Part shown: positions 1 through 64,000 of the stretch, in pieces
Layout of the letters: the number at the start of each line of letters is the position of its first letter
How positions within the stretch are numbered: the first letter of the stretch is position 1
Assembly (NCBI RefSeq): GCF_024223415.1
Contig: NZ_CP100500.1
From: Escherichia coli
GTDB lineage: Bacteria > Pseudomonadota > Gammaproteobacteria > Enterobacterales > Enterobacteriaceae
Strand: one strand, 5' to 3'
DNA: 64,000 nucleotides
The notes under the pieces: generated by a model
The model's input: only the letters and a program-made list of their open reading frames with translations
Databases searched by the model: none
What the model was told of the DNA's origin: nothing
Program-made: the position numbers and the translations under genes

Positions 1-170
1 CCCTCACTGTCCAGCACCGGCGTACTGTTCAGCAGCACACTTTTTAATCCGTCCACCGGACCTTCAACCGGCCCTTCACTGATGGCGTCTATCACGCTCA
101 GCATCTGGGATGATTTCAGGTTGTCCTTCGCTTCGCGCGGGGTATGCCCCTTACTGCTGCCTTTACCCAT
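1..170 (-). CDS. J: Tail tip/host specificity protein J, N-terminal 56 codons (truncated by window edge)
   Basis: Reverse-strand translation from ATG at 170-168 gives MGKGSSKGHTPREAKDNLKS..., matching lambda gpJ N-terminus as recalled. Confidence 0.75.
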   Translation of the reverse strand, partial: MGKGSSKGHTPREAKDNLKSSQMLSVIDAISEGPVEGPVDGLKSVLLNSTPVLDSE

Positions 171-230
171 TCCTCACGCTCCAGAAACGACAAAACCGCC
201 CTGAGGCGGTTTCACATAAAACGTTTTTCA

Positions 231-878
231 TCAACGACCAATCACCACAACCTGACCACCGTCCCCCTCGTCTGCCGTGCTGATCTCCTGAGAAGCCACC
301 CGCGACCCCACGCGCATTTCACCGTACAGAACCGGCAGAACATTGCCCTGAGCAACCATGTTATCCAGTGAGGAGAAATAGGTGTTCTGTTTGCCGTTAT
401 CTGTACTGGCTGCCGTGGGCGTCCTGGCTTTCGGTGCCAGCATCTGCGCCACACCGCCCAGGATCATACTGGCCCCTGCCGCATACATGCCCGATACAGC
501 CGCGGCACCCAGCCAGCCCACAGGGTTCCACCATGCCACCGCAATCAACGCCGCCCCCAGCACCACCTGAAATACACCGCCACTTTTAGCCCCCGCCAGA
601 CGCGGCACGATATGGATCACGGCACCATTTGCCAGCGGCTCATTAAGACGGGCAGATAATTCGGTTTCACCTGCATCACGCCCGGCAATGCGCACCTGAT
701 ACCAGCCATCATTCAGTTTCTGACGAAACGCCGGGACCTGTGTGGACAGCGCCCGGATGGCTTCAGCCCCCGTTTTCACACGAAGGTCGATGCGGCGGCC
801 AAATCGTTGTAAATCCCCGTAAAGGCAGATGCGTGCCATGCCCGGTGACGCCAGAGGGAGTGTGTGCGTCGCTGCCAT
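231..878 (-). CDS. I: Tail assembly protein I
   Basis: 215 aa; MAATHTLPLASPGMARICLYGDLQRFGRRIDL... and C-terminal NGKQNTYFSSLDNMVAQGNVLPVLYGEMRVG near-identical to lambda gpI as recalled. Confidence 0.9.
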   Translation of the reverse strand: MAATHTLPLASPGMARICLYGDLQRFGRRIDLRVKTGAEAIRALSTQVPAFRQKLNDGWYQVRIAGRDAGETELSARLNEPLANGAVIHIVPRLAGAKSGGVFQVVLGAALIAVAWWNPVGWLGAAAVSGMYAAGASMILGGVAQMLAPKARTPTAASTDNGKQNTYFSSLDNMVAQGNVLPVLYGEMRVGSRVASQEISTADEGDGGQVVVIGR

Positions 879-1519
879 TTGTCGGTATACCTCTCTCGTT
901 TACTCAGTTGTTCAGGAATATGGTGCAGCAGCTCGCCGTCACCACAGTAAATAGCGGCATGATTCGGCACCGATGAACCAAAACAGCACAGCAGCACATC
1001 GCCCGGCTGCGCCGCTGACAACGGCACCTGATATAGCCCCGTTGCCTCCAGATTATCCAGATAGAGATTCTGACCGTGACGCCACCAGTCATCCTCACGA
1101 TGAAAATCCGGCATCTCAATCCCCGCCAGATGGTAAGCATCCCGGAACAGCGTGTAACAGTCCGTCACCCCGTGCTCAAAGCGCCGCCCGGTGAGATGCG
1201 GCACACAGCGGAATTTATGAATCTCACCCCGGCAGACCAGCCACCACGGCAAATCACTCTGCACCTGCAGCCGCCGGTCGGCCTCACTCAGCCAGGGCAG
1301 ACCACCGGGGTGGCTGTGGACCAGCGCCACAATCTCACCCTGCATCTCTGCCCGCAGCCAGTCCTCCGGCGACATCCGGAAATACGCCTCCGGCTCACCG
1401 GAGATATTCACGCAGGGAAAATATCTTTCCCCCTCCGGTGTTCTCACCACGAAGCCGCACGACTCCGCTGGCGCACATCGCCGGGCGTGCGCCAGAATCG
1501 CTGATTCTGTCTGTGTCAT
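776..1519 (-). CDS. K: Tail assembly protein K (NlpC/P60 + JAB-like)
   Basis: From internal Met MTQTESAILAHARRCAPAESCGF...; near-identical to lambda gpK; ORF extends upstream to 1594 but lambda-like start is at 1519. Confidence 0.9.
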   Translation of the reverse strand: MTQTESAILAHARRCAPAESCGFVVRTPEGERYFPCVNISGEPEAYFRMSPEDWLRAEMQGEIVALVHSHPGGLPWLSEADRRLQVQSDLPWWLVCRGEIHKFRCVPHLTGRRFEHGVTDCYTLFRDAYHLAGIEMPDFHREDDWWRHGQNLYLDNLEATGLYQVPLSAAQPGDVLLCCFGSSVPNHAAIYCGDGELLHHIPEQLSKRERYTDKWQRRTHSLWRHRAWHASAFTGIYNDLAAASTFV

Positions 1520-1523
1520 GGGA

Positions 1524-2222
1524 TTACTGCGAAAGTTTGTTAATGGAAAGGAAGCCGCCAAAGTTGCCGACGTTATTGCGAAACTTACAACCACTCAGGC
1601 ATTTGCTGCATTTATCCTTCGTGATATCGGACGTCGGCTGGTCATATTCATCAGCGACAGCCGGACCGCTATAACCGCACTCATCACCGCGATAGGTCCA
1701 GGTGCAGGTGTTGGCCAGCATGATGCGCCCCGGAAAAACAGCACCATCCGTTTCCGTCGGTGTGGAGAGCACAAAGGAGGCACTGACCGCACTCAGTTCG
1801 CTGCACTGCTCGATGCGCCAGCGGCTGATCACCTCCTGCTCCGGATCGGCGTCACTGTTTCCGTTGACGAAGTTCACCGCATCCAGAAAACGGGCGTAAA
1901 CCTTACGCCGGACCACCGTTCCTCCGACCAGACTCTGCAGGTCTTCCGCCATCCCGGTGACCATGCCGTGCAGGTTAGAAACCGTCAGTGTCGGACGGGC
2001 AGCACTGCCTTTGCCGTTCAGTTCAAATCCCGTCCCCTGAATGGGATACGCCTGATACTGTCGCCTCTGCCAGGTGACCGGCTCACCTTTATCGTTCTGC
2101 TCATTACAGAAAAAATAACGTTCTCCACCGACCACTGTCAGATCGATTTCCCAGAGCACCACCTGGGCTGACTGAGTGAGGCGTGTCGTCTCATGATGTG
2201 TTTCCTGTGGAATATCCTGCAT
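1524..2222 (-). CDS. L: Minor tail protein L
   Basis: 232 aa, MQDIPQETHHETTRLTQSAQVVLWEIDLT...; lambda gpL-like including C-terminal Cys cluster CSKCLSGCKF. Confidence 0.9.
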   Translation of the reverse strand: MQDIPQETHHETTRLTQSAQVVLWEIDLTVVGGERYFFCNEQNDKGEPVTWQRRQYQAYPIQGTGFELNGKGSAARPTLTVSNLHGMVTGMAEDLQSLVGGTVVRRKVYARFLDAVNFVNGNSDADPEQEVISRWRIEQCSELSAVSASFVLSTPTETDGAVFPGRIMLANTCTWTYRGDECGYSGPAVADEYDQPTSDITKDKCSKCLSGCKFRNNVGNFGGFLSINKLSQ

Positions 2223-2231
2223 CAGAGACTC

Positions 2232-2561
2232 CTATGCCACGACCTGTTCAAAATCTGCCGTTATGGTTACCCACAACGCCCCCACGCTTGCCGACCATTT
2301 ACGACAAACCACCCTGATCGGCTTCCAGTCATAAGGTGGCGTCCACTGAAATGCGCGGACGCCACCGTGCCGTTCCAGAAAGGCTTTTAAAGATGGGTGT
2401 TCACATTTACGAACACGTATCGTCACGCTGTAAATCGACAACTGGTTATTCAGTCCCGCCGCACGACGCTGTTCATAACCATCGCCCAGCTTCACTGTCA
2501 CCACTTTCGGCTCTGATACCACATTCATATCCGGGCGCACTTTCCAGTGAAACGTCTCCAT
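2232..2561 (-). CDS. M: Minor tail protein M
   Basis: 109 aa ORF at the lambda M position between L and H. Confidence 0.8.
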   Translation of the reverse strand: METFHWKVRPDMNVVSEPKVVTVKLGDGYEQRRAAGLNNQLSIYSVTIRVRKCEHPSLKAFLERHGGVRAFQWTPPYDWKPIRVVCRKWSASVGALWVTITADFEQVVA

Positions 2562-5500
2562 TACCGATATGCTCCACTTAACCGACCACCATCACGGGCC
2601 TGCTGTTGCATAAAGTCCGCTGCCGCTTTTTTCCCAAGGTCATAAACCACCTTCAGGGCAGCCGGACCTATCTGCCCGTTCGTGCCATCGTTATTGATCT
2701 CGATGTTGTACTGCGGGGCAAACATCGCCATACCTGAACCACCAATATCCGCCACAACCCCCAGCTTACCGTCAGCACCACGACGCAGTGGCAGAATGGC
2801 TTCAGGTCCAGCTTCCCCCATCACACCCGCGCCTTTTGCAAAAGCAAAAAACGTCGGACGGTTAACCACCGTGCCACTGTAACGACTCAAATCAGCAGAC
2901 TGATAAATCCCCCCATTGGCATTCAGGGAAAGGCTGCTGAGATCAAATCCCAGTACACTGCCAATCCCTTTTATCGATTTCATCATGGTTGCCTGCGCCA
3001 GGATTTTCGCCATATCTGACAGCACCGAAGAGGTGAAGGATTTGAAGTTGAGTTTGCCGGTAGTGACAAAAGTTGCCAGGCCATTTCCCATGTTGCTGAA
3101 GGCTGATGAGAACACCTGTTCTGCTGTTCCTGCCGTATTGTCTGCATCCACGGTAAAATCCTGAAATGCACGCAGGACTCCGTTTTTCCAGTTACCCTGC
3201 ACAACTTCAAGCTGTTGCCAGTAACGGCGATTCTCATTCAGTTGTCGGTTCAGGCTCTCCGTCAGCGCCTGCTCGGCCTTTCTGTAGTCATCCGTGTTAT
3301 ATGTCCCTTTCTGCTCACTATCCCGCCTCAACTGCTCCAGCTGTTGCTGGTATTTCTGGCGAAGACTCAGTTGTACCTGATATCGCTGCCGCTGCTGATC
3401 ACCCATACCCACCGTGGCGATATCCAGGTCATGTTGCTGACGCTGAGCGCGCTCTTCTTCAGCCAGTTGACTGGTCAGCTGAATTGTTTTTTTCTTCAGA
3501 TCGTTGAGTGCCGTTTGTTTCTGAAGCTCCTGCTGTTTTACATCCAGCAGCGTCAGTGCCTGAATCAGTTCATCTTTACGGGCCAGCACACTCTTTTCAT
3601 CTGCCGTCAGTTTTTTCCCGTCCAGGTCGCTGATGCGCTGCTGCAGAGCCAGAAGCTGTTTATGCGCTTCTGTCATCCTGTCAGTGGCAATGCCTGCTGA
3701 CTGTCTGGCAGCAGCAATCTGCCCTTCCACCTGTGCCTGTTGCTGGCTGTACTGCAGCAATAACCGGGTGGCCTCATCATTACGGGTTTCGCGTGTTTTT
3801 TTCTTACCGGATGCCAGGGCTTTCTCGTAACGTTCATTTTCACGTTGTATCGCCGCATCCCTGACAGCCTGATCGGCGTACTGCATGGCATTAATACGCG
3901 CAATTTCACGCTGATGTCGTGCTGCTTCCGTTTCATTCATCCGGTTCAGTGCAGCATTTTCAGCATTACGGCGTTTCTGTTGCTCCTGATAATTCCGCTC
4001 TGCCTGCTCTTTTGCATCCTGCAAATCCTTCTGGCGTTTTTTCTCCTGAAGCTCGTTAAGACGCTGCTGATCGTATTCAACCTGAGAAGATGATGCCGTC
4101 CAGGGGAGTCTTTTCGCCCGCGATACTTTCTCCTGCAAAGTGGCAATCTGCGCATCCAGCGAATCTTCACGACCAATATTCATGGCCGCATCCCAGAACT
4201 GCTTCCACCAGTCAGACAAGGTTTGCAGCGTACTACCCAGCGCATTGAGGTTATTATCAATATCCGCAGTACGCCGACCGGTTTCCTCTGCCAGTGCAGA
4301 CATGGCTATCCGTGCCGCATCACTGGAGCGCCCCTGCTCTCCAAGGACGCGTATCTGCTCAAGCTGAGTGGCAGTAAGAAAATGCAGCTCATTGTCCAGA
4401 GCCTTCGCGGCATTTACAGGATCATCCTTCAGCCGCTTAAACTGATTTATGGTATCGCTGATCGACTGGCCAACCGATCGCTCCATCTGTGCGGCAGCTC
4501 TCGCCACCATACCGATATCGTTTCCACGAAATGCACCACTCCCCACCACCTGAGCCAGCGCACCGGCTGCAGCATGTTGCGTGATACCATTCCCGGAAAT
4601 AGCACGACTGAGCGTCCACAGCTGCCCGGCAGTGACTCCGGCATAATGCCCCGTCAGCGACAGCTGGCGGTTAAATTCTTCCCCCTCCTTCTGACCGTCA
4701 TACCAGGCTTTACCCAGACCATAGACGGCCGCGGTAATACCGCCAATAACCCCGCCCAGCATCATGCCTTTCGGTGACATCAGTGTGTCTATCCATCCGG
4801 CACGGTTAGCCAGCGTTATCCCGGATCCCCTCAGCGCCCCTAAATTGCCGCGGGCCAGTTCACCTATCAGAACGCCTATCTCCTGGCGGGCCGCTGCACT
4901 TTTCAGACCCAGCGAATGCGTGGCTTTTCCTGCCCGCTCCATTTTGCGGATATACACTTCTGCAGCACTGCTTACCCCCAGCTGGGCAGCCCTGGCACGA
5001 AGCAACTCAGAAGAAGAAAGATTCTGGCGGGTTGCCTGCTCTTTAAGCTGACGGATAAACGCCACTTTCTGTCGGGTAGCCTCTGCCTCAGCCTGCGTAA
5101 GAACACGGGTTTTCGCCGTAACCTCAGAAATCAGCGCCAGATAATCCTGCTGACCAATCCCGCCACTGTTTCTGGCCTGTCGGATCTGCTGCTGAATACG
5201 CTGTAACTCCTGCAACCCCGCACTGGCCTGTTTCACACTGTCAATCTGACGATAAAACGCGGCAGCCGCTTTATCCTGAGCCTCCGCCAGAGCCATGGCC
5301 TGCGCCTGTTCCTCGCGCATTTTCTGGCTCAGCGCCTCCATGCGCTGGCGGGTTTTCTCCACCTCGCGGGCCATGCGTTCATGAGCCTGTGCGTTCTTCT
5401 CCACCGTCTGCGCATGGACGGATGCGGCTGTTGCAGCCGAAGAAGCCGCCTGCGTTGTCTGCCGGGCGGCCTGAGTCTGACGCTCCATAAAACGCTGCAT

Positions 5501-5656
5501 ACGGGCAGAAGACCGTTCTGCATCGCTGGCTGCACCATTCAGAAGGTTTTTGATACGGGGAATTTCATTTTTAAATTCTGCCGCATCAATCCCCAAATCA
5601 ATGACCAGGTTGGCTATCTGGTCCATAACGCACACCTCCGGAAATACCTTCCCCAA
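2561..5656 (-). CDS. H: Tail tape measure protein H
   Basis: 1031 aa, long coiled-coil/Q- and A-rich central region, Gly-rich hydrophobic C-terminal segment; position between G/T and M. Confidence 0.85.
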   Translation of the reverse strand: MGKVFPEVCVMDQIANLVIDLGIDAAEFKNEIPRIKNLLNGAASDAERSSARMQRFMERQTQAARQTTQAASSAATAASVHAQTVEKNAQAHERMAREVEKTRQRMEALSQKMREEQAQAMALAEAQDKAAAAFYRQIDSVKQASAGLQELQRIQQQIRQARNSGGIGQQDYLALISEVTAKTRVLTQAEAEATRQKVAFIRQLKEQATRQNLSSSELLRARAAQLGVSSAAEVYIRKMERAGKATHSLGLKSAAARQEIGVLIGELARGNLGALRGSGITLANRAGWIDTLMSPKGMMLGGVIGGITAAVYGLGKAWYDGQKEGEEFNRQLSLTGHYAGVTAGQLWTLSRAISGNGITQHAAAGALAQVVGSGAFRGNDIGMVARAAAQMERSVGQSISDTINQFKRLKDDPVNAAKALDNELHFLTATQLEQIRVLGEQGRSSDAARIAMSALAEETGRRTADIDNNLNALGSTLQTLSDWWKQFWDAAMNIGREDSLDAQIATLQEKVSRAKRLPWTASSSQVEYDQQRLNELQEKKRQKDLQDAKEQAERNYQEQQKRRNAENAALNRMNETEAARHQREIARINAMQYADQAVRDAAIQRENERYEKALASGKKKTRETRNDEATRLLLQYSQQQAQVEGQIAAARQSAGIATDRMTEAHKQLLALQQRISDLDGKKLTADEKSVLARKDELIQALTLLDVKQQELQKQTALNDLKKKTIQLTSQLAEEERAQRQQHDLDIATVGMGDQQRQRYQVQLSLRQKYQQQLEQLRRDSEQKGTYNTDDYRKAEQALTESLNRQLNENRRYWQQLEVVQGNWKNGVLRAFQDFTVDADNTAGTAEQVFSSAFSNMGNGLATFVTTGKLNFKSFTSSVLSDMAKILAQATMMKSIKGIGSVLGFDLSSLSLNANGGIYQSADLSRYSGTVVNRPTFFAFAKGAGVMGEAGPEAILPLRRGADGKLGVVADIGGSGMAMFAPQYNIEINNDGTNGQIGPAALKVVYDLGKKAAADFMQQQARDGGRLSGAYR

Positions 5657-5927
5657 GATGCATCAGTTCTTCGTCCGTTCGCTCCGGTATCCCGTTCTCT
5701 TCCGGTAAAAGGCTGAAATCAGCCACCGCAGCATCACTGCTGCCGGACACCATTCTCACGATCAATGCCTTCAGCGAGGCAAACTGCGCATCCATCCACA
5801 CATCACTGAAGCTCTGCATCCGGAAATAATCGCCCCACTCACCAAGCTCAGTGGCCGACATTTCCGACAGCATCCGCCGCCAGTCTGCCCGCCTGAACTC
5901 CCGGGCAAGCCGCATGACAAACTGCAT
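5598..5927 (-). CDS. T: Tail assembly chaperone T-frame segment (probable G-T fusion by -1 frameshift)
   Basis: 109 aa ORF in -1 frame relative to G, overlapping start of H; lambda G/GT arrangement. Confidence 0.6.
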   Translation of the reverse strand: MQFVMRLAREFRRADWRRMLSEMSATELGEWGDYFRMQSFSDVWMDAQFASLKALIVRMVSGSSDAAVADFSLLPEENGIPERTDEELMHLGEGISGGVRYGPDSQPGH

Positions 5928-5935
5928 TTCCCGCG

Positions 5936-6364
5936 TCAGGACTTTTCCGGCGTCAGCACCTCATGCTCCAAATCCCCGACATTCTCAATGGCTCCCATAC
6001 CGCTCAGCGACAGAACCATCTCCGCCCCCGCTCCCAGGGCATCATACGACCATGTTGTAATAACGGATGCGCAAAGCGTCTCAACATCCTGAGACTGTTC
6101 CGCATTCCACAGTGAGCGGGAAACCAGCCAGGCATTGATATCCATCCCCATCCGTAGAAAAGCAATCTGTCGTTCAGCCTCCGGCAGTTCTCCCTCTTCG
6201 GCATCAAACTTTGCCGTTCGCTGCTGAACAAACGCCAGATATTCAATTCTCTGCAGCCCGGACAGCTCACTGAGCACCACGGACTGCTTTTCATAATTAA
6301 ACGTGCCCTGTTTCAGAAACATCATGTTCTCCACCTGCAAAAAAGCCCCGGATAATCGGGGCAA
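5936..6364 (-). CDS. G: Tail assembly chaperone G
   Basis: 142 aa acidic protein directly downstream of V; ends ...HEVLTPEKS just before T frame. Confidence 0.7.
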   Translation of the reverse strand: MPRLSGAFLQVENMMFLKQGTFNYEKQSVVLSELSGLQRIEYLAFVQQRTAKFDAEEGELPEAERQIAFLRMGMDINAWLVSRSLWNAEQSQDVETLCASVITTWSYDALGAGAEMVLSLSGMGAIENVGDLEHEVLTPEKS

Positions 6365-6382
6365 ATGATGAGTATCGTCCTG

Positions 6383-7126
6383 TTAACCTGCGGCGCTGAC
6401 GGCCACCGTAGCCACTGCCACAAAATCGCCGTCAGAAGTCATGCCCACAATGCTGACACTGCCCTGCTTCACGCCTTTCACCGTGACCACAAGCCCGTTC
6501 AGGGTCACCGTGGCAGTCTGTGGATCTGTCGAATGCACACTGATCGCTTTGTCACTGGCTCCGTCAGGTTTTACTGTAAAGGTCAGCGTGGTGGTTGCTC
6601 CCACTTTTACACTGGCAGATGCCGGTGCCACCGTCAGCCCGGTAACGCCCACGATTTCAGTGCCTTCTTCTGCCAGATACGGACGCCCCACACCGCTGAT
6701 TTTCACTGTGCGGGTCATCACGTCTTTTGAGGCAATGGTTTTACCCAGTGAACTCAGCCAGCCACGGAAAACATCAACAGTACCGTTGGGATATTTGATA
6801 CGAAACGCGCAGACTTCACCGGAGTCGAACAACTGAACCAGTTTTTTCTGCCCGCTGTCACCCGGACGCCAGGCCAGCGTCGCCGAAGTATCACCGACGG
6901 ATTTCTGCCCCTGGGTTGTCGTTTTCCAGTCTGCATCTTCATCATCGAGATAAGTGTCATCTTCTGCATCAGCGGTCATTTCGCCAGGCTGCAGATCCTT
7001 CACCATCGCAAGACGCAGCCAGTCAGTGTCCGATAAAGGGTTCGCAAACGCATCGCCCTTGCCGGTGTACATCCAGAACGTCGTTCCCGCACCTTTCGTT
7101 TTTGCCAGTGGATTTGGTGTGGTCAT
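6383..7126 (-). CDS. V: Major tail protein V (with C-terminal Ig-like domain)
   Basis: From MTTPNPLAKTKGAGTTFWMYTGKGDAFANPLSD...; lambda gpV-like; C-terminal Big_2-like segment; ORF extends upstream to 7201. Confidence 0.85.
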   Translation of the reverse strand: MTTPNPLAKTKGAGTTFWMYTGKGDAFANPLSDTDWLRLAMVKDLQPGEMTADAEDDTYLDDEDADWKTTTQGQKSVGDTSATLAWRPGDSGQKKLVQLFDSGEVCAFRIKYPNGTVDVFRGWLSSLGKTIASKDVMTRTVKISGVGRPYLAEEGTEIVGVTGLTVAPASASVKVGATTTLTFTVKPDGASDKAISVHSTDPQTATVTLNGLVVTVKGVKQGSVSIVGMTSDGDFVAVATVAVSAAG

Positions 7127-7136
7127 TGCCACCTCC

Positions 7137-7550
7137 TTAATTCGTGTACGTGATCTGGTACGTGATTTCCGCCATCGCCCAGGTGGCCATCTCATTATCA
7201 CGTTGATAGTTAAAACCGAGTGGGATCAGGGTGTCGATGAGTCCGGAAAGTGCCGGTACATCATTCAGGGCCGGGAAAATGGTGCTCTCCATCCACATAT
7301 CCAGCTCTGAATCCGGTGCCTGTGCCCGGATGAAGACGGCAATATGCAGAACAGCCTGCCAGTCATCTTCATCCGTCATTTTTCCGGTGTACTGAGCATC
7401 ACTCAGCCACACCGCCACGGCAGGCAGTTCCTGCGCATCAATAAATGCCGGAAGCCCGTCAAAAAATGTGGCGCTGTCTCCACACTGTTCCCGAAGGCGT
7501 GCCAGTACGGCCTGGCGGATTTGTGTATGTCGGTTCATCGGGTCAGCCAT
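7137..7550 (-). CDS. U: Tail terminator protein U
   Basis: 137 aa at lambda U position between Z and V. Confidence 0.75.
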   Translation of the reverse strand: MADPMNRHTQIRQAVLARLREQCGDSATFFDGLPAFIDAQELPAVAVWLSDAQYTGKMTDEDDWQAVLHIAVFIRAQAPDSELDMWMESTIFPALNDVPALSGLIDTLIPLGFNYQRDNEMATWAMAEITYQITYTN

Positions 7551-8113
7551 AACCTCAGTTGTTGTTTCAGTGCATACCCCAGCTGTTTCGGCATTTCCGC
7601 AGCAATGATGCGCTCGCGGGCATCTTCAAATGCCTGTGTCAGCGGTCCGGACAGCGGGATTTTCACCACATCAATGGGGTAACGATTTTTGCCATCAATA
7701 CGCCGCATCACATGCCAGCGACCATTCGCCAGTTGCTGAATAAACGCATCCCGGAAAAGATATTTACCCACCTTCAGCACGCTGCCACGGTACTGCAGTT
7801 TTCCACCACGCCGGGCCAGTCTGACCCGGGCTGTCCCCAGCTTAATGGCGGGCAGATTGCCCCGGTTAACGCGGATCCTGGCCGTCATTTTTCCTGACGG
7901 ACTGGCTTTAAACACCCGGACACGCTGACGTACCAGTTTCAGGGGGATCCCTTTCACCTGGTTATCTCCCGCAACGGTATTCCCGGCAACCTGCCGGGTG
8001 GCAACCGAGACCGCTTTCTGTGCCACACGGTTTATCGCCCATGCGCTGGCCTGTGGCACCATACGGGTATCAAGGCTGTTCAGATTGCGGATGGCATTCT
8101 CAAGCCCCTTCAT
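7535..8113 (-). CDS. Z: Tail completion protein Z-like
   Basis: 192 aa basic protein at lambda Z position. Confidence 0.65.
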   Translation of the reverse strand: MKGLENAIRNLNSLDTRMVPQASAWAINRVAQKAVSVATRQVAGNTVAGDNQVKGIPLKLVRQRVRVFKASPSGKMTARIRVNRGNLPAIKLGTARVRLARRGGKLQYRGSVLKVGKYLFRDAFIQQLANGRWHVMRRIDGKNRYPIDVVKIPLSGPLTQAFEDARERIIAAEMPKQLGYALKQQLRLWLTR

Positions 8114-8124
8114 CCCACACCTCT

Positions 8125-8400
8125 TTACTCAATAAAGATCATTGGCTTACCGTTAAAGCGTTCATGCCGTGTGACCGTCCATTGTTGTCCGTCATAAACA
8201 ACGCGATCCCCGCGCCGTGGGCGGTATCCCGAAGAAAACACCACCAGAGAGACCGCAGGTCCGGACAGAGCATTCAGCTCTGCCAGTGTTTCTCCCGGGA
8301 TCACGGTCATATCGACATCATTAATCGAGGCTGTCTTTCCCATCTTTCTGACCGTGATAGCATCCATACGCGCTGCCAGCCGGGAAAAGGGATCAGACAT
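8125..8400 (-). CDS. Head-tail joining protein (FII-like)
   Basis: 91 aa ORF between head and tail modules; assignment by position. Confidence 0.45.
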   Translation of the reverse strand: MSDPFSRLAARMDAITVRKMGKTASINDVDMTVIPGETLAELNALSGPAVSLVVFSSGYRPRRGDRVVYDGQQWTVTRHERFNGKPMIFIE

Positions 8401-8716
8401 TGAGTTTTACCGGCACTTCTTCTGCACTGGTTCCGGCATCTGCCCAGACAACCCCGACCAGCGGATCAGAGCCGCTGTTAGTCAGCTGAACTTTTCCGGA
8501 CTTCAGATAAACCTTCTTACCCGTTTTCATGTCATCCGTTTTCAGCTTAGGCAGCATAAACACACCTTCGGTCATACCGTCGCCTGTTTCACCCTGTGGA
8601 ATATCGGTCAGCGCCACCGCAAAAACATCACCCACCTGCACCAGATCTCCGCTGCTGATGGCTGCACTGGCAACAATCGCCACCGTTTTTCCTTCTTCTA
8701 CAAAATTCTTTGCCAT
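8393..8716 (-). CDS. Small head-associated protein (decoration/DUF2190-like), start uncertain
   Basis: ORF downstream of capsid gene; start set at MAKNFVEEGK; family assignment tentative. Confidence 0.4.
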   Translation of the reverse strand: MAKNFVEEGKTVAIVASAAISSGDLVQVGDVFAVALTDIPQGETGDGMTEGVFMLPKLKTDDMKTGKKVYLKSGKVQLTNSGSDPLVGVVWADAGTSAEEVPVKLNV

Positions 8717-8802
8717 AACTGTCTCCACACAGCCCCGTTCAGGGGCTGATTTCAGGTACAAAAAAAGCCCTTACGGGCCATCAGAGTTGTTGTCTGCGAT
8801 GT

Positions 8803-10761
8803 TTACGCCGTACATTTCACCAGACCGCGGTGATCAACTGGCGCGACACCGGCGTCAATACGCACTTTCGTTGTCACGCCATCCACACTGAAGCCCTCCA
8901 TCTGATCAATATATGGCGTATCCACACCGTTGAGATAAGCCACTTCAATCGTATCGGAGCCTTTTGACGCAGCCAGGTAGAAGGTGGTCTGGCTGTTATC
9001 ATCAAGACGAGGCTCTGCAATAACGGTCGCAAAATCTTTCACCGGGTTAATAATACCGGCGTTAATGTCAGCCCCCTTGACACTTGAGGAGCGAATGACC
9101 TGGTTAGCAACAGACTCCATCGCCGTCGGTACCAGTACGAACGCAGGACGAATATTCAGATGACGCTCCCCCTCTTTCTGAACACGCATCAACTGGCGGG
9201 CTTTATCCAGCGATGCCACGTCCATTGCAGCGTCCTCCAGTACGTTTGCATGTTTCGCTTTATCGAACAGACTTACATTATCTGTGGAGATTTTCGGGTT
9301 AGACGTCAGAATGGCATAAACCAGATCGGCAATAGTGGATTTCGCCGCACGGCCCAGCTTCATCGGGACATCGGTCAGCATATTCAGATCATCATTGATA
9401 ATGGCCTGACGGGTGATACTGAACAGCTCGCCATAGGTCGCCAGTGCAATAGTGGCCTGTTTATCTCCGGTGGTGACGTATTTATATTCCGCCCCTTCAC
9501 GCACCTGACGCAGAGCACTGAAGCCCCCTATACCCACGCGATGGGCAATTTTAAAATCAGACAACTGACCTTTCCGCGTCCACTGTTCATAGGTTTCAGG
9601 GGCATCTTCCCAGCCCTGCAGAATGGCTTTGTTCGCAACATCCAGCAGAATATTACCGAAGTCAGACGTACTGTGTGTGAACGCCGCACCGACCATCTGC
9701 ATCGGGTTATAACCGGAAACCCCAATACCCCGTTCAGTCAGTGACATACGGGCATATTCACGCAGGGTCATCCCGTTGTAGACATTATCACGTTCGGTTT
9801 TTTCAAATCCGGCACGCGCCATCAGCGCCTGGCGGATCCCGTCCCCCACAAAATTACCGTTACCGGCATAAATATGAGCCGGGGTATTTTTATTGGATGG
9901 CGTGGACTCGCGCCCCATCTCGTTCAACAGCTTTTCGCGGGCCTGCTCCAGCGAACATTCAGGATCGGCAAGACACTGAGCCTGCAGCGTCTGATAACGC
10001 CCGCCAAACATGGCAAACAGATCATTAATACCGTTTACACGCGCTTTTTGCTCTGCCAGTACCTGCGCACGGATACTGTTTTCATCCACCACGGGTGCTG
10101 CTGCCTGCACTGGCGTCCGGGAGGCTGCAGGTTCATTATCCTGTACGCGTGGAGCACTGTTGCGTGGCGGAGTAATCATGTTTCGAATGGATTCCGGCAT
10201 CTTTTTAAATTCCTCTGTACGTTTTGACTGAATACATGCCATTGCCTTAACGGCTGGCGTCACCTGATCAGCAAATCCATGTGCCAGACATTCGGCACCG
10301 GACATCCAGGTCTCATCCGCCAGCATGGCAGCAATTTCATCGGTGGTTTTCCCGGTTTTCTGTGCATAAGCGGGTAACAGAACCGCCTCAACCTTATCGA
10401 GCAGGTCGGCATAGGTGCGCATGTCCTCCGCATCACCGCCCGTAAAGCCAAATGGTTTATGAATCATCATGAAGGTGTTTTCCGGCATAATGACCGGTTT
10501 TCCCACCATCGCAATGACCGACGCCATTGACGCCGCCACACCGTCGACATAAACGGTAATGGACGCACCATGTGTTTTCAGCGCATTAAAAATGGCGATG
10601 CCTTCAAAGACATCGCCACCCGGTGAATTGATATGGAGATTAATGTGGGTGATATCGCCCAGTGCATTCAGATCACTGATAAACTGCTTCGCTGTAACAC
10701 CCCAGAAACCAATCTCGTCATAAATATAAATATCCGCGTCACTCTGGTGACCAGCCTGCAT
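8803..10761 (-). CDS. Head maturation protease (ClpP/S14-like) fused to major capsid protein
   Basis: N-terminal region IYIYDEIGFWGVTAKQF...HINSPGGDVFEGIAIFNALK...MASVIAMVGKPV is ClpP-like; about 450 aa C-terminal domain; lies between portal and head-tail genes; start set at MQAGHQSD (ORF extends to 11022). Confidence 0.7.
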   Translation of the reverse strand: MQAGHQSDADIYIYDEIGFWGVTAKQFISDLNALGDITHINLHINSPGGDVFEGIAIFNALKTHGASITVYVDGVAASMASVIAMVGKPVIMPENTFMMIHKPFGFTGGDAEDMRTYADLLDKVEAVLLPAYAQKTGKTTDEIAAMLADETWMSGAECLAHGFADQVTPAVKAMACIQSKRTEEFKKMPESIRNMITPPRNSAPRVQDNEPAASRTPVQAAAPVVDENSIRAQVLAEQKARVNGINDLFAMFGGRYQTLQAQCLADPECSLEQAREKLLNEMGRESTPSNKNTPAHIYAGNGNFVGDGIRQALMARAGFEKTERDNVYNGMTLREYARMSLTERGIGVSGYNPMQMVGAAFTHSTSDFGNILLDVANKAILQGWEDAPETYEQWTRKGQLSDFKIAHRVGIGGFSALRQVREGAEYKYVTTGDKQATIALATYGELFSITRQAIINDDLNMLTDVPMKLGRAAKSTIADLVYAILTSNPKISTDNVSLFDKAKHANVLEDAAMDVASLDKARQLMRVQKEGERHLNIRPAFVLVPTAMESVANQVIRSSSVKGADINAGIINPVKDFATVIAEPRLDDNSQTTFYLAASKGSDTIEVAYLNGVDTPYIDQMEGFSVDGVTTKVRIDAGVAPVDHRGLVKCTA

Positions 10762-10774
10762 CCTGAACCAGGAA

Positions 10775-12355
10775 TTATTCTTCGGACTGGTCGTCGGTGT
10801 GCTGCGGCTCCTGTCGTTTCGTTGCGGCACTGCTGCCTCCTTTATCACTGGCCGGATCGGTATCAAATACCAGATCCAGCTTGCGGTTTTCATCAATTTC
10901 GGCCTTGCGCCGACGTTTGACATCATCCGGATTACGACCACCTGCACGTACCCAGTCTGATTCTGTCGCCGCTCCACCACGAATCTGGATTTTCCAGGCC
11001 TCAGCCTCCTTAACAGGGTCAATCCACGGCATCACCGGTCCGGAATACACCGCGGTATACAGTGAAGAACGGTCAAGATCGCGGGGTAGCCTGATAACAC
11101 CGGATGCCACAGCCTGTTTCAGCCAGGCACGGTACATCGGGCGGGTGACGGCACCAATAAACCAGTCCTGCAGGATCAGGTAGCCATCAGTGGATTCAAC
11201 CAGCTCCTGACGCTGGGCGCTGTAAGTGCCGTTATAGTTGCGCGCTGTACTGGAAAAACTCAGACGACTGCCAGCCGCCACTGCACGCAACTGACCATTA
11301 CGAAAAGTTTCAAGATTAGGATTGGGGCGATCCGACTTCACCATTCCGATTTCTTCGCCGGGTTTCAGATCGTCGTAAATAATGCCTGGCTGAATGGTAA
11401 GCTCGCGTTCCTTATCCTTGCTGCCATTACCATCCGGTTCATAGCTCTGCCCGTCGCCTTTGCGGATGTACATCCCCAGAGCAGCGGCGATCCTTGCTGC
11501 AGTCAGCTCATAATCTTCATAATCTTTCAGGGCACTGAGGCGGATCAGCACACCGGACAACAAAGACGTCCCGCGCATCTGGTGCAGACGGCGAACAAAT
11601 TTAAGATGCAGCATTCGCTCTGCATCCACTTCTTTGGTTTCCATCTGCCGTCCGGATACGGGACGGCTTTTATACACCAGATATTTTTCGGGACGCCCCC
11701 AGTCATCAACAAACACGCCCTGATTCAGCCTGTTGCTCTCATCACTGGTCATGGGAATAAAGTCCGGCTCGAGCGCCTCCAGCCAGAAATGAACACCGGC
11801 AGAAGGCGTCAGGCTGTTTATGCGCCCGGAAACCATCTGGGCAAACACCTCACCATCGCGCAGCCAGGTACGCAGCATCAGACGTTCCAGTATCGGACGG
11901 GTAAACTGCCCGGTGACTTCCGGGCTGACAGACCATTCACTCCATCGGGTGCGAATCTCCGCTGCCAGATCACGGGCAATGGCCCCATTGCGTAATACCG
12001 GATGTGGCTCGACAATAATCCCGTTTTTCCCCACCACCCGTTCTTCCCGCTTGTCAAATACACCAATAACCAGATCGTGGTTGTTATCAAGGTAACGGGC
12101 CTGCTCACGTAACGACACGGCCCCGTACTGGCTTAGCTGGTCGGCAGTTCGGTTCTCCCGTCGGGCTTTGTGTGTCCGCGTCGTTTTTACGGCTTCATAA
12201 GCCTGGATCACCGCACGGGAACGCAGCCTTGCCGCTTTCCATCCAGGTGAAAAAACGCCAATCACATCATCAAGAATTGCCATCAGAACCTCGCCAGCCG
12301 GTACCCGGGATGCCCCCGTCGTCGTGTAATCAGAGCCGCAAGGCGGCGCTCCCAC
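10775..12355 (-). CDS. Portal protein (lambda gpB-like family); true start possibly 12283
   Basis: 526 aa ORF immediately downstream of terminase/W; portal-like size and position. Confidence 0.75.
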   Translation of the reverse strand: MGAPPCGSDYTTTGASRVPAGEVLMAILDDVIGVFSPGWKAARLRSRAVIQAYEAVKTTRTHKARRENRTADQLSQYGAVSLREQARYLDNNHDLVIGVFDKREERVVGKNGIIVEPHPVLRNGAIARDLAAEIRTRWSEWSVSPEVTGQFTRPILERLMLRTWLRDGEVFAQMVSGRINSLTPSAGVHFWLEALEPDFIPMTSDESNRLNQGVFVDDWGRPEKYLVYKSRPVSGRQMETKEVDAERMLHLKFVRRLHQMRGTSLLSGVLIRLSALKDYEDYELTAARIAAALGMYIRKGDGQSYEPDGNGSKDKERELTIQPGIIYDDLKPGEEIGMVKSDRPNPNLETFRNGQLRAVAAGSRLSFSSTARNYNGTYSAQRQELVESTDGYLILQDWFIGAVTRPMYRAWLKQAVASGVIRLPRDLDRSSLYTAVYSGPVMPWIDPVKEAEAWKIQIRGGAATESDWVRAGGRNPDDVKRRRKAEIDENRKLDLVFDTDPASDKGGSSAATKRQEPQHTDDQSEE

Positions 12356-12501
12356 TCCTGCCGTCCCTGCCGGATCTCAGATAAGTTTTCCATGGTCATC
12401 TGCTGACCATTAAAGGTGACGGATTTTCCGTCCAGCACCGCCATTTCAGCTTCCATATAACGCTGAATCATGGCTTCGATATCATTCTGGTTCATAACCA
12501 T
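12283..12501 (-). CDS. Head-tail joining protein W-like
   Basis: 72 aa, ends ...RRRGHPGYRLARF; lambda gpW-like size, position after terminase large subunit. Confidence 0.6.
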   Translation of the reverse strand: MVMNQNDIEAMIQRYMEAEMAVLDGKSVTFNGQQMTMENLSEIRQGRQEWERRLAALITRRRGHPGYRLARF

Positions 12502-14594
12502 CCTCCGGAAGTCAGCCAGGGGTTAACATCGTCAGTTACTGTTTTCTTCCGTTTTTGTTTTTTAACAGGCGTGGATACCGGTTCCGGTGAGGATGACGGT
12601 TCGGTACTGTCCTGGACACACTCCAGCCAGGTTTCCCGGCTCGCCCACTCCGGTGCATCCGGCCAGCGGATCTTTTCGTATCCATGCAGAATGACCAGAG
12701 CCTCGGCATACACCATCAGGTCAAAAGCTTCGTTGGCACCGCGACCCGGCTTACTCCATTTCCCGTCACTGCTCCGCTCTTCATACGTCAGTTCGTCGTA
12801 AAACCAGCTCCCCAGCCAGTCAGGGAAATGCACATAGCCGGGACCTGGCGAGTCACGCCATAACGCGTTATTCACCCGGTCTTTCAGTGCATCCGTCTGA
12901 AGAAGCCAGAGCGGCACATCACCTGCGGCCTGCGCCCGTCGGCCCGTTCGTCCGGTGTTATCAGGGAATGTACGGGTGATCAGTTTTGCGCGCCGGATGC
13001 TGTCGCCCTTAAACAGGTAAATACGTTTACCAAGGCCATCACGACGGCAACGACGCCAGAATTTATAGGCATTATCAGTGACCCCGTCTTCACCGCCGGA
13101 GTCCACCGCCATTGCCATCAGTCGCATTTGTTGAGAAGGATCGGAGGCCAGCGGCCAGCTTTTATGAAAAACATCCGTCAGCAGGACATCCCAGTCTTCC
13201 GGATAGCTGGCCGGATCAATTCGCTGGCTCTCCCCGTCGCTGTCACCGCGCAATGACTGCGTGATGTTGTAACGATCAATAATCCAGCGTTCGCCACGGC
13301 TGCCATAGCCCGTTACCTGAACCACAAAACGGCGATGACGTCCCGCCTGCACATCCACTGTCGCCACAAGGAAATTAACGCCATCCGGCACACTGCGGGA
13401 AGGAACTGGCTCTGCCCGCTGCTCAAGCAGTTCACTTTTTCGTTGCTCCATGCTGGCGCGGGGAAGATAAGGTAATCCCCAGTCGGTATTGATAACCGTC
13501 TTGAGTGTTTCTTCACTTCCGGTTGTCTCGTATTCCTGTTCTGCAGTAAGCAGTTTGTAAACGAGTTGCGAGAGTGTCTGGTAAGCAGCTGCCGGACCCT
13601 CCATCCAGAATGACGCAATACGTGAGCGTCGGGGATCACCATAACGACTGCCATCCGCATTGATGGATTCACCATCCCGCAACCAGACCCCACGTCCGTT
13701 CAGCTCACGTTTGTGTTCAGGCATAATCCGTCCTGAACAGGAAGGACACTGAATATAAGCCGCCTCACTTGCCAGCACGGGATCGGCAATATCACGGAAA
13801 CCAGCAACCACATCGCCGCAGGGCTGAAAATACTCACCACAGTGTGGACAGGGCCAGTACCAGCGACGGCGATCACCACGGTTATAGAGCGACAGGATCC
13901 CCGTGGTTGGTGGAGCCTCATGCGGTGAAGTCCGTCGCCATTTCACATCCTTCACATCCCTGCCGGGGGAACTCTCCACCAACGTCATACCGCTGGACAT
14001 AAATGTGGTGGTACGTTTTGAGGCAAGAGAGAAGGCATCCCCCTCGCCATCAATATCTTCCGGAAAACGGTCATAATCCGTCAGCGCGACGCATTTATAA
14101 TCTGATGAGGACATGATATTGACTGACGGCCAGCCGATTTTCAGGTAGTTGCCAGCAAGGAATGTTCTGTCATAAACGTTGTTGTCATTTTTGTTCGGAC
14201 TCAGGCGACTGACCACTTCCGGGCTGACGCGAAACGTTCTGGCGAGTCGTTTTTTGGAGTGTTCGCGGGCTTTTTCCTCCGTCATCTGAATGATCAGCAT
14301 ATCAGCAGGATCGCAAATCACGTTGTAAATCACCCAGCCGTCAATCAGGCCGATAGTCTTGCCGGTTCGTGCCGGGCCAACAAATATCACTGCGTCGTAT
14401 TCACGCGAGGCCAGGCAGTTCATCGGCTCAATAACATACGGTGCCACCAGCGGATCCCACGGGACTGAGTTCCCGGCCCCCATGGGCACCCGCATATACT
14501 GAGCAACGGCATCAGCAACCCGCATTCGTCTCGGTGCGCGAAGGATATAACCTGAATCGGTTCGTGCTGCCTTTGCGGTTTCCTGATTCAGCAT
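12492..14594 (-). CDS. Terminase large subunit (lambda gpA family)
   Basis: 700 aa; N-terminal ATPase region with FVGPARTGKT Walker A; lambda A-like. Confidence 0.9.
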   Translation of the reverse strand: MLNQETAKAARTDSGYILRAPRRMRVADAVAQYMRVPMGAGNSVPWDPLVAPYVIEPMNCLASREYDAVIFVGPARTGKTIGLIDGWVIYNVICDPADMLIIQMTEEKAREHSKKRLARTFRVSPEVVSRLSPNKNDNNVYDRTFLAGNYLKIGWPSVNIMSSSDYKCVALTDYDRFPEDIDGEGDAFSLASKRTTTFMSSGMTLVESSPGRDVKDVKWRRTSPHEAPPTTGILSLYNRGDRRRWYWPCPHCGEYFQPCGDVVAGFRDIADPVLASEAAYIQCPSCSGRIMPEHKRELNGRGVWLRDGESINADGSRYGDPRRSRIASFWMEGPAAAYQTLSQLVYKLLTAEQEYETTGSEETLKTVINTDWGLPYLPRASMEQRKSELLEQRAEPVPSRSVPDGVNFLVATVDVQAGRHRRFVVQVTGYGSRGERWIIDRYNITQSLRGDSDGESQRIDPASYPEDWDVLLTDVFHKSWPLASDPSQQMRLMAMAVDSGGEDGVTDNAYKFWRRCRRDGLGKRIYLFKGDSIRRAKLITRTFPDNTGRTGRRAQAAGDVPLWLLQTDALKDRVNNALWRDSPGPGYVHFPDWLGSWFYDELTYEERSSDGKWSKPGRGANEAFDLMVYAEALVILHGYEKIRWPDAPEWASRETWLECVQDSTEPSSSPEPVSTPVKKQKRKKTVTDDVNPWLTSGGWL

Positions 14595-15088
14595 TACTCC
14601 TCCTGCTGTAATTCCTCCTCATCATCCGCACCTGCTTCAGTCACCCGCAGGGCTATCTGATCGCGCAGATCATCAATAATGGACTGAACACGGCTCACAG
14701 CGGCAGGCTGCAGACCGCAGTCACGTTCAAGAATATCCGGTAATGTCTCCAGCACCTGCACGACCGCTTTTGCCCAGATGGCAAACTCCCGTCTGACATC
14801 ACTGGCCGGAATGAGTTGTGCCGTTTCCTGTTCGAACTTAAGACGCTCACGTTCAGACTGATACCAGGCTTTGCGCTCATGCGCGTCCATTTCGCCTTCT
14901 GCAACCGGCGGTGGTAATGCCAGAAATGCCGACACAATATCAACCACCCGATAAAGCTTGAGGTTGCTTTCATGCCCCCCTGCAACGGGTAGATTTTGCA
15001 GCCTTGCCGCAGCAGTCTGGCGATGTACACCTGACAGTGCCGCCAGTTGACTGATATTAAGCGTCAGATTTTTTAACTCTCGATCCAT
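14594..15088 (-). CDS. Terminase small subunit (Nu1-like)
   Basis: 164 aa; N-terminal HTH LNISQLAALSGVHRQTAAARL; acidic C-terminus; precedes terminase large subunit. Confidence 0.75.
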   Translation of the reverse strand: MDRELKNLTLNISQLAALSGVHRQTAAARLQNLPVAGGHESNLKLYRVVDIVSAFLALPPPVAEGEMDAHERKAWYQSERERLKFEQETAQLIPASDVRREFAIWAKAVVQVLETLPDILERDCGLQPAAVSRVQSIIDDLRDQIALRVTEAGADDEEELQQEE

Positions 15089-15409
15089 ACCCGCTCCAGA
15101 ATGTTTTAAACATGCATCTTGCGAACAACTTTAGGCAAACGGTGTTAGTGATGAACAAAAAACAATCAAAATCGACACTACAAAAATAAAACCACTGTAA
15201 TATCAATCTATTACAGTAGTGGTGATGACGAATGAAATTTCAAAAACTAGCCTTTTTCCGCGATGCTCCCGCCCCGTGCCAGCCTCCCCCATTAGGAGGA
15301 CCCACATTTCTTATCAGGTATTCAAAACGCCCACCTCAATGAGGTCGGATCAGATTGATGTGAGAGAACAAATCATGCAAACTATCTAAGCTCATGGTAA
15401 GAAGTAGCA

Positions 15410-15835
15410 GTGACAAGAGGATATTTCCTGATGGAGCAGGCAAATATTTTTCAAGAGATATTCGAACACGTTAGAAGTAATTTATACTTCCCATGGTTTT
15501 ACTCCGAATTAAAACGCCATAATATTGCGCATTATATTTATTATCTGGCTACTGATAATATAAGACTAATTACTCATGATGATAATGTTTTATTAGTTCG
15601 AGGCAGTAGAGGACTTGTGAAAGTTAGCACATCAAAAAAACCAGAGTTAATTAAAGAAGCAGCCAGGAATCTTATATCAGGTAAATCTACATTTCACCAA
15701 TATCGTCTCACTTTAGCAAAAGCAGGTGTTTATCGCTGGATTACAGATATAGATAAAAACATACGGTTTTACTATTCGTTTGATCACGATCTTTTGTACA
15801 TGGAAGATGTTGAAAATAACAGACCATTAATATAG
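15410..15835 (+). CDS. Hypothetical protein (AT-rich orphan cargo gene)
   Basis: 141 aa ORF on opposite strand to the late operon in an AT-rich island between Rz and terminase; Tyr/Asn/Ile-rich; no recognisable family. Confidence 0.4.
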   Translation: MTRGYFLMEQANIFQEIFEHVRSNLYFPWFYSELKRHNIAHYIYYLATDNIRLITHDDNVLLVRGSRGLVKVSTSKKPELIKEAARNLISGKSTFHQYRLTLAKAGVYRWITDIDKNIRFYYSFDHDLLYMEDVENNRPLI

Positions 15836-16152
15836 GAATTAATTAAATCAGCAGTCCGGTTTCATACACCTCTGTACCGGACTAGCTGCATGAAGAGCAA
15901 ACCCGCGAAGCATAAAAGCGGTAAACCCAGGTGTGTATCGTTTTTTATTATTCCCACACACTCGTGCTCCCCGTCGGACTACACTCATGGTTAACGAAGG
16001 AATACAGCGACGATACGGCGCACAGAAATAAATCAGGCATCTATTGACCTCATAAAAACGATGCATTGCCTTGCTATGAGTAATGGTGTCAATTAAAGCT
16101 TTGGCTCTCTCTAGCCCCGGCGAATCTTCAGCGGATTATCCTTGGCCGGTTT

Positions 16153-16617
16153 TTATCTGAGGCATTGCTCTCGAATGTATAGCTGTGCCCCTTCAAGTTG
16201 TTTTTGCATTATTATCAGTCGCTCTCTGAGGGTGAAATAATCCCGTTCAGCGGTGTCTGCCAGTCGGGGGGCGGCTGCATTACCCACGCCGGAGGCGGCG
16301 GTGGCTTCACGCACGGTCTGACAGACTGCTCTGATGCGCAACCGACGACGACCAGCGGCAATATCATCACGAAGAGCATCATTTTCAGCTTTCGCATCAG
16401 CTAATTCCTTCAGGTATTTTGCATCGAGTGCAGTAATATCACGCTGGCGCTGCTGCATGTCAGTAATGGCTGCATTCGCCTGGCTGAGTTTTGTCTTCGC
16501 ATCATCTCTCTGCTCTTTGTAGATGATGGCATTATCGCGGTAATGGGCTATTGCCAGCAACAGCGCACCACTGACCACCAGTAGAATAACAATCACCGCA
16601 TACAGAACCCGTTTCAT
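16153..16617 (-). CDS. Rz i-spanin
   Basis: From MKRVLYAVIVILLVVSG (N-terminal TM) with coiled-coil periplasmic region; Rz1 ORF embedded in +1 frame. Confidence 0.85.
   Translation of the reverse strand: MKRVLYAVIVILLVVSGALLLAIAHYRDNAIIYKEQRDDAKTKLSQANAAITDMQQRQRDITALDAKYLKELADAKAENDALRDDIAAGRRRLRIRAVCQTVREATAASGVGNAAAPRLADTAERDYFTLRERLIIMQKQLEGAQLYIREQCLR
16215..16397 (-). CDS. Rz1 o-spanin lipoprotein (embedded in Rz)
   Basis: 60 aa; lipobox LVVVGC and Pro-rich body PPPPPAWVMQPPPDWQTP; fully nested within Rz in another frame. Confidence 0.8.
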   Translation of the reverse strand: MRKLKMMLFVMILPLVVVGCASEQSVRPCVKPPPPPAWVMQPPPDWQTPLNGIISPSESD

Positions 16618-16914
16618 TTCACCACCAGCGTATCTGAGCAATGAAATAACCGGAGGCCATAATCGCAAACACCAGCCAGAAAAGAATGAATTTCCAGGTG
16701 GATAATTTTTCAGCCATAGTTCGAATCTCCCGAATCAGTTTGCTAAAATCAAACACACTTTCTCCTTTGGCTTTTCCGGAGTCAGGAAACACAAAAAACC
16801 CGACTGTTCGCGCAATCGGGGGTCTGCTCTTATTCACTACTTCAATTCATTTATGACTAATATCGTGTTATCCACCCGCGTTGGCCAACGTCATTTTTCA
16901 GAGAAATATTCTGC

Positions 16915-17448
16915 TTATCTGTCGATCCCCCAGCACACTAACGCGCTCTCCTGATCACGACGAATAACCTGACCGTAACAGTTATTTGAACGAATGCGGC
17001 AATCACGCCCCCTGTCCTTAATCCACCAGCGAATCGCCTCGCATGCACCTTTACGATCACCAGCATTCAGCCGTTTATAAAACGTCGACGGAAAACACTT
17101 ACCGGGGCCAATGTTATAGGGACAAAATGACGCGATACCCGCTTTTTGTGGTTCGGTCAGTGGTACTTTAATATTGCGCTCCACCCATGCCAGAGCCTTA
17201 TCACGCTCAATAGCGTTAACCTGGTCGCATTTTTCCTTCGACAGTTTCATATTGGGAAAAACGGGTTTTCCATCCACCACTGTGGCACCCCGACAGATGG
17301 TCCATATGCCGGAACCATCACGGTATGCCATTGTGTGGTTACCTTCTTTTTCGTCCAGAAACTGGTCAAGTATCTGAGGAGCAGATGCACCAGCACCAAT
17401 CAGCGCCAGAACGGCAGCCGACAGGCCGTATTTGACTTTTACGTTCAT
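16915..17448 (-). CDS. SAR endolysin (phage lysozyme)
   Basis: 177 aa; N-terminal signal-anchor-like hydrophobic stretch YGLSAAVLALIGAGASA followed by lysozyme-like region (…GSGIWTICRG…). Confidence 0.8.
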   Translation of the reverse strand: MNVKVKYGLSAAVLALIGAGASAPQILDQFLDEKEGNHTMAYRDGSGIWTICRGATVVDGKPVFPNMKLSKEKCDQVNAIERDKALAWVERNIKVPLTEPQKAGIASFCPYNIGPGKCFPSTFYKRLNAGDRKGACEAIRWWIKDRGRDCRIRSNNCYGQVIRRDQESALVCWGIDR

Positions 17449-17553
17449 GGATATTTATCAGGATTTATCGATTTCTGAACCCAGGATATGTTTATCTGTC
17501 CCAACCTGTTGAATCAGGCGGAGAACAGGTAAATACAATCAAGAGGATTATTT

Positions 17554-17826
17554 ATGGACAATAACACCATTTCTCTTCAGGAGTTGCTCGACTGCATTTC
17601 CAGGCTTCGGGATGATGTTAATGCCCTTACTGTCGCATTTTCATATCTGGCATTGTCAATTCCCAGGGAACAAATGCAACCAACACTGGCATCGCTCCAG
17701 CTTGAATCACACAGCCCAAAATGGTCCCAGGAACAACAAAATTCCTTCAAGTGGCTGGTGGCATTACTGGAAGATAAATATGCTGTTAAAATTAAAATTC
17801 CGGCGGAGTCTTCAGAGAACCAGTAA
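17554..17826 (+). CDS. Hypothetical protein (inserted in lysis cassette)
   Basis: 90 aa ORF with AAGAGG RBS about 6 nt upstream and promoter-like TTGAAT/TAAATA; convergent with the 114-aa ORF. Confidence 0.4.
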   Translation: MDNNTISLQELLDCISRLRDDVNALTVAFSYLALSIPREQMQPTLASLQLESHSPKWSQEQQNSFKWLVALLEDKYAVKIKIPAESSENQ

Positions 17827-18136
17827 TTTTTCCCGGTAGCTTTACTTTGTAAGTTATCCACACATTCTGCGCCTCTAAAATTATGGGGTGCTTTTCTGGC
17901 GACAGCTCATTCCCTTCACATAACCCGGCAGCAACATCCAGGAAGACCTGTCTGATTCTCCTTCTGGCTGCTGCCTCATAAAACTCCAGTGCAGCACCTT
18001 CAACACGATCCATAGTGATATCAAGGTCAAAAATCTCACCGTCAAAGCGTTCTTTGTCTTGTAAGGCTAAAGTTACCGCAACTTTATTCTCAAAATTACG
18101 GACTCCTTTCACAACCAGTTCGTAGACTTGAGTCAT
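17792..18136 (-). CDS. Hypothetical protein between holin and endolysin
   Basis: 114 aa ORF starting 5 nt after the holin stop on the same strand; no TM segment, no recognisable family. Confidence 0.45.
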   Translation of the reverse strand: MTQVYELVVKGVRNFENKVAVTLALQDKERFDGEIFDLDITMDRVEGAALEFYEAAARRRIRQVFLDVAAGLCEGNELSPEKHPIILEAQNVWITYKVKLPGKITGSLKTPPEF

Positions 18137-18140
18137 TGGA

Positions 18141-18356
18141 TTACTCTCCTCTCTCAGCCTTACGCCTGTCTTCTTTAATCTTGAAATAAAGGTTAGTCAG
18201 ATACGTCAGCATGCCAAATACCAGACTACCCAATACACCTATTGCCGCCCACTGTGAGGGCGTGACTTTATCGAGCAACTGTAAAAACCAGTAGCCAGCA
18301 CTGCCTGCAGAGGTGCCGTAGGCGATGCCCGTTGTTAACTTATCCATGGATTTCAT
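18141..18356 (-). CDS. Holin/pinholin (S21-like, class II) with dual-start motif
   Basis: 71 aa from [28 protein letters not shown]...; two TM segments; the M-K-S-M dual start suggests holin/antiholin forms. Confidence 0.8.
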
Positions 18357-18445
18357 AGCCTCACCTCCGCAGATAACGGATGGTGTACACGGTTTGGTTC
18401 GAAGAAGGAAAAAAGTTACATTAACGTAAGGCCCGAACATCTATT

Positions 18446-18478
18446 CAAAAAGAAAAACGCCAGCAATTATTCTGGCGT
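18446..18478 (-). terminator. Rho-independent terminator downstream of AraC gene, upstream of holin
   Basis: Minus-strand hairpin ACGCCAG-loop-CTGGCGT followed by a T-run. Confidence 0.5.
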
Positions 18479-18539
18479 AGCTGAAAGCATCATACAATTA
18501 TCAAATACGAAAATTACAAAATCATTAAAACGCATCACG

Positions 18540-19280
18540 TTACATCATGTCTTTTTCTAAAAAAAATCTTGATGAATATTGATGGGGAGGAACACCAAAA
18601 TATCTTCTGAAAACACTTACAAAATATGACGTGTTTTCATAACCGCATATCTCAGCAACTTTTCCAACAGAATATAAATTGTAGCTTAATAACCTTTCCG
18701 CCATCACCATTCGCTCTTCAAGAATTAACTTACTAAATGATAAGCCTTCGTGCTTTAATTTTCTTTTTAACAGGCTTTCACTCAGATACAGTCTTGAAGA
18801 TATATCACAAAGTCTCCATGCTGCAGATATATCCGTGTGAATAATAGCCTTAACTTTACTTCCTAAACTATTAAGACATCCAAATAAAAAACTTTGCACT
18901 GTTTTCTCTGAAGATAAGATAGCAAGACATGCAAGTGATATTTGATTTCTAACAAAATCCACAGTTCTGCCATCAAAATTCAAGCATGCAATCAAATTCT
19001 TTAACAATGAAAAATCTTCACATTCCACCATCAAGTATGCCGGATAAAACCTTCTTACAGAAAAAGGTGAGAGTGTGTTGTTTTTAAAGAAATCATTAAC
19101 TGTTTTCTCTTCAACATCTACGATCATTACATGATCTATATTTGATGAAAAAAAATCTTTTAAATTGTAATCAATGAGAACAGCACTTCCTTTTTTAAAC
19201 AAAATATCTTCTTTACCAATTCGGACATCAAACGAGTTCAACACCAAAATGATAGAACATATGTATGGCATATTATCCAC
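18540..19280 (-). CDS. AraC-family transcriptional regulator
   Basis: 246 aa; C-terminal AraC HTH (...VGKVAEICGYENTSYFVSVFRRYFGVPPHQY); AT-rich. Confidence 0.8.
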   Translation of the reverse strand: MDNMPYICSIILVLNSFDVRIGKEDILFKKGSAVLIDYNLKDFFSSNIDHVMIVDVEEKTVNDFFKNNTLSPFSVRRFYPAYLMVECEDFSLLKNLIACLNFDGRTVDFVRNQISLACLAILSSEKTVQSFLFGCLNSLGSKVKAIIHTDISAAWRLCDISSRLYLSESLLKRKLKHEGLSFSKLILEERMVMAERLLSYNLYSVGKVAEICGYENTSYFVSVFRRYFGVPPHQYSSRFFLEKDMM

Positions 19281-19622
19281 CTGATATCATTGGGGTTACA
19301 CCAGGTAAGTATAGGTGGAAAATCAATATTCGCCAGTTCAACAATAAGGAAAATCTCATTGCATCACAAGTATAAAATTATGTATTTAACTCACAAAGAC
19401 AAATTATTAAACCAATCTGTTATATTATATATAGCTGCGTGGAATCATAATATTATATATTTTGACTGGCATGTTTACCAACTTTAAGTTGCATCTCAAT
19501 GGTTTCTTCAGCGTAAACAGAGTTTTTATACAAACTGACACTCTGGGTATCATAGTGTAGTTTTTACGATTGTAAATATCCTGCATGCAGGAACTCATCC
19601 TTTTGGATGATATCGCATACAA

Positions 19623-20582
19623 TTAATTTACCATCAGTCTTAGAGCCAGTTCGTCCGGATAGGGATCGAAGTAATTCTGTGTAAGCAAGTAGTCATTAGG
19701 ATACTCACCCAGATAATGCTTCAGCAGAGTCAACGGCGCAAGAAGAGGTAATGTGCCAGAACGATAGTTAAGTATAACCTCGCTCAACTCTTTACGCTGG
19801 CGTGTACTTAAGTAGTTACTAAAATACCCCTGTATATGCATCAGCACATTCGTGTGATTTTTACGTGATGCAGGTTTTCTGAGAATCGCCATCAGCTTAT
19901 CACGATACACCTCAAAGTATGATTCAAGGTCCGCCCACTCGTGTATTGCAGCCACAAATGGTCCCATATCTTTATAGCCTGCCTGACTATGCGCCAACAA
20001 CTGAAGCTTATAACGACTATGAAAAGCTAATAACTCTCTTCTTGATAATTTCTCCTTGTAAAGGTGATTGAGCTCATGCAAAGCAAAAACTCTTTCAACA
20101 AAATTCTCACGAAGCACTGGATCATGTAATCGCCCATCCTCTTCAACCGGTAGCCAGGAAAACTTTTCCATCAAAGTGCTCGTAAATAGTCCCACTCCAT
20201 CTTTACGACCTCGATTACCATTTTCATCATAGACACGCACGCGCTCCATGCCACAGCTGGGAGATTTAGCACAAACCACAAACCCCGATACATCCTTTAA
20301 TTTGTCCATATAAGAACGACTAAACTCTGTCATTCTCTCTGTCACATCCTCATTCTGGTCGTGGCTGAAACACATCCGTATATTTCCTTGCGTCGAGCGC
20401 ACAAGACGTAGAGCAGGACGCGGAACTGGCAGCCCTATAGCCATTTCCGGACATACTGGTCTGAATGTTACCCATTCCACTAATTTGTCCATTAAAAAGT
20501 CAGCTCTTTTGTGACCACCATCAAAACGAACAGCAGAACCGGCCAAACAACCGCTGATTCCAATCACAGGTTTTTTTATCAT
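19623..20582 (-). CDS. DUF523 (TudS/YbbK-like) - DUF1722 (YbgA-like) fusion protein
   Basis: 319 aa; N-terminal GISGCLAG Cys-containing motif typical of DUF523, C-terminal YbgA-like region; assignment from motif recall. Confidence 0.6.
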   Translation of the reverse strand: MIKKPVIGISGCLAGSAVRFDGGHKRADFLMDKLVEWVTFRPVCPEMAIGLPVPRPALRLVRSTQGNIRMCFSHDQNEDVTERMTEFSRSYMDKLKDVSGFVVCAKSPSCGMERVRVYDENGNRGRKDGVGLFTSTLMEKFSWLPVEEDGRLHDPVLRENFVERVFALHELNHLYKEKLSRRELLAFHSRYKLQLLAHSQAGYKDMGPFVAAIHEWADLESYFEVYRDKLMAILRKPASRKNHTNVLMHIQGYFSNYLSTRQRKELSEVILNYRSGTLPLLAPLTLLKHYLGEYPNDYLLTQNYFDPYPDELALRLMVN

Positions 20583-20774
20583 ATCCTCCCCCTTGACTAA
20601 TTCATTAACACATAAACTGTGTAGTGCACGGAATAAATTGCCTTTCTGGCGTCATCACTGACAATTTTTCTGTTATGGACTATTCCTAATATAGTATGAA
20701 AGTTCTTTAAGTGATCGGTCGTAATCATCTATCTTTCATACTTACTCTCAACTATCAAAAGTACAGGATTTATT

Positions 20775-21299
20775 ATGAAGTTATGGCCTGTGTTGACTGG
20801 CATTGCACTCTCTTTCACTCTTATAGCATGTAAGGCCCCGACACCACCTAAAGGTGTGCAGCCGATTACAAATTTTGACGCCAACCGCTACCTCGGAAAA
20901 TGGTATGAAATAGCTCGCCTCGAGAACCGGTTCGAACGTGGTCTGGAACAGGTCAGCGCTACTTATGGAAAACGGAACGACGGAGGGATTCGTGTACTTA
21001 ACCGTGGATACGATCCAACGAAAAATAAATGGAGCGAGAGCGAAGGTAAAGCATACTTTACTGGAGATACTAAAACTGCAGCGTTGAAGGTTTCGTTTTT
21101 TGGCCCCTTCTATGGTGGCTATAATGTAATCAAACTGGATGATGAGTATAAGTATGCTCTTGTCAGTGGTCCGAACAGAGAATACCTATGGATTCTGGCA
21201 AGGACCCCAACTATTCCAGATAAAGTAAAAGCAGACTATGTGCGAACCGCTCAAAAGTTGGGATTCAATGTCAATGAATTATTATGGGTTAAACAATAA
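20775..21299 (+). CDS. blc: Outer-membrane lipocalin Blc homologue (lipoprotein)
   Basis: 174 aa; lipobox LIAC; GKWYEIARLENRFERGLEQVSATY and KVSFFGPFYGGYNVI closely resemble E. coli Blc as recalled. Confidence 0.85.
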   Translation: MKLWPVLTGIALSFTLIACKAPTPPKGVQPITNFDANRYLGKWYEIARLENRFERGLEQVSATYGKRNDGGIRVLNRGYDPTKNKWSESEGKAYFTGDTKTAALKVSFFGPFYGGYNVIKLDDEYKYALVSGPNREYLWILARTPTIPDKVKADYVRTAQKLGFNVNELLWVKQ

Positions 21300-21327
21300 A
21301 ATCCCTACCCGAAATGATACTTATTAG

Positions 21328-21355
21328 AAAAAAACCAGCCTTTGGGGAGGCTGGC
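21328..21355 (-). terminator. Intrinsic terminator downstream of Q (tR'-like)
   Basis: Minus-strand hairpin CCAGCC-loop-GGCTGG followed by TTTTTTT, about 100 nt downstream of Q stop. Confidence 0.55.
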
Positions 21356-21454
21356 TAAATCAGAAAACAAGCTGTTATATGATAATAACTACGTTGCGAT
21401 TCCAACATTTAAAATGTTAGACTAATGACAATCAGACAGCAACTTTTCCTTTAA
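21356..21454 (-). promoter_or_regulatory. Probable late promoter pR'/qut region
   Basis: Position between Q stop and the tR'-like terminator by analogy with lambda; promoter elements not identified. Confidence 0.3.
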
Positions 21455-21847
21455 TTATTTCGGACAATCAGCATCCATCTCCAATCGGAGATCCAACACC
21501 ATCAGCATGCCCTCCACTACGCCCTCAGCTTTCTGGAGCATCCTGCCAACCCAACAATCAGATCGCCCATGCTTACGTGCAAGCGCCATAAAAGTCATGC
21601 CGCCGACATAATAGTCCACCAATAAATCATGCAAATCGCTGTTGTTTTTTTTCAGGCGAGCCATACATCCACAAATGATCATCGCGTCATCGTCACAACA
21701 TTGCGGGCGAGATTTTACTTTTGAAGGAATTAATCCCTTAAAACCGGCGGCAATGGACGACCAGGTCACATCTTCATGATTATTAGCCGCCCACGCTCCC
21801 CAACGCTCAAGAACCATCTGAATATCACGCATCAACTTTCTCCACAA
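21455..21847 (-). CDS. Q: Late antiterminator Q (phage 21/82-type)
   Basis: 130 aa with Cys-rich zinc-binding region ([16 protein letters not shown]...CWVGRML); followed by terminator; start may be MRDIQ at 21832. Confidence 0.8.
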
Positions 21848-21849
21848 AA

Positions 21850-22845
21850 TCAGGCCAGCACACCAATCGCCAGCGCACGATCGATAAAACGAAATATCAG
21901 CTCCAGCTGGGAGCCATACTTCTCTTCGAATGCCACATTATCCGCATGCAGCTCGTCGTGATGCTTTCTGCACAAAGGCAACACAAAGAGGTCATGCGCT
22001 TTTGTCCCCATTCCACCCTGACCGTGGCCTATCAGGTGGTGGGGATCATCAGCAGGTTTTCCACAACATGCGCACGGCTGCGTCTTAACCCATCGCGTGT
22101 ACTTTTCATTAACCCAGCGGCGACGTTTTGGGCGTAACATAAAAGAGTCCGGCGACTCCGGATCCACTTTCAGCGCCAACACCTTTTTCGCTTTATCCTG
22201 GATGATGCTGGTGGCAGGAACCGAAGGCACCAGGTCACTTTCCCGGGTGACAGACGGCACAACAGGCTTCGGTAATCTCAGTGCCTTACGGGCTGCACTT
22301 TCCGGTAAGGCATCCGCCAGATCATTACGAATCAGCCACCAGCACAGTTCCGGCATTGTCACAACGTGACTGTCATCAAAACCGAGATCCCGACGCACAA
22401 CAGACAACACCCAGCGGGCACAGTTATCCGTTGCCATTGATTCCAGCCGTTCCGTGAACTGATCGCGCAGTTGGTTATCGCAGTGCCAGCACAGACGGAT
22501 TGCGCCCGGCGCGTGTCGCATTGTGGTCATGTTCTCGCTGTGCCAGTCGGAATGAGGCCACTGGCAGCCTTTTTCACGAAGTAACCAGCTTTCAAGACAT
22601 TCCACGCCACCAGCACGACGGATCACTGCCTCATTGCGGAACACGGCCCGAACGGCAGGATCATCCGCCAGCGGTTGTGATGCAGCCGGAACGGCACCAC
22701 TGGCAAAAGATGAATAACGTTCCGGCTCAGGCTCCAGCAGGACACGCCCCTGCATAAACAGGGGCATCAGCTCTGAACCTGGCCTGAACAATACGATCCC
22801 CATACGCGGGGCAATTTCAGGGGTCAGTAGTGCTCTCACGGTCAC
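21850..22845 (-). CDS. DUF968-family protein (HNH-like, nin region)
   Basis: 331 aa; C-terminal CxxC...HH...H motif (QPCACCGK...[10 protein letters not shown]...CRKHHDELH). Confidence 0.65.
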
Positions 22846-22846
22846 C

Positions 22847-23656
22847 TCAATGAACGGTATCGAGCAGCTTTAACAGCTCAGGGAATCGGGATTCGAAGAA
22901 ATGCGGCTGCGTCTCGCGCGGATTTGCGGGACTGGTGATGTTCTTGCCGAACATGCAGCCTTTCGCTGTCAGCGACCAGAATTTTTTGATGTTGTTAATC
23001 GCGGTACGGCTGTATCGTTCGCGTTGTTCAACGATCCCCAGCTTCGCCATCTGGTGATATGCCTGATTAGCCGTCAGGCGGATACCATACTGCTTCAGCA
23101 GTGCACTCAGCGACAGCGTCGGGCGGCTTGAGCCATCAGGCGCGTCAGCAGGTGCATCAATGGCATAGCGCGGTGCCAGATTCGGTAAGCCAACAGCCTC
23201 CTGGAGTTTCTGACAGGCCCCAAGCACAGATGAGTTAGACAGATTTAACTCCCGGCGCATAAAGTCCAGCAGAATCACGCCAGCCTGCATCTTGTCAGCA
23301 GCCTGTCCGGATAACTTTTCCGGCGCGCTGGTTACCATATCGAAAGTACGGATCACCTTCAGATGGAATGACGGGCTGATCCACATTGCATAGGCATACA
23401 CCAGTTCCTTACAGACATACGTTCCCCGTTCATTTCCCCCATGAATCACGCTCACCGGGTCAACACCCAAATTCTGGGTGTTGGTTAATTCATGAACAAG
23501 CTCAACAGTTTGTTGGCTGGAAAGAAACTTTCCTGGCTCCTTGGTTCTGGCATTTGCACCAGATGCTACTGCTGCGCGATGCAGATCGTTCAGGCTGTAA
23601 CGCCCATAAGCATCACGACGAACTTCAATACCATCAATGACCATCAGATTATTCAT
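22847..23656 (-). CDS. KilA-N domain protein (putative antirepressor)
   Basis: 269 aa; N-terminal KilA-N-like region (IDGIEVRRDAYGRYSLNDLHRAA...). Confidence 0.65.
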   Translation of the reverse strand: MNNLMVIDGIEVRRDAYGRYSLNDLHRAAVASGANARTKEPGKFLSSQQTVELVHELTNTQNLGVDPVSVIHGGNERGTYVCKELVYAYAMWISPSFHLKVIRTFDMVTSAPEKLSGQAADKMQAGVILLDFMRRELNLSNSSVLGACQKLQEAVGLPNLAPRYAIDAPADAPDGSSRPTLSLSALLKQYGIRLTANQAYHQMAKLGIVEQRERYSRTAINNIKKFWSLTAKGCMFGKNITSPANPRETQPHFFESRFPELLKLLDTVH

Positions 23657-23675
23657 ACTTCGTTTCTCCTCTTAA

Positions 23676-24065
23676 TCAGGCAGCTGCACCCGCCGTTTTC
23701 TCGTACTTACTGATAGTGATCTCGACCTTCCCTTCCGGGATAACCGGTCCCCACTCCACCAGCATTCTTTTCACCTGACTGTCGTCTTCCCACACCCCCG
23801 CGTGGGTCAGGGCGTCAAACAGCGCCTTGTTATAGTTGTCCAGATCGCGGATCCTGTTATCCGGAGGAAACAACACGATCTCCACTGAAGCAGGTGCCGA
23901 CGTTGGTTTCGGCAGACGACGTAACTGCTCAACTATTGCTGCGCACGCCGCGCTCTGGAATTTTCGCCCCGCCGCGCTTATCAGGCTCTTACCTGCAAAC
24001 GCCCCTTTGTTAGGGTGTCGCCAGTAAGTGTTCACGCTGGGCGGGAAAGGCAGGATAAGCTTCAT
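23676..24065 (-). CDS. rusA: Holliday junction resolvase RusA
   Basis: 129 aa; LPFPPSVNTYWRH...DLDNYNKALFDALTHAGVWEDDSQV matches RusA motifs. Confidence 0.85.
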   Translation of the reverse strand: MKLILPFPPSVNTYWRHPNKGAFAGKSLISAAGRKFQSAACAAIVEQLRRLPKPTSAPASVEIVLFPPDNRIRDLDNYNKALFDALTHAGVWEDDSQVKRMLVEWGPVIPEGKVEITISKYEKTAGAAA

Positions 24066-24388
24066 ACTTTCAGGCCCCTCTCATGTAACCAGTGAGTTGC
24101 ACGCAGCCTGGCGTTTTCCTCACCGGCAAGCAGTGCGCGGATAATCCCGGCTGCCTCGCTGTCGTCGTCCTTCACTGTGGTATGAAGCGTGATACCCCGG
24201 GCCACGCCACGCTTTATCGTGATGACGCCTTTTTTCTCCAGTGCGCGAAGATGCTCCACCGCTGCATTCACCGAACGGTATCCCAGCATGGCTGCCACCT
24301 CCTGATTGGTTGGCGGGAAACCACGTTCTTTCTGATAAGAAATCAGCATATCCAGCACCTGCTGCTGGCATTGAGTTAACGTCGTCAT
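24062..24388 (-). CDS. LexA-like winged-helix DNA-binding protein
   Basis: 108 aa; N-terminus resembles LexA DNA-binding domain (LTQCQQQVLDMLISYQKERGFPPTNQEVAAMLGYRS). Confidence 0.5.
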   Translation of the reverse strand: MTTLTQCQQQVLDMLISYQKERGFPPTNQEVAAMLGYRSVNAAVEHLRALEKKGVITIKRGVARGITLHTTVKDDDSEAAGIIRALLAGEENARLRATHWLHERGLKV

Positions 24389-25071
24389 GCCGCCATCTCC
24401 CTGACCAGTTTTTCTGCCTGCTGGCGAACCTGCGCCAGAAAGGCCTCACCACATGCCTCAAGTTCATCGCGCCCGATGTAGCTGATTGCCGGTCCCTTCC
24501 AGGTCTTGTCGAAAACAGCAATAGCACCAGCGAAGAAAGCGCCTGTCGGCACCTGCTTCTCATCCTTCGGGATAAACCAGGCAGGCAGTTCAAAACCAAT
24601 ACGCCCGCGAATAAAAGCAATATGATCTACATCTTCCGGCCACCACACTTCGCTGGTGGCAGCTTTGATCAGGAAAACATAGCGCCCGCCTTTATCACGC
24701 ATGGCACTGGCATGCTTCATGATGTAACGCATGCCGGTGATGTATTGCCCCTCATGCTGACTGGCGCGGCTGTATGGGGGATTACCAAAGGCAGCACCTT
24801 TAAGCTCCGCAAGGCGTTCTGACCAGTCATGCGCCAGCGCGTTGTCTTCCGCCGTGTAATACGCAGCACATTTGGCGTTATCACCGTCAGTGAACAGATC
24901 CAGAACAAACGGGCCAAACAGGGTGTTAATTCCCCAGAAAATGTTGTCCGGCGTGCGCCACTGATCGCCCACTTCCTTCAGTTCATGGGCTGGTTTGTTC
25001 CGCAGTTCCACCAGCGCCTGGCAATATTTATTACTCATTAAGCCCCCACGTAATTCCCTGAGAGATACCAC
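24385..25071 (-). CDS. Phage DNA N6-adenine methyltransferase (orphan)
   Basis: 228 aa; NPPY catalytic motif (FGNPPYS); no adjacent restriction endonuclease. Confidence 0.8.
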   Translation of the reverse strand: MVSLRELRGGLMSNKYCQALVELRNKPAHELKEVGDQWRTPDNIFWGINTLFGPFVLDLFTDGDNAKCAAYYTAEDNALAHDWSERLAELKGAAFGNPPYSRASQHEGQYITGMRYIMKHASAMRDKGGRYVFLIKAATSEVWWPEDVDHIAFIRGRIGFELPAWFIPKDEKQVPTGAFFAGAIAVFDKTWKGPAISYIGRDELEACGEAFLAQVRQQAEKLVREMAA

Positions 25072-25532
25072 TCTTCACCTGATGCAGCCCGCTTACTGCT
25101 TTTCCGTAAACACCGTTCACGACGCGCCAGAAAATTGTTTCGTTCTGGCAGGGAGTGGCTTTCACGGAATGCCGCCATCCACACCGTTGCAGCACGACGG
25201 TATAAGCCCCTGGACTCCAGTTCTTCCGCCTGGCGGGTCAGGCACAAAATCACCCGCGGGTCGTTAGTGCCGACATAGAAATTGCGCACAGGTCTGGTTT
25301 CACGAACTGGTTGTGGTTCCGGATCCTGCGCTCTCTCAGTCAGGCGCGGGAAATGTCTGTGTGTATCTCCTTCACAACGGTGAGCCACACGCCCACTCTG
25401 ACGTAACTTGCTTGCTGACTGCAGAACGCGCTGCCGTGAGTAACCTGCAAAAGCATCCGCAATGTCTCCGGAAGTACAGCCCGGATGGGCTTCAATGAAT
25501 TTCTGAACGTCATTCAAAAGACTCATGCTCAC
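25038..25532 (-). CDS. PerC/ANR-like putative transcriptional regulator
   Basis: 164 aa; motif EELESRGLYRRAATVWMAAF; a paralogous motif occurs in ORF 58540-58812. Confidence 0.4.
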   Translation of the reverse strand: MSMSLLNDVQKFIEAHPGCTSGDIADAFAGYSRQRVLQSASKLRQSGRVAHRCEGDTHRHFPRLTERAQDPEPQPVRETRPVRNFYVGTNDPRVILCLTRQAEELESRGLYRRAATVWMAAFRESHSLPERNNFLARRERCLRKSSKRAASGEEWYLSGNYVGA

Positions 25533-26470
25533 CCCCTGAATCCTGCCGGGATCTGGCTGTAGTCCACATTGTCGTAACTGGCTTTGAAGTACGGGTCTTC
25601 GCGTTTTTCTGTGTACGTGCTGACGGACGGCGATAAGCGCAGGGAAAGCTCATCCCATTTTTCCCGCAGCTTCGACGGGCTGAGCACGTTACGGCACCAG
25701 AACGGATCGCGGCTGACGCGGCTGTAAATCTCGCAGATTTGTTTGTGAGTACGACCATCCTGCACACACATCAGGCGAATTTCGTTTGCCCAGGCTGTCC
25801 AGTTCGGTTCTTTGGGACGAACCACCTCGCCGTCACATTCGGCAGCCTGCTCGTACAGGGCGATGATTTTTTTCCAGAGCCACTGTGCGCAGGTCAAATC
25901 ATCCTGCGTCCCCCACTGGCGTTTTTTAGGGCTGAATACAACCGCATCAGGATGGCGAGTTAAAAAATCCTGTTCAGCCGTCTGCGTGTCCGGTTGCGAA
26001 GAGTCCGGACGAGAAGGTTTTTTATCTGACGGATCATGTTTTGATTTTACTGACGGATCCCCGCCAGATTCTGACGGGTGAAAACCCGCTTTTTTGCCAG
26101 ATTTCGACGCATCAAATTTTGACGGGTCAGATTTTGATGCGTCAGATTTTGACGGGTCAGAATCTGACAGTTGAGAAAATGCCGCTGCCTGAAGCTTCGC
26201 AACGTTAAGCTGATAAACATTCGACGCATTGCGGTTACCCTGGCGACGCGCCTTACGCGTTAACCAGCCTTCTGCTTCCAGCCGTGCGATAGCCGTTCTG
26301 ACGGTACTCATCCCCGCGCCAATCTGGCGGGCAATGGTTTCAATCGATGGCCAGCACACACCTTCGTCATTACTGAAATCAGCCAGGCGGGCCATAATTG
26401 CCACGCTGGATAATTTCATGCCTGACGCTGCGCAACCATCCCATACATAGCCGGTTAATTTAGTGCTCAT
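25529..26470 (-). CDS. Replication initiation protein (O-like, HTH N-terminus, iteron-containing)
   Basis: 313 aa; N-terminal HTH; central SDPSKSD repeats encoded by DNA iterons; lies between Cro-side genes and nin region. Confidence 0.7.
   Translation of the reverse strand: MSTKLTGYVWDGCAASGMKLSSVAIMARLADFSNDEGVCWPSIETIARQIGAGMSTVRTAIARLEAEGWLTRKARRQGNRNASNVYQLNVAKLQAAAFSQLSDSDPSKSDASKSDPSKFDASKSGKKAGFHPSESGGDPSVKSKHDPSDKKPSRPDSSQPDTQTAEQDFLTRHPDAVVFSPKKRQWGTQDDLTCAQWLWKKIIALYEQAAECDGEVVRPKEPNWTAWANEIRLMCVQDGRTHKQICEIYSRVSRDPFWCRNVLSPSKLREKWDELSLRLSPSVSTYTEKREDPYFKASYDNVDYSQIPAGFRG
26042..26172. repeat. Replication origin iterons inside O-like gene
   Basis: About 7 direct repeats of GATTTTGACGGGTCA-like units at 15-16 bp spacing. 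Confidence 0.6.
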
Positions 26471-26681
26471 GACCGACCTCTATTTCCCTGAATTTACGAC
26501 GAAACTGTTCGAGCGGACTGAAGCACTCATGCTCATAGCCTTCGCGGAGGTAGATAACCCGTTGTGTTTCCGGTTCCCAACGAATGACTCTGACGGGCAC
26601 TCCGTAGTGATCTTTGAACCAGCGGTTAACTTGTCGCAAAGGACTGTCTCCTTCTGCCGGTTGAAATCCCCCACAGCCCAC
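26460..26681 (-). CDS. Small conserved protein upstream of replication gene
   Basis: 73 aa; C-terminal ...[24 protein letters not shown] is paralogous to ORF 61519-61818 (...RITYRREGYEYDCVMPVYQFRRDF); overlaps O start. Confidence 0.5.
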
Positions 26682-26814
26682 TCTGCAAAGCTGTGGGTTA
26701 CAATTTCCCTGTCACCTGGTACATTCACTGCATAGCAATATTCCACCTTCGCTTTTCCACCCGGTACAGGAAGCGCAATCAGTTGCGAGCGACGGTAGTG
26801 TGTTGTTAAACTGT

Positions 26815-27429
26815 TCATGCGTTAGTTTCTCCACAACCAGAAGCAATCGACGCCACGACGCCCGGAGCTGCACACTCGCGGGCGTCATTACTTTCTGAAA
26901 TGCAAAAGATTTTGTAGACCAGTGCTGCATGCTCCTGCAGCTTCGAAATTGAGAGATACAGCTCGTCGTTAATTGCTGTCTTCTCATGCGGTTCCACTAC
27001 ACCGTCTTCGATTGCTGAACGAATCTGTTTTGAATAACTGCCGATCTGTTCAATGACTTCCAGCAGACGCTGGTTAATATCGGCGTTGTCCACATCCTCG
27101 ACGTCAGGAAGAGACACAAAGACGCCATTTGCAGACTGCGCCACAGCGTCAGCAATGAAGTGAGTTCCACCAGCACGTTGCAAAATCATTGCCCATCCCA
27201 GCGGGAAAATCTGATCGCCATCGGCACGAAGGCGGTTAAATAATGCGTTCTCTGTTACATCCAGCCAGTCAGCTGCTTCAGCGTAACCACCCGGCAACTT
27301 TGCGATAGTTTTTCTGACAGCTTTCACGTACCACTCAGGCTGTTTTTCTACTTTCCAGTGATGCTTACCCACGGTTAGCCTCATCGTTCTGTGGTTTCTG
27401 TTAATCGATTTATCCATTAGATTTTTCAT
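26815..27429 (-). CDS. YdaT-like regulatory protein (CII-position gene), start uncertain
   Basis: ORF immediately downstream of Cro-like gene; Rac-type racR/ydaS/ydaT arrangement; candidate starts at 27429, 27417, 27384 (ORF extends to 27486). Confidence 0.45.
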
Positions 27430-27610
27430 AAAGCTCAGGTTTAAATGGCAACCGTCCGCAAGTTCTATATGCAGCTTCTGCTGCACGTCCTTTTGGAATT
27501 AACTGGCCCGGACGGTTTCGCCACTGATAAACGGCTTCAGTTGTTATGCCGAAAAAAGCAGCAACTTTCTCAATACTGCCGAAGTAGCTTTCGATATCGT
27601 CAGTTGTCAT
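27410..27610 (-). CDS. cro: Cro-like repressor (YdaS-type HTH)
   Basis: 66 aa HTH protein (FGITTEAVYQWRNRPGQ) divergent from cI across an operator region. Confidence 0.7.
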   Translation of the reverse strand: MTTDDIESYFGSIEKVAAFFGITTEAVYQWRNRPGQLIPKGRAAEAAYRTCGRLPFKPELYEKSNG

Positions 27611-27707
27611 ACGCCCTCCAAACTAAGTTTTGTTAGATGCTAATTACAAATCTATCTTTGGTCAATAAAAACTAAGATTACTTAGCAATTAAAGAAATGG
27701 TGCTCCT
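27611..27707. promoter_or_regulatory. OR-like operator/promoter region between cro and cI
   Basis: Divergent intergenic region with ACTAAG half-sites including palindrome CTAAG-N4-CTTAG at about 27672-27685. Confidence 0.5.
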
Positions 27708-28334
27708 ATGGAAACGGTTGGTCAGCGTATAAAAGCTCTGAGAAGAGTTACCAGAACGTCCCAGAAAGAATTGGGTAAATTTTGTGGAGTAAGCGACGTT
27801 GCTGTGGGGTACTGGGAGAAAGACATCAATACCCCTGGTGGGGAGGCACTTTCGAAATTAGCGAAGTTCTTCAATACGTCAATAGATTACATTCTTTATG
27901 GTGCTGAGTTTGAAGGCAAACTCGTCACAAACATGCGCAGAGTTCCTGTAATATCGTGGGTTCAGGCTGGGCAGTTTACTGAGTGCAGGGCAGCAGAAGT
28001 GTTTAGTGAAGTGGACAAGTGGGTAGATACATCATTAAAGGTTGGTGATAACTCATTTGCATTAGAGGTTAAAGGTGACTCCATGACTAACCCTAATGGC
28101 CTCCCAACAATACCAGAAGGCGCAACAGTGATTGTAGATCCAGATGCAGAACCTCGTCATGGAAAAATAGTCATCGCTCGACTTGATGGAACAAACGAAG
28201 CTACAGTAAAAAAATTAGTCATCGATGGCCCTCAAAAGTTTTTAGTGCCATTAAATCCTCGGTATCCCAACATCCCTATCAATGGTAATTGCCTTATCAT
28301 TGGTGTAGTCAAAGGAGTTCAATACGAACTCTAA
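27708..28334 (+). CDS. cI: CI-like prophage repressor (HTH_XRE + S24 peptidase)
   Basis: 208 aa; N-terminal HTH; C-terminal LexA-like autocleavage domain with GDSM and KKL catalytic motifs. Confidence 0.9.
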   Translation: METVGQRIKALRRVTRTSQKELGKFCGVSDVAVGYWEKDINTPGGEALSKLAKFFNTSIDYILYGAEFEGKLVTNMRRVPVISWVQAGQFTECRAAEVFSEVDKWVDTSLKVGDNSFALEVKGDSMTNPNGLPTIPEGATVIVDPDAEPRHGKIVIARLDGTNEATVKKLVIDGPQKFLVPLNPRYPNIPINGNCLIIGVVKGVQYEL

Positions 28335-28339
28335 GGCCT

Positions 28340-28415
28340 CTCTTCTCTAACTAAGGCACCGAACTAAGAAAAGTTTGGTGTTTTCTCTTGCCATAATAAC
28401 TAAGTTAAGTTAGAT
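28340..28415 (+). promoter_or_regulatory. OL/pL-like operator region downstream of cI
   Basis: Recurrence of ACTAAG operator-like half-sites (about 28350, 28363, 28400) as in the cro-cI intergenic region. Confidence 0.4.
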
Positions 28416-28499
28416 TTTATATCAAAGATAACGAACAGGCAGGACGCCCACGAAGTAGCCGCCTGGGGCATATAAAGTCCAGGATGATTCGTTAGCAAC

Positions 28500-28521
28500 A
28501 AAAAAGCGCCCTACAGGACGC
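28500..28521 (-). terminator. Intrinsic terminator of the antisense immunity-region gene
   Basis: Minus strand GCGTCC-TGTA-GGGCGC hairpin followed by TTTTTT, 44 nt downstream of the ORF stop. Confidence 0.5.
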
Positions 28522-28564
28522 TTAGCTCTTTAACAATCTGGGTATCATCCAACCAATGCAAGAT

Positions 28565-29086
28565 TTAAGGAATCCAAGGCGAATTCAGATCTCGCCCCAA
28601 CTCACGTAATGATCTTGGTCGTTCGTACATCGGATTTTTTTCCATAAGAAATTTATTTTCACAGTGAAGGCAACGGCTTGTAAGAAAATGAGAAGTTTTA
28701 CCTACTGGAAGCGGATGAAGTATCGATTTTATATTTTTGGAATAACAAAGTGGGCACAGATGCACAGTTATTTCTTTTCCACTCACAATTTCATTTTTAG
28801 AGTAAACAAAAGCACCAGAGTCAAGCTGATCAAGGACATATCCTTCTACCTTGGCACAAAAATCTTCAAACTCTGCAATTTTTGCTTTGAGATGCATCAC
28901 CTCTTCATCACGAAGGCGGATCGCATCGCCAAGAGAGAAGCATTCTGCCTGAAGCGTGATTAGTTTGTTCTGGAGTTCAATGGTTGCAGCTTTAACTTCT
29001 GCATCCGTTTTCGCGTCATTAATAACCTTAGCAAGACCGGCAGTCTCCTTTATAGCGGCCATAGCCGCAGACAGTTCAGCTATCAC
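28565..29086 (-). CDS. Hypothetical coiled-coil / zinc-ribbon protein (antisense cargo gene in immunity region)
   Basis: 173 aa; Ala/Lys/Glu-rich helical N-terminus; C-terminal CPLCYS...CLHCENKF two-CxxC motif; AT-rich; own terminator. Confidence 0.55.
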   Translation of the reverse strand: MIAELSAAMAAIKETAGLAKVINDAKTDAEVKAATIELQNKLITLQAECFSLGDAIRLRDEEVMHLKAKIAEFEDFCAKVEGYVLDQLDSGAFVYSKNEIVSGKEITVHLCPLCYSKNIKSILHPLPVGKTSHFLTSRCLHCENKFLMEKNPMYERPRSLRELGRDLNSPWIP

Positions 29087-29089
29087 GTT

Positions 29090-29555
29090 GAATACTCAGC
29101 TAGTTGTTGGGGATATCCAGATTAACCAAATCCTTGTTGTTGGGGAATAACTAGGTCCACCTCGCCTGATGTGGCTAAAAGCAGGCACATAACAGCTAAG
29201 TATTTTCAACCAGAGAGAATCCTTAGCGTTGTGGTGAATGCGGCTCAGCGCACGCGGGTTAAGGTTGAGGCTGACAGTCGACCTTCTGTGGATACCCACC
29301 CGCCTGGTGTGCAACCTTCGCCAGGCACCGGGAGGCACCCGGCACCACAACTTTATGCTGTGTGTAGTCCTGGCGGTACCAGCTTGTACCCTTGCTTCCG
29401 GCTGGTACCGTCCTTTTTACAAAACAGAGAAGAGCATCACCGGACGACGGGCTCATAACCCAATCCATCCGGGCGGCAGTCACCGCAGGTGTTCTTCTCT
29501 GTTTTGTGGAGAAACTAACCGACCTTGCAGGGTCGATATGATGAGGAGCAGCAAA
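29090..29555 (+). other. GC-rich structured leader with multiple long inverted repeats (candidate antitermination/ncRNA element)
   Basis: Inverted repeats CGGTACCAGC/GCTGGTACCG (10 bp), CAAAACAGAGAAGA/TCTTCTCTGTTTTG (about 14 bp), CACCGGG/CCCGGCACC, and duplicated TTGTTGTTGGGGA; no convincing ORF. Confidence 0.3.
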
Positions 29556-29918
29556 ATGGCTAGCGAACGCAGTACTGATGTGCAGGCATTTATCGGGGAG
29601 CTGGACGGCGGCGTATTTGAAACCAAAATCGGCGCAGTTCTCAGTGAAGTCGCTTCCGGTGTGATGAACACGAAAACCAAAGGTAAGGTCTCGCTCAACC
29701 TAGAAATCGAACCGTTTGATGAGAACCGAGTGAAAATCAAACACAAACTCTCATATGTTCGCCCGACTAACCGCGGGAAAATTTCCGAAGAAGACACCAC
29801 CGAAACGCCGATGTATGTCAATCGCGGTGGTCGCCTGACTATTCTGCAGGAAGACCAGGGACAATTACTGACTCTTGCCGGTGAGCCTGACGGAAAACTC
29901 CGCGCAGCAGGTCGTTAA
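29556..29918 (+). CDS. YfdP-like early-left protein
   Basis: 120 aa from MASERSTDVQAF... with AGGAG RBS 7 nt upstream; directly precedes YfdQ/YfdR-like genes. Confidence 0.5.
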   Translation: MASERSTDVQAFIGELDGGVFETKIGAVLSEVASGVMNTKTKGKVSLNLEIEPFDENRVKIKHKLSYVRPTNRGKISEEDTTETPMYVNRGGRLTILQEDQGQLLTLAGEPDGKLRAAGR

Positions 29919-29983
29919 TATCGTTCTTAATAAACTGATTATTTATCTCATCACTGAATATCTTTATATAGTGAGGACTTATT

Positions 29984-30808
29984 ATGTCTCAGAACTTAGA
30001 CGCAACCGCAATTAATCAAATCCATGCCCTTATTTCTGCTCAGGGTGTTAATGAAATTATCAGTAAGATTGGTGCCGATGCTGTGGCATTGCCTGAGAAT
30101 TTCCGCATTCATGATCTGGAAAAACTTAATTTAAATCGCTTCCGTTTCCGTGGTGCGCTTTCCACTGCCAGCATCGATGACTTTACCCGTTATTCTAAAG
30201 ATCTTGCAGATGAAGGCACCCGCTGCTTTATCGATGCCGATAATATGCGAGCCGTCAGTGTGCTTAACCTGGGTACTATTGATGAACCAGGTCACGCAGA
30301 TAACACCGCCACTCTCAAACTGAAAAAGACAGCACCGTTCTCTGCCCTGTTGTCTGTTAACGGCGAGCGTAACTCCCAGAAGTCACTGGCAGAATGGATT
30401 GAAGACTGGGCCGACTACCTTGTGGGCTTTGATGCTAATGGTGACGCCATTCAGGCAACCAAAGCGGCTGCGGCGATCCGTAAAATCACAATTGAAGCGA
30501 ACCAGACCGCTGATTTTGAAGATAATGACTTCAGCGGCAAACGCTCCCTGATGGAGTCTGTCGAAGCGAAGACCAAAGACATTATGCCAGTGGCATTTGA
30601 ATTTAAATGCGTTCCGTTTGAAGGTCTGAAAGAACGTCCGTTTAAATTACGCCTCAGCATTATCACTGGCGATCGTCCTGTACTGGTACTACGCATTATT
30701 CAGCTGGAAGCAGTGCAGGAGGAAATGGCTAACGAATTTCGTGATCTGCTTGTTGAGAAGTTCAAAGACAGCAAAGTAGAAACCTTTATTGGTACTTTCA
30801 CCGCCTGA
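29984..30808 (+). CDS. YfdQ-like protein (DUF2303)
   Basis: 274 aa; size and order match the CPS-53 yfdQ/yfdR arrangement as recalled. Confidence 0.6.
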
Positions 30809-30936
30809 TTTCATTACTGCAAATGCCCCTGCGGGGGCATTTATGGAAACGTAATTGACTCAATATTCGCCTGATGGCGAGGTTTTTCTTTAACCAAATT
30901 TCAGCGCGGTGCAGCGCATATAACGTGGAGAACAAA

Positions 30937-31473
30937 ATGTCATTTATTAAAACTTTTTCCGGGAAGCATTTTTATTATGACAGGATAAATAAAGACAACA
31001 TCGATATTAACGATATCGCGGTTTCCCTTTCAAATATCTGTCGCTTTGCAGGACATCTTTCACACTTCTACAGCGTCGCCCAACATGCGGTGCTTTGCAG
31101 CCAGCTGGTACCGCAGGAATTTGCTTTTGAAGCGTTAATGCATGATGCAACAGAAGCTTATTGTCAGGACATCCCCGCGCCACTGAAACGCCTTCTTCCT
31201 GACTATAAACGGATGGAAGAAAAAATAGACGCCGTAATCCGTGAGAAATACGGGTTACCCCCGGTTATGAGCACGCCTGTGAAATATGCCGATCTCATCA
31301 TGCTGGCAACCGAACGCCGCGATCTCGGGCTTGATGATGGCTCTTTCTGGCCTGTACTGGAAGGCATCCCGGCAACAGAGATGTTCAACGTGATTCCACT
31401 GGCACCGGGCCATGCCTACGGGATGTTTATGGAACGTTTTAACGAGTTATCGGAGTTACGCAAATGCGCATGA
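30937..31473 (+). CDS. YfdR-like HD-domain phosphohydrolase
   Basis: From MSFIKTFSGKHFYY...; HD-type His/Asp residues (…FAGHLSHFYSVAQHAV…MHDATEAY…). Confidence 0.65.
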   Translation: MSFIKTFSGKHFYYDRINKDNIDINDIAVSLSNICRFAGHLSHFYSVAQHAVLCSQLVPQEFAFEALMHDATEAYCQDIPAPLKRLLPDYKRMEEKIDAVIREKYGLPPVMSTPVKYADLIMLATERRDLGLDDGSFWPVLEGIPATEMFNVIPLAPGHAYGMFMERFNELSELRKCA

Positions 31474-31742
31474 ATGTTTTCGAAATGGAAGGGTTTCTTC
31501 GTGGGAGATGTGTACCGCGAGATCTGAAAGTGAATGAAACAGATGCTGAATACCTAGTGCGCAAATTCGATGCGCTTGAAGCTAAATGTGCAGCACAGGA
31601 AAACAAAGCAATACCAGTGTCAACTGAACTGCCACCAGCAAATGAAAGTGTTTTGTTATTCGATGCTAACGGAGAAGGCTGGCTAATTGGCTGGTGTTCT
31701 CTCTGGTACACCTGGGGACAAAAAGAAACCGGAGAATGGTAG
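31464..31742 (+). CDS. Hypothetical early protein
   Basis: 92 aa ORF overlapping the upstream stop (coupled). Confidence 0.35.
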   Translation: MRMNVFEMEGFLRGRCVPRDLKVNETDAEYLVRKFDALEAKCAAQENKAIPVSTELPPANESVLLFDANGEGWLIGWCSLWYTWGQKETGEW

Positions 31743-31825
31743 TGGACATTTCAGGTCGGGGACCTTGAAAACGTCAATATCACTCACTGGGCAGTAATGC
31801 CAAAAGCACCGGAGGCTGGAGCATA

Positions 31826-32131
31826 ATGACCACATTTACCAATAAAGGACTGATTAAAGAAATCAAAGAACGAATCAGCAGCCTAGATGTTCGAGACGAT
31901 ATTGAGCGCCGTGCTTATGAAATCGCACTCGTATCTCTGGAAGTAGAGCCAGATGAACGCGAAGCCTATGAATTATTCATGGAAAAGCGTTTCGGTGACT
32001 TAGTAGATCGTCGGAGAGCAAAAAACGGCGATAACGAATACATGGCATGGGATATGACTCTCGGTTGGATCGTCTGGCAGCAACGAGCTGGTATCCATTT
32101 TTCAACAATGACACAGCAAGAGGTGAAATAA
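31826..32131 (+). CDS. Hypothetical early protein
   Basis: 101 aa ORF upstream of xis. Confidence 0.35.
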   Translation: MTTFTNKGLIKEIKERISSLDVRDDIERRAYEIALVSLEVEPDEREAYELFMEKRFGDLVDRRRAKNGDNEYMAWDMTLGWIVWQQRAGIHFSTMTQQEVK

Positions 32132-32502
32132 TGGAGCCATACAGCCTCACACTCGATGAGGCCTGTCAGTTTCTTAAGATATCCAGACCAACCGCCACCA
32201 ACTGGATACGAACAGGCCGCCTACAGGCAACACGTAAAGATCCAACCAAGCCAAAATCTCCTTACCTCACAACACGGCAAGCCTGCATTGCGGCGCTTCA
32301 GTCTCCGCTGCATACTGTCCAGGTGAGCGCGGGTGATGGCATAACAGAGGAAAGAAAATGTCACTCTTCCGCAGAAATGAAATATGGTATGCCTCGTATT
32401 CGCTCCCGGGCGGGAAACGAATTAAGGAATCTCTTGGCACAAAGGACAAGCGGCAAGCTCAGGAGTTGCACGACAAGCGAAAAGCAGAACTCTGGCGAGT
32501 AG
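32131..32502 (+). CDS. xis: Excisionase (AlpA/Xis-type HTH), unusually extended C-terminus
   Basis: From [35 protein letters not shown]; frame stays open to 32502, overlapping int start by about 145 nt. Confidence 0.5.
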
Positions 32503-33521
32503 AAAAGCTAGGGGATTTACCTGATGTCACTTTTGAAGAGGCCTGCCTAAGATGGCTTGAGGAAAAAGCTGATAAAAAATCTCTCGATTCAGATAAAAGC
32601 CGGATTGAGTTCTAGCTTGAACATTTTGAGGGTATAAGGCTTAAAGATATCTCGGAGGCAAAGATTTACTCTGCTGTAAGCAGAATGCATAACAGAAAGA
32701 CGAAAGAAATATGGAAACAGAAAGTTCAGGCCGCCATCAGGAAAGGTAAAGAACCGCCTGTTTATGAACCAAAGCCAGTATCAACTCAGACAAAGGCAAA
32801 GCATCTTGCCATGATAAAGGCCATTCTCCGTGCTGCAGAACGCGACTGGAAGTGGCTGGAAAAAGCGCCTGTCATCAAGATACCAGCGGTCAGAAACAAG
32901 CGAGTCAGATGGCTGGAAAAGGAGGAAGCAAAACGCCTTATTGATGAGTGCCCCGAACCACTGAAATCTGTCGTCAAGTTTGCGCTGGCAACTGGTCTGA
33001 GAAAGTCGAACATCATAAATCTGGAATGGCAACAAATCGACATGCAGCGACGAGTTGCCTGGGTGAATCCAGAAGAGAGCAAATCAAACCGCGCCATTGG
33101 TGTGGCGCTGAACGATACCGCCTGTAAAGTGTTGCGTGATCAAATAGGCAAGCATCACAAATGGGTGTTTGTACATACCAAGGCGGCTAAGCGAGCAGAT
33201 GGAACATCAACGCCTGCGGTCAGGAAGATGCGCATCGACAGCAAGACATCATGGCTATCAGCTTGTCGTCGTGCAGGAATTGAAGATTTCCGTTTCCATG
33301 ACCTCAGACACACCTGGGCAAGCTGGCTGATCCAGTCAGGCGTCCCATTATCAGTGCTTCAGGAAATGGGCGGATGGGAGTCCATAGAAATGGTTCGTAG
33401 GTATGCTCACCTTGCGCCTAATCATTTGACAGAGCATGCAAGGAAAATAGACGACATTTTTGGTGATAATGTCCCAAATATGTCCCACTCTGGAATTATG
33501 GAGGATATAAAGAAGGCGTAA
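32358..33521 (+). pseudogene. intD: Tyrosine integrase (IntD-type) interrupted by in-frame TAG at codon 86
   Basis: [19 protein letters not shown]...SRIEF then TAG at 32613-32615, then the same frame continues [11 protein letters not shown]... to the catalytic domain (…HDLRHTWAS…RYAHL…). Confidence 0.8.
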
Positions 33522-33536
33522 CTGATTGAATTGTAA

Positions 33537-33613
33537 TGGCGCGCCCTGCAGGATTCGAACCTGCGGCCCACGACTTAGAAGGTCGTTGCTCTATCCAACT
33601 GAGCTAAGGGCGC
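33537..33613 (-). tRNA. argU: tRNA-Arg (anticodon UCU)
   Basis: 77-nt cloverleaf on minus strand, anticodon loop CTTCTAAGT, T-arm GGTTCGAATCC, 3' CCA; immediately downstream of int. Confidence 0.9.
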
Positions 33614-33855
33614 GTTGATACCGCAATGCGGTGTAATCGCGTGAATTATACGGTCAACCCTTGCTGAGTCAATGGCTTTTGATCTGGTTGCTGAACAAGT
33701 GAACGACCGCGTCTGATTTTCTGATTTATTTCGCTATAGCGGCAAACAAATGCACACCGCTGCGCGTCTGAATCAAGAAAACCCGTATTTTCATGTATCA
33801 AAGTACAATTTACCGCCCTAACGGAAAATTGTCCGCTCCTATGAGACTGGTAACT

Positions 33856-34488
33856 ATGAAACCAACGTCGGTGATCATTATGGATACTCATCCTATCATC
33901 AGAATGTCTATTGAAGTTCTGTTGCAAAAAAACAGTGAATTGCAGATTGTCCTGAAAACGGATGATTACCGCATAACCATCGATTATCTCCGAACCCGTC
34001 CTGTTGATTTAATCATTATGGATATAGACTTGCCCGGAACAGACGGTTTTACCTTCCTGAAAAGGATCAAACAAATCCAGAGCACAGTGAAAGTGTTATT
34101 TTTATCATCGAAATCAGAATGCTTTTATGCTGGCAGAGCGATACAAGCTGGTGCTAACGGTTTTGTCAGTAAATGCAATGATCAGAATGATATTTTTCAT
34201 GCCGTTCAGATGATCCTCTCCGGATACACGTTTTTTCCCAGCGAAACGCTCAACTATATAAAAAGCAATAAATGTAGTACGAATAGTTCAACGATCACTG
34301 TACTATCTAATCGTGAAGTGACGATATTACGTTATCTGGTTAGCGGATTATCTAATAAAGAAATTGCCGATAAGTTATTACTTAGTAATAAAACAGTTAG
34401 TGCGCATAAATCTAATATTTATGGCAAGCTAGGTTTGCATTCAATTGTAGAGCTTATCGACTACGCCAAATTATACGAATTAATATAA
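33856..34488 (+). CDS. fimZ: Fimbrial response regulator FimZ (LuxR family)
   Basis: 210 aa from MKPTSVIIMDTHPII...; receiver domain plus C-terminal LuxR HTH. Confidence 0.9.
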   Translation: MKPTSVIIMDTHPIIRMSIEVLLQKNSELQIVLKTDDYRITIDYLRTRPVDLIIMDIDLPGTDGFTFLKRIKQIQSTVKVLFLSSKSECFYAGRAIQAGANGFVSKCNDQNDIFHAVQMILSGYTFFPSETLNYIKSNKCSTNSSTITVLSNREVTILRYLVSGLSNKEIADKLLLSNKTVSAHKSNIYGKLGLHSIVELIDYAKLYELI

Positions 34489-34490
34489 TA

Positions 34491-35006
34491 TTAATTATAA
34501 TTGATCATAAATATCGCATCCGCTTTCGCCACACCTGGCCGAACACCGCTGGCTAACGCTCGATAATTGGCAAAAAAGTTTAGTGTGACATTGCCATTTG
34601 CATCTACTTCCTCAGTCGGGCTCGCCTCCCCCAGTGCGAGCCGGGAGCGATCGCTATTACGTAATTCGATGGCGACGGTTTGTGCCATTGCGGGATCATC
34701 CAGAGCCAGCAGGTTGACATCAGATGCCGGCGTTCCCGTAAATAAAATCGCAACTGAACCCGGAGGACATCCCTCCAGCCGCAGGCTAAAAGGGACGAGT
34801 GCCGTGGTATCGCCAGCGGTCAGTAGTTGTGTCGTAGGCCATCTGCCTAAATCTACCGTCTTATCCTTATCTGCTGTGTTTACGGTACAGGAGAAATCAA
34901 CCACGTTACCGTGCAAATTGATATTAATCGTTCCTAAAGGGTCAACTGCCCATCCACTGGAACTCCACAGTAGCCCGCAGAAACAGCTAAAGAGTACTCT
35001 TCTCAT
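34491..35006 (-). CDS. sfmF: Fimbrial minor subunit SfmF
   Basis: 171 aa from MRRVLFSCFCGLL; type 1 pilin fold; downstream of sfmH. Confidence 0.85.
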   Translation of the reverse strand: MRRVLFSCFCGLLWSSSGWAVDPLGTININLHGNVVDFSCTVNTADKDKTVDLGRWPTTQLLTAGDTTALVPFSLRLEGCPPGSVAILFTGTPASDVNLLALDDPAMAQTVAIELRNSDRSRLALGEASPTEEVDANGNVTLNFFANYRALASGVRPGVAKADAIFMINYN

Positions 35007-35016
35007 TCTCCGTACC

Positions 35017-36024
35017 TCATTGATAATCGACGCGTAAATACCCCAGCGCGCTAAACGGCCCTTCGGTCGGTTTTTGACCGGTAATACTGATAGGCCAGGC
35101 GCGAAGTGTGACATTGGCTACCGCAGCTGCATCCAGACGGAAAGGAATAACGCTATTGAGATCGTTAGGCGTGATCGGCGTATCGTTCTGATCGGCGACA
35201 ATAAAACCTAAATCCTGATTGTCCGACACCATCGCCTGACCAGAAACGGCACTGGCTTCCAGACGCATTGTTAAATAAGCCTGCGCAGCAACATTCGTAC
35301 ATTTGACCGCAATGCTCTTGGTTTGCGGCATGACACCAGCAGGTCGATTACCCGGCCCTGCCGCACTAAATAACGATGCGCCGATATCACCAAAATCAAA
35401 TTCAACAATCTGCCCGGCATTTAATTCGCAGTTTTGCGGTACTTCAACCCGGCCACCAAAACTAATGGTATAAACAGGTGTAACCAACGGATCGTAAGGC
35501 GTTGATGTCACATACACGGTAAACATCACCTGTCTGGGGATCTCCACCATGTTAATAAAGGGCCGAATAACCTTTAAACGAAATATCAAACGAGAATCCA
35601 TCACCCCGAACGGAAGGTTTTGCGAAACGTTAGGATCTGTTCCCATACGAATATAATTTTGCGGGGAAAATTGAATATCCATCACACTATCAACCAGACT
35701 CATCGCACCTAATAGATAATCATTTAATTGCATATATTTATAATTATCTATAGTTTCCTGAACAATAAAGTTAGTGACATAACTACGGTATGTATAATTC
35801 ACCAGCGTGCCGGGTGGACAAATTGCTGACACACCTACCCAGCCGGATTTTTCCGGTAAAACAACAATCTGCCCTGGCTGGTTATTGGTGCTATTAAAGA
35901 CATTTGAGAGATCATAGTGCTCATCTTCTGCTACGCCAGTACTATTTGCACAAACAGTAGCCCAGGATATGTTTGCCAGACACAAACATGCCATCGCCAA
36001 TAATAATCTGCAGATTATCTTCAT
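35017..36024 (-). CDS. sfmH: Fimbrial adhesin-like protein SfmH
   Basis: 335 aa, signal peptide MKIICRLLLAMACLCLA, FimH-like two-domain size. Confidence 0.85.
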   Translation of the reverse strand: MKIICRLLLAMACLCLANISWATVCANSTGVAEDEHYDLSNVFNSTNNQPGQIVVLPEKSGWVGVSAICPPGTLVNYTYRSYVTNFIVQETIDNYKYMQLNDYLLGAMSLVDSVMDIQFSPQNYIRMGTDPNVSQNLPFGVMDSRLIFRLKVIRPFINMVEIPRQVMFTVYVTSTPYDPLVTPVYTISFGGRVEVPQNCELNAGQIVEFDFGDIGASLFSAAGPGNRPAGVMPQTKSIAVKCTNVAAQAYLTMRLEASAVSGQAMVSDNQDLGFIVADQNDTPITPNDLNSVIPFRLDAAAVANVTLRAWPISITGQKPTEGPFSALGYLRVDYQ

Positions 36025-36036
36025 TGATAATTTCCT

Positions 36037-38646
36037 TTATGAGCCAGGATGTGTGCAAACTGCCGAAATAACAGTGACGGCTTGCTGTAAGCTTTGCTTC
36101 GGCAATACATAGTGCGCAATGCAGCGTGAGTTCGCGCCGTCTCCCCACTGAACCAGTAATTCACCAGACAATGGCGCACCACTTAAATAAACTTGCCCGT
36201 CATCACCCACCATACTGGTTATTCCGGTACTGTTTTCCCGTACCAGTGATCCAAACGGCACCGGTTTTCCGCCCTGGGTAACGGTAATGAGCGCCCGCAC
36301 GCCTATGCGGGTATCAAAATTGGCACGAACCAACGCGCCTTGCGTCGGCACAACGCTGCTAATATTTTTTTCAACATCGATGGAATTCCCCATCGTATTG
36401 GTATCAAGCGCGATACGGTTATACCGATAAACCGTGGCATACGGCATCACCGCATAGCCGCGCCAGTCGGTTAAAATGCCAGTTTGATTTTCAATGCGTA
36501 CACCGCCTGCGCCAGGCGCTTTAATCAAAACATTGGTATCCCCTAAAGGCTGGCTCAGCGTTATGCCATTTTCATGCCCGACCACACCGCCAGACAGCTG
36601 CCAGTTAACGTCATGTTGATCGCGGTCGTAGTTATACCCGATCCCCAGCGTACCGTAAGCGGCCTGCCAGTTTGCCGTGGCGCTGCCCGTGTACCCATTA
36701 TTCGAAGTATCGCCCTGGCTTACGTGATAACTCAGGTTGTGGCCTTCCAGTAAGGTCCCACCAACGCCTGCCAGCCAGCTATTTTGCCCGTTGCTATTAC
36801 GGTTAGCGTTAAAGGAGGCATAAGCGCGGTCGAGCGCATTTTCCCGGGTGTAGCGACGTTTGGTCAAAACATTGAAAGGCACTGAAACATTAAGTCCGAC
36901 AATACGTTCATTATCGGGGATCCCTACAGATTCATTCCACGAAAATGAGAGCGAATAACTGATGCCAACCCAGCTGCTGGTATACCCCACCTGATACCAC
37001 GTATCTGAATCCGAAGTATTCCAGTATTTTTGATGGGTACCAGAAATATAAAGCGAGCCAAAGTCATTAAGTGATTGTGAAATATTTAACTGCAAACGGT
37101 CTTTACGGCTAAAGCGTAAATTGTGGTAATTCACGATTATCGGTTCATCGCGATGCTCACCGTCGTAATCGTAATCATATTCGTACCCCTCCATTCGACG
37201 ATACGCAACATCATCAAGGGTATAAAAACCTTGTGTCGAATAGCGGTAACCCATTAACTGAAAATTGGTGCCGAAGGTGTTCATCGATTTCGCATAGAGG
37301 AAGCGAATAGAATCCCCCTCATGACGACTATCGTCGGCTAACTGACTGCGCGCATGGGTCACATCCAGAGATACTGCCCCCCAGTTTCCGAGATTGCGCC
37401 CCAGCCCTAATAAAAAGGCGGTGTAATTGGCAGATAATTGTGTCCCGCCGTAGGCAGTAAATTCCTGTGGTAAACCACCGAGTGCCGTGCCCTGAAAAAA
37501 GAAAGGTGATGATTGCTGACTATTACCGCTACGAAAATCGCCCGCCGTCAGGTCAAATTTGAAACGCCCTTCGCGTTGTAAAATTGGCACTGTTGAATAC
37601 GGAATTGTGTAATTCTGCTGATTACCATCGCGCTCGTCGATGGTGACGTCCAGATCGCCATTTGAAGATGTCGGGTGCAAATCTGTAATTTCAAAAGCGC
37701 CGGGGGAAACATAGCTTTGATAGATAATAAAACCATTTTGCCGAATCGTTAGCTGGGCCGCCGTACGGGCAATCCCACGTACTGTTGGGGCAAACCCTTG
37801 CTGGCTATCAGGATACATATTATCGGAAGAATAAAGCCGTACACCACGAAATCCAACACCATCGAAAATATCACTTCCTGTATTGCCGTCTCCCATTACC
37901 AGTTCACTTTTCAGTGGAATAATGGCGCGCTGTACCCAGGTGCCAATATTATTCCACTGTTCTGAATGATATCCATTTCCGCGAAAATAGTTCCAGGAAC
38001 CATTGTTGCGTAAACGCCACGGGCCAATATTAATCCCGCTGAGCTCACTAAAAAAATAGCTATCGTTACCATTACCTCTGTTACCGGTGAAATTATAATT
38101 CAGGAGTAAAGCAGGAATACCTTCATCCCACTCTTCAGGCGGAATGTAACCGTGAGCGCTACTCAGCAACGCTATCTGTGGAATAGTGATGTTCAGGCGC
38201 ATCGCTGCAAAATCAAAGTTAATTGTGGCATCAGGTACAGCTTTCAGTAAATTAATACATTTATTATTTTGCTGCTGGGCTAACTCGGGAAATGCACTGC
38301 TATTAAGGCCAATTCGTTCAAGGAGTACCTGGTTAAAACAGGGCATTAACCCACCTGATTTATCACCTGTATTTTCTGTTGTCGATTCAAATACGATATC
38401 CTGTGAACCAATGAACTCATCATTACGCCAGAGATCCACCCGATACACACCCGCAGGTTGATGATTACCTCTCTCAAAGCGCGATAAATCAGCAACGGAT
38501 GTGCCATTCTCTAATAAAAATGCCGGGTTGAAATAACTTTCCGCATAGCTTAAAAAGGAGGGTAAAATGGCAAGAGATGAATAACAAATTCCGGCCAGAC
38601 ACCAGGTATACCTCTGCGGAATATCCGTAGTAGTGGGTATTTTCAT
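36037..38646 (-). CDS. sfmD: Fimbrial outer-membrane usher SfmD
   Basis: 869 aa usher-family protein. Confidence 0.9.
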
Positions 38647-38676
38647 AATTAGCTCTGATATTGTCAGATGATTCGG

Positions 38677-39369
38677 TTAGTTTAAGTTCACTTCTCTGAC
38701 CGGGGTTACTGAACCATAATCATTAACGGTCTGAAATTTCAGCTTTCCCTGCACTCCTGAGGGTAAGGGAATTTGTGAATTAACTCTGGGTGCAGCCATA
38801 GCATTCCCCAACTTTTGGCTGCCCACTTGTAAGTTAACCAGGGTGACATAAAAAGGTGATGGATTATGAACATTGATATAGTTACCGGATCGCGAAAACT
38901 TGAGTGTGTCCGGCGCTTCTGCGGGTAATTCTTGTAGTTGAATTGGACGGAGAAATAACTTCATGCGCGATAAAATCGCCAGTTGCAAAACATTCCTGCC
39001 GTTCAATGCATTTTTATCTACCGAAGGGATCGTCTTAACATTCATCCAGAACAGAGACTCACGATCTGCCGCCAGCGGTGGACCGGTGTAAATAATACGC
39101 AAAGTATTTTCGCTTTTGGGTTCACTAACAAATAGTGGCGGTGTAATGATGAATGACTTTTCTTTTACACCGCTGCTGTTTTCAATCCACGAATTGACCA
39201 GAAAACGCTCATTGGTATGGCTATTTCTAATCCATACCGCAGTCTGTTTAGCATCAGCGGGATAAATAATACGCGTGGCACCTAATGCGATCCCTCCGGC
39301 AGCATGGGCGCTGGCCGAAATGATTAAATAAAATATAATGAGCATCAATAACTTTATTTTAGTCATCAT
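38677..39369 (-). CDS. sfmC: Fimbrial periplasmic chaperone SfmC
   Basis: 230 aa PapD-like chaperone with signal peptide. Confidence 0.9.
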
Positions 39370-39588
39370 AGTTAATACGCCTTGTGTATTCCTGACGGCA
39401 AAAATAAGAAATATAAAGAAATGATTGCTTTGGTTTCTTACAACACATCATTCCCTTTTCATTTAATAAAGCGGCATGATACAAAGTGAACATGATTTCG
39501 ATTTACATTGCCACCATACCGCTTCAGACAACCGGTACATTACTTTGTTATAAGACGTGATATATAATTCAAAACAACGTGGTTTTGA

Positions 39589-40131
39589 TTATTCGTATCT
39601 CATAATAAAAGTCGCGTCAGCATTTGCTTGCCCTGCTGATGCACTTGTACCGGTGCCTTTATAACGTGCAGAAAAATGAAGAACGTTGGTCCCGGGGATC
39701 AAGTTCTGGTTGGTTGAGAAGCTATTCCCATCAGGTTTGAGAATTGCGGATGTATTATCAAGTATTTCAATACCGACACCCGTTGCTGTTGTTGTATTGG
39801 TACTGGATGCAATGGCCAATAAATTATCATTGATTGCATCAGCCTGACCAGAAAATGCAACGGCAGCATTAGCGGCAACAACAGGATCGCAGTCGTTCAA
39901 CTGTATAGTGAATGGAATTAATGCAGAGGTATTACCAACAGCATTGAAAATATCGGTACGATATTGACCGAGTGTGACAACCTGGTCTGCCGAGTCAGTA
40001 TTCACTGAACAGGCAGCATTCACCAGTTCGCCTTCAAAGTGAATTGTACCGCCATCTACAACGGCAGCATAACTACCCGTAGCGGCGAATAGTGCGGCAG
40101 CCAGCGCAGACGAAATAAATCTTAATTTCAT
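39589..40131 (-). CDS. sfmA: Fimbrial major subunit SfmA
   Basis: From [22 protein letters not shown]; pilin-like; ORF extends upstream to 40164. Confidence 0.85.
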
Positions 40132-40601
40132 ATATATTCCTTCAATCTCATTTATCGACTCCACATCCGTATATAACCGATTACTTTATTTAAGACACTG
40201 ATAGTAGTAAATTCCTTTTTATCCTCTAAGAATGTCTTAATTGAAAATATGCACTCTATTCTAAAAAATAGAGAGCCCCGTTAGATGAATACTTCCGCGC
40301 AAAATATATTCAACACAAATATAGACCTGAAGCGGTAAATTACCAGGCTGAAAATTCTTTTTATATTGTCAGGTATTTCTTAAATTATCTTAATCCTTTG
40401 ACAAGGAAATAAGTCAGTTCCAGATTTACAACGCCATCATGGACGAAAAATGAAGCTTTCAATCTCAGCGACAGTGCGCCTCACCTTCGCAAGAGGTCGC
40501 TTCACGCGATAAATCTGAAACGAAACCTGACAGCGCGCCCCGCTTCTGACAAAATAGGCGCATCCCCTTCGACCTACGTAACAGATGGAATCCTCTCTCT
40601 G

Positions 40602-41468
40602 ATGGCAGCAAAGATTATTGACGGTAAAACGATTGCGCAGCAGGTGCGCTCTGAAGTTGCTCAAAAAGTTCAGGCGCGTATTGCAGCCGGACTGCGGGCA
40701 CCAGGACTGGCCGTTGTGCTGGTGGGTAGTAACCCTGCATCGCAAATTTATGTCGCAAGCAAACGCAAGGCTTGTGAAGAAGTCGGGTTCGTCTCCCGCT
40801 CTTACGACCTCCCGGAAACCACCAGCGAAGCGGAGCTGCTGGAGCTTATCGATACGCTGAATGCCGATAACACCATCGATGGCATTCTGGTTCAACTGCC
40901 GTTACCGGCGGGTATTGATAACGTCAAAGTGCTGGAACGTATACACCCGGACAAAGACGTAGACGGTTTCCATCCTTATAACGTCGGTCGTCTGTGCCAG
41001 CGCGCGCCGCGTCTGCGTCCCTGCACCCCGCGCGGTATTGTCACGCTGCTTGAGCGTTACAACATTGATACCTTCGGCCTCAACGCCGTGGTGATTGGCG
41101 CATCGAATATCGTTGGCCGCCCGATGAGCATGGAACTGTTGCTCGCAGGTTGCACCACCACCGTGACTCACCGTTTCACTAAAAATCTGCGTCACCACGT
41201 AGAAAATGCCGATCTACTGATCGTTGCCGTCGGCAAGCCGGGCTTTATTCCTGGTGACTGGATCAAAGAAGGCGCAATTGTGATTGATGTCGGCATCAAC
41301 CGTCTGGAAAATGGCAAAGTTGTGGGCGACGTCGTGTTTGAAGACGCGGCTAAACGCGCCTCATACATTACGCCTGTTCCGGGCGGCGTTGGCCCGATGA
41401 CGGTTGCCACGCTGATTGAAAACACGCTACAGGCGTGCGTTGAATATCATGATCCACAGGGTGAGTAA
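40602..41468 (+). CDS. folD: Bifunctional methylenetetrahydrofolate dehydrogenase/cyclohydrolase FolD
   Basis: 288 aa, [19 protein letters not shown]... Confidence 0.95.
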
Positions 41469-41469
41469 C

Positions 41470-41682
41470 ATGGCGACATTTTCTTTAGGTAAACATCCGC
41501 ACGTTGAGCTGTGCGACTTGCTGAAACTGGAAGGCTGGAGCGAAAGCGGCGCGCAGGCGAAAATCGCGATTGCCGAAGGCCAGGTGAAAGTCGACGGTGC
41601 GGTTGAAACGCGCAAACGCTGCAAAATCGTCGCCGGGCAGACAGTGAGTTTTGCAGGTCACAGCGTACAGGTTGTTGCCTGA
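41470..41682 (+). CDS. ybcJ: S4-like RNA-binding protein YbcJ
   Basis: 70 aa from MATFSLGKHPHVELCDLLK. Confidence 0.8.
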   Translation: MATFSLGKHPHVELCDLLKLEGWSESGAQAKIAIAEGQVKVDGAVETRKRCKIVAGQTVSFAGHSVQVVA

Positions 41683-41789
41683 TCCCTTTCCCGGCCTGTA
41701 TCAACAGGCCGGTTCTCTTTTCAGACTTTTGCCCTCTACGCCCCGTTCATCCATGCTGATAGCATCGACATTTTGCCGAAGCGACCATC

Positions 41790-42311
41790 ATGCCAACCGT
41801 TATTACGCACGCCGCCGTTCCCCTATGCATTGGTTTAGGGTTGGGTTCGAAAGTCATCCCTCCGCGTCTGTTATTTGCCGGAATCATCCTGGCGATGCTG
41901 CCCGACGCAGACGTATTGTCGTTTAAATTTGGCCTTGCTTACGGCAATGTTTTTGGTCATCGCGGGTTTACCCATTCGCTGGTGTTTGCGTTTGTTGTCC
42001 CGCTGTTATGTGTGCTGATTGGACGCCGATGGTTCAGGGCTGGGCTGATTCGCTGCTGGCTGTTTTTAACCGTCTCGTTGCTATCGCACAGCATGCTGGA
42101 TTCGGTAACCACTGGCGGTAAGGGTGTTGGCTGGCTGTGGCCGTGGTCAGATGAACGCTTTTTCGCTCCCTGGCAGGTGATTAAAGTCGCGCCGTTTGCA
42201 TTGTCTCGTTACACCACAGCGTACGGGCATCAGGTGATTATTTCTGAATTGATGTGGGTGTGGTTGCCGGGGATGCTACTGATGGGAATATTGTGGTGGC
42301 GCAGACGATAA
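41790..42311 (+). CDS. ybcI: Inner-membrane metal-dependent hydrolase YbcI
   Basis: 173 aa multi-TM protein. Confidence 0.8.
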   Translation: MPTVITHAAVPLCIGLGLGSKVIPPRLLFAGIILAMLPDADVLSFKFGLAYGNVFGHRGFTHSLVFAFVVPLLCVLIGRRWFRAGLIRCWLFLTVSLLSHSMLDSVTTGGKGVGWLWPWSDERFFAPWQVIKVAPFALSRYTTAYGHQVIISELMWVWLPGMLLMGILWWRRR

Positions 42312-42346
42312 CCGGATGCGAAAACTCGCATCCGGCAATAGCGCAA

Positions 42347-43732
42347 TTACTTACGACGCCAGGTGGTCCCTTGCGGGCCATCTTCCAGCACGATCCCCAT
42401 CTCGTTAAGACGGTCACGCGCCGCATCTGCCGCCGCCCAGTCTTTCGCTTTACGGGCATCCAGACGCTGTTGAATTAACGCTTCAATCTCAGCCACTTCG
42501 CTGTCATCTGCCTGCGCGCCGCTTTGCAGGAACGCTTCCGGTTCTTGCTCCAGCAGGCCCAATACAGCGGAAAGTTTACGCAGGTGAGATGCCATTGCAT
42601 TCGCCGCTGCCATATCTTCTGCTTTCAGACGGTTCACTTCACGCGCCATATCAAACAGCACGGAATAGGCTTCCGGGGTGTTGAAATCGTCGTCCATCGC
42701 TTCAATAAAGCGCGCTTCAAACGCTTCGCCACCGGCAGGCGCAACGGTTTTATCTGTGCCGCGCAGCGCAGTGTAGAGACGCTCCAGCGCCGCACGCGCC
42801 TGCTTCAGGTTCTCTTCGCTATAGTTCAGCTGGCTGCGATAGTGGCCCGACATCAGGAAGTAACGCACGGTTTCCGCGTCGTAGTATTTCAGCACATCGC
42901 GCACGGTAAAGAAGTTACCCAGCGATTTGGACATCTTCTCGCGGTCAACCATCACCATCCCCGAGTGCATCCAGTAGTTAACATACTGACCATCATGGGC
43001 ACAGGTGGACTGCGCGATTTCATTCTCGTGGTGCGGGAACATCAGGTCTGAACCGCCGCCGTGGATGTCAAAGTGGTTACCCAGCTGCTTGCAGTTCATT
43101 GCCGAACATTCAATGTGCCAGCCAGGACGGCCCGCGCCCCACGGAGACGGCCAGCTCGGTTCGCCCTCTTTCGACATCTTCCACAGAACGAAGTCCATCG
43201 GGTTGCGTTTGTCGTCGACCACGTCAACGCGCGCGCCTGCCTGCAGCTGGTCGAGATCCTGACGCGACAGCACGCCATAAGTTGGATCGGTCGGGACGTC
43301 GAACATCACGTCGCCGTTGTCCGCCACATAAGCGTGACCTTTGGCGATCAGTTGTTCAGTGAGTTCAATAATTTCTGCGATATGGTGCGTCGCGCGCGGC
43401 TCCATATCCGGGCGCAGAATGTTCAACGCATCAAAATCTTTGTGCATTTCGGCGATCATGCGATCCACCAGCGCCACAAAGCTTTCGCCATTTTCATTGG
43501 CGCGTTTGATGATTTTGTCGTCGATATCGGTAATGTTGCGTACATACTTCAGCTTATAGCCGAGGAAACGCAGATAGCGCGCAACCACGTCAAAGGCAAC
43601 AAAGGTACGCCCGTGACCGATATGACAGAGATCGTAAACGGTGATTCCACACACGTACATGCCGACTTCCCCGGCGTGAATAGGCTTAAATTCCTCTTTT
43701 TGGCGTGTCAGAGTATTGAAGATTTTTAGCAT
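42347..43732 (-). CDS. cysS: Cysteinyl-tRNA synthetase
   Basis: 461 aa; HIGH motif (CHIGHGRT) and KMSKS motif. Confidence 0.95.
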
Positions 43733-43905
43733 CGAAGATTCCGTTTAGACATGTGTGGGTAATTGAGTTGCGTATAATACCCATATTTCCCGCGCGAATC
43801 AGCATACATTGCGTGATGATCCGATCGTGCGGTTATGCTATAACACCACCCTATATATGACCCGAACTGGGTTGAAGCACCAATCAAACGGAACAGGATG
43901 CAAAA

Positions 43906-44400
43906 ATGGTTACTTTCCACACCAATCACGGCGATATTGTCATCAAAACTTTTGACGATAAAGCACCTGAAACAGTTAAAAACTTCCTGGACTACTGCCG
44001 CGAAGGTTTTTACAACAACACCATTTTCCACCGTGTTATCAACGGCTTTATGATTCAGGGCGGCGGTTTTGAACCGGGCATGAAACAAAAAGCCACCAAA
44101 GAACCGATCAAAAACGAAGCCAACAACGGCCTGAAAAATACCCGTGGTACGCTGGCAATGGCCCGTACTCAGGCTCCGCACTCTGCAACTGCACAGTTCT
44201 TCATCAACGTGGTTGATAACGACTTCCTGAACTTCTCTGGCGAAAGCCTGCAAGGTTGGGGCTACTGCGTGTTTGCTGAAGTGGTTGAAGGCATGGACGT
44301 GGTAGACAAAATCAAAGGTGTTGCAACCGGTCGTAGCGGTATGCACCAGGACGTGCCAAAAGAAGACGTTATCATTGAAAGCGTGACCGTTAGCGAGTAA
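43906..44400 (+). CDS. ppiB: Peptidyl-prolyl cis-trans isomerase B (cyclophilin)
   Basis: 164 aa cyclophilin, [21 protein letters not shown]. Confidence 0.95.
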
Positions 44401-44402
44401 TC

Positions 44403-45125
44403 GTGGCGACACTCTTTATTGCAGATCTTCATCTCTGCGTGGAAGAACCGGCGATCACCGCCGGTTTTCTGCGTTTTTTAGCGGGGGAAGCTCGCAAGGC
44501 CGACGCGCTGTATATTCTTGGCGATCTGTTTGAAGCGTGGATTGGCGACGACGATCCCAACCCACTCCATCGCCAGATGGCGGCGGCGATCAAAGCGGTG
44601 TCCGATTCCGGCGTTCCCTGTTATTTCATTCATGGCAACCGTGATTTTCTGCTCGGCAAACGCTTTGCCCGTGAAAGCGGCATGACGTTATTGCCGGAAG
44701 AAAAGGTGCTCGAACTTTATGGTCGCCGGGTGTTGATTATGCATGGCGACACGCTGTGCACCGATGACGCGGGTTATCAGGCTTTTCGCGCCAAGGTCCA
44801 CAAACCCTGGCTGCAGACGCTATTCCTCGCCCTGCCGTTGTTTGTGCGCAAACGCATTGCCGCGCGAATGCGCGCGAACAGTAAAGAAGCCAACAGCAGT
44901 AAATCGCTGGCGATCATGGACGTTAACCAAAACGCGGTGGTCAGTGCGATGGAAAAACATCAGGTGCAATGGCTGATTCACGGGCATACCCATCGCCCGG
45001 CGGTACATGAACTTATCGCCAACCAGCAACCTGCTTTTCGCGTGGTACTCGGTGCCTGGCATACAGAAGGTTCGATGGTGAAAGTCACGGCGGATGACGT
45101 TGAGCTGATTCATTTTCCGTTTTAA
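44403..45125 (+). CDS. lpxH: UDP-2,3-diacylglucosamine hydrolase LpxH
   Basis: 240 aa calcineurin-like phosphoesterase, [11 protein letters not shown]. Confidence 0.9.
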
Positions 45126-45242
45126 AAAACCCGCAACTTTGCTGATTTCACAGCCACGCAACCGTTTTCCTTGCTCTCTTTCCGTGCTATTCTCTGTGCC
45201 CTCTAAAGCCGAGAGTTGTGCACCACAGGAGTTTTAAGACGC

Positions 45243-45752
45243 ATGTCTTCCCGCAATAATCCGGCGCGTGTCGCCATCGTGATGGGGTCCAAAAGCGACT
45301 GGGCTACCATGCAGTTCGCCGCCGAAATCTTCGAAATCCTGAATGTCCCGCACCACGTTGAAGTGGTTTCTGCTCACCGCACCCCCGATAAACTGTTCAG
45401 CTTCGCCGAAAGCGCCGAAGAGAACGGTTATCAGGTGATTATTGCGGGCGCAGGCGGCGCAGCGCACCTGCCAGGCATGATTGCTGCCAAAACGCTGGTG
45501 CCAGTGCTGGGCGTGCCAGTACAGAGCGCCGCACTGAGCGGTGTCGATAGCCTCTACTCCATCGTACAAATGCCGCGCGGCATTCCGGTGGGTACGCTGG
45601 CGATTGGTAAAGCTGGCGCGGCAAACGCGGCGTTACTGGCAGCACAAATTCTTGCGACTCATGATAAAGAACTGCACCAGCGTCTGAATGACTGGCGCAA
45701 AGCCCAGACCGACGAAGTGCTGGAAAACCCGGACCCGCGAGGTGCGGCATGA
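45243..45752 (+). CDS. purE: N5-carboxyaminoimidazole ribonucleotide mutase PurE
   Basis: From [20 protein letters not shown]. Confidence 0.95.
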
Positions 45753-46816
45753 AACAGGTTTGCGTCCTCGGTAACGGGCAGTTAGGCCGTATGCTGCGTC
45801 AGGCAGGCGAACCGTTAGGCATTGCTGTCTGGCCAGTCGGGCTGGACGCTGAACCGGCGGCGGTGCCTTTTCAACAAAGCGTGATTACCGCTGAGATCGA
45901 ACGCTGGCCGGAAACCGCATTAACCCGCGAGCTGGCGCGCCATCCGGCCTTTGTGAACCGCGATGTGTTCCCGATTATTGCTGACCGTCTGACTCAGAAG
46001 CAGCTTTTCGATAAGCTCCACCTGCCGACCGCACCGTGGCAGTTACTTGCCGATCGCAGCGAGTGGCCTGCGGTGTTTGATCGTTTAGGTGAGCTGGCGA
46101 TTGTTAAGCGTCGCACTGGTGGCTATGACGGTCGCGGTCAATGGCGTTTACGTGCCGATGAAACCGAACAGTTACCGGCTGAATGCTACGGCGAATGTAT
46201 AGTCGAGCAGGGCATAAACTTCTCTGGTGAAGTGTCGCTGGTTGGCGCGCGCGGCTTTGATGGCAGCACCGTGTTTTATCCGCTGACGCATAACCTGCAT
46301 CAGGACGGTATTTTGCGCACCAGCGTCGCTTTCCCGCAGGCCAATGCACAGCAGCAAGCGCAAGCCGAAGAGATGCTGTCGGCGATTATGCAGGAGCTGG
46401 GCTATGTGGGCGTGATGGCGATGGAGTGTTTTGTCACCCCGCAAGGTCTGCTGATCAACGAACTGGCTCCGCGTGTGCATAACAGCGGTCACTGGACACA
46501 AAACGGTGCCAGCATCAGCCAGTTTGAGCTGCATCTGCGGGCGATTACCGATCTGCCGTTACCGCAACCAGTGGTGAATAATCCGTCGGTGATGATCAAT
46601 CTGATTGGTAGCGATGTGAATTATGACTGGCTGAAACTGCCGCTGGTGAATCTGCACTGGTACGACAAAGAAGTCCGTCCGGGCCGTAAAGTGGGGCATC
46701 TGAATTTGACCGACAGCGACACATCGCGTCTGTCCGCGACGCTGGAAGCCTTAATCCCGCTGCTGCCGCCGGAGTATGCCAGCGGCGTGATGTGGGCACA
46801 GAGTAAGTTCAGTTAA
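45749..46816 (+). CDS. purK: N5-carboxyaminoimidazole ribonucleotide synthase PurK
   Basis: 355 aa ATP-grasp protein, coupled to purE. Confidence 0.95.
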
Positions 46817-46832
46817 CCTGGTGCTCATTTGA

Positions 46833-46925
46833 TTGCCGGATGCGGCGTGAACGCCTTATCCGGCCTACACCGCTCCGGTACCCATTGTAGGCCTGATAAG
46901 ACGCGTCAAGCGTCGCATCAGGCAT
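46833..46925. repeat. REP/BIME extragenic palindromic repeats
   Basis: GCCGGATGCGGCGTGAACGCCTTATCCGGCCTAC and GTAGGCCTGATAAGACGCG...CGCATCAGGC REP-type palindromes between purK and ybcF. Confidence 0.65.
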
Positions 46926-46954
46926 GGTGCACCGATTGCTGGATGCTCTCATCA

Positions 46955-47848
46955 CTACAGCGAAATACAGGTCCCCGCTTCGCCCGCCAGCGTCTCTTCA
47001 ATTCGCGATAACGCCCCAATCCACGCGGGTTTACCACGGCTTCTGACATAACCACTCACCGCCGTTACCTTCGGCCCCATCGAACCATCGGCTTTGGCAA
47101 ATGGCGCTAACTCATCCGGTGTGGCATGGCGAATGGCACGTTGCTGCGGCGTTCCCCAGTTTTCATATACCGCATCAGCATCGGTGAGGATCACCAGTCC
47201 ATCTGCATTAATCTGCTCGGCGAGCAACGCAGCGGCGAGATCTTTATCAATCACCGCTTCACTCCCTGCTCCGTCATCCGTCACAGGCACACCGCCGCCG
47301 CCGCTGCAAATCACCACATGCCCCTCTTTGAGCAACAACTCGATGGCTTCGCTGTCGAGAATTTTACGCGGTTGCGGAGACGCCACCACCCGGCGCAAAT
47401 ATTTACCATCACGTTTCATCTGCCAGCCGTAAGCCGCTTCCAGTGCCTCTTGTTCTTCTGGCTGATAAACCGGACCAATAAATTTCTCTGGCTGCAAAAA
47501 CGCCGGATCATCAGGCGAAACTTCAATGCGCGTCAGCACCGTCGTGACAGGCGGCATCTGCGGCTGTGCGCTCAAACTCTGCGCCAGCATATAGCCAATC
47601 ATCCCCTGACTTTCTGCCACCAGCACATCCAGCGGATACGGTTCTACCTCTTTCCACGCCAGATTCTGCAATGCCAGCAACCCCACCTGCGGCCCGTTGC
47701 CGTGAACAATCGCCAGCCGATAAGAACGGGCCAGGCGCGCCAGCGCGGGTACAGCACTGGCGATATTGCGATATTGATTTTCTGCCGTCAGCGCCTCACC
47801 GCGCTGGAGTAAGGCGTTGCCCCCAAGAGCTACAACCAGTGTTTTCAT
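46955..47848 (-). CDS. ybcF: Carbamate kinase-like protein YbcF
   Basis: From [18 protein letters not shown]; amino-acid kinase family. Confidence 0.85.
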
Positions 47849-48660
47849 GGTTTTCCTTGTAATAATTGTTGGCCAAGCCAAAACCCCAGCAGCGTATCTG
47901 CCCCTGACGTATGCCCCAGCGCCAGCAGCGAATCAATCGCAACAGCGGTACGTTTCGGGCAACTCAGAGCATGAACAAAGTGCAGGAGTGGCGAGGCGAA
48001 ATATCCTTGCGCGGCATAACGTAAATAACTGACGCTCACCGCTGTGGTAACGAGTTGCAGATTGTCGGAACAGGCAAAAAACGGACGACCGGAGCGCGCA
48101 TCTAAAGCGCCATAATACCAGGCCGCCAGCAGCATTCCGCTCAGCGTGTCATCATGACTCGGCGTTAATCCGGGGCCTTTACCCAGCCAGTGCCGCCAGT
48201 CGGTCTTAACGCCATTGAGCGCGGCCTGAAAACAGTGACGAAACTGGCGTAACTCAGCAGGCAGCGGATCGCTTGCCGCCAACGCCAGTGGCCCGAAAAG
48301 CCCGTTTTCCTCCGCGCGTTGCATCCATGCAGCTGCAAGTGGTTGAGGATGCGCAGGCGGCGTAATACGCAGCAAACAATAACGCTGTGGCTGTTTAACC
48401 GTGAAACGCCCGAGGCGAATCCCTTGAGCCACAACCTGTGGTCGTTCATTGCCGCATAATCCACCGCATAACGCATCGAATTGCGCACGGCGAAGCACCC
48501 ATCCTCCGGGGCCGAAACCACTACCCTGACGATGCAGCGTTAACAGTTCGCCGCTTTCCGTCATCAGGTTAATCGCCCGCCGCCACACTCCCGCTAACCG
48601 CCAGGACTGGCGATAATTCGGTGCGCTACTACTGGCAAGCAGAGGATGGATGATCGTCAT
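47845..48660 (-). CDS. ylbF: DUF2877-family protein YlbF
   Basis: From [18 protein letters not shown]; start overlaps ybcF by 4 nt. Confidence 0.8.
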
Positions 48661-48670
48661 TGCGCGTTCC

Positions 48671-49930
48671 TCAACCAATCCCCATGCTTTCAGCCAGTGC
48701 TTCCAGCGCCTGTTCAAAACACGCCAGCGGTGCCCGCACGGTGCCTGCGCCAATCTGCCCGATCCCCGCCTCTTTATGGGCGATACCGGTATTGATGAGT
48801 GGCGTAATGCCGGTTTCTACCACGCGACGAATGTCCAGTCCCAGGCACGCGCCCTGAAAATCCCAGCTTGGGATCTGCAACTGCATATTGCGTTCAAGGT
48901 AAATTTCCGCCATCTCTTCAGATACCGCCCTGGCCGCTTCCATGCCACCCGCACCGACAAAGCGCGTTACGCCAGGCGCTGCGATCATTGCCGCACCTCC
49001 GATACCAAAGGTTTCGGTAATCGCGCTATCGCCCATATCCGGGTTCGCCTGCTCCTGCGAGAAGCCGGTGAAAAACAGACCTTGCGGAGTGTTTACAGGC
49101 GCAGTAAACCAGCGTTCGCCCAGCCCGCTTACCCGAATCCCGAACATATTGCCGTTGCGGGTCATTGCCGTGACGATGCTGCCTGCGCGGATCATCGCGC
49201 CAGCATCCATCGCCGCCTTGCAGTAAGCCATCGCGAGGTTGAGGAAGAACTGATCGGTCACGCTGAGGAAATCCATCACTTCCGCGATGTGCTGTTTATC
49301 ATGATCGAGGCGAGCAATTTGTGGGGCCAGCGCACGCATTAACAGTGCTGAGGAAGCAATATTGCGTTGATGGAACTCATCGCCCATCGTAATGCCCTGC
49401 GCCATCATCGCAGTAAGATCGATACCGCGCTCCATGCGCCCCAGCGCCGCGCTTAATACTGGCATTAACACATCGCGCATCCAGCGATGGCGAGTCAGGA
49501 CATCTTCGCCGTAAGCGCCAAAACGCATCACTTTGCCGATACCTTCGTTGAGGTTGCAGTACGCCCGGTTGCCGTCGGTCACGTTCTCGACCACCAGCAT
49601 CGGCATACTGGCAGAAGTAATACCGCCCATTGGCCCGACGGCATTCACATGGTGACAAGGAATGAAGTTCACTTCCCCCAGATCCAGCATCGCCAGTGCC
49701 TGCGCTTCATCTTTCGCCCAGCCTTCAAACAGACATGCGCCCACGCACGCCCCTTTCATTGGCCCGGTCATCTCCTGCCAGCGCATTGGTGGCCCGGCGT
49801 GAAGCAGTGTTTTGCCCTGGTTTAACGCACTGATGAGTGAAGATGCTGGTTTAACATCCAGCCAGTGTGGACGAGCGCGACGAATTTGTTCGATAACCGC
49901 AGCATTGGCTTGCGCCACTGATGTAAACAT
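48671..49930 (-). CDS. ylbE: DUF1116-family protein YlbE
   Basis: 419 aa ORF between fdrA and ylbF. Confidence 0.8.
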
Positions 49931-49939
49931 GGGAACCCC

Positions 49940-51607
49940 TTATTGCAAACGTTCTAATAAACGAGCCAGTTTTTTATTGCCGCCGGCGACTGGCGCCCAT
50001 TGGTAATGCACCACCGGTTTGCTGGCGCTTTGTAGTTCCAGCGCAAAACTGCGTAATCCGATGTTAATCACGGCGACGTTTTCCAGTAATGACGGTGTGT
50101 GTTGCTGTGCGGCAGGCGAGAGCGGATGAATTAACGCTGCCGCCAGCAAGGTGGCTTCCGGTAGCGAACTCACGACCGCAATCCCCGCATCTTCCAGCGT
50201 GGCGATTTGCTGCGAGCGGCATTGCGGGTCACGTTCAGTGCCTGTCACCGTGGCAATGGCATACAGTGGTTGATTGTCTGAACGCGCAGCACAGGCTTTT
50301 TGCCAGGCGCTTACCAGCGAGGCGGCAGGATCGGCGGTCGCACCGAAGCCAATCACGACATCAAGCAGCAGCACACGCACTTGCGGTTTAGCGCCGAGAT
50401 CGGCAATTAACTGGTTGCGTAAGGTTGGGTCGATCATCGGATGGGGACGCCCGACTGTGTAGAAATCATCGCCGAGGTCAATAATCTGGTGACCATCGGC
50501 GTCGAGCATCATGCCGTGATGATGGGCATCATCGGCTTCCACGCCAAGGTGTCCGGCAAGTAATCCCGCCGCTTCGGCAGCCAGCGTACCGCCGGTATAC
50601 AAACCGCAAATAAATCCGCTGCTGGCAGGCGTTATCGCGTTACGTCGCGCCGTAACGCGTGAAAGCAGGCAAGCCAGGCGTGCGGCCTCATCCAGCGAGG
50701 AGGCAAACCAGACATTCTCGTCGCGGGCCACCGCCGGGGTATAACCTAAAAACAGCGCCACCGTCGGTTTGCCGGTTGCTTTCATGGCATTAACAATTTT
50801 CAGACGCACCGCTTCGGCAGGTGGTTTTGAAACAAATGCCAGCACTTCGCTTTTCTCGTCTGCACTGAGCATCTCCAGCGCCGTCAGCGCACTGATGCCG
50901 CCCACTTCACGGCTGAGGTCGCGGCCGCCAAGGCCAATCGCGTGAGTAATTCCCTCCCCTGCCAGCGCAATCTGCGAACACAGCTCCTGAATCCCGGTAC
51001 CGGAAGCGCCAATGACGCCAATATTGCCTTCCGGCATCACGTTAGCAAAAGCCAGCGGCGTGGCGGCAATCATCGACGTACCGCAGTCCGGCCCCATCAC
51101 CAGCAAGCCTTTTTCCCGCGCGCGGGTTTTAAGTTGGATTTCATCTTCCAGCGTGACGTTATCGGAGAACATCATCACGTTGAGGTTGCGATCCAGCGCC
51201 TGATTCGCCAGCTCCGCCGCATACTCGCCAGCCACTGAAATCAGCGCCAGATTGGCATCGGGTAATTTCTGACAGGCACTGTCCCAGCGACGCACCTGCG
51301 TCAACGCCTGGCTGCTGCCTGACCCCTGCGCCAGTTGTTTTAGCGCCTCTTCAAGCTGCTGCATAATCGCCTGCGCGATCCCCGCATCCGCCGCTTCGCT
51401 ACGAATTGCCACGCAAATATCGTTCGGCGTGGCGTTATTAAAATCGTCATGCCAGAAACCTGTGGTATCTAATAACGCTTTATTGGCGGGCGTACCCATC
51501 ATTACGGAAACATCATCAACATTTTCTGATTCGCTGAGTTTTCGTGAAATAATCATTAAACTGACCGAATCCTGAAAACACCCTTTTTTAATAAAGGCGT
51601 GGATCAT
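49940..51607 (-). CDS. fdrA: FdrA (acyl-CoA synthetase/CoA-binding-like)
   Basis: 555 aa; succinyl-CoA synthetase-like domains. Confidence 0.85.
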   Translation of the reverse strand: MIHAFIKKGCFQDSVSLMIISRKLSESENVDDVSVMMGTPANKALLDTTGFWHDDFNNATPNDICVAIRSEAADAGIAQAIMQQLEEALKQLAQGSGSSQALTQVRRWDSACQKLPDANLALISVAGEYAAELANQALDRNLNVMMFSDNVTLEDEIQLKTRAREKGLLVMGPDCGTSMIAATPLAFANVMPEGNIGVIGASGTGIQELCSQIALAGEGITHAIGLGGRDLSREVGGISALTALEMLSADEKSEVLAFVSKPPAEAVRLKIVNAMKATGKPTVALFLGYTPAVARDENVWFASSLDEAARLACLLSRVTARRNAITPASSGFICGLYTGGTLAAEAAGLLAGHLGVEADDAHHHGMMLDADGHQIIDLGDDFYTVGRPHPMIDPTLRNQLIADLGAKPQVRVLLLDVVIGFGATADPAASLVSAWQKACAARSDNQPLYAIATVTGTERDPQCRSQQIATLEDAGIAVVSSLPEATLLAAALIHPLSPAAQQHTPSLLENVAVINIGLRSFALELQSASKPVVHYQWAPVAGGNKKLARLLERLQ

Positions 51608-51923
51608 AACAACTCCTTAAAAATTGCACCCATGGCAATTGCACGAGCAGTGTTAATGTGGCGATTACGGTATCGATGACAACGAGTAAATAAGGTGATG
51701 AATATCACACAGGGATTATTAACAAAAGAATTCAAATAACCGCCAGACTATTACGCGTTATTTTTTAATAAGCATGGTTGTTTTAAAAACCAGGTTAAAA
51801 GCGCGAAGATTATCAAATAAATTCTAACTATATTTTTTTGCCTGTCTGGATCACATAATCCAGATATTTTCCCTGTATGTTAATTGCAGTCATGCTTCAC
51901 ACCGTCGTTAAAAAGGAAGACAG

Positions 51924-52973
51924 ATGAAAATCAGTCGGGAAACACTCCACCAGCTAATTGAGAATAAACTCTGCCAGGCTGGGTTAAAACGTGAGCACGC
52001 TGCAACCGTGGCTGAAGTATTGGTTTACGCCGATGCCAGAGGGATCCACTCTCATGGCGCGGTGCGCGTGGAATACTACGCGGAACGCATTTCAAAAGGC
52101 GGCACCAACCGCGAACCGGAGTTTCGTCTTGAGGAAACCGGGCCGTGCTCGGCAATTTTACATGCCGACAATGCCGCCGGACAGGTCGCGGCGAAAATGG
52201 GTATGGAACATGCCATCAAAACCGCCCAGCAAAATGGCGTTGCGGTGGTCGGTATCAGCCGGATGGGTCACAGCGGCGCAATCTCTTATTTTGTGCAGCA
52301 GGCAGCCCGCGCCGGATTAATTGGCATTTCGATGTGCCAGTCCGATCCAATGGTGGTGCCGTTTGGCGGCGCGGAAATTTACTACGGTACTAACCCACTG
52401 GCCTTTGCCGCGCCGGGAGAAGGCGACGAGATCCTTACCTTTGATATGGCGACTACCGTACAGGCATGGGGAAAAGTGCTCGACGCCCGCTCGCGTAATA
52501 TGTCTATCCCGGATACCTGGGCGGTCGATAAAAACGGTGCACCAACAACCGATCCGTTCGCGGTACATGCTCTGCTCCCCGCAGCCGGGCCGAAAGGGTA
52601 TGGCCTGATGATGATGATTGACGTCCTCTCAGGCGTCTTACTCGGCTTACCGTTCGGGCGACAGGTTAGTTCGATGTATGACGATTTACACGCCGGGCGT
52701 AATTTGGGGCAATTACATGTAGTTATTAACCCGAACTTTTTCTCCTCCAGCGAATTATTCCGTCAACATCTTAGCCAGACCATGCGCGAATTAAATGCCA
52801 TTACCCCCGCGCCCGGTTTTAATCAGGTTTATTATCCCGGACAGGATCAGGATATTAAACAACGCAAAGCCGCCGTCGAAGGCATCGAAATTGTTGATGA
52901 TATTTACCAGTATTTAATTTCCGACGCGCTTTATAACACGTCATACGAAACGAAAAATCCCTTTGCGCAATAA
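51924..52973 (+). CDS. allD: Ureidoglycolate dehydrogenase AllD
   Basis: 349 aa Ldh_2-family protein. Confidence 0.9.
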   Translation: MKISRETLHQLIENKLCQAGLKREHAATVAEVLVYADARGIHSHGAVRVEYYAERISKGGTNREPEFRLEETGPCSAILHADNAAGQVAAKMGMEHAIKTAQQNGVAVVGISRMGHSGAISYFVQQAARAGLIGISMCQSDPMVVPFGGAEIYYGTNPLAFAAPGEGDEILTFDMATTVQAWGKVLDARSRNMSIPDTWAVDKNGAPTTDPFAVHALLPAAGPKGYGLMMMIDVLSGVLLGLPFGRQVSSMYDDLHAGRNLGQLHVVINPNFFSSSELFRQHLSQTMRELNAITPAPGFNQVYYPGQDQDIKQRKAAVEGIEIVDDIYQYLISDALYNTSYETKNPFAQ

Positions 52974-52994
52974 TTATTGAGACAGGACTTTCTT

Positions 52995-54230
52995 ATGATT
53001 ACACATTTTCGTCAAGCCATAGAAGAAGCGCTGCCCTGGCTTTCCTCATTTGGCGCTGACCCAACGGGTGGGATGACCCGTTTACTTTATTCGCCGGAAT
53101 GGCTGGAAACCCAGCAGCAATTTAAAAAAAGAATGGCCGCAAGTGGGCTGGAAACACGTTTCGATGAAGTGGGGAATTTATACGGTCGCCTGAGTGGCAC
53201 CGAATATCCACAGGAAGTGGTTCTGAGCGGTTCGCATATCGATACCGTGGTTAACGGCGGTAACCTCGACGGGCAATTCGGCGCGCTGGCGGCGTGGCTG
53301 GCAATTGACTGGCTGAAAACTCAATACGGCGCACCGCTGCGTACGGTTGAAGTGGTGGCGATGGCGGAAGAAGAAGGCAGCCGCTTCCCGTATGTTTTCT
53401 GGGGCAGTAAAAATATCTTTGGGCTGGCGAATCCTGACGACGTGCGGAATATCTGTGATGCCAAAGGAAATAGTTTTGTCGATGCGATGAAGGCTTGCGG
53501 ATTTACTCTGCCGGACGCCCCGCTAACTCCGCGTCAGGATATTAAAGCCTTTGTCGAACTGCATATCGAACAGGGCTGTGTGCTGGAAAGTAATGGGCAA
53601 TCAATTGGCGTGGTGAATGCAATTGTCGGGCAACGTCGCTATACGGTGACGCTGAACGGCGAATCAAACCATGCAGGCACCACGCCGATGGATTATCGTC
53701 GTGATACGGTTTACGCTTTCAGTCGCATTTGCCATCAGTCGATCGAAAAAGCGAAAAAGATGGGCGACCCGCTGGTGCTGACCTTTGGTAAGGTGGAGCC
53801 GCGCCCGAATACGGTGAATGTGGTGCCGGGTAAAACCACGTTCACCATTGATTGTCGTCATACCGACGCCGCCGTGCTGCGTGATTTCACCCAACAGTTA
53901 GAAAACGACATGCGGGCGATTTGCGATGAAATGGACATTGGTATTGATATCGATTTATGGATGGACGAAGAACCCGTGCCGATGAATAAGGACCTGGTCG
54001 CCACCCTGACAGAATTGTGTGAAAGTGAAAAACTGAATTACCGGGTGATGCACAGTGGTGCCGGGCACGACGCGCAAATTTTCGCGCCTCGCGTGCCGAC
54101 CTGCATGATTTTCATTCCCAGCATCAATGGGATCAGCCATAACCCGGCGGAACGCACCAATATTACCGACCTTGCCGAAGGGGTCAAAACGTTGGCACTC
54201 ATGCTTTATCAACTTGCCTGGCAGAAATAA
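52995..54230 (+). CDS. allC: Allantoate amidohydrolase AllC
   Basis: From MITHFRQAIEEALPWLS; M20 peptidase family. Confidence 0.9.
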   Translation: MITHFRQAIEEALPWLSSFGADPTGGMTRLLYSPEWLETQQQFKKRMAASGLETRFDEVGNLYGRLSGTEYPQEVVLSGSHIDTVVNGGNLDGQFGALAAWLAIDWLKTQYGAPLRTVEVVAMAEEEGSRFPYVFWGSKNIFGLANPDDVRNICDAKGNSFVDAMKACGFTLPDAPLTPRQDIKAFVELHIEQGCVLESNGQSIGVVNAIVGQRRYTVTLNGESNHAGTTPMDYRRDTVYAFSRICHQSIEKAKKMGDPLVLTFGKVEPRPNTVNVVPGKTTFTIDCRHTDAAVLRDFTQQLENDMRAICDEMDIGIDIDLWMDEEPVPMNKDLVATLTELCESEKLNYRVMHSGAGHDAQIFAPRVPTCMIFIPSINGISHNPAERTNITDLAEGVKTLALMLYQLAWQK

Positions 54231-54644
54231 GGAGTCATAAATGGGATATATCTATAACTTATTTTCAATAAGGTATTGATTTAATTAAACAACTTACACT
54301 ACAAAAAGTGCCAAAAATCGCAAATTAACTACACCATTAACTACACCGTTCGGCGCACTGTATGAAACAACGTGGAACAAATAGGCACAAGAAATATAAA
54401 GGCGGGTAATTTTAAGGGGGCGTTGCTGTCGATACGGGGATCCACATATCGAGATTGATACCTGGCTTTTTTTCCGGTTAACCTTTAATCAGGCTGGTGG
54501 GCTTTACCTGTTCTGTAGGAGTGGTCATTATGACCATTCAGCCAATGACCTTAATCAGAATTTTTCGCTAAAAAATGACGTTGGCCACGTCATCCGGAAA
54601 GCACAAAATCACGTCGATTTTTAATGGATGGTTAAACCGTCTTT

Positions 54645-54950
54645 TTGTCACGGTGTGTCACTGGTTGTCACGCTCTGTCACGATGTCCGGCCTCCTCACA
54701 TTGAGGATTGTGGAAGAATCAATGGGTTAGTCTTACTACCCAAACTACGGGTAGTTTCCGTAGTTTCATGGTCGAGTTGCAGATCTGCAACTCCCCCATC
54801 AACCACAGGCGAATTTCCGCCTTCGGTCATTCCTTAATCATCTGCGTAATCATAATGATTATTCAGCCACCTCAATTTTGAGGTTTGCTTTAAGTTCAGC
54901 GAGTTACCGCGCCGACTTCCTCAAATTGAGGTTTCCGAAAATATCAGTGG
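54645..54950. repeat. Repeat-dense non-coding region (phased TGTCAC repeats, CCTCA-N-TGAGG palindromes, 20-bp perfect palindrome)
   Basis: TGTCAC x4 at exactly 10-bp spacing (54645-54680); palindromes CCTCACATTGAGG (54693), CCTCAATTTTGAGG (54870), CCTCAAATTGAGG (54919); GAGTTGCAGATCTGCAACTC (54774-54793). Confidence 0.6.
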
Positions 54951-55087
54951 GTTAGCGATTAAGCTGACCATTAATTAAACTGCGAAAATTTCGTAGTTTG
55001 TGACTGTCTTTCAGGCAGCTTGTTATCAGTCCTCAGATGTGAGGGATGTAGCCAGCGCAATTTTGCGTTATCGGGAATATCAGCAAG

Positions 55088-55369
55088 TTACCGCCGTAAC
55101 CGTTCCGGCTTCTTCCACTGATAAGTGTTTTTCGCGCTCTCCTGATACATCGCCACGCGTCGACGGTATGCCAGCAACTCTAGTACTCTGATTCGTATGT
55201 CGCGCATATCCACGCCGTTAAGCTCAATACCATCACGGCGCATTACATCAGCAACAACACGCACGTAATTTTCGGCGATCACGCTGTCCGGCTGCGTGGC
55301 CTGTTCGTCATGCTGCTGGCTGATTCCGGTAACGCGGCGGATTAATCCCAGTAGTTCGGCTTCTGTCAT
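55088..55369 (-). CDS. Hypothetical protein
   Basis: 93 aa ORF at the end of the element's minus-strand gene series. Confidence 0.35.
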   Translation of the reverse strand: MTEAELLGLIRRVTGISQQHDEQATQPDSVIAENYVRVVADVMRRDGIELNGVDMRDIRIRVLELLAYRRRVAMYQESAKNTYQWKKPERLRR

Positions 55370-55661
55370 TGTGCCCCCATCGCTCTGATAGTCTGGTGTC
55401 GTCGGGTCCTTCTGGAATTATGGCCCGTTACGGGGCGTCGACCTCGCGGTTTTTCGCTATTTATGAGCTTTTTTAGAGGGAGGTTGTTGTTTAATTGTTT
55501 GTCATATCCATTTGATAACTAAGTAAAAATAAAGAGCAATACAACAACCTGATAGTGTTTTTTTGATGCTAAAAATAAAAAAATACTAATTGAATCAAAT
55601 AGTTTTAAAAAAATACGTGGTTGTTGTATTGCGTATTTGATGGCGTAACAGAAAGTGATTT

Positions 55662-56102
55662 TTAACTTTGCTGTTCTGTAACGACTGATTGTTCCATGCT
55701 GGCACGGCGAACGCTTACGGCATGACGCCACCCAGCCAGAAAGCCAGCCATTTTATTTCGTGCCTTGCTCACATCTTCCGGTGAATAGCCGTAAATATGC
55801 AAACCTTCATCAAATCGCTGTTCTGTTTCTTCACTGAAATACTCGTCGCGCTCTGACGCAATCAACCTGGCAACCATAATCTTTTCCAGTGCGCTGGTTT
55901 CTCCGTGGTACTCAATAGCATCAAGATGGCTTTTACCCATGCACCAGAATAATGTGTGTCCGATGTGATAACCGCCGGACTTTCCGCGATCCGCATCAAG
56001 ATATGGCATGCCCTGTTTGGTCCATGCGCGAATAGTGGTTCTGTTGACCTTGAAATGTTCTGCTATTTCCTGCTGACTCACAAAACAAGCTTTATCAATC
56101 AT
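55662..56102 (-). CDS. Nu1-like HTH protein (terminase small subunit-like / packaging specificity candidate)
   Basis: 146 aa; N-terminal SQQEIAEHFKVNRTTIRAWTKQGMPY...GGYHIGH resembles lambda Nu1 N-terminal DNA-binding domain. Confidence 0.45.
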   Translation of the reverse strand: MIDKACFVSQQEIAEHFKVNRTTIRAWTKQGMPYLDADRGKSGGYHIGHTLFWCMGKSHLDAIEYHGETSALEKIMVARLIASERDEYFSEETEQRFDEGLHIYGYSPEDVSKARNKMAGFLAGWRHAVSVRRASMEQSVVTEQQS

Positions 56103-56235
56103 AATGTTACCTTAATCATGCGATTAAATGTTAATCAAGTGGTGGTGGTGTCACCTTCACGGAAAAACGTCATAAATAGCGAAAACGCGCGAGGTCGACG
56201 CCCCGTAACGGGTCCACATGCCGGAAAGGACCCGC

Positions 56236-56258
56236 AAAAAAAGCCGGATTTCTCCGGC
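56236..56258 (-). terminator. Intrinsic terminator
   Basis: Minus-strand hairpin GCCGGA-loop-TCCGGC followed by TTTTTTT, downstream of ORF 56265-56678. Confidence 0.45.
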
Positions 56259-56264
56259 CTTGTC

Positions 56265-56678
56265 TCAGATGGTTTTCAGTATGCGATCGATGTCGCCGTC
56301 ATCGCCCTGGTTTGTGCCATCGTATGCCATGCCAGCTGATACGGCTTTCGGGCTGTGCATGTCCATAAAGTTTTCAAAGGCTGAAGTAAGCTCTGGTGCA
56401 ACCTTCGGGCGTTCCTGCTCTATGGTCATGCTAAGGATGCTTTTAGCCGTACCAACATCGATACAAGGCACGTTAGCCATTGCACGTAACAGCGGCTGGT
56501 AGTCGTCAGATTCATGAAGCGCCATAATCGCATCAGCGCGCGGCTTGTCCTGTTCTTCCAGTTTGTTGAGTCGGTGTATGGCCTCGTAGGTTGATAAACC
56601 TCTGTCAGCCATTGCCCGCGCTTCGGCTTTAAATTTACTCGCCAGCGGTAGCTTCATGATACTTTCATTCGTTGCCAT
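56265..56678 (-). CDS. Hypothetical head-module protein
   Basis: 137 aa acidic protein directly downstream of the gpD-like gene. Confidence 0.35.
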   Translation of the reverse strand: MATNESIMKLPLASKFKAEARAMADRGLSTYEAIHRLNKLEEQDKPRADAIMALHESDDYQPLLRAMANVPCIDVGTAKSILSMTIEQERPKVAPELTSAFENFMDMHSPKAVSAGMAYDGTNQGDDGDIDRILKTI

Positions 56679-56690
56679 CGTTCCCCCTGC

Positions 56691-57026
56691 TTATCGTGCC
56701 AGCGGCTGAACGGATACGCCGGAACCCGCAAAGGCGGCGCATTTTTTCGCATCGGTGTCGACGCTATCAGGCCAGTTAACGGCGGCAATATTGAATATCC
56801 CCGTTTTGTAACACTGTGCTGATTTCTGCTTTGACGTGTCCACGGGGTGCGAAGTCAGATAAACAGCTTTGCCAGATTCCTGACCATCCCACGCCTTAAA
56901 CTCGCCATTGTCTGCCAGCATCAGCGGGGTAAATTCCTGAATAACGCCAGCATCAGCGGCAAAATGTACCAGCGTCGTGGATACCTGCTGGCTGCCTGAA
57001 AATAACTCAATGTATGGAGCGTCCAT
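56691..57026 (-). CDS. Head decoration protein (lambda gpD-like)
   Basis: 111 aa; ...LMLADNGEFKAWDG...AAFAGSGVSV resembles gpD; adjacent to gpE-like gene. Confidence 0.6.
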   Translation of the reverse strand: MDAPYIELFSGSQQVSTTLVHFAADAGVIQEFTPLMLADNGEFKAWDGQESGKAVYLTSHPVDTSKQKSAQCYKTGIFNIAAVNWPDSVDTDAKKCAAFAGSGVSVQPLAR

Positions 57027-57037
57027 AGAATCCCCCG

Positions 57038-58093
57038 TTAAGCAATTTTGACGGTAACAAATTTGCGAATATCTGCCGGTACCGGCTGCGGTGCGCTGTG
57101 CGTCTGCACGTACTCAATCGCCGGATCGCCGTCCTCAATCCAGTTTTTCGGGTAGTACATGTTTTGCGTTGCGCCCGTTCTTACCGCTTCCTGATCCATA
57201 ATCGCACCATATGCCACCAGCCCTTTATTGTTGGTGTTACCCAGGACCAGCAAATCAGGCTCAAGGAAATATTTTTCGGTGCCGTCGCTGTCAGTGTATT
57301 TGCCGGAATAGACGATAAGGGCCAGATCACCAAGATAGCCTTTAAAGCTCACCACTTCGCCCAGGTTTTTACAGGCCAGCTCGGCGGCGGATTCTGACCC
57401 ACGGGAAAGATCGTACAGTTCACGGAATTTTTTAAAGCTGCGTAATGTGCGCCATACCTCACCGCCCATAATCATGACGTTGGCGGGGCAACCTGCCTGA
57501 TCAGCATAAAGCTCGATGTCATAGATTGGGTCGTGCATGTCTTTATCCTGCTGGGACCATTTTTTACCACTGGCCTGCTGTATGATGCAGTTTTCCGGTA
57601 TTTTCCAGTCGATTTCATAGCGTTCTATGCCTTCGCCCTCAATGATGTTTTTTCCGGTCGTTACCGCATTCACCGCCAGCCATTCAACACGCGCTTTAAT
57701 GGCGTTTACCTGGCGGCGCATGTTGCCAGTAATCAGGCGCATACGGCGATAGGTTGGGTCGTTAAGCTGTGCCGGATCTTCTCCAGCCATGCGCATGATG
57801 GTCTTTGTTGGATCGATTTCGTGCTTTGGCTTCATGTAGCCTGGTTTAATCGTGCTGGTTTCGTACCCTTTATCGCGCTGGACCTGACTACCCACCATAG
57901 GAGAACAGAACGCAGACATCGTAACCTCTTCAATGTCCAGGGTGTCCAGCATGATGTTTTGGGTGTTGAAGGTCGCCACGTTCGGGAAAAACAGCGTGGT
58001 AAACAGCGGACTAAATTTAAATTCCGAAATATCCCCGCGATTCAGGTACGCGAAAAGCTGGTTAGTTGTAAGTGCCGTTGCTTTGCCTGTCAT
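57038..58093 (-). CDS. Major capsid protein (lambda gpE-like)
   Basis: 351 aa; shares with lambda gpE the blocks PGYMKPKHE, EDPAQLNDPTYRR, YSGKY, YPKNW..GDPA, SAP. Confidence 0.8.
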   Translation of the reverse strand: MTGKATALTTNQLFAYLNRGDISEFKFSPLFTTLFFPNVATFNTQNIMLDTLDIEEVTMSAFCSPMVGSQVQRDKGYETSTIKPGYMKPKHEIDPTKTIMRMAGEDPAQLNDPTYRRMRLITGNMRRQVNAIKARVEWLAVNAVTTGKNIIEGEGIERYEIDWKIPENCIIQQASGKKWSQQDKDMHDPIYDIELYADQAGCPANVMIMGGEVWRTLRSFKKFRELYDLSRGSESAAELACKNLGEVVSFKGYLGDLALIVYSGKYTDSDGTEKYFLEPDLLVLGNTNNKGLVAYGAIMDQEAVRTGATQNMYYPKNWIEDGDPAIEYVQTHSAPQPVPADIRKFVTVKIA

Positions 58094-58299
58094 TATTCAC
58101 CTCCGTGAACCTGATTGATACCCAGCGCCGCACGTAAATAGGTGCGCACCTGCCAGCCTGTTGACGGCTCAACCATCGCCAGCGGATCAAGTCCTGCCGC
58201 AATGCCTGCTTTTACATTCTGCTGGTGGCGTTCCTTGAGCGCCTCCACGATGTCGGGGCTTATGTAGACCGTCACCCCGCCTTTTTTCTCTTCTGCCAT
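58093..58299 (-). CDS. Hypothetical small protein upstream of capsid gene
   Basis: 68 aa ORF whose stop overlaps the capsid start. Confidence 0.3.
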   Translation of the reverse strand: MAEEKKGGVTVYISPDIVEALKERHQQNVKAGIAAGLDPLAMVEPSTGWQVRTYLRAALGINQVHGGE

Positions 58300-58466
58300 A
58301 GTCAGAAATTCCTCTTTGACTTAAAAAATCATAACTGGATGTTCATCCAGTCCTGATTATAATCATGATTGCATTTTGTGCAATAATGTTGAGTTGTGTT
58401 GCAAATTATGAAATGATTATCCCGATCATGTGTGTCAGTGCACCATAAAAAACCTCGTATACAAAA

Positions 58467-58532
58467 GCCCGATAAGCCCCCTGTGACCTTATCGGGCTTT
58501 TTTTAGGCGTAAAAAAGCCGGATTGCTCCGGC
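58467..58532. terminator. Back-to-back intrinsic terminators
   Basis: Plus-strand hairpin GCCCGATAAG-loop-CTTATCGGGC + T7 (58467-58504) and minus-strand hairpin GCCGGA-TTGC-TCCGGC + T6 (58511-58532) just downstream of the PerC-like gene. Confidence 0.5.
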
Positions 58533-58539
58533 TGTGTGC

Positions 58540-58812
58540 TCACTTCTGCGGGTAGTTGCGCCATATTGCTTTGCCAATACCAGCTATCCCCATTTGTTTT
58601 TCAGTGCGATTAACTGACCTTTTCAGAGCGCCTAAATCATCCGGCGGCTCCGGTGGCCTCTGTGCCTTCCGTGAACATTCCAGCCGTCGCATTGCCACCT
58701 GTGCGCGTTCCTTGTCTGTCTCCACCAGCATCATCACTTCACCCCATCGCGCGGCCGCCCTCCGGTAAAATCCTTTCGCCTCCAGTTCCTCCGCTATCCG
58801 GTCATGTACCAT
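58540..58812 (-). CDS. PerC/ANR-like putative regulator
   Basis: From MVHDRIAEELEAKGFYRRAAARWGEV with GAGGGGG RBS; motif shared with prophage ORF 25038-25532. Confidence 0.4.
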   Translation of the reverse strand: MVHDRIAEELEAKGFYRRAAARWGEVMMLVETDKERAQVAMRRLECSRKAQRPPEPPDDLGALKRSVNRTEKQMGIAGIGKAIWRNYPQK

Positions 58813-58822
58813 CGTCACCCCC

Positions 58823-59233
58823 TCAGAACGGAATATCATCACCGTAAGGGTCATCGCCTCCCGCTGGTGGCTGATTACCCTGTGTGCCTGTGGTTTTGCG
58901 TCTGTTCCCGCCAGGACGTGCCGCACGGGCACTGATTACGCTGTCTGCGATGACCTGCCAGCCCTGCCGCGTTTCGCCGTTCTGGCCTGTCCACTGGCTT
59001 ACCTGCATGTTACCCGCCACGCTCACCAGTTCGCCTTTGTGGTGTCTGGCCAGTGCGTCGGCCTGTCTGCCAAACGCCAGGACGGATAACCACATCGTCG
59101 CCGTTCCGTCATCTGCCTGGCTGCATGGCAGGGGAACCGCCATACTCGCCATCGCCATTTGTGTCCCTTTGCTGGTCTGTTTTGTCTGCGGGTCGTCCAC
59201 CAGCCGCCCGTAAGCCGCTATCTGTGCTGTCAT
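58823..59233 (-). CDS. ssb: Single-stranded DNA-binding protein (SSB)
   Basis: 136 aa; OB-fold-like N-terminal region, Gly/Pro/Gln-rich linker, C-terminal acidic tip ...GDDPYGDDIPF typical of SSB. Confidence 0.7.
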   Translation of the reverse strand: MTAQIAAYGRLVDDPQTKQTSKGTQMAMASMAVPLPCSQADDGTATMWLSVLAFGRQADALARHHKGELVSVAGNMQVSQWTGQNGETRQGWQVIADSVISARAARPGGNRRKTTGTQGNQPPAGGDDPYGDDIPF

Positions 59234-59487
59234 GCTGTCTGCTCTCCGGTTTTAACATTGATGGTTGTCACCTGTTCCGCTCCGGCAATCTCCCGCTCTG
59301 TCAGCGTGGCAAAGTTTGCCGCCGTCGTTGTCATGAATGCGCTTATCAGTTCGGGATGTGCTTTCGCGTATCCTTCCCCCGTGTTGCGGTCGATGATTTT
59401 TATCGCCACCCTCAGCCAGTGCTCTGTAAGGTCAATGGCGCGGTTATGTGATTTCTTCTGATTGTTAAATTTTTCTGATGTGTGCAT
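59230..59487 (-). CDS. Hypothetical protein
   Basis: 85 aa ORF between origin and SSB, coupled to SSB start. Confidence 0.35.
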   Translation of the reverse strand: MHTSEKFNNQKKSHNRAIDLTEHWLRVAIKIIDRNTGEGYAKAHPELISAFMTTTAANFATLTEREIAGAEQVTTINVKTGEQTA

Positions 59488-59533
59488 TTTTATTTTTACC
59501 CCCTCGTTTAAAAAGTTTTGAGTTGTGGTGCAC

Positions 59534-59766
59534 CTCCTCTACCTCTCTACACAATCATCTTTCAGGTCAGTAATGGCGCGGCTTTCAGCGGGGTAGAGGG
59601 CTTTTTTGGCCCTCTACCCGCCATCTACCACCCCCTCACAAATGCCCTGAATTATGGTAGAGGGTGTAGAGGGCTTTTAAGTACCTTCTACCTGCCATCC
59701 ACCCAATCTATCCACATGAAATATATGTAATTATTTTCTTAAGGTAGAAGGGGTAGAGGGCTTTTG
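59534..59766. repeat. Iteron-type replication origin of the second element
   Basis: Multiple direct and inverted copies of GGTAGAGGGCTTTT (and variants GGTAGAAGG, rc CCCTCTACC) immediately 3' of the primase gene. Confidence 0.65.
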
Positions 59767-59773
59767 TCTAAAA

Positions 59774-61522
59774 CTATAAAAACGCGTCGCAGTCGTCTGT
59801 TGTTGTCACGTTGGTTTGCGTAAACCCTTTAATCCTGCGCGTTATATATTCATGACCGTAAACTTTCGCCGCTGGCTTCATGGCCTTGCTGAACTCAGCC
59901 ACGTTCAGCGGTTTGCTCCTGCCTGCATACGCCATAAACGCCAGATAGACGCGGTAAAGGCTGTTTCTGGTCGTGTACTTCACTGAATCGCCACCGCCGC
60001 CCATCATCAGGCCACGTGCTTCCTCCAGAAAATTCAGGAACTGGCAAAACTCAATAACCGGATCCGTCTGTTGCTTTATTGCCAGAGCTTCATCACCGTC
60101 TCGCTGTTCAATGAGTAAAGCCCGTGCCTTTTCAGGGTCGGCAAAGTTCGCCAGCAAGCGGCGGATAATGACAGGGATTTCAGCCGCGATCTTTTCCGGT
60201 AGCTCCCTGTCTTTTTCTGCCTCGCTTACGATGTTATCGAACCGGAATATCACCCGACGACGTGACACGCCTCCTGCCCGTTCGGTGAATATCATCGGGT
60301 TATTATTGGTTGCCAGCACAACCGCCCTGATTACCGCCGTGAATCGCTTTTCATATTTCGGGTTGATTTCCACGGGGTCGCCGCCCGTGATTTTCTTGAT
60401 GCCCGTTCCTTCGCCTGTATATTTCGGCTGGTCTGCCAGGACAATAAGCCTACTCCCGACAACCTGCGCACGCCCACCAGCATCATCAAGCGATGTCATC
60501 TCAGCGCTTACCGTGTTCTGTTTCCCTGCCAGAAGGCTGGCTATGTGTGTGAATGTACTTTTACCGCTCCCGCCGTCTCCGGTGGCCTCAATAAACATCT
60601 GCCAGTCGTACCGGTTCGCCATAATCATGTACAGCGCGGCACATATACGCATCATCTTGCGCGGGTCTTTTCCGGCAGCGTGATCAAGCCATTTATGAAA
60701 GTTTGGCGCGTTGTCGCGGATATTCTCACCTGGTACTGGCGGCGTGTACTCAATGCCGTTGTGTGTGGTGATCCAGTTCTCCGGCGTGTGCGGGGAAAAT
60801 TCCCCCGTTTTCAGGTCAAGCGCACCATTGGCGAACGGCAGCAAATCGCCGGACGGCTCGCCCATTGGTTCGGCAATAACTTTTAACGCTTCCACGGCGT
60901 TACTGATTACGCGCTTGCTGAAAGTGGCCCTGTGCTCTGAATAGATCGCCACCATTTCGCGGCTCAGTTCCATTGTGCTGACCGGACACCATACCCCGCC
61001 GCGCCATACGTGAACGATTTCACTTTCCAGATGCACACAAACGCCATCAAATCGACCAGCAAGCATCTGTGCGCGCTCACTGTCTGCCATTTGTGCCAGT
61101 TGCGTATTTTTCTGCTCCGGCATGGTAAGCCCTGCGGCAATATTTTCACGCTCAGCATTCAGATAGCGCCGCCAGTTTTCACACTTCTGACCGTGCATTC
61201 CTTCAGAGTAAAAATTCGCATCCTGAATATCTGCCGCCGCCAGCTTCTGACCAATCTTTTTGGTCTCCACTAAATCCAGTTCTCCGGCCTGGTACAGCCT
61301 TACGCGTTTTTTTCCATCCGGAACAATTTTCAGCGCATCAAGTTCAGCAAGCTGATTTGGCCCAAGCCACACAGGCGGCACATTATCGCCGGATGCGGGA
61401 CCGTCCTTCTCCTGCCACTGTTGTGCATGCGACCAGGCATCACTACCCGCAAAGATAATTACCTCTGTGTCTTTGTGTTTTATTCCGCGTGGCTGTTTTT
61501 TTACGTTCGGTGCCAGTTTCAT
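59774..61522 (-). CDS. Primase/replicative helicase (D5_N/Primase_C + SF3 helicase, P4-alpha/PICI Pri-Rep type)
   Basis: 582 aa; Walker A GDGGSGKST; origin iterons directly downstream. Confidence 0.8.
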   Translation of the reverse strand: MKLAPNVKKQPRGIKHKDTEVIIFAGSDAWSHAQQWQEKDGPASGDNVPPVWLGPNQLAELDALKIVPDGKKRVRLYQAGELDLVETKKIGQKLAAADIQDANFYSEGMHGQKCENWRRYLNAERENIAAGLTMPEQKNTQLAQMADSERAQMLAGRFDGVCVHLESEIVHVWRGGVWCPVSTMELSREMVAIYSEHRATFSKRVISNAVEALKVIAEPMGEPSGDLLPFANGALDLKTGEFSPHTPENWITTHNGIEYTPPVPGENIRDNAPNFHKWLDHAAGKDPRKMMRICAALYMIMANRYDWQMFIEATGDGGSGKSTFTHIASLLAGKQNTVSAEMTSLDDAGGRAQVVGSRLIVLADQPKYTGEGTGIKKITGGDPVEINPKYEKRFTAVIRAVVLATNNNPMIFTERAGGVSRRRVIFRFDNIVSEAEKDRELPEKIAAEIPVIIRRLLANFADPEKARALLIEQRDGDEALAIKQQTDPVIEFCQFLNFLEEARGLMMGGGGDSVKYTTRNSLYRVYLAFMAYAGRSKPLNVAEFSKAMKPAAKVYGHEYITRRIKGFTQTNVTTTDDCDAFL

Positions 61523-61818
61523 TTTTTACCCCTGAATACGTTAAGCATCTTTTTTATTTCCTGAATATTGGCGCGTGCTTTCTCCCTGCTGGTTGGTTTA
61601 CTGCGGGGCGCTGCCTGTACCAGAGAAAAATCACGCCGGAACTGATAAACAGGCATCACGCAATCATATTCGTAGCCTTCACGGCGGTAAGTGATGCGCC
61701 GTTCCTCCACGCCTTTAATCGTTACCGTGCCGCCGTACTGGTCGCGGTAAATATCGCCGTTCATAAATTCAGGCCGAGCGGGGCCGCTGGCATTAACGCC
61801 AGTATTTTTCATTCCCAT
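61519..61818 (-). CDS. Small conserved protein upstream of primase
   Basis: 99 aa; motif RITYRREGYEYDCVMPVYQFRRDF shared with prophage ORF 26460-26681. Confidence 0.45.
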   Translation of the reverse strand: MGMKNTGVNASGPARPEFMNGDIYRDQYGGTVTIKGVEERRITYRREGYEYDCVMPVYQFRRDFSLVQAAPRSKPTSREKARANIQEIKKMLNVFRGKK

Positions 61819-61822
61819 ATAA

Positions 61823-62065
61823 TTAAATTCCGTTTGTGTGGTGTTTTAATTCGTCAATTTTTTCTAATGCTTTGTTTATCTTGCTGGTGGAAATATCCAG
61901 CAATTCAGAAATAGCAAATATAAGTCTTGCCGTTGATTCATCTCTTTCGTTGTTTGACAGCAATTGAAACCACACGTTTGTAATTTCAATTGCCGAATTA
62001 TTATAGGTTATTGCACTGTTCATGTATTCCGACACCTCTGCAAGCGAAAGTTTATTATTCTCCAT
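61823..62065 (-). CDS. Hypothetical protein
   Basis: 80 aa ORF in tightly packed minus-strand operon. Confidence 0.3.
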   Translation of the reverse strand: MENNKLSLAEVSEYMNSAITYNNSAIEITNVWFQLLSNNERDESTARLIFAISELLDISTSKINKALEKIDELKHHTNGI

Positions 62066-62246
62066 AACGTTCTACCCTCTCATCAATTAACCACAGTGCA
62101 ACACTTCCTGACAGTCTTGCCAGAAGGCCAGCTAATGCGGATATATCATCATCATTTAATTTATTAGGGTACGCTTCAAGAAGTCTGCAAATAATTTCGG
62201 TTTGGTGGGCGCGTTCAGCGGCTTCGTGTAATGTAATTTCCTTCAT
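62055..62246 (-). CDS. Hypothetical protein
   Basis: 63 aa ORF, overlapping neighbours. Confidence 0.3.
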   Translation of the reverse strand: MKEITLHEAAERAHQTEIICRLLEAYPNKLNDDDISALAGLLARLSGSVALWLIDERVERYGE

Positions 62247-62431
62247 TAATGCACCTCTTTTAATTCATACACTGCTGAAATAATGACTTGTGATAAGCCA
62301 TATTCTGATGATTCGCTTCTCACCGCAGCAATAGCCGTCTGAACATTAACAGCCTTCACATTCTGAGCGATACCAATTGTGTGGCCTAGTGGGTTAACAG
62401 CTCGGGCAAATACACGGAAGGTTTTAAGCAT
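62246..62431 (-). CDS. Hypothetical protein
   Basis: 61 aa ORF, overlapping neighbours. Confidence 0.3.
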   Translation of the reverse strand: MLKTFRVFARAVNPLGHTIGIAQNVKAVNVQTAIAAVRSESSEYGLSQVIISAVYELKEVH

Positions 62432-62831
62432 GGCGCACCCCCTGAATAACCTGATATCCGCAACTGGTCAGCAATTCGATAAATTCCGGCAGAGTGCCAA
62501 AACAGCAATCAGTGCGTAGCTGTTCGCAGGATACCTCAACGCCGTTTTCGTAATGGCTCACTATGCGCCCGGTAAAATGCGGATCATCATCGTGATGGCA
62601 CGTTGACGGTTTCATCAGCCGCGCGCGTTCCGCCAGTTCCAGCAATGCTTCAACGCTTCCGGCAATTGCACCATCCGGCAGGTGATAATTACTTACTACG
62701 CGTCCATTCTCTACATTGACCAGTAGCTGTCCGGTAAATTTCTCACGAAACTGAACGCGGTTAAGATCGGTAAGTGACAGGTTAATCATGGCACACCTCC
62801 TGACGAATACGGGCGGCGAATACAGCGACAC
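62424..62831 (-). CDS. Hypothetical protein
   Basis: 135 aa ORF at head of the minus-strand operon. Confidence 0.35.
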   Translation of the reverse strand: MSLYSPPVFVRRCAMINLSLTDLNRVQFREKFTGQLLVNVENGRVVSNYHLPDGAIAGSVEALLELAERARLMKPSTCHHDDDPHFTGRIVSHYENGVEVSCEQLRTDCCFGTLPEFIELLTSCGYQVIQGVRHA

Positions 62832-63172
62832 AACCGGACGGGCAACGGTTACGCGCTTCGCGTTCTGTCCAGGCGGTCACGTGGATAATTTGAGATTCTC
62901 CGGCACTCAGTGCCAGAAAACGCCACACAAAGGCGGTTTGTGTGTGCGCAAGGCGTGGGGTATGCTGTGTTCCAGCCATAATCGTTACCTCAATTAATGG
63001 TTTGGTTAGAAGCCCGTTGGTGTTCATAGCGCCAGCGGGCTTTGTCTTTTCATCGATTACCTCAATAAAGGTGTCAGCCACTATACTAGTAACAGGTGTC
63101 AGCCACGTCAATAGTGTTTTTCCATTTTCTTGTGTGTATACTGTCAGCCACCTAATAACAAGGAAATCAGAT

Positions 63173-63352
63173 ATGGCAACGAAAGCAGTTAATGGAAAAT
63201 CCAAAAAACTTGAGGCACGAGTCCCCCATGCAATAGCTGACGCTTTAGAAAATTTAAAGGAAGAAGGCGAAAGCACTGGGCAATTTATCGTTTCGGCACT
63301 TGAAGGCGAGATCAAACGCCGCCAGCGCCGGAAGGCCAAAGAATCAGAATAA
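63173..63352 (+). CDS. Small basic protein (possible DNA-binding regulator)
   Basis: 59 aa from MATKAVNGKSKKLEARVPHAIADALENLKEEG...; divergent from the minus-strand operon. Confidence 0.35.
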   Translation: MATKAVNGKSKKLEARVPHAIADALENLKEEGESTGQFIVSALEGEIKRRQRRKAKESE

Positions 63353-63409
63353 TCACTATCAGCGCCGTGGTGTGAGGTACTGCGGCGCATTGTTTTAAAG
63401 GTGATAATT

Positions 63410-63601
63410 ATGAATAACCAAGAACTACAAAATAAAGCATTATCAATTATCATGCGCCAGCGTGAGAAAACCCGCAGGGAAATAAATAAGGCATTAACCC
63501 GCACTGAAAATCTTAAAGTTCCTGATAAGTTCGCCCTTGATCCTTTTGTCGAGAAATACCCTCGGCGCTTAAAAGCAAACAAAAACCGCCCACCTGGCTG
63601 A
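63410..63601 (+). CDS. Hypothetical small protein
   Basis: 63 aa ORF followed by an intrinsic terminator. Confidence 0.3.
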   Translation: MNNQELQNKALSIIMRQREKTRREINKALTRTENLKVPDKFALDPFVEKYPRRLKANKNRPPG

Positions 63602-63635
63602 CAATCCACCAGCAAGCCAGGACACTGATCACATT

Positions 63636-63663
63636 GGCCACCGTGACAGGTGGCCTTTTCTTT
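63636..63663 (+). terminator. Intrinsic terminator
   Basis: GGCCACC-GTGACA-GGTGGCC hairpin followed by TTTTCTTT. Confidence 0.5.
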
Positions 63664-64000
63664 GCCCGTTATCCGGCAATTGTGGCGCTTCGCCACACGG
63701 TTGATATAATCCCACTGCTCATATTCATTTTTTGCGCAGTAGGTTAATTGTTCAGAAAGGCGGCTCCTTATCGGGGCCGCTTTTTTTATGTCTGAAAAAC
63801 CGCGATTTTGTTGTTTTTCAGTTTCACAAGGCCGAACGAAGCCCCGCCCCTGTTCGGGCGTATATCCAGTCTTCATGGTTAAATCTCTGTATTAGTGGAT
63901 GGGTGGCGGCTGTGTGCCGCCAGTCTTTTTAGTGAACTGCCTCGCAGCTTTCCTTCCATGCCAGAACTTCGGATAAAGACCAGCCAACGGAACGACCGCC

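Follow-up and report, generated by a model that had tools for sequence, protein, structure and literature searches.

The DNA analysed here, a stretch of 64,000 nucleotides from Escherichia coli that we call the window, carries a lambdoid prophage in which three cargo genes lie between a QuuD-type late antiterminator gene Q, with its tR'-like hairpin, and an EssD-type holin gene. The upstream boundary of this slot is Q (QuuD/phage-82 type; 21455..21832, minus strand), which RefSeq names 'antiterminator Q family protein' in a strain that has this cargo block at 100% identity; the protein matches Q of phage 1H12 at 122/125 residues, and its region shares 86% DNA identity with DLP12 quuD, reaching 21473. 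The downstream boundary is the holin gene (18141..18356, minus strand), annotated essD in RefSeq and lying in a region (18140-18376) that is 89% identical in DNA to DLP12 essD. From Q to holin the slot holds a gene for a Blc-like outer-membrane lipocalin lipoprotein (20775..21299, plus strand; 174 aa), rudS, a TudS(DUF523)-DUF1722 fusion (19623..20582, minus strand; 319 aa), and an AraC/XylS regulator of the GadW/YdeO/AppY/PatE group (18540..19271, minus strand; 243 aa). An ORF check of the window found all three reading frames present at these coordinates and uninterrupted, so that the pseudogenisation named by an earlier note on this DNA as a possible objection does not apply. That note had placed three genes without phage functions between the late antiterminator with tR' and the lysis genes, and this agrees with the boundaries just described, with the porin gene that relatives carry at the same place and with the non-structural character of the cargo.

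The signals of the late operon can be followed in part. A candidate late promoter pR' (21414..21442, minus strand; TTGCTG-17-TAACAT), read from the sequence and assigned by its position and motif, is identical in phage IdasGreatGrand, and in 1H12 it has the same -35 together with the -10 TAATGT; we discarded a pR'/qut comparison with DLP12, as the region after Q is non-homologous to that prophage and the pR' call is therefore motif-based. Some 50-80 nt downstream of this candidate, the terminator scan placed a tR'-like intrinsic terminator with a 9-bp GC-rich stem and a U-run (21326..21356, minus strand), whose hairpin (21356-21333) has a dG of -14.9 kcal/mol and a z of -3.75, is equalled by 0/200 shuffles and is kept in both 1H12 and IdasGreatGrand. 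An Rfam scan of 15000-24000 at E<=0.1 gave no match, so that the slot holds neither a tRNA nor a known sRNA, and in the promoter and terminator scan such sites were no more numerous than in shuffled sequence. Two small ORFs, 19425-19622 and 20597-20728 (both minus strand), had no PHROG match, and we treat them as non-coding intergenic sequence; both are annotated as hypothetical in IdasGreatGrand. A search of the three cargo proteins with PADLOC was also without a match, and the block is thus not a known defence system.

The slot itself is a familiar one. In Stx phages the stx genes owe their Q-dependent expression to placement downstream of pR'-tR', and the porin gene nmpC/ompD fills this slot in DLP12 and in related phages whose Q and holin are of the types seen here, in place of the stress or regulatory set of the window. 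These porin carriers, and variants with an AraC gene alone, indicate that the present cargo is dispensable. The placement downstream of pR'-tR' and on the strand of the lysis genes is shared by rudS and the AraC gene, while blc has the opposite strand and, like nmpC in DLP12, is antisense to the late operon.

The middle gene is RudS. Both halves of the fusion were recovered by Pfam (2-thiour_desulf PF04463, 1.6e-39, residues 7-149; DUF1722 PF08349, 2.2e-40, residues 192-309), so the DUF523 assignment survives an HMM search; the earlier view of an open thiouracil desulfurase candidate does not, since the protein is identical at 299/319 residues (93.7%) to RudS_vir of phage 1H12 (gp66, H3V29_gp66), one of the enzymes assayed by Jamontas 2024, who established RudS as a [4Fe-4S] tRNA 4-thiouridine desulfidase (PMC11417400). 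RudS_vir occupies the same cassette and position and has the same Cys12, Cys44 and Cys110 (numbering of RudS_vir and RudS_ST from Table 1 of PMC11417400), and none of the 20 substitutions between the two proteins falls at a catalytic position; in length our protein equals Salmonella RudS_ST/ORF319. Across 11 homologues the residues C12, C44, C110, E46, R55, S107 and S109 are invariant, and the DUF1722 half is likewise strongly constrained, with many invariant columns in the alignment. At the N-terminus the motifs can be aligned with TudS (6Z92), where C12 and C44 match its C10 and C43, while E46, S107, S109 and R55 stand at the offsets that the Cys numbering predicts for Glu51, Ser111, Ser113 and Arg60 of RudS_KT, which were placed through these offsets and not by direct alignment to the RudS_KT sequence. 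Taken together, these comparisons predict that the allele in the window is active like RudS_vir. Directly after the rudS stop codon stands a stable stem-loop (19581..19622, minus strand; dG -19.3 kcal/mol, z -4.39, 0/200 shuffles equal) that has no good U-run.

Considering that its DUF523 domain has the TudS fold, the enzyme could instead have thiolated bases or nucleotides in free form as its main substrates, salvaging or detoxifying 4-thiouracil or s4UMP like stand-alone TudS, a role in nucleobase metabolism such as the earlier note had in mind. RudS_vir lends this some colour, with the shortest 4-thiouracil lag among the RudS enzymes assayed and a tRNA desulfidation below that of other RudS despite good protein levels (PMC11417400), and because of these two properties tRNA s4U is no more than its probable main substrate in nature. 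However, in the same study tRNA s4U in E. coli fell with every RudS variant and the activity disappeared in Cys mutants, the DUF1722 domain aided tRNA binding, and a uracil auxotroph on thiouracils was rescued by TudS and by no RudS, with growth on 2-thiouracil in none (PMC11417400). Together with the constraint on the DUF1722 half in our alignment, these observations make a chiefly free-base role improbable. The study also describes RudS as frequent in light-responsive operons, and E. coli as lacking RudS homologues (PMC11417400); in contrast to the latter, we find prophage rudS in 1,135/5,426 complete E. coli genomes.

The lipocalin belongs to the Blc family, as had been claimed (NCBIfam Blc subfamily NF007786, 316 bits against a cut-off of 267; Pfam Lipocalin_2 PF08212, 8.3e-44), and its lipobox LIAC is intact at residues 16-19, followed by Lys and thus without the Asp at +2, as outer-membrane sorting expects; an outer-membrane location is accordingly what this signal predicts. 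It shares fold and family, a lipobox and similar length with K-12 Blc (b4149, ampC-blc-gdx locus). What did not hold is that it is a second copy of the host gene, and we reject a duplicate or recent copy: the phage protein is 60% identical to K-12 Blc versus 74-82% to lipocalins linked to a chromosomal operon of Klebsiella, Scandinavium and Cedecea-like bacteria, for which the identity to K-12 Blc is in turn 61-64%. Judged by these identities, the phage Blc is a xenologue of chromosomal blc. No similarity was found between it and either the operon's unnamed 175-aa protein or its DUF3833 lipoprotein. A lipocalin is no rarity among such phages, blc having been counted as a moron in >50% of 19 infant-gut lambda-like phages (PMC6969025).

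The operon in question points to where blc and rudS came from. In the chromosomal locus blc is divergent from merR-snoaL-SDR-amine oxidase-DUF1365-CFA synthase-DUF2878-X-DUF3833-rudS, in which MerR is MlrA-like, the CFA gene is CFA-synthase-like and X is an unnamed gene. We find blc and rudS in the same relative orientation as in the phage in five loci from at least 3 named genera (Klebsiella variicola L021, Scandinavium L022, Cedecea-like L017 and L018, and L019, which is without merR), and L020 represents a short form of the locus. Of this arrangement the phage keeps the two end genes; the gene of the MerR regulator is missing, as are the eight genes between it and rudS. The phage and chromosomal proteins are 71-82% identical, so that the direct donor is not among the loci sampled; moreover the best relatives come from different taxa, Citrobacter for RudS (76-77%), and a metagenome contig (82%) and Cedecea (80%) for Blc. 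The divergent blc/rudS intergenic region (20583..20774) contains a motif at about 20680-20698, CTATTCCTAATATAGTATG, that is common to the blc-merR intergenic regions of the chromosomal loci (alignment A2), including a 15-nt match to L019 lying 94 nt upstream of the blc ATG in both. This similarity is weak, and because of this any promoter role of the spacer is put forward as putative. When the spacer was compared with the chromosomal loci by blastn and tblastx, this short pre-blc motif alone was returned, and no deletion junction was defined. An origin as a deletion derivative is thus suggested mainly by gene order and protein similarity, with the weak intergenic similarity beside them. Related CFA-synthase and MerR genes are induced by blue light in Vibrio cholerae (PMC5241685).

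The third gene has a different history. Its AT-rich composition (GC 0.316 vs 0.50 for the window) and AraC family, both noted earlier, are borne out by Pfam matches to HTH_18 (1.9e-14, residues 158-234) and HTH_AraC (5e-7), which make up the C-terminal double helix-turn-helix. The reading frame can also be opened from a GTG (18540-19280, minus strand); the ATG at 19271 is preferable, as it has the RBS AGGTGG and agrees with RefSeq. The YdeO model aligns over residues 4-239 with 127 bits against a cut-off of 348 and the other models fall far under theirs, so that the protein is an equivalog of none of the named regulators searched (YdeO, GadX and others). In BLASTP over ~235 aa its identity is 54% with Sakai ECs_0287, 34% with GadW, 32% with YdeO and 31% with AppY, and the likeness to all four is full-length, including the N-terminal domain. 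From the correspondence of the islands, ECs_0287 of Sakai Sp1 is probably PatE (EHEC OI-8/CP-933H), which like our gene is prophage-borne, AT-rich and encodes ~245 aa; a search of 50 kb of Sakai Sp6 found no AraC homologue. PatE and PsrB, prophage regulators, activate the gadE/hdeA acid-resistance genes (review PMC10877973), and PsrA and PsrB are further prophage-borne regulators beside PatE. Targets for the present protein can thus be extrapolated from a 54%-identical relative that is itself only probably PatE.

Upstream of this gene is a putative sigma-70-like promoter (19308..19336, minus strand; CTGGCG-17-TATACT), and in an alignment of the window with 1H12 and two further prophages, L009 and L010 (alignment A3), its -10 TATACT is invariant, its -35 fits nTGGnn and its spacer is 17/18. 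Downstream, before the holin, the terminator scan placed a hairpin with a U-run (18447..18478, minus strand; hairpin 18478-18457, dG -12.1, z -2.09), so that the claim of a terminator of its own stands as a match to the consensus. In AraC-only prophages, as L009 and L010 are, homologues 64% and 56% identical have no other cargo beside them between Q and either the holin or the end of the contig. Taken together this suggests that the AraC gene is a moron in its own right, with a conserved promoter-like site and a terminator-like hairpin, and the single three-gene island described before, although its three genes do share the slot, is better divided into two modules of different histories, blc with rudS and the AraC gene.

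The block is widespread. Among 5,426 complete E. coli genomes about 1,000-1,150 (1,033-1,152) have it, ~990 of which carry at least 80% of it in one piece, and 12 phage records match it at >=80% coverage, plaque-forming or isolated phages being among the carriers. As far as the stored DNA reaches, the order Q-blc-rudS-AraC-S is constant in 36 E. coli-type IMG/VR loci, one of which (L040) is without AraC and holin. All three genes have PHROG families. The possibility that they are neutral or decaying hitch-hikers without current function has some observations on its side: in several genomes the block is interrupted at varied positions by IS1, IS2 and IS3, BL21(DE3) has retained blc alone of the block, in a defective prophage, and there are truncated protein clusters. 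Against it stand not only the many contiguous copies but also three allele groups with every ORF intact in one order, and dN/dS values of 0.065 for Blc, 0.10 for RudS and 0.25 for AraC at an allele dS of 0.19-0.37, with Q and S at 0.08-0.09. Purifying selection is acting on all three genes, and we regard the hitch-hiker account as very improbable. The block is real and functional, and also ordinary, a common and catalogued cargo of E. coli lambda-like prophages with low novelty; what is new here is modest, namely the locus of origin and a separate capture of RudS by a Citrobacter prophage.

We favour, with a probability of about 0.7, the reading that this is a composite moron block of two modules in the Q-to-holin slot of a lambdoid prophage. 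The first module, blc and rudS, would be the two outer genes of the chromosomal Enterobacterales locus, its regulator and inner genes having been lost. The [4Fe-4S] cluster of RudS (Cys12, Cys44, Cys110) is expected to convert 4-thiouridine of host tRNA to uridine and so to leave less of the near-UV-sensitive s4U, and Blc would be exported to the outer membrane as a lipoprotein, where lipid binding is expected. The second module would be the self-contained PatE-like gene with its own promoter and terminator, acting most likely on host promoters, for which the GAD/hde acid-resistance regulon is the prime candidate. Since blc is antisense to late transcription it needs a promoter of its own, and in the lysogen rudS and the AraC gene could each rely on a promoter of their own, the evidence for blc and rudS promoters consisting of weak motifs; as both rudS and the AraC gene are on the late strand downstream of pR'-tR', Q-modified read-through would also be expected after induction. 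The benefit to the host is likewise presumptive.

The value of the block is practical and not conceptual, and concepts of phage cargo are unchanged by it. About 1 in 5 complete E. coli genomes possesses a natural prophage-borne eraser of tRNA 4-thiouridine, and the carrier strains allow RudS to be studied at native levels, in lysogeny and on induction, beyond heterologous overexpression. The PatE-like regulator becomes a widespread candidate modulator of acid-resistance or virulence regulons in non-EHEC E. coli, and the link of the phage lipocalin to the merR...rudS locus is a testable hint that this Blc subgroup is part of a light or oxidative-stress response.

The read-through expected for rudS and the AraC gene raises the question of whether the block serves the lytic cycle and not the lysogen, the two genes being expressed chiefly in that way, with s4U erasure sustaining translation after UV-type induction or otherwise remodelling host tRNA. 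Their co-orientation with the late operon directly downstream of pR'-tR', the same placement as stx in Stx phages, would suit this, as would the finding of a different RudS, captured independently, in the early-right nin region of six prophage contigs. However, blc cannot be expressed by read-through, the AraC gene has its own conserved putative promoter and terminator, and the at least 1,000 carriers were found as chromosomal copies, with BL21(DE3) at least keeping blc in a defective prophage. We therefore hold a primarily lytic role to be possible, if rather unlikely; the lytic and lysogen uses are compatible with each other and not exclusive. A more speculative and, to our minds, unlikely proposal goes further, and sees in blc and rudS a stripped-down photo-oxidative-stress module from another enterobacterium in which lipocalin and s4U eraser cooperate. 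With rudS placed in the late operon, phage-driven s4U erasure would set in upon induction and might sustain translation or blunt the s4U/ppGpp near-UV alarm during the phage cycle, and RudS would be a viral 'epitranscriptome' gene selected for itself. The separate capture at another site is consistent with this proposal too. In these six closely similar contigs the nin-region rudS runs in the same direction as the replication genes, rusA and Q, and its protein is identical to a Citrobacter protein.

The late genes of the window lie on the minus strand, in an order on which our ORF listing agrees with RefSeq for E. coli GDSC2BY4G (our annotation reference, whose cargo block at 18441-21454 is 100% identical to the window). 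The slot starts at Q (21455-21832(-)), followed by a blc-like lipocalin gene on the opposite strand (20775-21299(+)), rudS (19623-20582(-), 'YbgA family' in RefSeq), an AraC-family gene (18540-19271(-), HTH in RefSeq) and the holin gene essD (18141-18356(-)), downstream of which come, in order, a YdfR/DUF1327 gene, lysozyme and Rz. None of the three cargo ORFs is interrupted, and the placing of a three-gene cargo between Q/tR' and the holin in the earlier note is borne out, as are its family assignments, including DUF523, which all hold on HMM search. On the late strand, 3' of the Q stop codon, we found a promoter-like TTGCTG-17-TAACAT matching consensus (candidate pR') and, ~50-80 nt downstream of it, a strong tR'-like hairpin with a U-run (21356-21333, dG -14.9, z -3.75), while the terminator scan gave a second hairpin with a U-run on the same strand, 3' of the AraC gene (18478-18457). 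The tR' and the AraC gene's own terminator, both expected from the earlier reading, are therefore present as consensus-level calls, the number of sites in the scan not being above that in shuffled sequence. A very stable stem-loop directly 3' of the rudS stop codon (19581-19622(-), dG -19.3, z -4.4) has no proper U-run and may act in RNA stabilisation or processing, or as a weak terminator. GC content is 0.32 in the AraC gene and 0.44 in rudS and blc, against 0.50 for the window, and searches for RNA-family and defence-system matches returned none.

The product of the middle gene combines 2-thiour_desulf/DUF523 (1.6e-39) with DUF1722 (2.2e-40) by HMM search and is identical at 299 of 319 positions to RudS_vir (1H12 gp66), the product of the gene at the matching place in this cassette in the infant-gut phage 1H12, which by homology identifies it as RudS, a predicted tRNA 4-thiouridine desulfidase. 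TudS-DUF1722 fusions were characterised under this name and activity in 2024, with RudS_vir among the enzymes tested: every RudS expressed in E. coli reduced tRNA s4U, cysteine mutants lost activity, tRNA binding was assigned to DUF1722, and no RudS let a uracil auxotroph grow on thiouracils as stand-alone TudS does (PMC11417400). The label 'thiouracil desulfurase' thus remains good for the DUF523 domain but has been outdated for the fusion since that work. RudS_vir itself was comparatively weak in tRNA activity and gave the shortest lag with 4-thiouracil (PMC11417400), for which reason a salvage role keeps a small probability. An alignment with ten homologues (71-93% identity) shows Cys12, Cys44, Cys110, Glu46, Arg55, Ser107 and Ser109 conserved without exception, and the motifs of the N-terminal part can be aligned with TudS 6Z92. 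The remark in the same study that E. coli is without RudS homologues (PMC11417400) holds for K-12, but does not apply to roughly one in five sequenced strains.

The lipocalin matches Lipocalin_2 (8.3e-44) and the NCBIfam Blc subfamily (316 bits, cut-off 267), and its lipobox (LIAC) is intact, as had been claimed. However, it shares only 60% identity with K-12 Blc as against 74-82% with its nearest relatives, lipocalins of other Enterobacterales, and we no longer regard it as a second copy of chromosomal blc. We inspected the contigs encoding the closest lipocalins (Klebsiella variicola, L021; Scandinavium, L022; two Cedecea-like assemblies, L017 and L018; one read-set assembly, L019) and found the same blc-linked locus in all five. 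In four of them the lipocalin gene is divergent from a ten-gene operon headed by a MerR (MlrA-like) regulator, in the order merR, SnoaL, SDR, amine oxidase, DUF1365, CFA-synthase-like, DUF2878, an unnamed gene of 175 aa, DUF3833 lipoprotein and, last, rudS; in the read-set contig the operon begins at SnoaL, without merR. A metagenome contig (L020) has a short form, blc facing merR, a transthyretin-like gene and rudS. Among themselves the operon-linked lipocalins share 76-86% identity; with the phage protein they share 74-82%, and with K-12 Blc 61-64%. In the phage, rudS(-) beside blc(+) corresponds to the two ends of this locus with relative orientation kept; moreover, a multiple alignment places the motif CTATTCCTAATATAGTATG, upstream of blc (~20680-20698), against the blc-merR spacers of the chromosomal loci, and the window and the read-set contig share a 15-nt match 94 nt from the blc ATG in both. 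Gene order and protein similarity above all, together with the upstream motif, suggest that blc and rudS are a deletion derivative of the merR…rudS locus from which the MerR regulator was lost. We infer this origin rather than observe it, because similarity of the phage blc-rudS spacer to the chromosomal loci is weak, the best RudS relatives are in Citrobacter (76-77%) and the best Blc relatives in different taxa, and no close donor occurs among the sampled genomes.

As further observations on the chromosomal loci, a divergent Blc-subgroup lipocalin stands at the upstream operon end in L017-L019, L021 and L022; the operon also occurs at six Citrobacter loci (L011-L016), whose 5-kb flanks end inside it; and the candidate blc promoter, TTGAAT-20-TACACT, has a 20-bp spacer, a length typical of MerR-regulated promoters. 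RudS has been placed in light-responsive operons with MerR/LitR regulators (PMC11417400), and blue light induces a CFA-synthase gene in Vibrio cholerae, where a MerR-dependent response has also been shown (PMC5241685), which by analogy suggests a context of photo-oxidative stress for the parent locus.

The AraC gene is, judging from its neighbourhoods, a separate module and an independent neighbour of blc and rudS, and the idea of one three-gene island does not stand. Its product (HTH_18 and HTH_AraC by HMM search) belongs to a narrow family, more distant members of which (64% and 56% identity) lie directly after Q genes of other types without blc or rudS; in one of these prophages (L010) the holin follows directly, and in the other (L009) the contig edge comes just past the gene. 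All four versions have a promoter-like nTGGnn-17/18-TATACT ~40 nt upstream of the start (19336-19308 in the window), which with the downstream hairpin would make a classic moron layout. Full-length alignments gave 54% identity to Sakai Sp1 ECs_0287, 34% to GadW and 31-32% to AppY and YdeO. We rejected YdeO itself, as the score against its equivalog model (127 bits) is far below the cut-off of 348. ECs_0287 is presumably PatE, being the only regulator-like gene in the Sakai counterpart of EDL933 OI-8. Since PatE and PsrB reportedly activate gadE and hdeA, with PatE also repressing LEE genes (PMC10877973), the GAD regulon is our best first guess at its targets, held with modest confidence.

Of 5,426 complete E. 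coli genomes, 1,152 carry the 3-kb block, 990 of them as a single piece of at least 80% coverage (per gene: AraC 1,033, rudS 1,135, blc 1,134). Isolated phages have it too: IdasGreatGrand (97.7% DNA identity) and, at ~90%, 1H12, 2E9, 4B5 and the ev series, which are lambda-like phages from the infant gut. E. coli-type RudS occurs in 36 IMG/VR loci, in three allele groups. As far as their stored DNA extends, the genes run Q, blc (opposite strand), rudS, AraC, S, with one exception (L040) having unrelated DNA in place of AraC and holin. There, homology to the window stops at the AraC gene start (equivalent to 19252), and a ~50-bp insertion lies at the equivalent of 19457/19458. PHROG gives each of the three proteins its own family, all labelled 'unknown function'. 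In the K-12 cryptic prophage DLP12, as in phages sharing these types of Q and holin, a porin gene (nmpC/ompD) fills the slot, which confirms it as a cargo-exchange site.

Six closely similar IMG/VR prophage contigs (L063-L068) carry a different RudS (rudS at 5001-5960 of each), 73% identical to that of the window, 100% to a protein named in Citrobacter sp. and 99.4-99.7% to proteins from C. youngae and C. portucalensis. The gene occupies the nin region, where a DnaC-like loader and activator genes precede it and dinI-rusA-HNH-Q flank its other side, and neither blc nor AraC accompanies it. This represents an independent phage capture, and separate capture at another site favours selection on RudS itself. 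Comparing the window and 1H12 alleles (dS 0.19-0.37) gave dN/dS values of 0.065 in Blc, 0.10 in RudS and 0.25 in AraC, against 0.08 in Q and 0.09 in the holin. A minority of copies are damaged by IS elements, at different sites in the three examined (L025-L027: IS2 at the rudS 5' end, IS1 in the rudS-AraC spacer, an IS3-family element inside the AraC gene). BL21(DE3) retains a remnant in a defective Qin-like prophage (NC_012971.2, 1588189-1589052), with blc intact (98% DNA identity), rudS cut by IS3, and the AraC and lysis genes gone. Such damage is ordinary prophage decay and no evidence against function. Among the 30 best-scoring genome matches, seven (H29, H30, H42-H46) have IS1, IS2, IS3 or IS911 inside the cassette.

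As blc is antisense to late transcription, it would be expressed solely from its own promoter. The AraC gene may be active in the lysogen via its conserved putative promoter, and rudS possibly from a remnant merR-operon promoter. Both are also encoded on the late strand, shortly 3' of the candidate pR'-tR', and this position suggests that Q-modified RNA polymerase would pass both hairpins and transcribe rudS, the AraC gene and the lysis genes beyond, as occurs for stx in Stx phages. The most probable effects would be a lowering of host tRNA s4U, shown for the RudS family by overexpression (PMC11417400), and hence a weaker near-UV-triggered growth delay; one more outer-membrane lipocalin; and an extra AT-rich GadW/PatE-type regulator, probably H-NS-silenced, acting on host promoters.

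The cassette is already known from deposited phage genomes: blc was listed in 2020 among the commonest morons of infant-gut lambda-like phages (PMC6969025), and the 2024 study cloned phage RudS and assayed it (PMC11417400), its supplement making no mention of a lipocalin. Prophage AraC regulators of this type are likewise a known class. Within the literature searched, three modest comparative observations appear to be previously unstated: the blc-rudS pair as the two ends of the chromosomal merR…rudS locus, the AraC gene as an independent neighbour, and the separate RudS capture by a Citrobacter-type prophage.

Elsewhere among the late genes, an AT-rich DUF1398/YbcV-like gene (15410-15835(+), GC ~0.33), which lies in opposite orientation between the lysis genes and those for terminase, looks like another moron, the PHROG label 'head protein' for its family being doubtful. 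The YdfR/DUF1327 gene (17792-18136(-)), between holin and lysozyme, is overlapped by a conserved 90-aa ORF (17554-17826(+)), which RefSeq annotates and PHROG places in a family of its own (phrog_2411); L010 likewise has this opposite-strand pair 3' of its holin. Finally, GDSC2BY4G carries an IS2 in its Rz/lysis region (16377-18083 of that locus versus 16153-16668 of the window), and the window, which has no such IS2, thus derives from another copy of the prophage, one free of the IS.

What the first reader, a model, noticed from the sequence alone, without database searches (positions are those of the whole stretch)
26042..26172. Prophage origin iterons embedded in the O-like gene encode a peptide repeat
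About seven GATTTTGACGGGTCA-like repeats at 15-16 bp spacing sit inside the replication initiator gene and translate to SDPSKSD-type repeats, as lambda ori lies within O. This defines the prophage origin and shows the replication module is probably intact.
Basis: partly seen in the sequence, partly recalled or inferred. Interest (0 to 1): 0.25.

Follow-up and report, generated by a model that had tools for sequence, protein, structure and literature searches.

The report
Prophage replication origin inside initiator gene
The short DNA repeats inside this prophage's replication-initiator gene are real and are conserved as DNA rather than as protein, so they are very probably the binding sites of the phage's replication origin, an ordinary lambda-style arrangement not yet described for this phage group.

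Summary
Only five are tandem at exactly 15 bp (26096-26168). A sixth strong site is 33 bp away (26063-26074). The other two are half-site copies inside a GATC-containing, AT-richer block (26018-26059).

The host gene (25529-26470, minus strand, 313 aa) is an intact winged-helix (HTH_36) "O-like" initiator. It is 99% identical to the gene of the isolated phages SfII, SfIV and Kati, and is the intact counterpart of the truncated K-12 yfdO.

In 70 distinct homologues from many Enterobacterales the repeat is conserved at nucleotide level:
- Lys is AAA in 205/205 units.
- The two Ser positions use different fixed codons (TCA 90%, TCT 89%).
- The fifth codon varies freely.
- One lineage keeps the DNA but reads it in a shifted frame.

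The consensus TCA[A/G]A[A/T]TCTGA[C/T] is an 11-bp palindrome. The N-terminal domain plus repeats is found joined to different C-terminal domains, some followed by lambda P or DnaC-like genes and some by no loader gene.

Verdict: a lambda-style origin, and a new member of a known kind. Origin activity itself is untested. Interest is modest.

The parts
25529..26470 (-). Replication initiator gene, 313 aa. It is the intact homologue of K-12 CPS-53 yfdO and of SfIV gp41. Residues 1-95 form a winged-helix HTH_36 domain (nt 26186-26470), residues about 100-165 are the repeat-bearing linker, and residues about 170-313 form a helical C-terminal domain ending in IPAGFRG.
   Evidence: ORF list; Pfam HTH_36 E 4e-11; phrog_391 E 8e-135; 99% identity to SfII, SfIV and Kati; AlphaFold2 model of the C-terminal domain, pLDDT 80.7.
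26156..26167 (-). Iteron 1, TCAGATTCTGAC. A perfect 11-bp palindrome; it also scores 19.7 bits on the + strand.
   Evidence: Weight matrix trained on other genomes: 17.7 bits on the minus strand and 19.7 on the plus strand.
26141..26152 (-). Iteron 2, TCAAAATCTGAC (matches the consensus).
   Evidence: 20.8 bits, the maximum possible.
26126..26137 (-). Iteron 3, TCAAAATCTGAC.
   Evidence: 20.8 bits.
26111..26122 (-). Iteron 4, TCAAAATTTGAT (palindromic variant).
   Evidence: 16.5 bits.
26096..26107 (-). Iteron 5, TCGAAATCTGGC. The last of the tandem 15-bp array.
   Evidence: 15.2 bits.
26063..26086 (-). Iteron 6 (TCAGAATCTGGC, 26063-26074) with its conserved upstream flank GGTTTTCACCCG. The phiP27 lineage keeps this block in a shifted reading frame.
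   Evidence: 17.7 bits; nucleotide-level conservation in 69 genes; frame-shifted copies in L008 and L158.
26018..26059 (-). Conserved block GATCCGTCAGTAAAATCAAAACATGATCCGTCAGATAAAAAA. It holds two Dam (GATC) sites at 26032 and 26056 and two GTCAG half-sites, and overlaps the least stable 30-mer of the gene. It is the candidate DNA-unwinding element.
   Evidence: Asp=GAT 69/69, Val=GTA 68/68, Ser=TCA at all Ser positions, GATC present in 69/69 and 62/69 homologues; 73% AT and dG -34.1 against a window mean of -41.4.
27637..27665 (-). pR-like promoter upstream of cro. Transcription from it would read through cII-like, orf112 and the initiator gene, and so across the origin. Listed as context.
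   Evidence: Consensus scan, 9 of 12 matches; gene order as in SfIV. Function is inferred.
24385..25071 (-). Phage Dam-type N6-adenine methyltransferase, two genes downstream. It could act on the two conserved GATC sites. Listed as context.
   Evidence: Pfam PF05869 E 1e-45; a Dam-like gene lies downstream in 22 of 42 homologous loci. The link to the origin is speculative.

Best explanation
The repeats are the initiator-binding sites (iterons) of the prophage's bidirectional (theta-type) replication origin. They lie in the stretch of the initiator gene that encodes the flexible linker between its two domains.

Each site is an 11-bp palindrome, TCAGA-W-TCTGA, with flanking R/Y. There are five in tandem at 15-bp steps and a sixth 33 bp further on.

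Proposed mechanism, by analogy with lambda O:
1. Dimers of the N-terminal winged-helix domain bind the sites and build a nucleoprotein complex.
2. The adjacent conserved, AT-richer block with two GATC sites (26018-26059) melts.
3. The C-terminal domain brings in the host helicase machinery. No phage P, DnaB or DnaC gene follows in this phage.
4. pR transcription crosses the region.

The SD(P/A)SK peptide repeat is a by-product of the DNA constraint in a tolerant linker.

Shown here: the repeats, their dyad symmetry, nucleotide-level selection, linkage to the N-terminal domain, and identity to the gene of viable phages. Inferred: binding, melting, helicase recruitment and origin firing.
For: 1. 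The gene is an initiator homologue with an N-terminal winged helix. Annotators call it 'replication protein O' or 'primosomal protein' in SfII, SfIV and Kati.

2. The selection acts on DNA.
- I picked 353 units from 70 distinct genes by peptide pattern alone. Ser1 is TCA in 316/353, Lys is AAA in 205/205, Glu is GAA in 71/74 and Ser3 is TCT in 229/257. The fifth codon is free: GCA, GGG, CCG, GCG, GCC, ACA and others.
- In the same genes, invariant residues of the N-terminal domain have scrambled codons (K19 is AAG 41 / AAA 29; S42 uses six codons). Background usage is TCA 17%, TCT 10% and AAA 64%.

3. phiP27 and Citrobacter L158 keep GTTTTCACCCGTCAGAATCTGAC but read it in another frame, giving VFTRQNLT instead of GFHPSESG.

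4. Dyad symmetry: 3.77 of 5 arm pairs are complementary in register, against at most 2.1 in any other register.

5. Modularity.
- mEp460_4F5 shares only the C-terminal half and phiNP only the N-terminal half plus repeats.
- The N-terminal domain plus repeats is joined to at least three C-terminal classes. These are followed by lambda P, by a DnaC-like gene, or by no loader gene.

6. Covariation.
- Homologues at 72% or more N-terminal identity have TCAAAATCTGAC; those at 69% or less have TCAGAATCTGAA.
- Relatives at 39-45% identity carry unrelated palindromic repeats in the same position: Min27 GGGGCAGGAGCTGCCC x3 and RothC TATGCCATCnGATGGCA x4.

7. Copy number varies by whole units (313 to 325 aa), as expected for iterons in a tolerant linker.

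8. The published paradigm is the same: iterons that are imperfect inverted repeats plus an AT-rich tract inside O, with extra iterons adding residues to O (PMC7466680), and different iterons inside P22 and L gene 18 (PMC8022706).
Against: - There is no experimental evidence for binding or origin activity in this family. The SfIV paper does not mention an origin, and the motif strings appear in no relevant paper.
- The AT-rich element is modest: 73% AT over 30 bp, about the 95th percentile of the window. This is well short of a striking unwinding element.
- No helicase or loader gene is adjacent, and the C-terminal domain has no informative family or fold match. The recruitment step is therefore a guess.
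- A 15-bp spacing puts neighbouring dimers on nearly opposite faces of the helix. That is not the geometry usually pictured for a wrapped O-some.
- Nucleotide-level conservation shows that the DNA has a function, but does not show that the function is an origin.
Confidence: 0.8

Rival explanations
1. The sites are operators rather than an origin. The initiator, or another phage or host DNA-binding protein, binds them to regulate transcription through the early-right operon (autoregulation or a roadblock). Replication would start elsewhere.
For: Nucleotide-level conservation and dyad symmetry fit any binding site for a dimeric protein. The AT-rich element is weak. No loader gene is adjacent.
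Against: - The position between the two domains of an initiator homologue is the same as in lambda, P22 and L origins.
- Every subfamily of HTH_36 O-like proteins examined has its own palindromic repeats at the same position.
- The repeats travel with the N-terminal domain across C-terminal classes that pair with P or DnaC-like loaders, which is the pattern expected of an origin-recognition module.
- No other repeat cluster of this motif exists in the 64-kb window.
Confidence: 0.1
2. The functional element is the peptide repeat, a low-complexity linker that grew by replication slippage. The DNA repeats would then have no function of their own.
For: The linker is Ser/Asp/Lys-rich and probably disordered. 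Copy number changes by whole 5-residue units.
Against: - Codons are fixed position by position while the amino acid at the fifth position is free.
- Synonymous sites in the same genes are scrambled elsewhere.
- At some positions the nucleotide is more conserved than the residue: the third base is 93-97% conserved where the residue is only 48-49% conserved.
- One lineage keeps the DNA in a different frame.
Confidence: 0.05
3. The conservation reflects an overlapping feature, such as an antisense or alternative-frame small ORF, or a structured RNA.
For: - Open frames exist in two other frames: 26041-26208 on the plus strand (55 aa) and 26047-26229 on the minus strand (60 aa).
- The strand folds better than shuffled sequence, z = -5.0.
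- A terminator-like hairpin lies on the plus strand at 26075-26088.
Against: - The open frames and the fold follow automatically from a stop-free palindromic repeat.
- Rfam gives only a sub-threshold miRNA-hairpin match, 30.7 bits against a gathering score of 97.
- Unit number changes freely between strains, which a folded RNA or a real protein would tolerate poorly.
Confidence: 0.03

Closest known systems
Phage lambda ori within gene O, including the 933W/Stx-phage variants with six iterons
   Same: - Iterons with imperfect dyad symmetry lie in the middle of the initiator gene, followed in the direction of transcription by an AT-richer tract.
- The initiator has an N-terminal DNA-binding domain and a C-terminal recruitment domain.
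- The gene is transcribed from pR.
- Extra iterons lengthen the protein (PMC7466680).
   Different: - The sites are 11-13 bp at a 15-bp period, not 19 bp.
- The sequence is unrelated.
- The protein matches HTH_36, not Pfam's lambda O family.
- No P gene follows.
- The AT-rich tract is weak and carries two conserved GATC sites.
P22 gene 18 and phage L gene 18 origins
   Same: These are O analogues with their own iterons inside the coding region. Phage L has six imprecise copies of an 11-bp repeat, a size and number similar to those here (PMC8022706).
   Different: Those phages encode a DnaB-type helicase (gene 12) next to the initiator, and this prophage does not. The repeat sequences are unrelated.
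Initiator-only ('initiator-solo') lambdoid replication modules, as in SfV orf39, ST64B and mEp460. The term is recalled from Weigel and Seitz 2006, which I could not read here.
   Same: - A single O-like HTH_36 gene has no adjacent loader gene.
- The internal repeats sit at the same position.
- The C-terminal tail IPAGFRG is the same.
   Different: The N-terminal domain is only about 39% identical, and the repeats are unrelated (GGTAGTGCAGGAGATTCAC type).
Plasmid iteron origins (the Rep families of P1, F, R6K and pPS10)
   Same: Tandem initiator-binding repeats lie next to an AT-rich region. In P1 and oriC, Dam GATC sites are also part of the origin (my own knowledge).
   Different: Plasmid iterons are about 17-22 bp at roughly 22-bp phasing, are bound by Rep monomers, and lie outside the rep gene. 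Here the sites are short palindromes at 15 bp inside the gene.

Membership tests
Lambdoid origin embedded in the initiator gene (functional class) | Several repeated sites inside the initiator gene, between its DNA-binding domain and its C-terminal domain | tested here: met
   Six strong sites at 26063-26167, in codons about 101-136 of a 313-codon gene.
Lambdoid origin embedded in the initiator gene (functional class) | The sites have dyad symmetry, as expected for binding by a dimer | tested here: met
   The consensus is TCAGA-W-TCTGA. On average 3.77 of 5 arm pairs are complementary in register, against at most 2.1 in other registers.
Lambdoid origin embedded in the initiator gene (functional class) | The sites are selected as DNA, not as peptide | tested here: met
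   Codon-locked units with a control from the same genes, and a frame-shifted copy that keeps the DNA.
Lambdoid origin embedded in the initiator gene (functional class) | An AT-rich unwinding tract next to the iterons, on the downstream side | tested here: inconclusive
   The least stable 30-mer of the gene is at 26020-26049, at 73% AT and about the 95th percentile of the window. The block is conserved at nucleotide level, but it is not strongly AT-rich.
Lambdoid origin embedded in the initiator gene (functional class) | Site sequence co-varies with the initiator's DNA-binding domain, and the two are inherited together | tested here: met
   TGAC changes to TGAA below about 70% identity. Relatives at 39-45% identity have unrelated repeats. 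The N-terminal domain plus repeats recombines as one unit.
Lambdoid origin embedded in the initiator gene (functional class) | The initiator binds the sites and the region supports replication | not testable with these tools
   This needs a gel-shift or footprinting assay, and a plasmid replication or marker-frequency assay.
Lambda O protein family (Pfam Phage_rep_O) | Sequence match to the family model | tested here: not met
   The Pfam scan lists HTH_36, GntR, HTH_29, PaaX and DnaD_N, but no lambda O model, at E up to 0.01. The protein is therefore O-like in role, not a member of that family.
Lambda-type initiator plus loader module (O-P) | A P, DnaC-like or DnaB-like gene directly downstream | tested here: not met
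   The downstream genes are PerC-like, Dam, LexA-like and RusA. Relatives with other C-terminal domains do have lambda P or DnaC-like genes.
PHROG 391 'replication initiation O-like' / HTH_36 initiators | Full-length profile match | tested here: met
   phrog_391 E 7.8e-135 over residues 1-313; HTH_36 at 42.9 bits against a cut-off of 25.

The most novel reading that the evidence does not exclude
This is a distinct origin design rather than a lambda copy. It would have short 11-bp palindromic iterons at 15-bp phasing, so that neighbouring dimers sit on nearly opposite faces of the helix. It would have an unwinding block bracketed by two strictly conserved Dam sites, which the phage's own neighbouring Dam methylase (and host SeqA) could use to time firing. 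And the initiator would need no phage loader because its conserved C-terminal [IV]PxGFR[GS] tail docks a host replication factor directly.
Probability: 0.25. Interest if true: 0.5.

Novelty: new member of a known kind. Interest (0 to 1): 0.3.

Why it matters
- It locates the probable origin of a very common group of enterobacterial prophages: the SfII/SfIV/CPS-53 type. Some match to the gene is found in 3355 of 5426 complete E. coli genomes, and a near-full-length copy in 1575. The published genome papers I could read do not mark an origin for this group.
- It gives a clean example of a coding region whose codons are dictated by a DNA-binding site.
- That matters for annotation, for interpreting 'synonymous' variation and repeat-number variation in this gene, and for building replicons or measuring prophage induction by marker frequency.
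- The loader-less architecture and the conserved GATC pair are testable leads on how such phages recruit and time the host replisome.

Tried and rejected
- Literature: searches for SfV/SfII/SfIV origin descriptions, yfdO, 'initiator-solo' and the literal motif strings found nothing on this origin. The SfV genome paper is not held.
- DnaA boxes: no enrichment and none in the origin region.
- Rfam: only a sub-threshold miRNA-hairpin match caused by the palindromes.
- First IMG/VR scan: it returned only near-identical E. coli copies. These were useful for copy number but not for divergence. The species-dereplicated genome scan supplied the diversity.
- TGACnnGTCA as the palindromic unit: I considered it and rejected it, because its centre is the variable codon. 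The conserved dyad is centred on position 6 of TCAGAWTCTGA.
- A DnaA-box reading of GTTTTCAC upstream of iteron 6: rejected, because C/G varies there among homologues.

Full report
**1. What is there**

The finding lies inside a 942-nt ORF on the minus strand (25529-26470, 313 aa). Read on the gene strand, the region is

TCA GAT TCT GAC CCG / TCA AAA TCT GAC GCA / TCA AAA TCT GAC CCG / TCA AAA TTT GAT GCG / TCG AAA TCT GGC AAA ...

This encodes SDSDPSKSDASKSDPSKFDASKSGK.

- Tandem Repeats Finder reports a 15-bp period with 4.3 copies at 26098-26161. The repeat finder gives five in-register copies at 15-bp steps.
An eighth lies at 26021-26036.
- Only five copies are at 15-bp spacing. The rest are 22-33 bp apart.
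- The 13-mer GTCAAAATCTGAC with at most 2 mismatches occurs six times in 26063-26168 and only twice in the other roughly 64 kb.
- A weight matrix built only from other genomes finds six sites of at least 15 bits here (26156-67, 26141-52, 26126-37, 26111-22, 26096-107, 26063-74) and one elsewhere.

**2. The gene and its neighbourhood**

- The protein has an N-terminal HTH_36 winged helix (residues 23-81). It matches phrog_391 'replication initiation O-like' over its whole length at E 8e-135.
- It does not match Pfam's lambda O model.
- It is 98.9-99.2% identical at DNA level to the 'replication protein O' or 'primosomal protein' genes of the isolated phages Kati, SfII, SfIV, PhiR29_1 and others.
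- It is the intact counterpart of the 5'-truncated yfdO of K-12 prophage CPS-53. Some match to the gene occurs in 3355 of 5426 complete E. coli genomes, and a match covering at least 80% of it in 1575.
- The gene order is cI (plus strand), then cro, cII-like, orf112, initiator, PerC-like, Dam, LexA-like and RusA. This matches SfIV.
- A pR-like promoter lies upstream of cro.
- No P, DnaB or DnaC gene follows the initiator.
- The early region as a whole is 95-98% identical to several isolated coliphages.
- The repeat block is identical to that of SfIV. SfIV was isolated as a viable phage (PMC3851460).

**3. Is the constraint on DNA or on peptide?**

I collected homologues by their N-terminal domain only, so the choice was blind to the repeats. 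The sources were GenBank phages and one genome per species. This gave 70 distinct genes at 55-100% N-terminal identity, from Citrobacter, Kosakonia, Yersinia, Proteus, Providencia, Tatumella and others.

I then picked units by peptide pattern alone (S-x-x-[DEVGA]-x), which gave 353 units. Their codons are locked:
- The first Ser is TCA in 316/353.
- Lys is AAA in 205/205.
- Glu is GAA in 71/74.
- The third-codon Ser is TCT in 229/257.
- The fifth codon varies freely, giving Pro, Ala, Thr or Gly through CCG, CCC, GCA, GCG, GCC, ACA, ACG and GGG.

In the same genes, invariant residues of the N-terminal domain have scrambled codons. K19 is AAG 41 / AAA 29, and S42 uses all six Ser codons. Background usage is TCA 17%, TCT 10% and AAA 64%.

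So two Ser positions in one 5-residue unit each keep a different, otherwise uncommon codon across genera. That is selection on nucleotides.

The block downstream shows the same pattern. GATCCGTCAGTAAAWTCAAAnnnnGATCCATCAG has Asp=GAT in 69/69, Val=GTA in 68/68 and Ser=TCA throughout.

At some codons the third base is 93-97% conserved while the residue is only 48-49% conserved.

The phiP27 lineage gives the clearest single case. It retains GTTTTCACCCGTCAGAATCTGAC but reads it in a shifted frame, as VFTRQNLT rather than GFHPSESG.

**4. Anatomy of the site**

- The consensus is TCA[A/G]A[A/T]TCTGA[C/T], an 11-bp palindrome TCAGA-W-TCTGA.
- On average 3.77 of 5 arm pairs are complementary in register, against at most 2.1 in any other register. 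79 units are perfect.
- The alternative dyad, TGACnnGTCA, is centred on the variable codon and is therefore the less likely recognition unit.
- Typical genes carry 4-6 strong sites.
- Among close relatives, copy number changes by whole units, giving proteins of 313, 318, 323 and 325 aa.
- The nucleotide-conserved region runs from the first iteron (26167) to about 26018, roughly 150 bp, and then decays.
- Its distal part contains two GATC sites 24 bp apart (26032 and 26056). It also overlaps the least stable 30-mer of the gene: 73% AT, dG -34.1 against a window mean of -41.4, about the 95th percentile. This is a plausible but unimpressive unwinding element.

**5. Modularity and covariation**

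- mEp460_4F5 shares only the C-terminal half of the gene. phiNP shares only the N-terminal half plus repeats. The break is at about 25992-26028, just past the conserved block.
- Across the 70 genes, the N-terminal domain plus repeats is fused to at least three C-terminal classes.
- Members ending in HWNSPEGW.. are followed by a lambda P gene (PF06992). Proteus and phiP27-type members are followed by a DnaC/IstB-like ATPase. Members ending in [IV]PxGFR[GS], 45 of 70 and including this one, are followed by PerC-like, methylase, DUF968 or antirepressor genes.
- This is what an origin-recognition module swapped between different helicase-recruitment modules should look like.
- Site sequence drifts with the domain. 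It is TCAAAATCTGAC at 72% identity or above and TCAGAATCTGAA at 69% or below.
- HTH_36 O-like proteins only 39-45% identical carry quite different palindromic repeats at the same position: Min27 GGGGCAGGAGCTGCCC x3, RothC TATGCCATCnGATGGCA x4, and mEp460 GGTAGTGCAGGAGATTCAC x3.

**6. Most likely mechanism**

This is a lambda-style origin. Initiator dimers bind the six palindromes. The neighbouring AT-richer block melts. The C-terminal domain recruits host helicase machinery. pR transcription crosses the site. The peptide repeat is a passenger in a tolerant linker.

The published paradigm matches:
- 19-bp imperfect inverted repeats plus an AT tract in the middle of O, a dimeric O protein, and extra iterons that add residues to O (PMC7466680).
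- Distinct iterons inside P22 and L gene 18, with L having six 11-bp repeats (PMC8022706).

The steps from binding onward are inferred.

**7. Rivals**

- An operator-only role cannot be excluded by computation, but it fits the modular pattern and the position less well.
- A purely peptide-level repeat is contradicted by the codon data.
- Overlapping ORFs or RNA are by-products of a stop-free palindromic array.
- There are no DnaA boxes in the region.

**8. Novelty and score**

The kind of element is textbook. For this phage group I found no description of the origin in the literature I could search. It is therefore a new member of a known kind.

Differences from lambda worth noting:
- short sites at a 15-bp period;
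- a conserved GATC pair beside a phage Dam gene;
- no loader gene;
- a conserved C-terminal tail.

Together these allow a more novel reading, to which I give about 25% probability. Overall interest is 0.3.

Noticed in passing
window 25529-25549 (codons for ...IPAGFRG); also L005, L002, L009, L090 and 45 of the 70 homologues: A C-terminal tail [IVL]PxGFR[GST] is shared by initiators with unrelated C-terminal domains, including mEp460/SfV-type proteins. It is present when no loader gene follows. It is absent when a lambda P or DnaC-like gene follows. It may be a docking peptide for a host replication factor.
   Followed up: partly
window 26032 and 26056 (GATC sites); Dam gene at 24385-25071 (minus strand): Two GATC sites 24 bp apart inside the origin block are conserved in 69/69 and 62/69 homologues, with Asp always GAT. 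A Dam-type methylase gene lies downstream on the same strand in 22 of 42 loci with enough flanking sequence. This suggests methylation-dependent control of the origin.
   Followed up: partly
L008 (phiP27) about nt 1950-1985; L158 at the same position: A compensated frameshift changes the peptide GFHPSESGGDP to VFTRQNLTPDP while keeping the DNA GTTTTCACCCGTCAGAATCTGAC almost unchanged.
   Followed up: yes
L090 (mEp460) 1810-1849; L092 (RothC) 1808-1848; L091; L093: Distant HTH_36 O-like genes each have their own palindromic repeats. After those repeats, three of the four share three copies of GAACCAGTCA at 12-17-bp spacing (encoding ..SFEPVxEP..), whatever their iteron type. This parallels the CCGTCAG x3 block here.
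   Followed up: partly
window 26075-26088, plus strand: A terminator-like hairpin, CGGGTGAAAACCCG followed by a run of six T, lies antisense to the initiator gene between iteron 6 and the tandem array. It overlaps nucleotide-conserved sequence. Its function, if any, is unknown.
   Followed up: no
protein database hits P0001-P0120: Most database entries for this protein are marked 'partial' and have hundreds of member sequences, so assemblies often break inside this gene. The cause could be mosaic prophages that share only half of the gene, or the repeats themselves.
   Followed up: no
E. coli K-12 CPS-53 (hits H55-H57), equivalent to window 25529-26237: The K-12 yfdO remnant keeps the C-terminal domain and all the iterons, but lacks the part encoding the winged helix. 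It is an origin without its binding domain.
   Followed up: no
window 26480-26818 (minus strand) against the RefSeq annotation in L003 1462-1641: Upstream of the initiator, the window has a 112-aa ORF (phrog_1170, unknown function). RefSeq genomes instead annotate a 60-aa DUF4222 protein overlapping the initiator start. The gene models differ between relatives.
   Followed up: no

What the first reader, a model, noticed from the sequence alone, without database searches (positions are those of the whole stretch)
28565..29086. Antisense coiled-coil/zinc-ribbon gene in the rexAB-equivalent slot between cI and the early-left genes
A 173-aa ORF sits on the opposite strand to cI and the early-left genes, in an AT-rich patch bounded by OL-like ACTAAG operator repeats on one side and a GC-rich structured leader on the other, with its own intrinsic terminator (28500-28521). 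The protein has a helical Ala/Lys/Glu-rich N-terminus and a C-terminal two-CxxC zinc ribbon, and I cannot assign it to a known family. This immunity-region position is where lambdoid prophages carry lysogen-expressed exclusion or abortive-infection genes such as rexAB and sieB.
Basis: partly seen in the sequence, partly recalled or inferred. Interest (0 to 1): 0.65.

Follow-up and report, generated by a model that had tools for sequence, protein, structure and literature searches.

The report
Prophage Rip1-family anti-phage defence gene
The unassigned 173-residue gene next to the prophage repressor is real, and it is a distant relative of Rip1, a recently solved prophage defence protein that caps the small-terminase ring of an invading phage, so it is a new member of a known kind rather than a new system.

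Summary
The ORF at 28565-29086 (-) is a real gene. It has its own intrinsic terminator and lies antisense just downstream of the PL/OL region of a CPS-53/KplE1-like lambdoid prophage of E. coli. Its product can be assigned to a family. Sequence search hits PDB 9oox, "ring interacting pore 1 (Rip1)" of phage HK446 bound to the T6 small terminase (phmmer E 1.8e-9; clade profile E 4.5e-20; full length; 25% identity). The AlphaFold model (pLDDT 91.9) also hits 9oox (Foldseek E 4e-7, probability 1.0), with nothing else below E 0.28. The window protein, HK446 Rip1 and DMS3 gp25 all fall in phrog_1244, and the four zinc-ribbon cysteines are (near-)invariant. HK446 rip1 and HK620 hkaP also sit antisense inside the PL operon; the Pseudomonas homologues sit antisense between terS and terL. 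Two details do not hold: a family does exist, and the slot is downstream of OL/PL, so it is not the rexAB slot. Against phage PhiR49_1 the flanks are 95-100% identical but the coding sequence only about 60%. No phenotype, trigger or expression could be tested here.

The parts
28565..29086 (-). Coding sequence of a Rip1-family protein, 173 aa with a GTG start. It has an N-terminal Ala-rich helix (2-24), a long helix (28-79), and a beta-rich four-cysteine zinc-ribbon domain (84-150) with C111, C114, C139 and C142. The C-terminal tail (152-173) is variable.
28504..28523 (-). Intrinsic terminator of the gene: AAGCGUCC-UGUA-GGGCGCUU followed by UUUUUGUUG. It is 95-100% conserved in PhiR49_1 although the coding sequence is diverged.
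29087..29160 (-). Upstream region that presumably holds the gene's own promoter. Only weak sigma-70-like matches were found (TGGATA-16-GAGTAT, 29119-29092, 7 of 12). Two 14-nt direct repeats (TCCCCAACAAC core on this strand) lie 33 nt apart. The region is about 86-98% identical to PhiR49_1. The promoter has not been shown.
28363..28416 (+). OL operators (28363-28377 and 28399-28413) overlapping the predicted early-left promoter PL (-35 at 28388-28393, -10 at 28411-28416). PL points into the antisense strand of the Rip1-like gene. The segment specific to this phage's immunity type (unrelated sequence in PhiR49_1) ends near 28430.

Best explanation
**What it is.** A single-gene, prophage-encoded anti-phage defence of the Rip1 ('ring interacting pore 1') family.

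**Shown here.**
- The protein is a full-length homologue of phage HK446 Rip1 in both sequence and fold.
- It keeps the four zinc-ribbon cysteines.
- It forms a stand-alone cassette with its own terminator.
- It is nested antisense in the early-left (PL) transcription unit of a CPS-53-like prophage. Other family members show the same kind of nesting.

**Inferred from what is reported for Rip1.**
1. In the lysogen PL is repressed and the protein is made from its own promoter as an inert soluble protein.
2. A superinfecting phage reaches its late phase and makes a ring-shaped small terminase (TerS).
3. About twelve protomers dock on the ring through the variable C-terminal zinc-ribbon domain.
4. 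The clustered N-terminal helices form a membrane pore, which kills or depolarises the cell before progeny are released (abortive infection).

**My own further inferences.**
- When the resident prophage is induced, convergent transcription from PL runs through the gene and turns it down. This would spare the prophage's own packaging.
- The fast-evolving C-terminal domain sets which terminases are recognised.
For: **Sequence.**
- phmmer against PDB gives 9oox_L 'ring interacting pore 1 (Rip1)' at E 1.8e-9, residues 5-151 against 15-160 of 164.
- A profile of 39 close homologues that excludes HK446 gives E 4.5e-20.
- Pairwise BLASTP gives 25% identity and E 2e-13.
- The 9oox sequence is HK446 gp37.

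**Family.** The window protein, HK446 Rip1 and DMS3 gp25 all match phrog_1244 end to end, at E 2.7e-52, 2.2e-53 and 3.5e-61.

**Fold.** The AlphaFold2 model has pLDDT 91.9. The top Foldseek PDB hits are 9oox_L and 9oox_M at E 4.2e-7 and 7.1e-7, probability 1.00, target-normalised TM-score 0.74. The next hit has E 0.28.

**Conserved residues.** Across 101 diverse members C111, C114 and C139 are invariant and C142 is present in at least 90%.

**Reported function of Rip1.**
- It is a prophage-encoded block to incoming phage. [quoted passage not shown]
- It senses the small terminase subunit (bioRxiv 10.64898/2026.04.30.721860).
- The PDB title states a complex with the T6 small terminase.

**Context.** The gene is antisense to its neighbours in 10 of 11 independent contexts:
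- HK446;
- HK620 and HK630;
- vB_EcoM-689R2;
- DMS3 and LPB1, between terS and terL;
- Rac-like and other prophages;
- L019 is mixed.

**Promoter and operators.** PL/OL lie at 28363-28416, and the immunity-specific segment ends near 28430.

**Allele pattern.**
- Against PhiR49_1 the coding sequence is 50-70% identical within flanks that are 95-100% identical.
- Within the enterobacterial clade residues 1-95 average 69% pairwise identity and residues 96-151 average 43%.
Against: - Identity to the characterised protein is only 25%, so trigger and outcome could differ.
- No strong sigma-70 promoter and only a weak Shine-Dalgarno sequence (GAG) precede the GTG start. Expression in the lysogen is therefore assumed, not shown.
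- There is no classical transmembrane segment. The highest Kyte-Doolittle 19-residue mean is 1.06, at the N-terminus. Pore formation would have to depend on oligomerisation.
- I could not read the primary Rip1 paper. It is not in the searchable library. The mechanism therefore rests on a PDB title, a meeting report and one citing sentence.
- PADLOC, Pfam and NCBIfam give nothing. HK446 Rip1 also gives nothing in PADLOC, so that negative result is uninformative.
Confidence: 0.7

Rival explanations
1. The protein is a Rip1-family member with a different trigger or a different output. It might sense another ring-shaped phage oligomer, such as a portal or a different TerS class. Or it might block packaging or exclude superinfection without forming a pore.
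For: - Identity to HK446 Rip1 is only 25%.
- The zinc-ribbon domain and the tail are the fastest-evolving parts of the protein.
- HK620 hkaP was annotated only as a 'putative superinfection exclusion protein'.
Against: - Fold, length, cysteines and N-terminal helix character are conserved end to end.
- The family is homogeneous in size across 808 clusters.
Confidence: 0.17
2. The main role is regulatory. The antisense transcript, or the zinc-ribbon protein itself, would modulate early-left (PL) expression or the lysis-lysogeny decision of the resident prophage rather than defend against other phages.
For: - The gene is convergent with PL and lies inside its transcript.
- Zinc ribbons often bind nucleic acids. 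Weak hits to zinc-ribbon regulators were seen: CdsZ at E 0.11 and McsA at E 0.24.
Against: - Homologues occupy unrelated positions, for example between terS and terL in Mu-like Pseudomonas phages. A cis-regulatory role at PL cannot apply there.
- The protein sequence is under purifying selection, with dN/dS about 0.25.
- The only significant structural match is Rip1.
Confidence: 0.08
3. It is a chance or decaying ORF with no function.
For: - The start codon is GTG.
- The ribosome-binding site is weak and no strong promoter was found.
Against: - The reading frame is intact and at least 99% identical in 52 complete E. coli genomes.
- The family is large and conserved.
- Synonymous changes exceed non-synonymous ones.
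- The structure model is confident.
Confidence: 0.02

Closest known systems
Rip1 (ring interacting pore 1), gp37 of Escherichia phage HK446; PDB 9oox, in complex with the phage T6 small terminase
   Same: - Both fall in phrog_1244.
- Homology is full length and the predicted fold matches (N-terminal helices plus a four-cysteine zinc-ribbon beta domain).
- The sizes are similar (173 against 164 aa).
- Both are single genes in a temperate-phage genome, antisense inside the PL operon.
   Different: - Identity is only 25%.
- This gene lies directly after PL in a CPS-53-like prophage that shows no N gene, whereas HK446 rip1 lies after N.
- This protein has a 22-residue C-terminal extension and lacks about 10 N-terminal residues.
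- Its trigger and phenotype are untested.
HkaP of phages HK620, HK630 and HK629 ('putative superinfection exclusion protein')
   Same: It belongs to the same family (tblastn with Rip1). It is antisense in the PL operon and has its own terminator annotation nearby.
   Different: It lies further into the operon, between hkaQ and cIII. To my knowledge its function was never tested (my own knowledge, not checked here).
gp25 of Pseudomonas Mu-like phages (DMS3, JBD30, D3112, MP38, LPB1)
   Same: It matches phrog_1244 at E 3.5e-61 and is 30% identical to the window protein. It is antisense to both neighbours.
   Different: It sits between the small and large terminase genes in the late region, not in the immunity region. 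The host genus is different.
Lambda RexAB and lambda/P22 SieB
   Same: All are prophage-encoded abortive-infection or exclusion functions placed near the immunity region. RexB is thought to act by membrane depolarisation (established knowledge).
   Different: - There is no sequence relationship; the only PHROG hit is 1244.
- RexAB is a two-gene system co-transcribed with cI, upstream of OL/PL, and includes a multi-pass membrane protein.
- This is a single gene on the opposite strand, downstream of PL, with no predicted transmembrane segment.
TerI and Avs1-3 (other terminase-sensing defences)
   Same: All use a conserved DNA-packaging protein as the infection signal. TerI and Rip1 are both reported to sense the small subunit.
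   Different: The proteins and effectors are unrelated. Avs proteins are large STAND NTPases that sense the large subunit.

Membership tests
Rip1 family (HK446 gp37 / phrog_1244) | Full-length sequence homology to HK446 Rip1 | tested here: met
   phmmer gives E 1.8e-9 over residues 5-151 against 15-160. The clade profile without HK446 gives E 4.5e-20. BLASTP gives 25% identity and E 2e-13. Both proteins match the same PHROG end to end.
Rip1 family (HK446 gp37 / phrog_1244) | Same fold as the solved Rip1 chain | tested here: met
   The AlphaFold2 model has pLDDT 91.9. Foldseek against PDB puts 9oox_L and 9oox_M first, at E 4e-7 to 7e-7, probability 1.00 and target-normalised TM-score 0.53-0.74. 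No other hit has E below 0.28.
Rip1 family (HK446 gp37 / phrog_1244) | Two CxxC pairs of the C-terminal zinc ribbon | tested here: met
   C111, C114 and C139 are invariant and C142 is present in at least 90% of 101 diverse members. All four align with the Rip1 cysteines. Zinc binding itself was not tested.
Rip1 family (HK446 gp37 / phrog_1244) | Single-gene cassette carried by a temperate phage or prophage | tested here: met
   The gene has its own terminator and no partner ORF, and it lies between cI/PL and yfdP of a CPS-53-like prophage. The antisense arrangement matches HK446, HK620 and DMS3.
Rip1 family (HK446 gp37 / phrog_1244) | Assembly of about 12 protomers on a small-terminase ring | not testable with these tools
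   Known for HK446 Rip1 with T6 TerS only from the PDB title and a meeting report. No multimer prediction or binding assay is available here.
Rip1 family (HK446 gp37 / phrog_1244) | Membrane pore formation or abortive infection, and protection against phage | not testable with these tools
   There is no classical transmembrane helix; the highest Kyte-Doolittle 19-residue mean is 1.06, at the N-terminus. The phenotype needs experiments.
Lambda RexAB | Two genes co-transcribed with cI between cI and OL/PL, one of them a multi-pass membrane protein | tested here: not met
   This is a single gene on the strand opposite to cI. It lies downstream of OL/PL, has no hydrophobic transmembrane segment and shows no homology to RexAB.
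SieB (lambda/P22) | Homology to SieB, and sense orientation within the PL operon | tested here: not met
   The only significant PHROG match is 1244. The gene is antisense to PL.

The most novel reading that the evidence does not exclude
Antisense nesting may be a conserved self-protection switch of the Rip1 family. The gene sits inside an operon that fires only in the lytic cycle: PL in lambdoid phages, the terS-terL late operon in Mu-like phages. The resident prophage could then silence its own terminase-triggered suicide protein by convergent transcription when it is induced. The sharply bounded, fast-evolving coding-sequence alleles would retune which foreign terminase rings are recognised. 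I could not check whether the primary Rip1 paper already shows this.
Probability: 0.3. Interest if true: 0.5.

Novelty: new member of a known kind. Interest (0 to 1): 0.33.

Why it matters
- It gives a concrete, testable function to a gene that RefSeq calls 'hypothetical protein'. That allele is present in 52 of 5,426 complete E. coli genomes. About 370 genomes match at least 80% of the wider cI-end-to-yfdP stretch. Some of these may carry other alleles, but this was not checked.
- It extends the Rip1 family to CPS-53/KplE1-type prophages at 25% identity to the solved protein.
- It shows that current defence-finder libraries of 2023 miss the whole family.
- The conserved antisense placement and the allele swap exactly at the coding-sequence boundaries suggest how such a terminase-triggered suicide protein is kept from harming its own phage, and how its specificity diversifies.

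Tried and rejected
**Domain and family libraries.** Pfam-A, NCBIfam and PADLOC v2.0.0 gave only noise: DUF641 at E 0.005, PduO at 0.03, a type IV DinG at 0.02. The PADLOC negative carries no weight because HK446 Rip1 itself also has no PADLOC hit.

**Literature.**
- Searches for 'ring interacting pore', Rip1 plus terminase, and HK446 never found the primary Rip1 paper. Only a meeting report and one citing preprint turned up.
- The search for hkaP returned unrelated papers.
- A paper on Pseudomonas Mu-like phage genome architecture did not discuss gp25.

**Promoter.** The strict promoter scan found no sigma-70 promoter for the gene. A lenient scan found only 7-of-12 matches.

**Rejected readings.**
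- The rexAB-slot reading is rejected because OL/PL lies between cI and the gene.
- The 99-aa and 64-aa plus-strand ORFs that overlap the gene (28664-28963, 28956-29150) are treated as shadows of the minus-strand gene.

**Fold control.** The terminator stretch as a whole is not unusually stable (z -0.17). Only the hairpin-plus-U-run pattern supports it as a terminator.

Full report
**Observation**

RefSeq annotates the identical interval in E. coli XD35 as hypothetical protein WP_000559913.1.

The surroundings are those of a CPS-53/KplE1-like lambdoid prophage:
- cro-like gene at 27410-27610 (-);
- LexA-family cI at 27708-28334 (+);
- yfdP, yfdQ and yfdR at 29556-31473 (+);
- integrase starting at 32358 (+);
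- replication, lysis and head genes further left on the minus strand.

ACTAAGNNNNSTTAG with at most one mismatch occurs in the whole 64 kb only between cro and cI (27622, 27671) and just after the cI stop (28363, 28399). That is 5 matches against 0.73 expected, and no shuffle reached 5. The second pair overlaps a plus-strand promoter-like site, TTGCCA-17-TAGATT, at 28388-28416.

The minus-strand terminator at 28523-28504 is a textbook hairpin plus U-run, about 40 nt after the stop codon. The ORF is AT-rich (GC 0.35-0.48). The leader at 29200-29500 is GC-rich (0.575-0.59) and very structured, with z -7.35.

**It is a real gene**

- phrog_1244 matches residues 5-156 at E 2.7e-52.
- An exhaustive HMMER search finds 808 cluster representatives at E<=1e-3. 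Almost all are 145-180 aa and match end to end.
- Phage PhiR49_1 carries a 58%-identical allele in the same slot. Comparison gives dN 0.38 and dS 1.51. Codons 2-8 differ mainly by synonymous changes, which fixes the GTG at 29086 as the start.
- This exact allele, at least 99% identical, is present in 52 of 5,426 complete E. coli genomes and is always called 'hypothetical protein'.

**What it is**

Pfam, NCBIfam and PADLOC give nothing significant. A sequence search of the PDB does give a hit: chain 9oox_L, 'ring interacting pore 1 (Rip1)', at E 1.8e-9, aligned over residues 5-151 against 15-160 of 164 and including both CxxC pairs.

A profile built only from the window protein's close enterobacterial relatives, without the solved protein, improves this to E 4.5e-20. 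The 9oox sequence is gp37 of Escherichia phage HK446. The window protein, HK446 gp37 and Pseudomonas phage DMS3 gp25 all match phrog_1244 end to end with similar scores.

Structure prediction agrees independently. The AlphaFold2 model, built from a 101-sequence alignment, has mean pLDDT 91.9. It shows helices at 2-24 and 28-79 and a beta-rich domain at 84-150. Foldseek against the PDB puts 9oox_L and 9oox_M first, with the title 'Cryo-EM structure of the Escherichia phage HK446 Rip1 in complex with the Enterobacteria phage T6 small terminase'. The values are E 4e-7 to 7e-7, probability 1.00 and target-normalised TM-score up to 0.74. Every other hit has E of at least 0.28.

Across the diverse alignment C111, C114 and C139 are invariant. 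C142, Y83, G91, Y95 and L123 are present in at least 90%.

**What is known about Rip1**

I could not find the primary paper in the searchable library. Three sources are available:
- the PDB entry title;
- a meeting report. [quoted passage not shown] - a preprint that lists Rip1 among the defences that sense the small terminase subunit (10.64898/2026.04.30.721860).

The mechanism I assign to the window gene is therefore an inference from 25% full-length homology to a protein whose mechanism I know only in outline.

**Position and regulation**

The gene is not in the rexAB slot. Alignment with PhiR49_1 shows that the immunity-specific, unrelated segment runs from the cro side to about 28430, just past the predicted PL -10 hexamer. 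From 28431 the two phages are 95-100% identical, except for the coding sequence of this gene. Together with the operator scan, this places OL/PL at 28363-28416, between cI and the gene.

The gene therefore lies inside the early-left transcription unit, convergent with PL. Its terminator keeps its transcript from running into OL and cI.

The solved Rip1 has the same arrangement: HK446 gp37 is antisense between N and ral/cIII. So do these homologues:
- HK620/HK630 hkaP, annotated in HK620 as a 'putative superinfection exclusion protein';
- the homologue in vB_EcoM-689R2;
- homologues in Rac-like and other prophages.

In Pseudomonas Mu-like phages the homologue is antisense between the small and large terminase genes. 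In 10 of 11 independent contexts with visible neighbours the gene opposes the flanking operon; L019 is mixed.

I infer, without proof, that this nesting lets lytic-cycle transcription of the resident phage silence the gene.

I found no convincing promoter for the gene. The strict scan found none on the minus strand upstream. The lenient scan gives only TGGATA-16-GAGTAT, which ends 5 nt before the GTG. Expression in lysogens remains an assumption.

**Allele pattern**

Against PhiR49_1 the divergence begins at the start codon and ends a few bases past the stop codon. Identity is 50-70% with no gaps over most of the gene (28631-29080). The terminator and the sequence upstream of the start are nearly identical.

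Within the enterobacterial clade residues 1-95 average 69% pairwise identity. Residues 96-151, the zinc-ribbon domain, average 43% and carry indels between the two CxxC pairs. This fits a conserved assembly or effector half and a variable recognition half, but that reading is inference.

The protein has no classical transmembrane segment. Its most hydrophobic stretch is the Ala-rich N-terminus, with a highest Kyte-Doolittle 19-residue mean of 1.06.

**Verdict**

The defence interpretation is supported by homology. The claims of an unassignable family and of rexAB-slot equivalence are not supported.

This is a new, divergent member of a known and recently characterised kind. Family membership is near certain. 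The specific mechanism (TerS-ring sensing leading to a pore and abortive infection) is likely but untested for this protein.

The resident prophage's own small terminase (14594-15088, phrog_141) is an obvious candidate to test for self-triggering.

Noticed in passing
window 29198-29507 (+): The GC-rich leader between the Rip1-like gene and yfdP matches Rfam STnc100 (RF02076) over the whole model. The score is 42.4 bits, just under the gathering score of 47, with E 6e-8. The match ends in a terminator-like hairpin (29374-29410) plus a U run. A hairpin with 25-nt arms follows (29419-29443 / 29483-29507). The stretch 29190-29560 folds with z -7.35. RefSeq calls this region a frameshifted pseudogene. 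No N-like gene is visible between PL and yfdP, so it may be an sRNA or an RNA-based antitermination or attenuation element in the PL leader.
   Followed up: partly
window 29100-29113 and 29133-29146: Two 14-nt direct repeats, CTAGTTGTTGGGGA and CTTGTTGTTGGGGA, lie 33 nt apart immediately upstream of the Rip1-like start codon. They are conserved in PhiR49_1. They could be a regulator binding site or a promoter element.
   Followed up: no
window 28545-29095 compared with L002 (PhiR49_1): Divergence of about 40% at the nucleotide level is confined to the coding sequence, within flanks that are 95-100% identical. This suggests that alleles are swapped by recombination in the conserved promoter and terminator flanks.
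   Followed up: partly
window 15410-15835 (+) and 20775-21299 (+): Two further plus-strand ORFs are nested in the minus-strand late/lysis part of the prophage. They match phrog_413 ('head protein') and phrog_2809 (unknown function). Neither has a PADLOC hit. They may be additional independently expressed accessory genes.
   Followed up: partly
L009 2118-3722 (E. coli XD35, next to the related prophage): A gene annotated as 'TIR domain-containing anti-phage reverse transcriptase' lies beside a DinI-like gene at the far end of the related prophage in strain XD35. I did not check whether it is present in the window.
   Followed up: no
window 14594-15088 (-): The resident prophage's own small terminase (phrog_141, E 7e-74) lies next to the large terminase at 12492-14594. 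It is relevant as a possible self-trigger of the Rip1-like protein.
   Followed up: no

Follow-up and report, generated by a model that had tools for sequence, protein, structure and literature searches.

Conserved RNA modules, among them a divergent STnc100-type core, make up the early-left leader of an SfV/ST64B-type lambdoid prophage in Escherichia coli

In lambda, nutL and N occupy the slot that separates the immunity region from the first early-left gene. The corresponding slot in an SfV/ST64B-type lambdoid prophage of Escherichia coli (in a 64,000-nt stretch of contig NZ_CP100500.1, here called the window) contains a segment, 29090-29555 on the plus strand, in which no N was recognized, and this raises the question of what such a phage keeps there instead. 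The segment forms the distal portion of an untranslated leader, 1.13 kb long, that is transcribed from the predicted early-left promoter pL. As originally predicted, it is GC-rich, with a G+C content of 0.53-0.57 against 0.38-0.46 in the flanks, and carries no convincing coding frame: in ST64B, in mEp460 and in three further homologous leaders, each of its ORFs is interrupted by stops or indels, while yfdP, the first early-left ORF, is intact across these same leaders at about 60% amino-acid identity. Annotation by PGAP (NCBI) offers only a "frameshifted hypothetical protein" for the segment. We considered the minus-strand ORF at 29259-29483 as a real gene on the strength of its match to phrog_3651 and rejected it; since the match spans the C-terminal half of the profile only and the ORF is interrupted in relatives, we judged this family to be spurious. 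The expected lack of an N-like protein was likewise borne out, in that none of the scanned early-region ORFs matched an N family, no ORF is conserved between pL and yfdP, and tblastn with lambda N returned nothing from the window or from the collected loci. A Q-like protein is encoded at 21455-21847. The leader was found in 2780 of 5426 complete E. coli genomes. It is absent from K-12 CPS-53, where homology begins only 16 nt before the yfdP ATG, and CPS-53 was therefore dropped as an experimental proxy.

The position of the segment within its transcript depends on pL, which a promoter scan placed at 28388-28416 on the plus strand (TTGCCA-17-TAGATT), overlapping an operator-like palindrome, CTAAGTTAAGTTAG. 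Palindromes of the type CTAAG-N-TTAG occur in the window only at OR (27623, 27672) and at pL; the four matches compare with 0.68 expected, a number reached by none of 100 shuffles. As this pL lies about 700 nt upstream, the leader segment begins and ends 670-1130 nt into the transcript and does not occupy the position of nutL that had been ascribed to it. The promoter-proximal position in the early operon is instead held by an unannotated structured RNA outside the leader segment, element A (28429-28495, plus strand), with a closing helix P1 and a hairpin P3. Element A follows pL-type promoters at a distance of 8-25 nt, or of about 70 nt in a few loci, and the pL-type promoter block of the window also precedes it in several other loci. 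We collected 101 distinct sequences of it, associated with at least ten unrelated operator sets, in which 95.8% of the cells are paired and the covariation score is 0.561, compared with 0.139 after shuffling and at most 0.145 when the pairing is slid; 26 bases are invariant in this sample, of which 20 were fixed by the search pattern. Each locus stretch searched holds one copy, and an element A covariance model revealed no second, putR-like copy in the window or in 85 sources. No copy was found in HK022, HK639 or mEp460, and Rfam contains no match. A phage-encoded Arg-rich partner was sought in a 70-aa ORF starting MNAAQRRKAYRK, a candidate that we rejected as it follows element A in four loci only. 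We regard element A as a candidate N-independent antitermination or leader element.

Downstream of element A, and again outside the leader segment, lies a module at 28504-28537 (plus strand) that consists of the hairpin AAGCGCCCUACAGGACGCUU and an exact rrn-type boxA, GCUCUUUAACAAU, at 28525-28537. On the minus strand the hairpin doubles as the terminator of the neighboring gene, and the boxA, which occurs once in the window, is a 13-mer identical to that of the K-12 rrsH leader. The module is conserved in 17 distinct sequences, with homology that stops directly after AACAATCTGG and at least nine different sequences beyond this point. An exact rrn-type boxA about 100 nt after the pL transcript start recalls both lambda and the rrn operons. 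In contrast to lambda, there is neither an N protein nor a boxB with a GNRA-like pentaloop, and the hairpin, which has a 4-nt loop, precedes boxA as it does in rrn leaders. The neighboring gene (28565-29086, minus strand) lies antisense within the pL transcription unit and encodes a 173-aa protein of phrog_1244 (PHROGs E = 2.7e-52), to which no function is assigned. It is absent from ST64B, and in SfV a different gene takes its place; from this distribution the gene is a moron, that is, an inserted accessory gene present in some relatives only. The duplicated motif noted in the original prediction, TTGTTGTTGGGGA, is exact at 29134-46 and recurs with one mismatch at 29101-13. These are the only two sites in the window at up to one mismatch, and matches with three mismatches occur at chance level. 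Together they form the direct repeats (C)T(A/T)GTTGTTGGGGA (29101-29146), two copies 33 bp apart inside the block specific to the 173-aa gene. Homology to SfV begins only at 29157, past the repeats, and in other loci the repeats accompany the moron block; they are probably the upstream control region of the 173-aa gene and lie outside the conserved RNA.

The conserved RNA itself is highly structured, as had been proposed. The region 29190-29560 folds with -162.4 kcal/mol (z = -7.35), an energy equalled by none of 100 shuffled sequences, and all the inverted repeats described originally are present, with small corrections. The perfect 10-bp repeat CGGTACCAGC/GCTGGTACCG at 29374-83 and 29401-10 encloses 17 nt rather than 19 and is part of a longer stem of 13 bp, with UCCUUUUUAC after it; the 14-bp repeat is the perfectly matched center of two 25-nt arms (29419-43 and 29483-507) with 84% complementarity; and CACCGGG.../CCCGGCACC is a 5-bp hairpin (29328-32/29338-42) with the loop AGGCA. 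Comparison of homologous loci indicates that the leader is a chain of RNA modules, each independently conserved, in which the order core, motif, terminator, element C and yfdP is kept while the sequences diverge. A 5' hairpin, GCUAAG.../...CUUAGC (29195-29227, plus strand), detected by inverted-repeat search and folding, abuts the core; in ST64B the same place holds GAUAAG.../...CUUAUC, a compensatory change.

A search of Rfam, which had been suggested as a check, identified the core (29228-29351, plus strand) as a full-length match (model positions 1-206 of 206) to STnc100, RF02076. The score of 42.4 bits (E = 1.8e-7 in a 1.5-kb search and 7.8e-6 for the whole window) does not reach the gathering threshold of 47 bits; the copies of SfV, ST64B and K-12 Qin score 39.5, 35.1 and 34.4 bits, and canonical STnc100 copies 56-161 bits. 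The whole-window Rfam scan gave no second STnc100 match. The core is a pseudoknotted multi-helix RNA, comprising P1 (29228-36/29343-51), P2 (about 29240-59), the pseudoknot AAGGUUG/CAACCUU (29261-67/29312-18), P5 (29302-07/29321-26) and P6 (29328-32/29338-42), the last within a 21-nt motif, ACCGGGAGGCACCCGGCACCA, that is exact at 29327-29347. This motif and all the helices are common to 62 distinct cores of the family. In the helices, 88.1% of the positions are paired and covariation reaches 0.292, compared with 0.126 in shuffles (none of 500 as high) and at most 0.141 when slid. Because MAFFT misaligned the strands of P5 and the pseudoknot, these were scored by a script of our own instead of the pair-count tool. 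The pseudoknot is formed by at least nine different complementary sequence pairs among 40 distinct variants, and P1 and P5 also vary in sequence across the family. Invariance of the 21-nt motif across otherwise very different cores is odd for the mere body of a small RNA, and suggests a conserved partner that a small-RNA model does not name.

Judged by its sequence and fold, the core is a divergent member of the STnc100/PasD family, which includes PasD1/PasD2 of EPEC and EcOnc27/sRNA103 of O157:H7. It shares with them the motif ACCGGGAGGCACCCGGCACCA, an identical GGUGAAU junction, helices P1, P2, P5 and P6 with the pseudoknot, a downstream intrinsic terminator and a prophage location. It differs in its P2 stem (GCG/CGC, where canonical copies have CCCC/GGGG), in its pseudoknot sequences and in a longer interior. 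Canonical copies are stand-alone and lie in the late region near stx, nanS-p or lysis genes, whereas the core of the window lies about 800 nt inside an early-left leader. Several of them have a sigma-70 promoter directly upstream, and in most a terminator follows. In the leader, the 5' hairpin stands where several canonical copies have this promoter, and no convincing or conserved promoter for the core was found by scan or by eye; the best by-eye candidate, GAGAAT at 29215-20, lacks a -35 hexamer and is not kept in ST64B. Expression in lysogens is thus doubtful. STnc100 copies are transcribed in EDL933, one of them being visible on a northern blot (PMC5331693), the copy after stx2B overlaps the Hfq-binding small RNA EcOnc27/sRNA103 (PMC12711010), and PasD, structurally related to STnc100, is an abundant small RNA in Hfq RIL-seq (bioRxiv 10.64898/2026.05.13.724894). 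Hfq binding and base pairing in trans are thus features of relatives of the core (PMC12711010; bioRxiv 10.64898/2026.05.13.724894).

Downstream of the core, folding and conservation define a DicF-like unit (29352-29418, plus strand; -22 to -24 kcal/mol) composed of the single-stranded motif GCUGUGUGUAGUC (29357-69), a 13-bp intrinsic terminator (29372-29412) and a U-run. Many leaders keep the motif and a terminator of variable sequence at the same position. The Rfam model of DicF (RF00039) matches 29359-29413 with 15.9 bits (E = 2.5), short of its threshold of 48; the model scores 34.3 bits (E = 1e-5) on L199, a homologous leader, and 76.7 bits on true DicF. The sub-threshold scores for STnc100 (42.4 vs 47 bits) and DicF (15.9 vs 48) both count against a small-RNA model of the leader. 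Complementary matches to GCUGUGUGUAGUC within the window occur at chance level, and a pairing of the motif with the yfdP start region, seen in the minimum-energy fold, was dropped because it is not conserved in ST64B. The likeness to DicF lies in the single-stranded 5' part, in a terminator beginning UGGCGGUAYCAG and in read-through to downstream ORFs, which is predicted here. The seed is GCUGUGUGUAGUC in the leader and UUUCUGGUGACGUU in DicF, so the targets should differ. In K-12 Qin, a core of the same subtype (34.4 bits) lies between the DicF terminator and dicB. The ydfABC-dicF-dicB operon therefore resembles the leader in being a lambdoid operon of early-left type with an internal small-RNA unit and an adjacent STnc100-type core, but the order is DicF then core in Qin and core then DicF-like unit here, which makes the analogy inexact, and the downstream genes, dicB and yfdP, are unrelated. 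DicF is made by early termination and by RNase E and RNase III processing, which yields a 72-nt RNase III species (PMC9438474); by arithmetic, its end falls on the first base pairs of P1 (NC_000913 1649452-1649462/1649573-1649583), the helix that closes the K-12 core.

Directly after the U-run of the terminator, in every case, comes element C (29419-29507, 89 nt, plus strand), a three-way RNA whose basal stem measures about 20 bp and which has two apical hairpins and a conserved loop, GACGGGCUCAUAACCCAAUCCA. Its fold has an energy of -45.5 kcal/mol (z = -8.26), and RNAalifold finds 34 pairs, seven of them with compensatory changes, in 16 diverse sequences. Element C is a candidate RNase III or other processing site ahead of the first ORF; a long hairpin of predicted RNase III type before the first ORF is a further likeness to lambda, whose N leader has an RNase III hairpin. 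The leader closes with a small G+C-rich hairpin (29518-29537, plus strand), kept in position and variable in sequence, between a conserved GGAGAAAC and the ribosome-binding site of yfdP, and then with the Shine-Dalgarno sequence GAGGAG and the ATG (29556) of yfdP (29543-29558, plus strand; phrog_204), where homology to K-12 yfdP starts.

On balance, we consider it somewhat probable that the leader segment is a dicBF-like generator of small RNA combined with an attenuator, which would place a first terminator barrier (tL1) in the early-left operon, and we prefer this explanation because K-12 Qin has a core of this subtype in the spacer from dicF to dicB. Once pL is derepressed, part of the transcripts would stop at 29418 and yield a small RNA of STnc100-like and DicF-like character that belongs with the Hfq-binding RNAs of prophages. 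Probable RNase III sites, at which this small RNA would be trimmed from leader and mRNA, are the helix that closes the core and the long hairpin; RNase III cleavage is rated probable from the length of the helices and one size reported in the literature. The remaining transcripts would read through, allowing expression from yfdP through xis and int, perhaps because the terminator is just leaky, passive read-through having been proposed for dicBF, or because read-through is raised by the upstream element A and boxA. With termination yielding a small RNA and read-through serving the downstream genes, the unit would work like ydfABC-dicF-dicB.

The same modules could be there for processing alone: RNase III and RNase E would uncouple the leader and set the 5' end of the yfdP mRNA, with no trans-acting RNA involved. 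The RNase III hairpin of the lambda N leader is a precedent for this, and helices as long and perfect as P1 stacked on P6, or as the stem of about 20 bp in element C, are what it would lead one to expect. The 72-nt DicF species produced by RNase III, which maps to the homologous helix P1 of K-12 (PMC9438474), points the same way. Yet punctuation of this kind leaves the pseudoknot and the 21-nt motif unexplained, as well as a single-stranded GCUGUGUGUAGUC beside a terminator, which is the layout of a small-RNA seed, and the canonical relatives stand alone as genes, with no downstream RNA that would need processing; we consider it an unlikely explanation, if the least unlikely of the alternatives. 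An aptamer of riboswitch type, binding a ligand or factor and acting through the terminator here and through occlusion of the ribosome-binding site elsewhere, would account for the junction and pseudoknot, the conserved junction and loop bases and the covarying stems. The core is indeed joined to terminators in most copies and lies directly before an ORF at K-12 dicB and in locus L110. This reading is nevertheless very unlikely in our view, given that inspection by eye shows no way for P1 to pair alternatively with the terminator arms, that the downstream phage genes are heterogeneous and have no metabolic theme, and that the longest invariant stretch is a closed hairpin and not a junction pocket. 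The adjoining minus-strand gene and the nested inverted repeats speak for two further readings, an RNA that partners with the 173-aa gene or regulates it as an antisense RNA, and a retron msr/msd, to which we give almost no credence. The RNA is retained in SfV, where the gene is a different one, and in ST64B, where it is missing, so a partnership fails, and the pL transcript is antisense to the gene over 28565-29086 and not over the leader segment. No reverse transcriptase is encoded among the scanned neighboring ORFs (the neighbors being cI, phrog_1244, yfdP and yfdQ), neither the 1.5-kb nor the whole-window search gave an Rfam retron match, and the leader is present in 2780 E. coli genomes, an annotated example being flanked by cI, yfdP and yfdQ.

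The original prediction also raised antitermination by an RNA of the HK022 put type. Antitermination by put depends on the beta' zinc-binding domain and requires no phage protein. What stands of this idea is a non-coding, conserved and structured early-left leader in an N-less phage; the put type does not. With the put reference (about 70 nt, two stems; GNCGAACGGCGCG...UAAACCAUGCGUCGG...) read from HK022 and from the annotated putL of HK639, we found no similarity of the leader to HK022 putL or putR or to the HK639 putL; the record of HK639 annotates no other element of this kind than its HK022-like put, which is unlike anything in the leader of the window. Sensitive blastn of 29090-29560 and 28380-28570 against HK022 gave chance matches only, and the element A covariance model reached at most 11 bits on HK022 and HK639. 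The general design is shared, in that an N-less lambdoid phage opens its early-left operon with a long structured RNA leader and terminators; element A is likewise promoter-proximal, and two loci with HK022-like operators bear it where HK022 has putL. On the other hand, neither the leader segment nor element A resembles put in sequence, HK022 has putL and putR whereas element A and the core each occur once in the window, and the core, about 800 nt after the predicted pL start, is not promoter-proximal. A put-like role, if there is one in this phage, more likely belongs to the upstream elements (28429-28537) than to the leader segment. That the core might still be a cis-acting processive antiterminator, an analogue of put that modifies RNA polymerase and so carries it past the terminator 25 nt downstream and later ones, seems improbable to us. 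In its favor, the phage lacks N yet has Q, the core lies directly upstream of a terminator of conserved position in every leader of the family (types 1, 2 and 3), canonical copies, several with a promoter and most with a terminator, reproduce the layout pL-putL-tL, mEp460 retains a variant of the core without element A, and the invariance of the 21-nt motif points to a conserved partner in the host, for instance RNA polymerase. However, besides the dissimilarity to HK022 and HK639 put and the single copy in the window, members of the family build up as separate RNAs that are terminated and bound by Hfq (PMC5331693, PMC12711010), which means that their own terminators work, and in K-12 Qin and locus L110 the core follows a terminator, or has none, directly before an ORF. 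Equally improbable in our estimate is an RNA-only early-left control distinct from put, in which element A, with or without boxA, would load onto RNA polymerase and the core would gate the DicF-like terminator, xis/int and other early-left genes; the core with its 21-nt hairpin may then be a second cis sensor or a module that binds polymerase or RNase. If this were true, the many "STnc100 sRNAs" known from pathogenic E. coli and Salmonella would turn out to be terminated leaders of such switches and not ordinary sRNAs.

About half of the complete E. coli genomes carry this leader, yet its annotation is blank or a frameshifted pseudogene, and once it is read as RNA modules a spurious gene family drops out, a likely spurious PHROG included. 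The modular reading also suggests that early-left leaders commonly give rise to DicF-like small RNAs. The range of STnc100/PasD, until now the late regions of Stx-type phages, grows to include early-left operons in SfV/ST64B-type phages as well as the spacer that separates dicF from dicB in K-12, which makes K-12 a tractable model for testing the function of the core fold. Element A, sometimes followed by an rrn-type boxA, is a candidate for how N-less lambdoid phages besides HK022 pass early terminators and Rho.

The prophage in the window is lambdoid, of the SfV/SfIV/ST64B type, and is integrated beside a tRNA-Arg(UCU) gene (33540-33613, minus strand). It carries cro (27410-27610, minus strand), cI (27708-28334, plus strand) and the early-left genes yfdP, yfdQ, yfdR and on to xis and int (29556-33521, plus strand). 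Genes for CII-like, O-like and RusA products lie in the right operon, as does one for a Q-like antiterminator (21455-21847). In line with the original prediction, no N-like protein turned up: none of the early-region ORFs scanned matched an N family. The early-left promoter, which had been placed next to the repeat-rich stretch ahead of yfdP (29090-29555), lies elsewhere: the sole good plus-strand sigma-70 match in a promoter scan is TTGCCA-17-TAGATT at 28388-28416, just 3' of cI, and we take this as the predicted pL. It is overlapped by the palindrome CTAAGTTAAGTTAG, and palindromes of the form CTAAG-N(3-6)-TTAG are confined in the window to OR (27623, 27672) and pL (4 matches versus 0.68 expected; 4 was reached by 0 of 100 shuffles). 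The pL transcript would therefore start near 28423 and carry approximately 1.13 kb of untranslated RNA before the yfdP start codon, with the repeat-rich stretch as the final 470 nt of this leader. Antisense within the same transcription unit is a minus-strand gene for a 173-aa protein (28565-29086; phrog_1244, function not assigned by PHROG), such that predicted pL transcription must either collide with that of the gene or produce a 520-nt RNA antisense to it. The N-terminal part of the protein is coiled-coil-like and its C-terminal part contains a CxxC...CxxC arrangement.

The inverted and direct repeats listed in the original prediction were all found in the sequence, with minor corrections, and the region is indeed GC-rich (G+C 0.53-0.57, versus 0.38-0.46 in the flanks). 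The RNA from 29190 to 29560 folds with -162.4 kcal/mol (z = -7.35). A protein-coding reading was ruled out by broken frames in relatives: all four leader ORFs tested, including an in-frame upstream extension of yfdP, are interrupted by stop codons or by gaps out of triplet register in ST64B, mEp460 and three more homologous leaders, while YfdP stays intact in the same homologues at ~60% identity. RefSeq annotates a 'frameshifted hypothetical protein' here, and phrog_3651 ('unknown function') matches a minus-strand ORF (29259-29483), with coverage limited to the profile's C-terminal half. Because this ORF is interrupted in relatives, phrog_3651 is probably a gene-calling artefact, made up of spurious calls over a conserved RNA.

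Rfam searches matched 29198-29421 to STnc100 (RF02076) over its full length, scoring 42.4 bits, below the gathering score of 47 (E = 1.8e-7); SfV and ST64B gave 39.5 and 35.1 bits. With the invariant 21-mer ACCGGGAGGCACCCGGCACCA as a probe, 120 DNA stretches with 62 distinct cores were retrieved from viral contigs; among eight loci scanned with Rfam, the six carrying the 21-mer scored 56-161 bits. A single architecture is common to all cores, placed in the window at 29228-29351. Each is closed by helix P1 (GUGGUG/CACCAC and a further 3-5 pairs that vary). Next come AAU as the junction, the P2 hairpin (loop CUNNGCG), an unpaired strand that forms a pseudoknot with the loop of hairpin P5, a variable insert, P5 itself and the invariant hairpin P6 (CCGGG-AGGCA-CCCGG). 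In a 19-sequence alignment, P1, P2, P5 and P6 are 88.1% paired, with P5 under-counted because MAFFT misaligns it, and helix covariation is 0.292 versus 0.126 after shuffling (reached by 0 of 500) and at most 0.141 with partners slid. By our own script, 18 arm combinations for P1 and ~25 for P5 are nearly all complementary, and the pseudoknot occurs in at least nine distinct complementary versions (AAGGUUG/CAACCUU in the window; CCAGUC/GACUGG, AUCAGC/GCUGAU, ACUGGCGG/UUGCCAGU, AGACUGACA/UGUCAGUCU and more elsewhere), averaging 6.7 contiguous pairs for cognate versus 4.6 for non-cognate strands. This pseudoknot is not part of the Rfam model. The helices and the pseudoknot of this non-coding stretch are thus conserved and covary.

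In several canonical STnc100 copies a recognisable sigma-70 promoter ends ~5-10 nt 5' of GUGGUGAAU, and most copies have a terminator 3' of them; by these features they look like stand-alone small-RNA genes. In O157:H7 EDL933, 11 copies are transcribed, one confirmed by northern blot (PMC5331693). The copy 75 nt 3' of stx2B (PMC12370729) and the Hfq-binding sRNA EcOnc27/sRNA103 overlap (PMC12711010); PasD1 and PasD2 of EPEC, abundant sRNAs in Hfq-RIL-seq, are structural relatives (bioRxiv 10.64898/2026.05.13.724894). The window core belongs to a divergent subgroup, with GCG/CGC as P2 and the adjacent promoter replaced by a 5' hairpin (29195-29227) that shows a compensatory change in ST64B. It is a divergent member of STnc100, a functionally uncharacterised prophage RNA family. 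Elsewhere, one locus (L110, ~10277-10600) has a core directly 5' of a small hydrophobic ORF (MQILQLIFDHPVFTIVLLLVV...) without a terminator between. In other loci the leader slot holds a type 2 RNA (L004 2858-2990, L226, L228, L219) or a type 3 RNA (L222, L223), and at L031 (1636) a pL-type promoter is followed within a few nt by a type 2 core's 5' half. Both types share the closing helix of the core (GUUGUGGUGAAU.../...CACCACAAC) and have different interiors, and Rfam reported neither in the loci scanned (L004; L222 and L223). The P2 loop of type 2, GCUGAU, could form a kissing interaction with the GAUCAGC loop of its last hairpin, to which it is complementary.

Directly after P1 lies a DicF-like unit (29352-29418). 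Its motif GCUGUGUGUAGUC is kept in many leaders despite differing cores and terminators, and is followed by a 13-bp terminator hairpin (-22 to -24 kcal/mol) and UCCUUUUUAC, a strong predicted intrinsic terminator at a conserved position. The terminator 5' arm, UGGCGGUACCAG, is similar to UGGCGGUAUCAG of DicF. The Rfam DicF model gives only 15.9 bits on the window unit, and the homologous leader L199 matches the whole model with 34.3 bits (E = 1e-5), a graded series that links the leader terminators to DicF, more weakly than the core is linked to STnc100. Right where the terminator U-run ends, a conserved, undescribed hairpin begins (element C, 29419-29507; -45.5 kcal/mol, z = -8.26), with a basal stem of ~20 bp, two apical hairpins and a nearly invariant loop, GACGGGCUCAUWACCCAAUCCA. 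RNAalifold on 16 diverse sequences retained 34 pairs, 7 with compensatory changes. Beyond element C come a conserved GGAGAAAC, a small hairpin whose sequence varies (29518-37) and the Shine-Dalgarno of yfdP.

A motif-bearing locus (L249, 2953-3084) proved to be the dicF-dicB spacer of K-12 Qin (NC_000913 1649452-1649583). In MG1655, the 174 nt from the DicF terminator to dicB hold a core of the window's subgroup (34.4 bits, E = 5.5e-5) with its own pseudoknot (CAGUUAA/UUAACUG), an 11-bp P1 and a compensatory change even within P6 (CCUGG/CCAGG). DicF is made via early intrinsic termination and RNase E processing (PMC9438474), and RNase III cleavage of the full-length transcript yields a 72-nt species (PMC9438474, citing Faubladier et al. 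1990). By our arithmetic, which is no published statement, this RNase III end (the annotated 53-nt DicF plus 19 nt) would fall on the first base pairs of P1. Like the window's pL operon, the dicB operon is an early-left-type operon of a lambdoid prophage; the window leader is thus a rearranged relative of a known arrangement, in which an sRNA unit, an STnc100-type fold and read-through to ORFs further on are combined.

In BLAST comparisons with phages, the finding has mosaic boundaries. Homology runs from 29103 on in SfIV-like phages, from 29157 on in SfV, over 29212-29519 (78% identity) in ST64B, and only from 29371 in mEp460, cdtI and Stx2c phages. The segment 29090-29156, with its duplicated TTGTTGTTGGGGA motif, travels in the block of the 173-aa gene and is probably its control region; the conserved RNA begins at ~29157. 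Because relatives that keep this RNA can do without the gene, we reject the proposal that the two are partners. A retron-like msr/msd had also been suggested and is rejected, as no reverse transcriptase lies nearby. The third proposal, an antitermination RNA of the HK022 put type, is likewise rejected, with neither the sequence and structure nor the position of put in the finding. C4 antisense RNA and isrK are absent from the window's phage; they occur in the right operons (antirepressor region) of SfV (L002 226-414), ST64B (L003 409-597) and mEp460 (L004 323-511). Two neighbouring naRNA4 matches in host DNA of the window (46831-46962, minus strand) are sub-threshold (39-40 bits versus 59.5).

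A put-like function would more plausibly reside directly 3' of pL, in a structured, unannotated RNA (element A, 28429-28495, plus strand, ~65-67 nt) and the boxA that follows. A search of viral contigs for its central 20-mer gave 120 DNA stretches with 101 distinct sequences, in which it lies 8-25 nt (~70 nt in a few loci) 3' of strong promoters whose operators fall into at least 10 unrelated sets, lambda-like and HK022-like among them; at loci with HK022-like operators it stands where HK022 has putL. For the closing helix and the second hairpin of element A, 95.8% of cells are paired, and covariation is strong, 0.561 versus 0.139 shuffled and at most 0.145 when slid. Element A is unlike the put of HK022/HK639: its covariance model found exactly one copy per locus stretch searched, the window included, and gave no hit in HK022, HK639 or mEp460, and no Rfam family matches it. 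In the window and 22 other distinct contexts it is followed by a conserved pair of hairpin and boxA (28504-28537, plus strand, in the window; exact matches read GCUCUUUAACAAUCUGG), here with the exact rrn-type boxA GCUCUUUAACAAU, a 13-mer identical to the K-12 rrsH leader boxA that occurs once in the window. Homology stops right after boxA, with at least nine different sequences beyond, indicating that the pair is its own module and more than a terminator of the convergent gene. Nus factors on boxA shield long untranslated RNAs from Rho (PMC7665894), and the 1.13-kb untranslated leader would be a fitting substrate for such Nus-factor (anti-Rho) protection. Element A is a candidate modifier of RNA polymerase. 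Element C lies downstream in 60 of 96 distinct element A contexts, a sample biased by locus retrieval. The ST64B leader (L003 ~2737-2885) and many element A loci contain a further conserved non-coding block of ~190 nt, closed by a long inverted repeat (GGUGUCUUCGGGAGGGG...CCCCGCCCGAAGAUACC), without an Rfam match and, in leaders of the ST64B type, placed 3' of element A and 5' of the core. In four loci only (L163, L129, L195, L165), a 70-aa ORF 3' of element A has an arginine-rich N-terminus (MNAAQRRKAYRKHPKAG...) that recalls RNA-binding motifs of the N type.

Taken together, the finding is real and rich in structure, a STnc100 relative joined to a DicF-like terminator and a conserved hairpin. 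Upon induction, some pL transcripts may stop at ~29418 to give a small RNA, with the conserved linker motif as its likely seed, while the remaining transcripts would read through; P1 and element C would be RNase III targets, freeing the small RNA and setting the 5' end of yfdP mRNA. We lean, by a narrow measure, towards this model of termination, processing and read-through as a whole. The leader, widespread yet unannotated, places known RNA kinds in a new setting ahead of early-left genes, ties STnc100 to the K-12 dicBF operon and exposes element A as an unannotated promoter-proximal RNA upstream.
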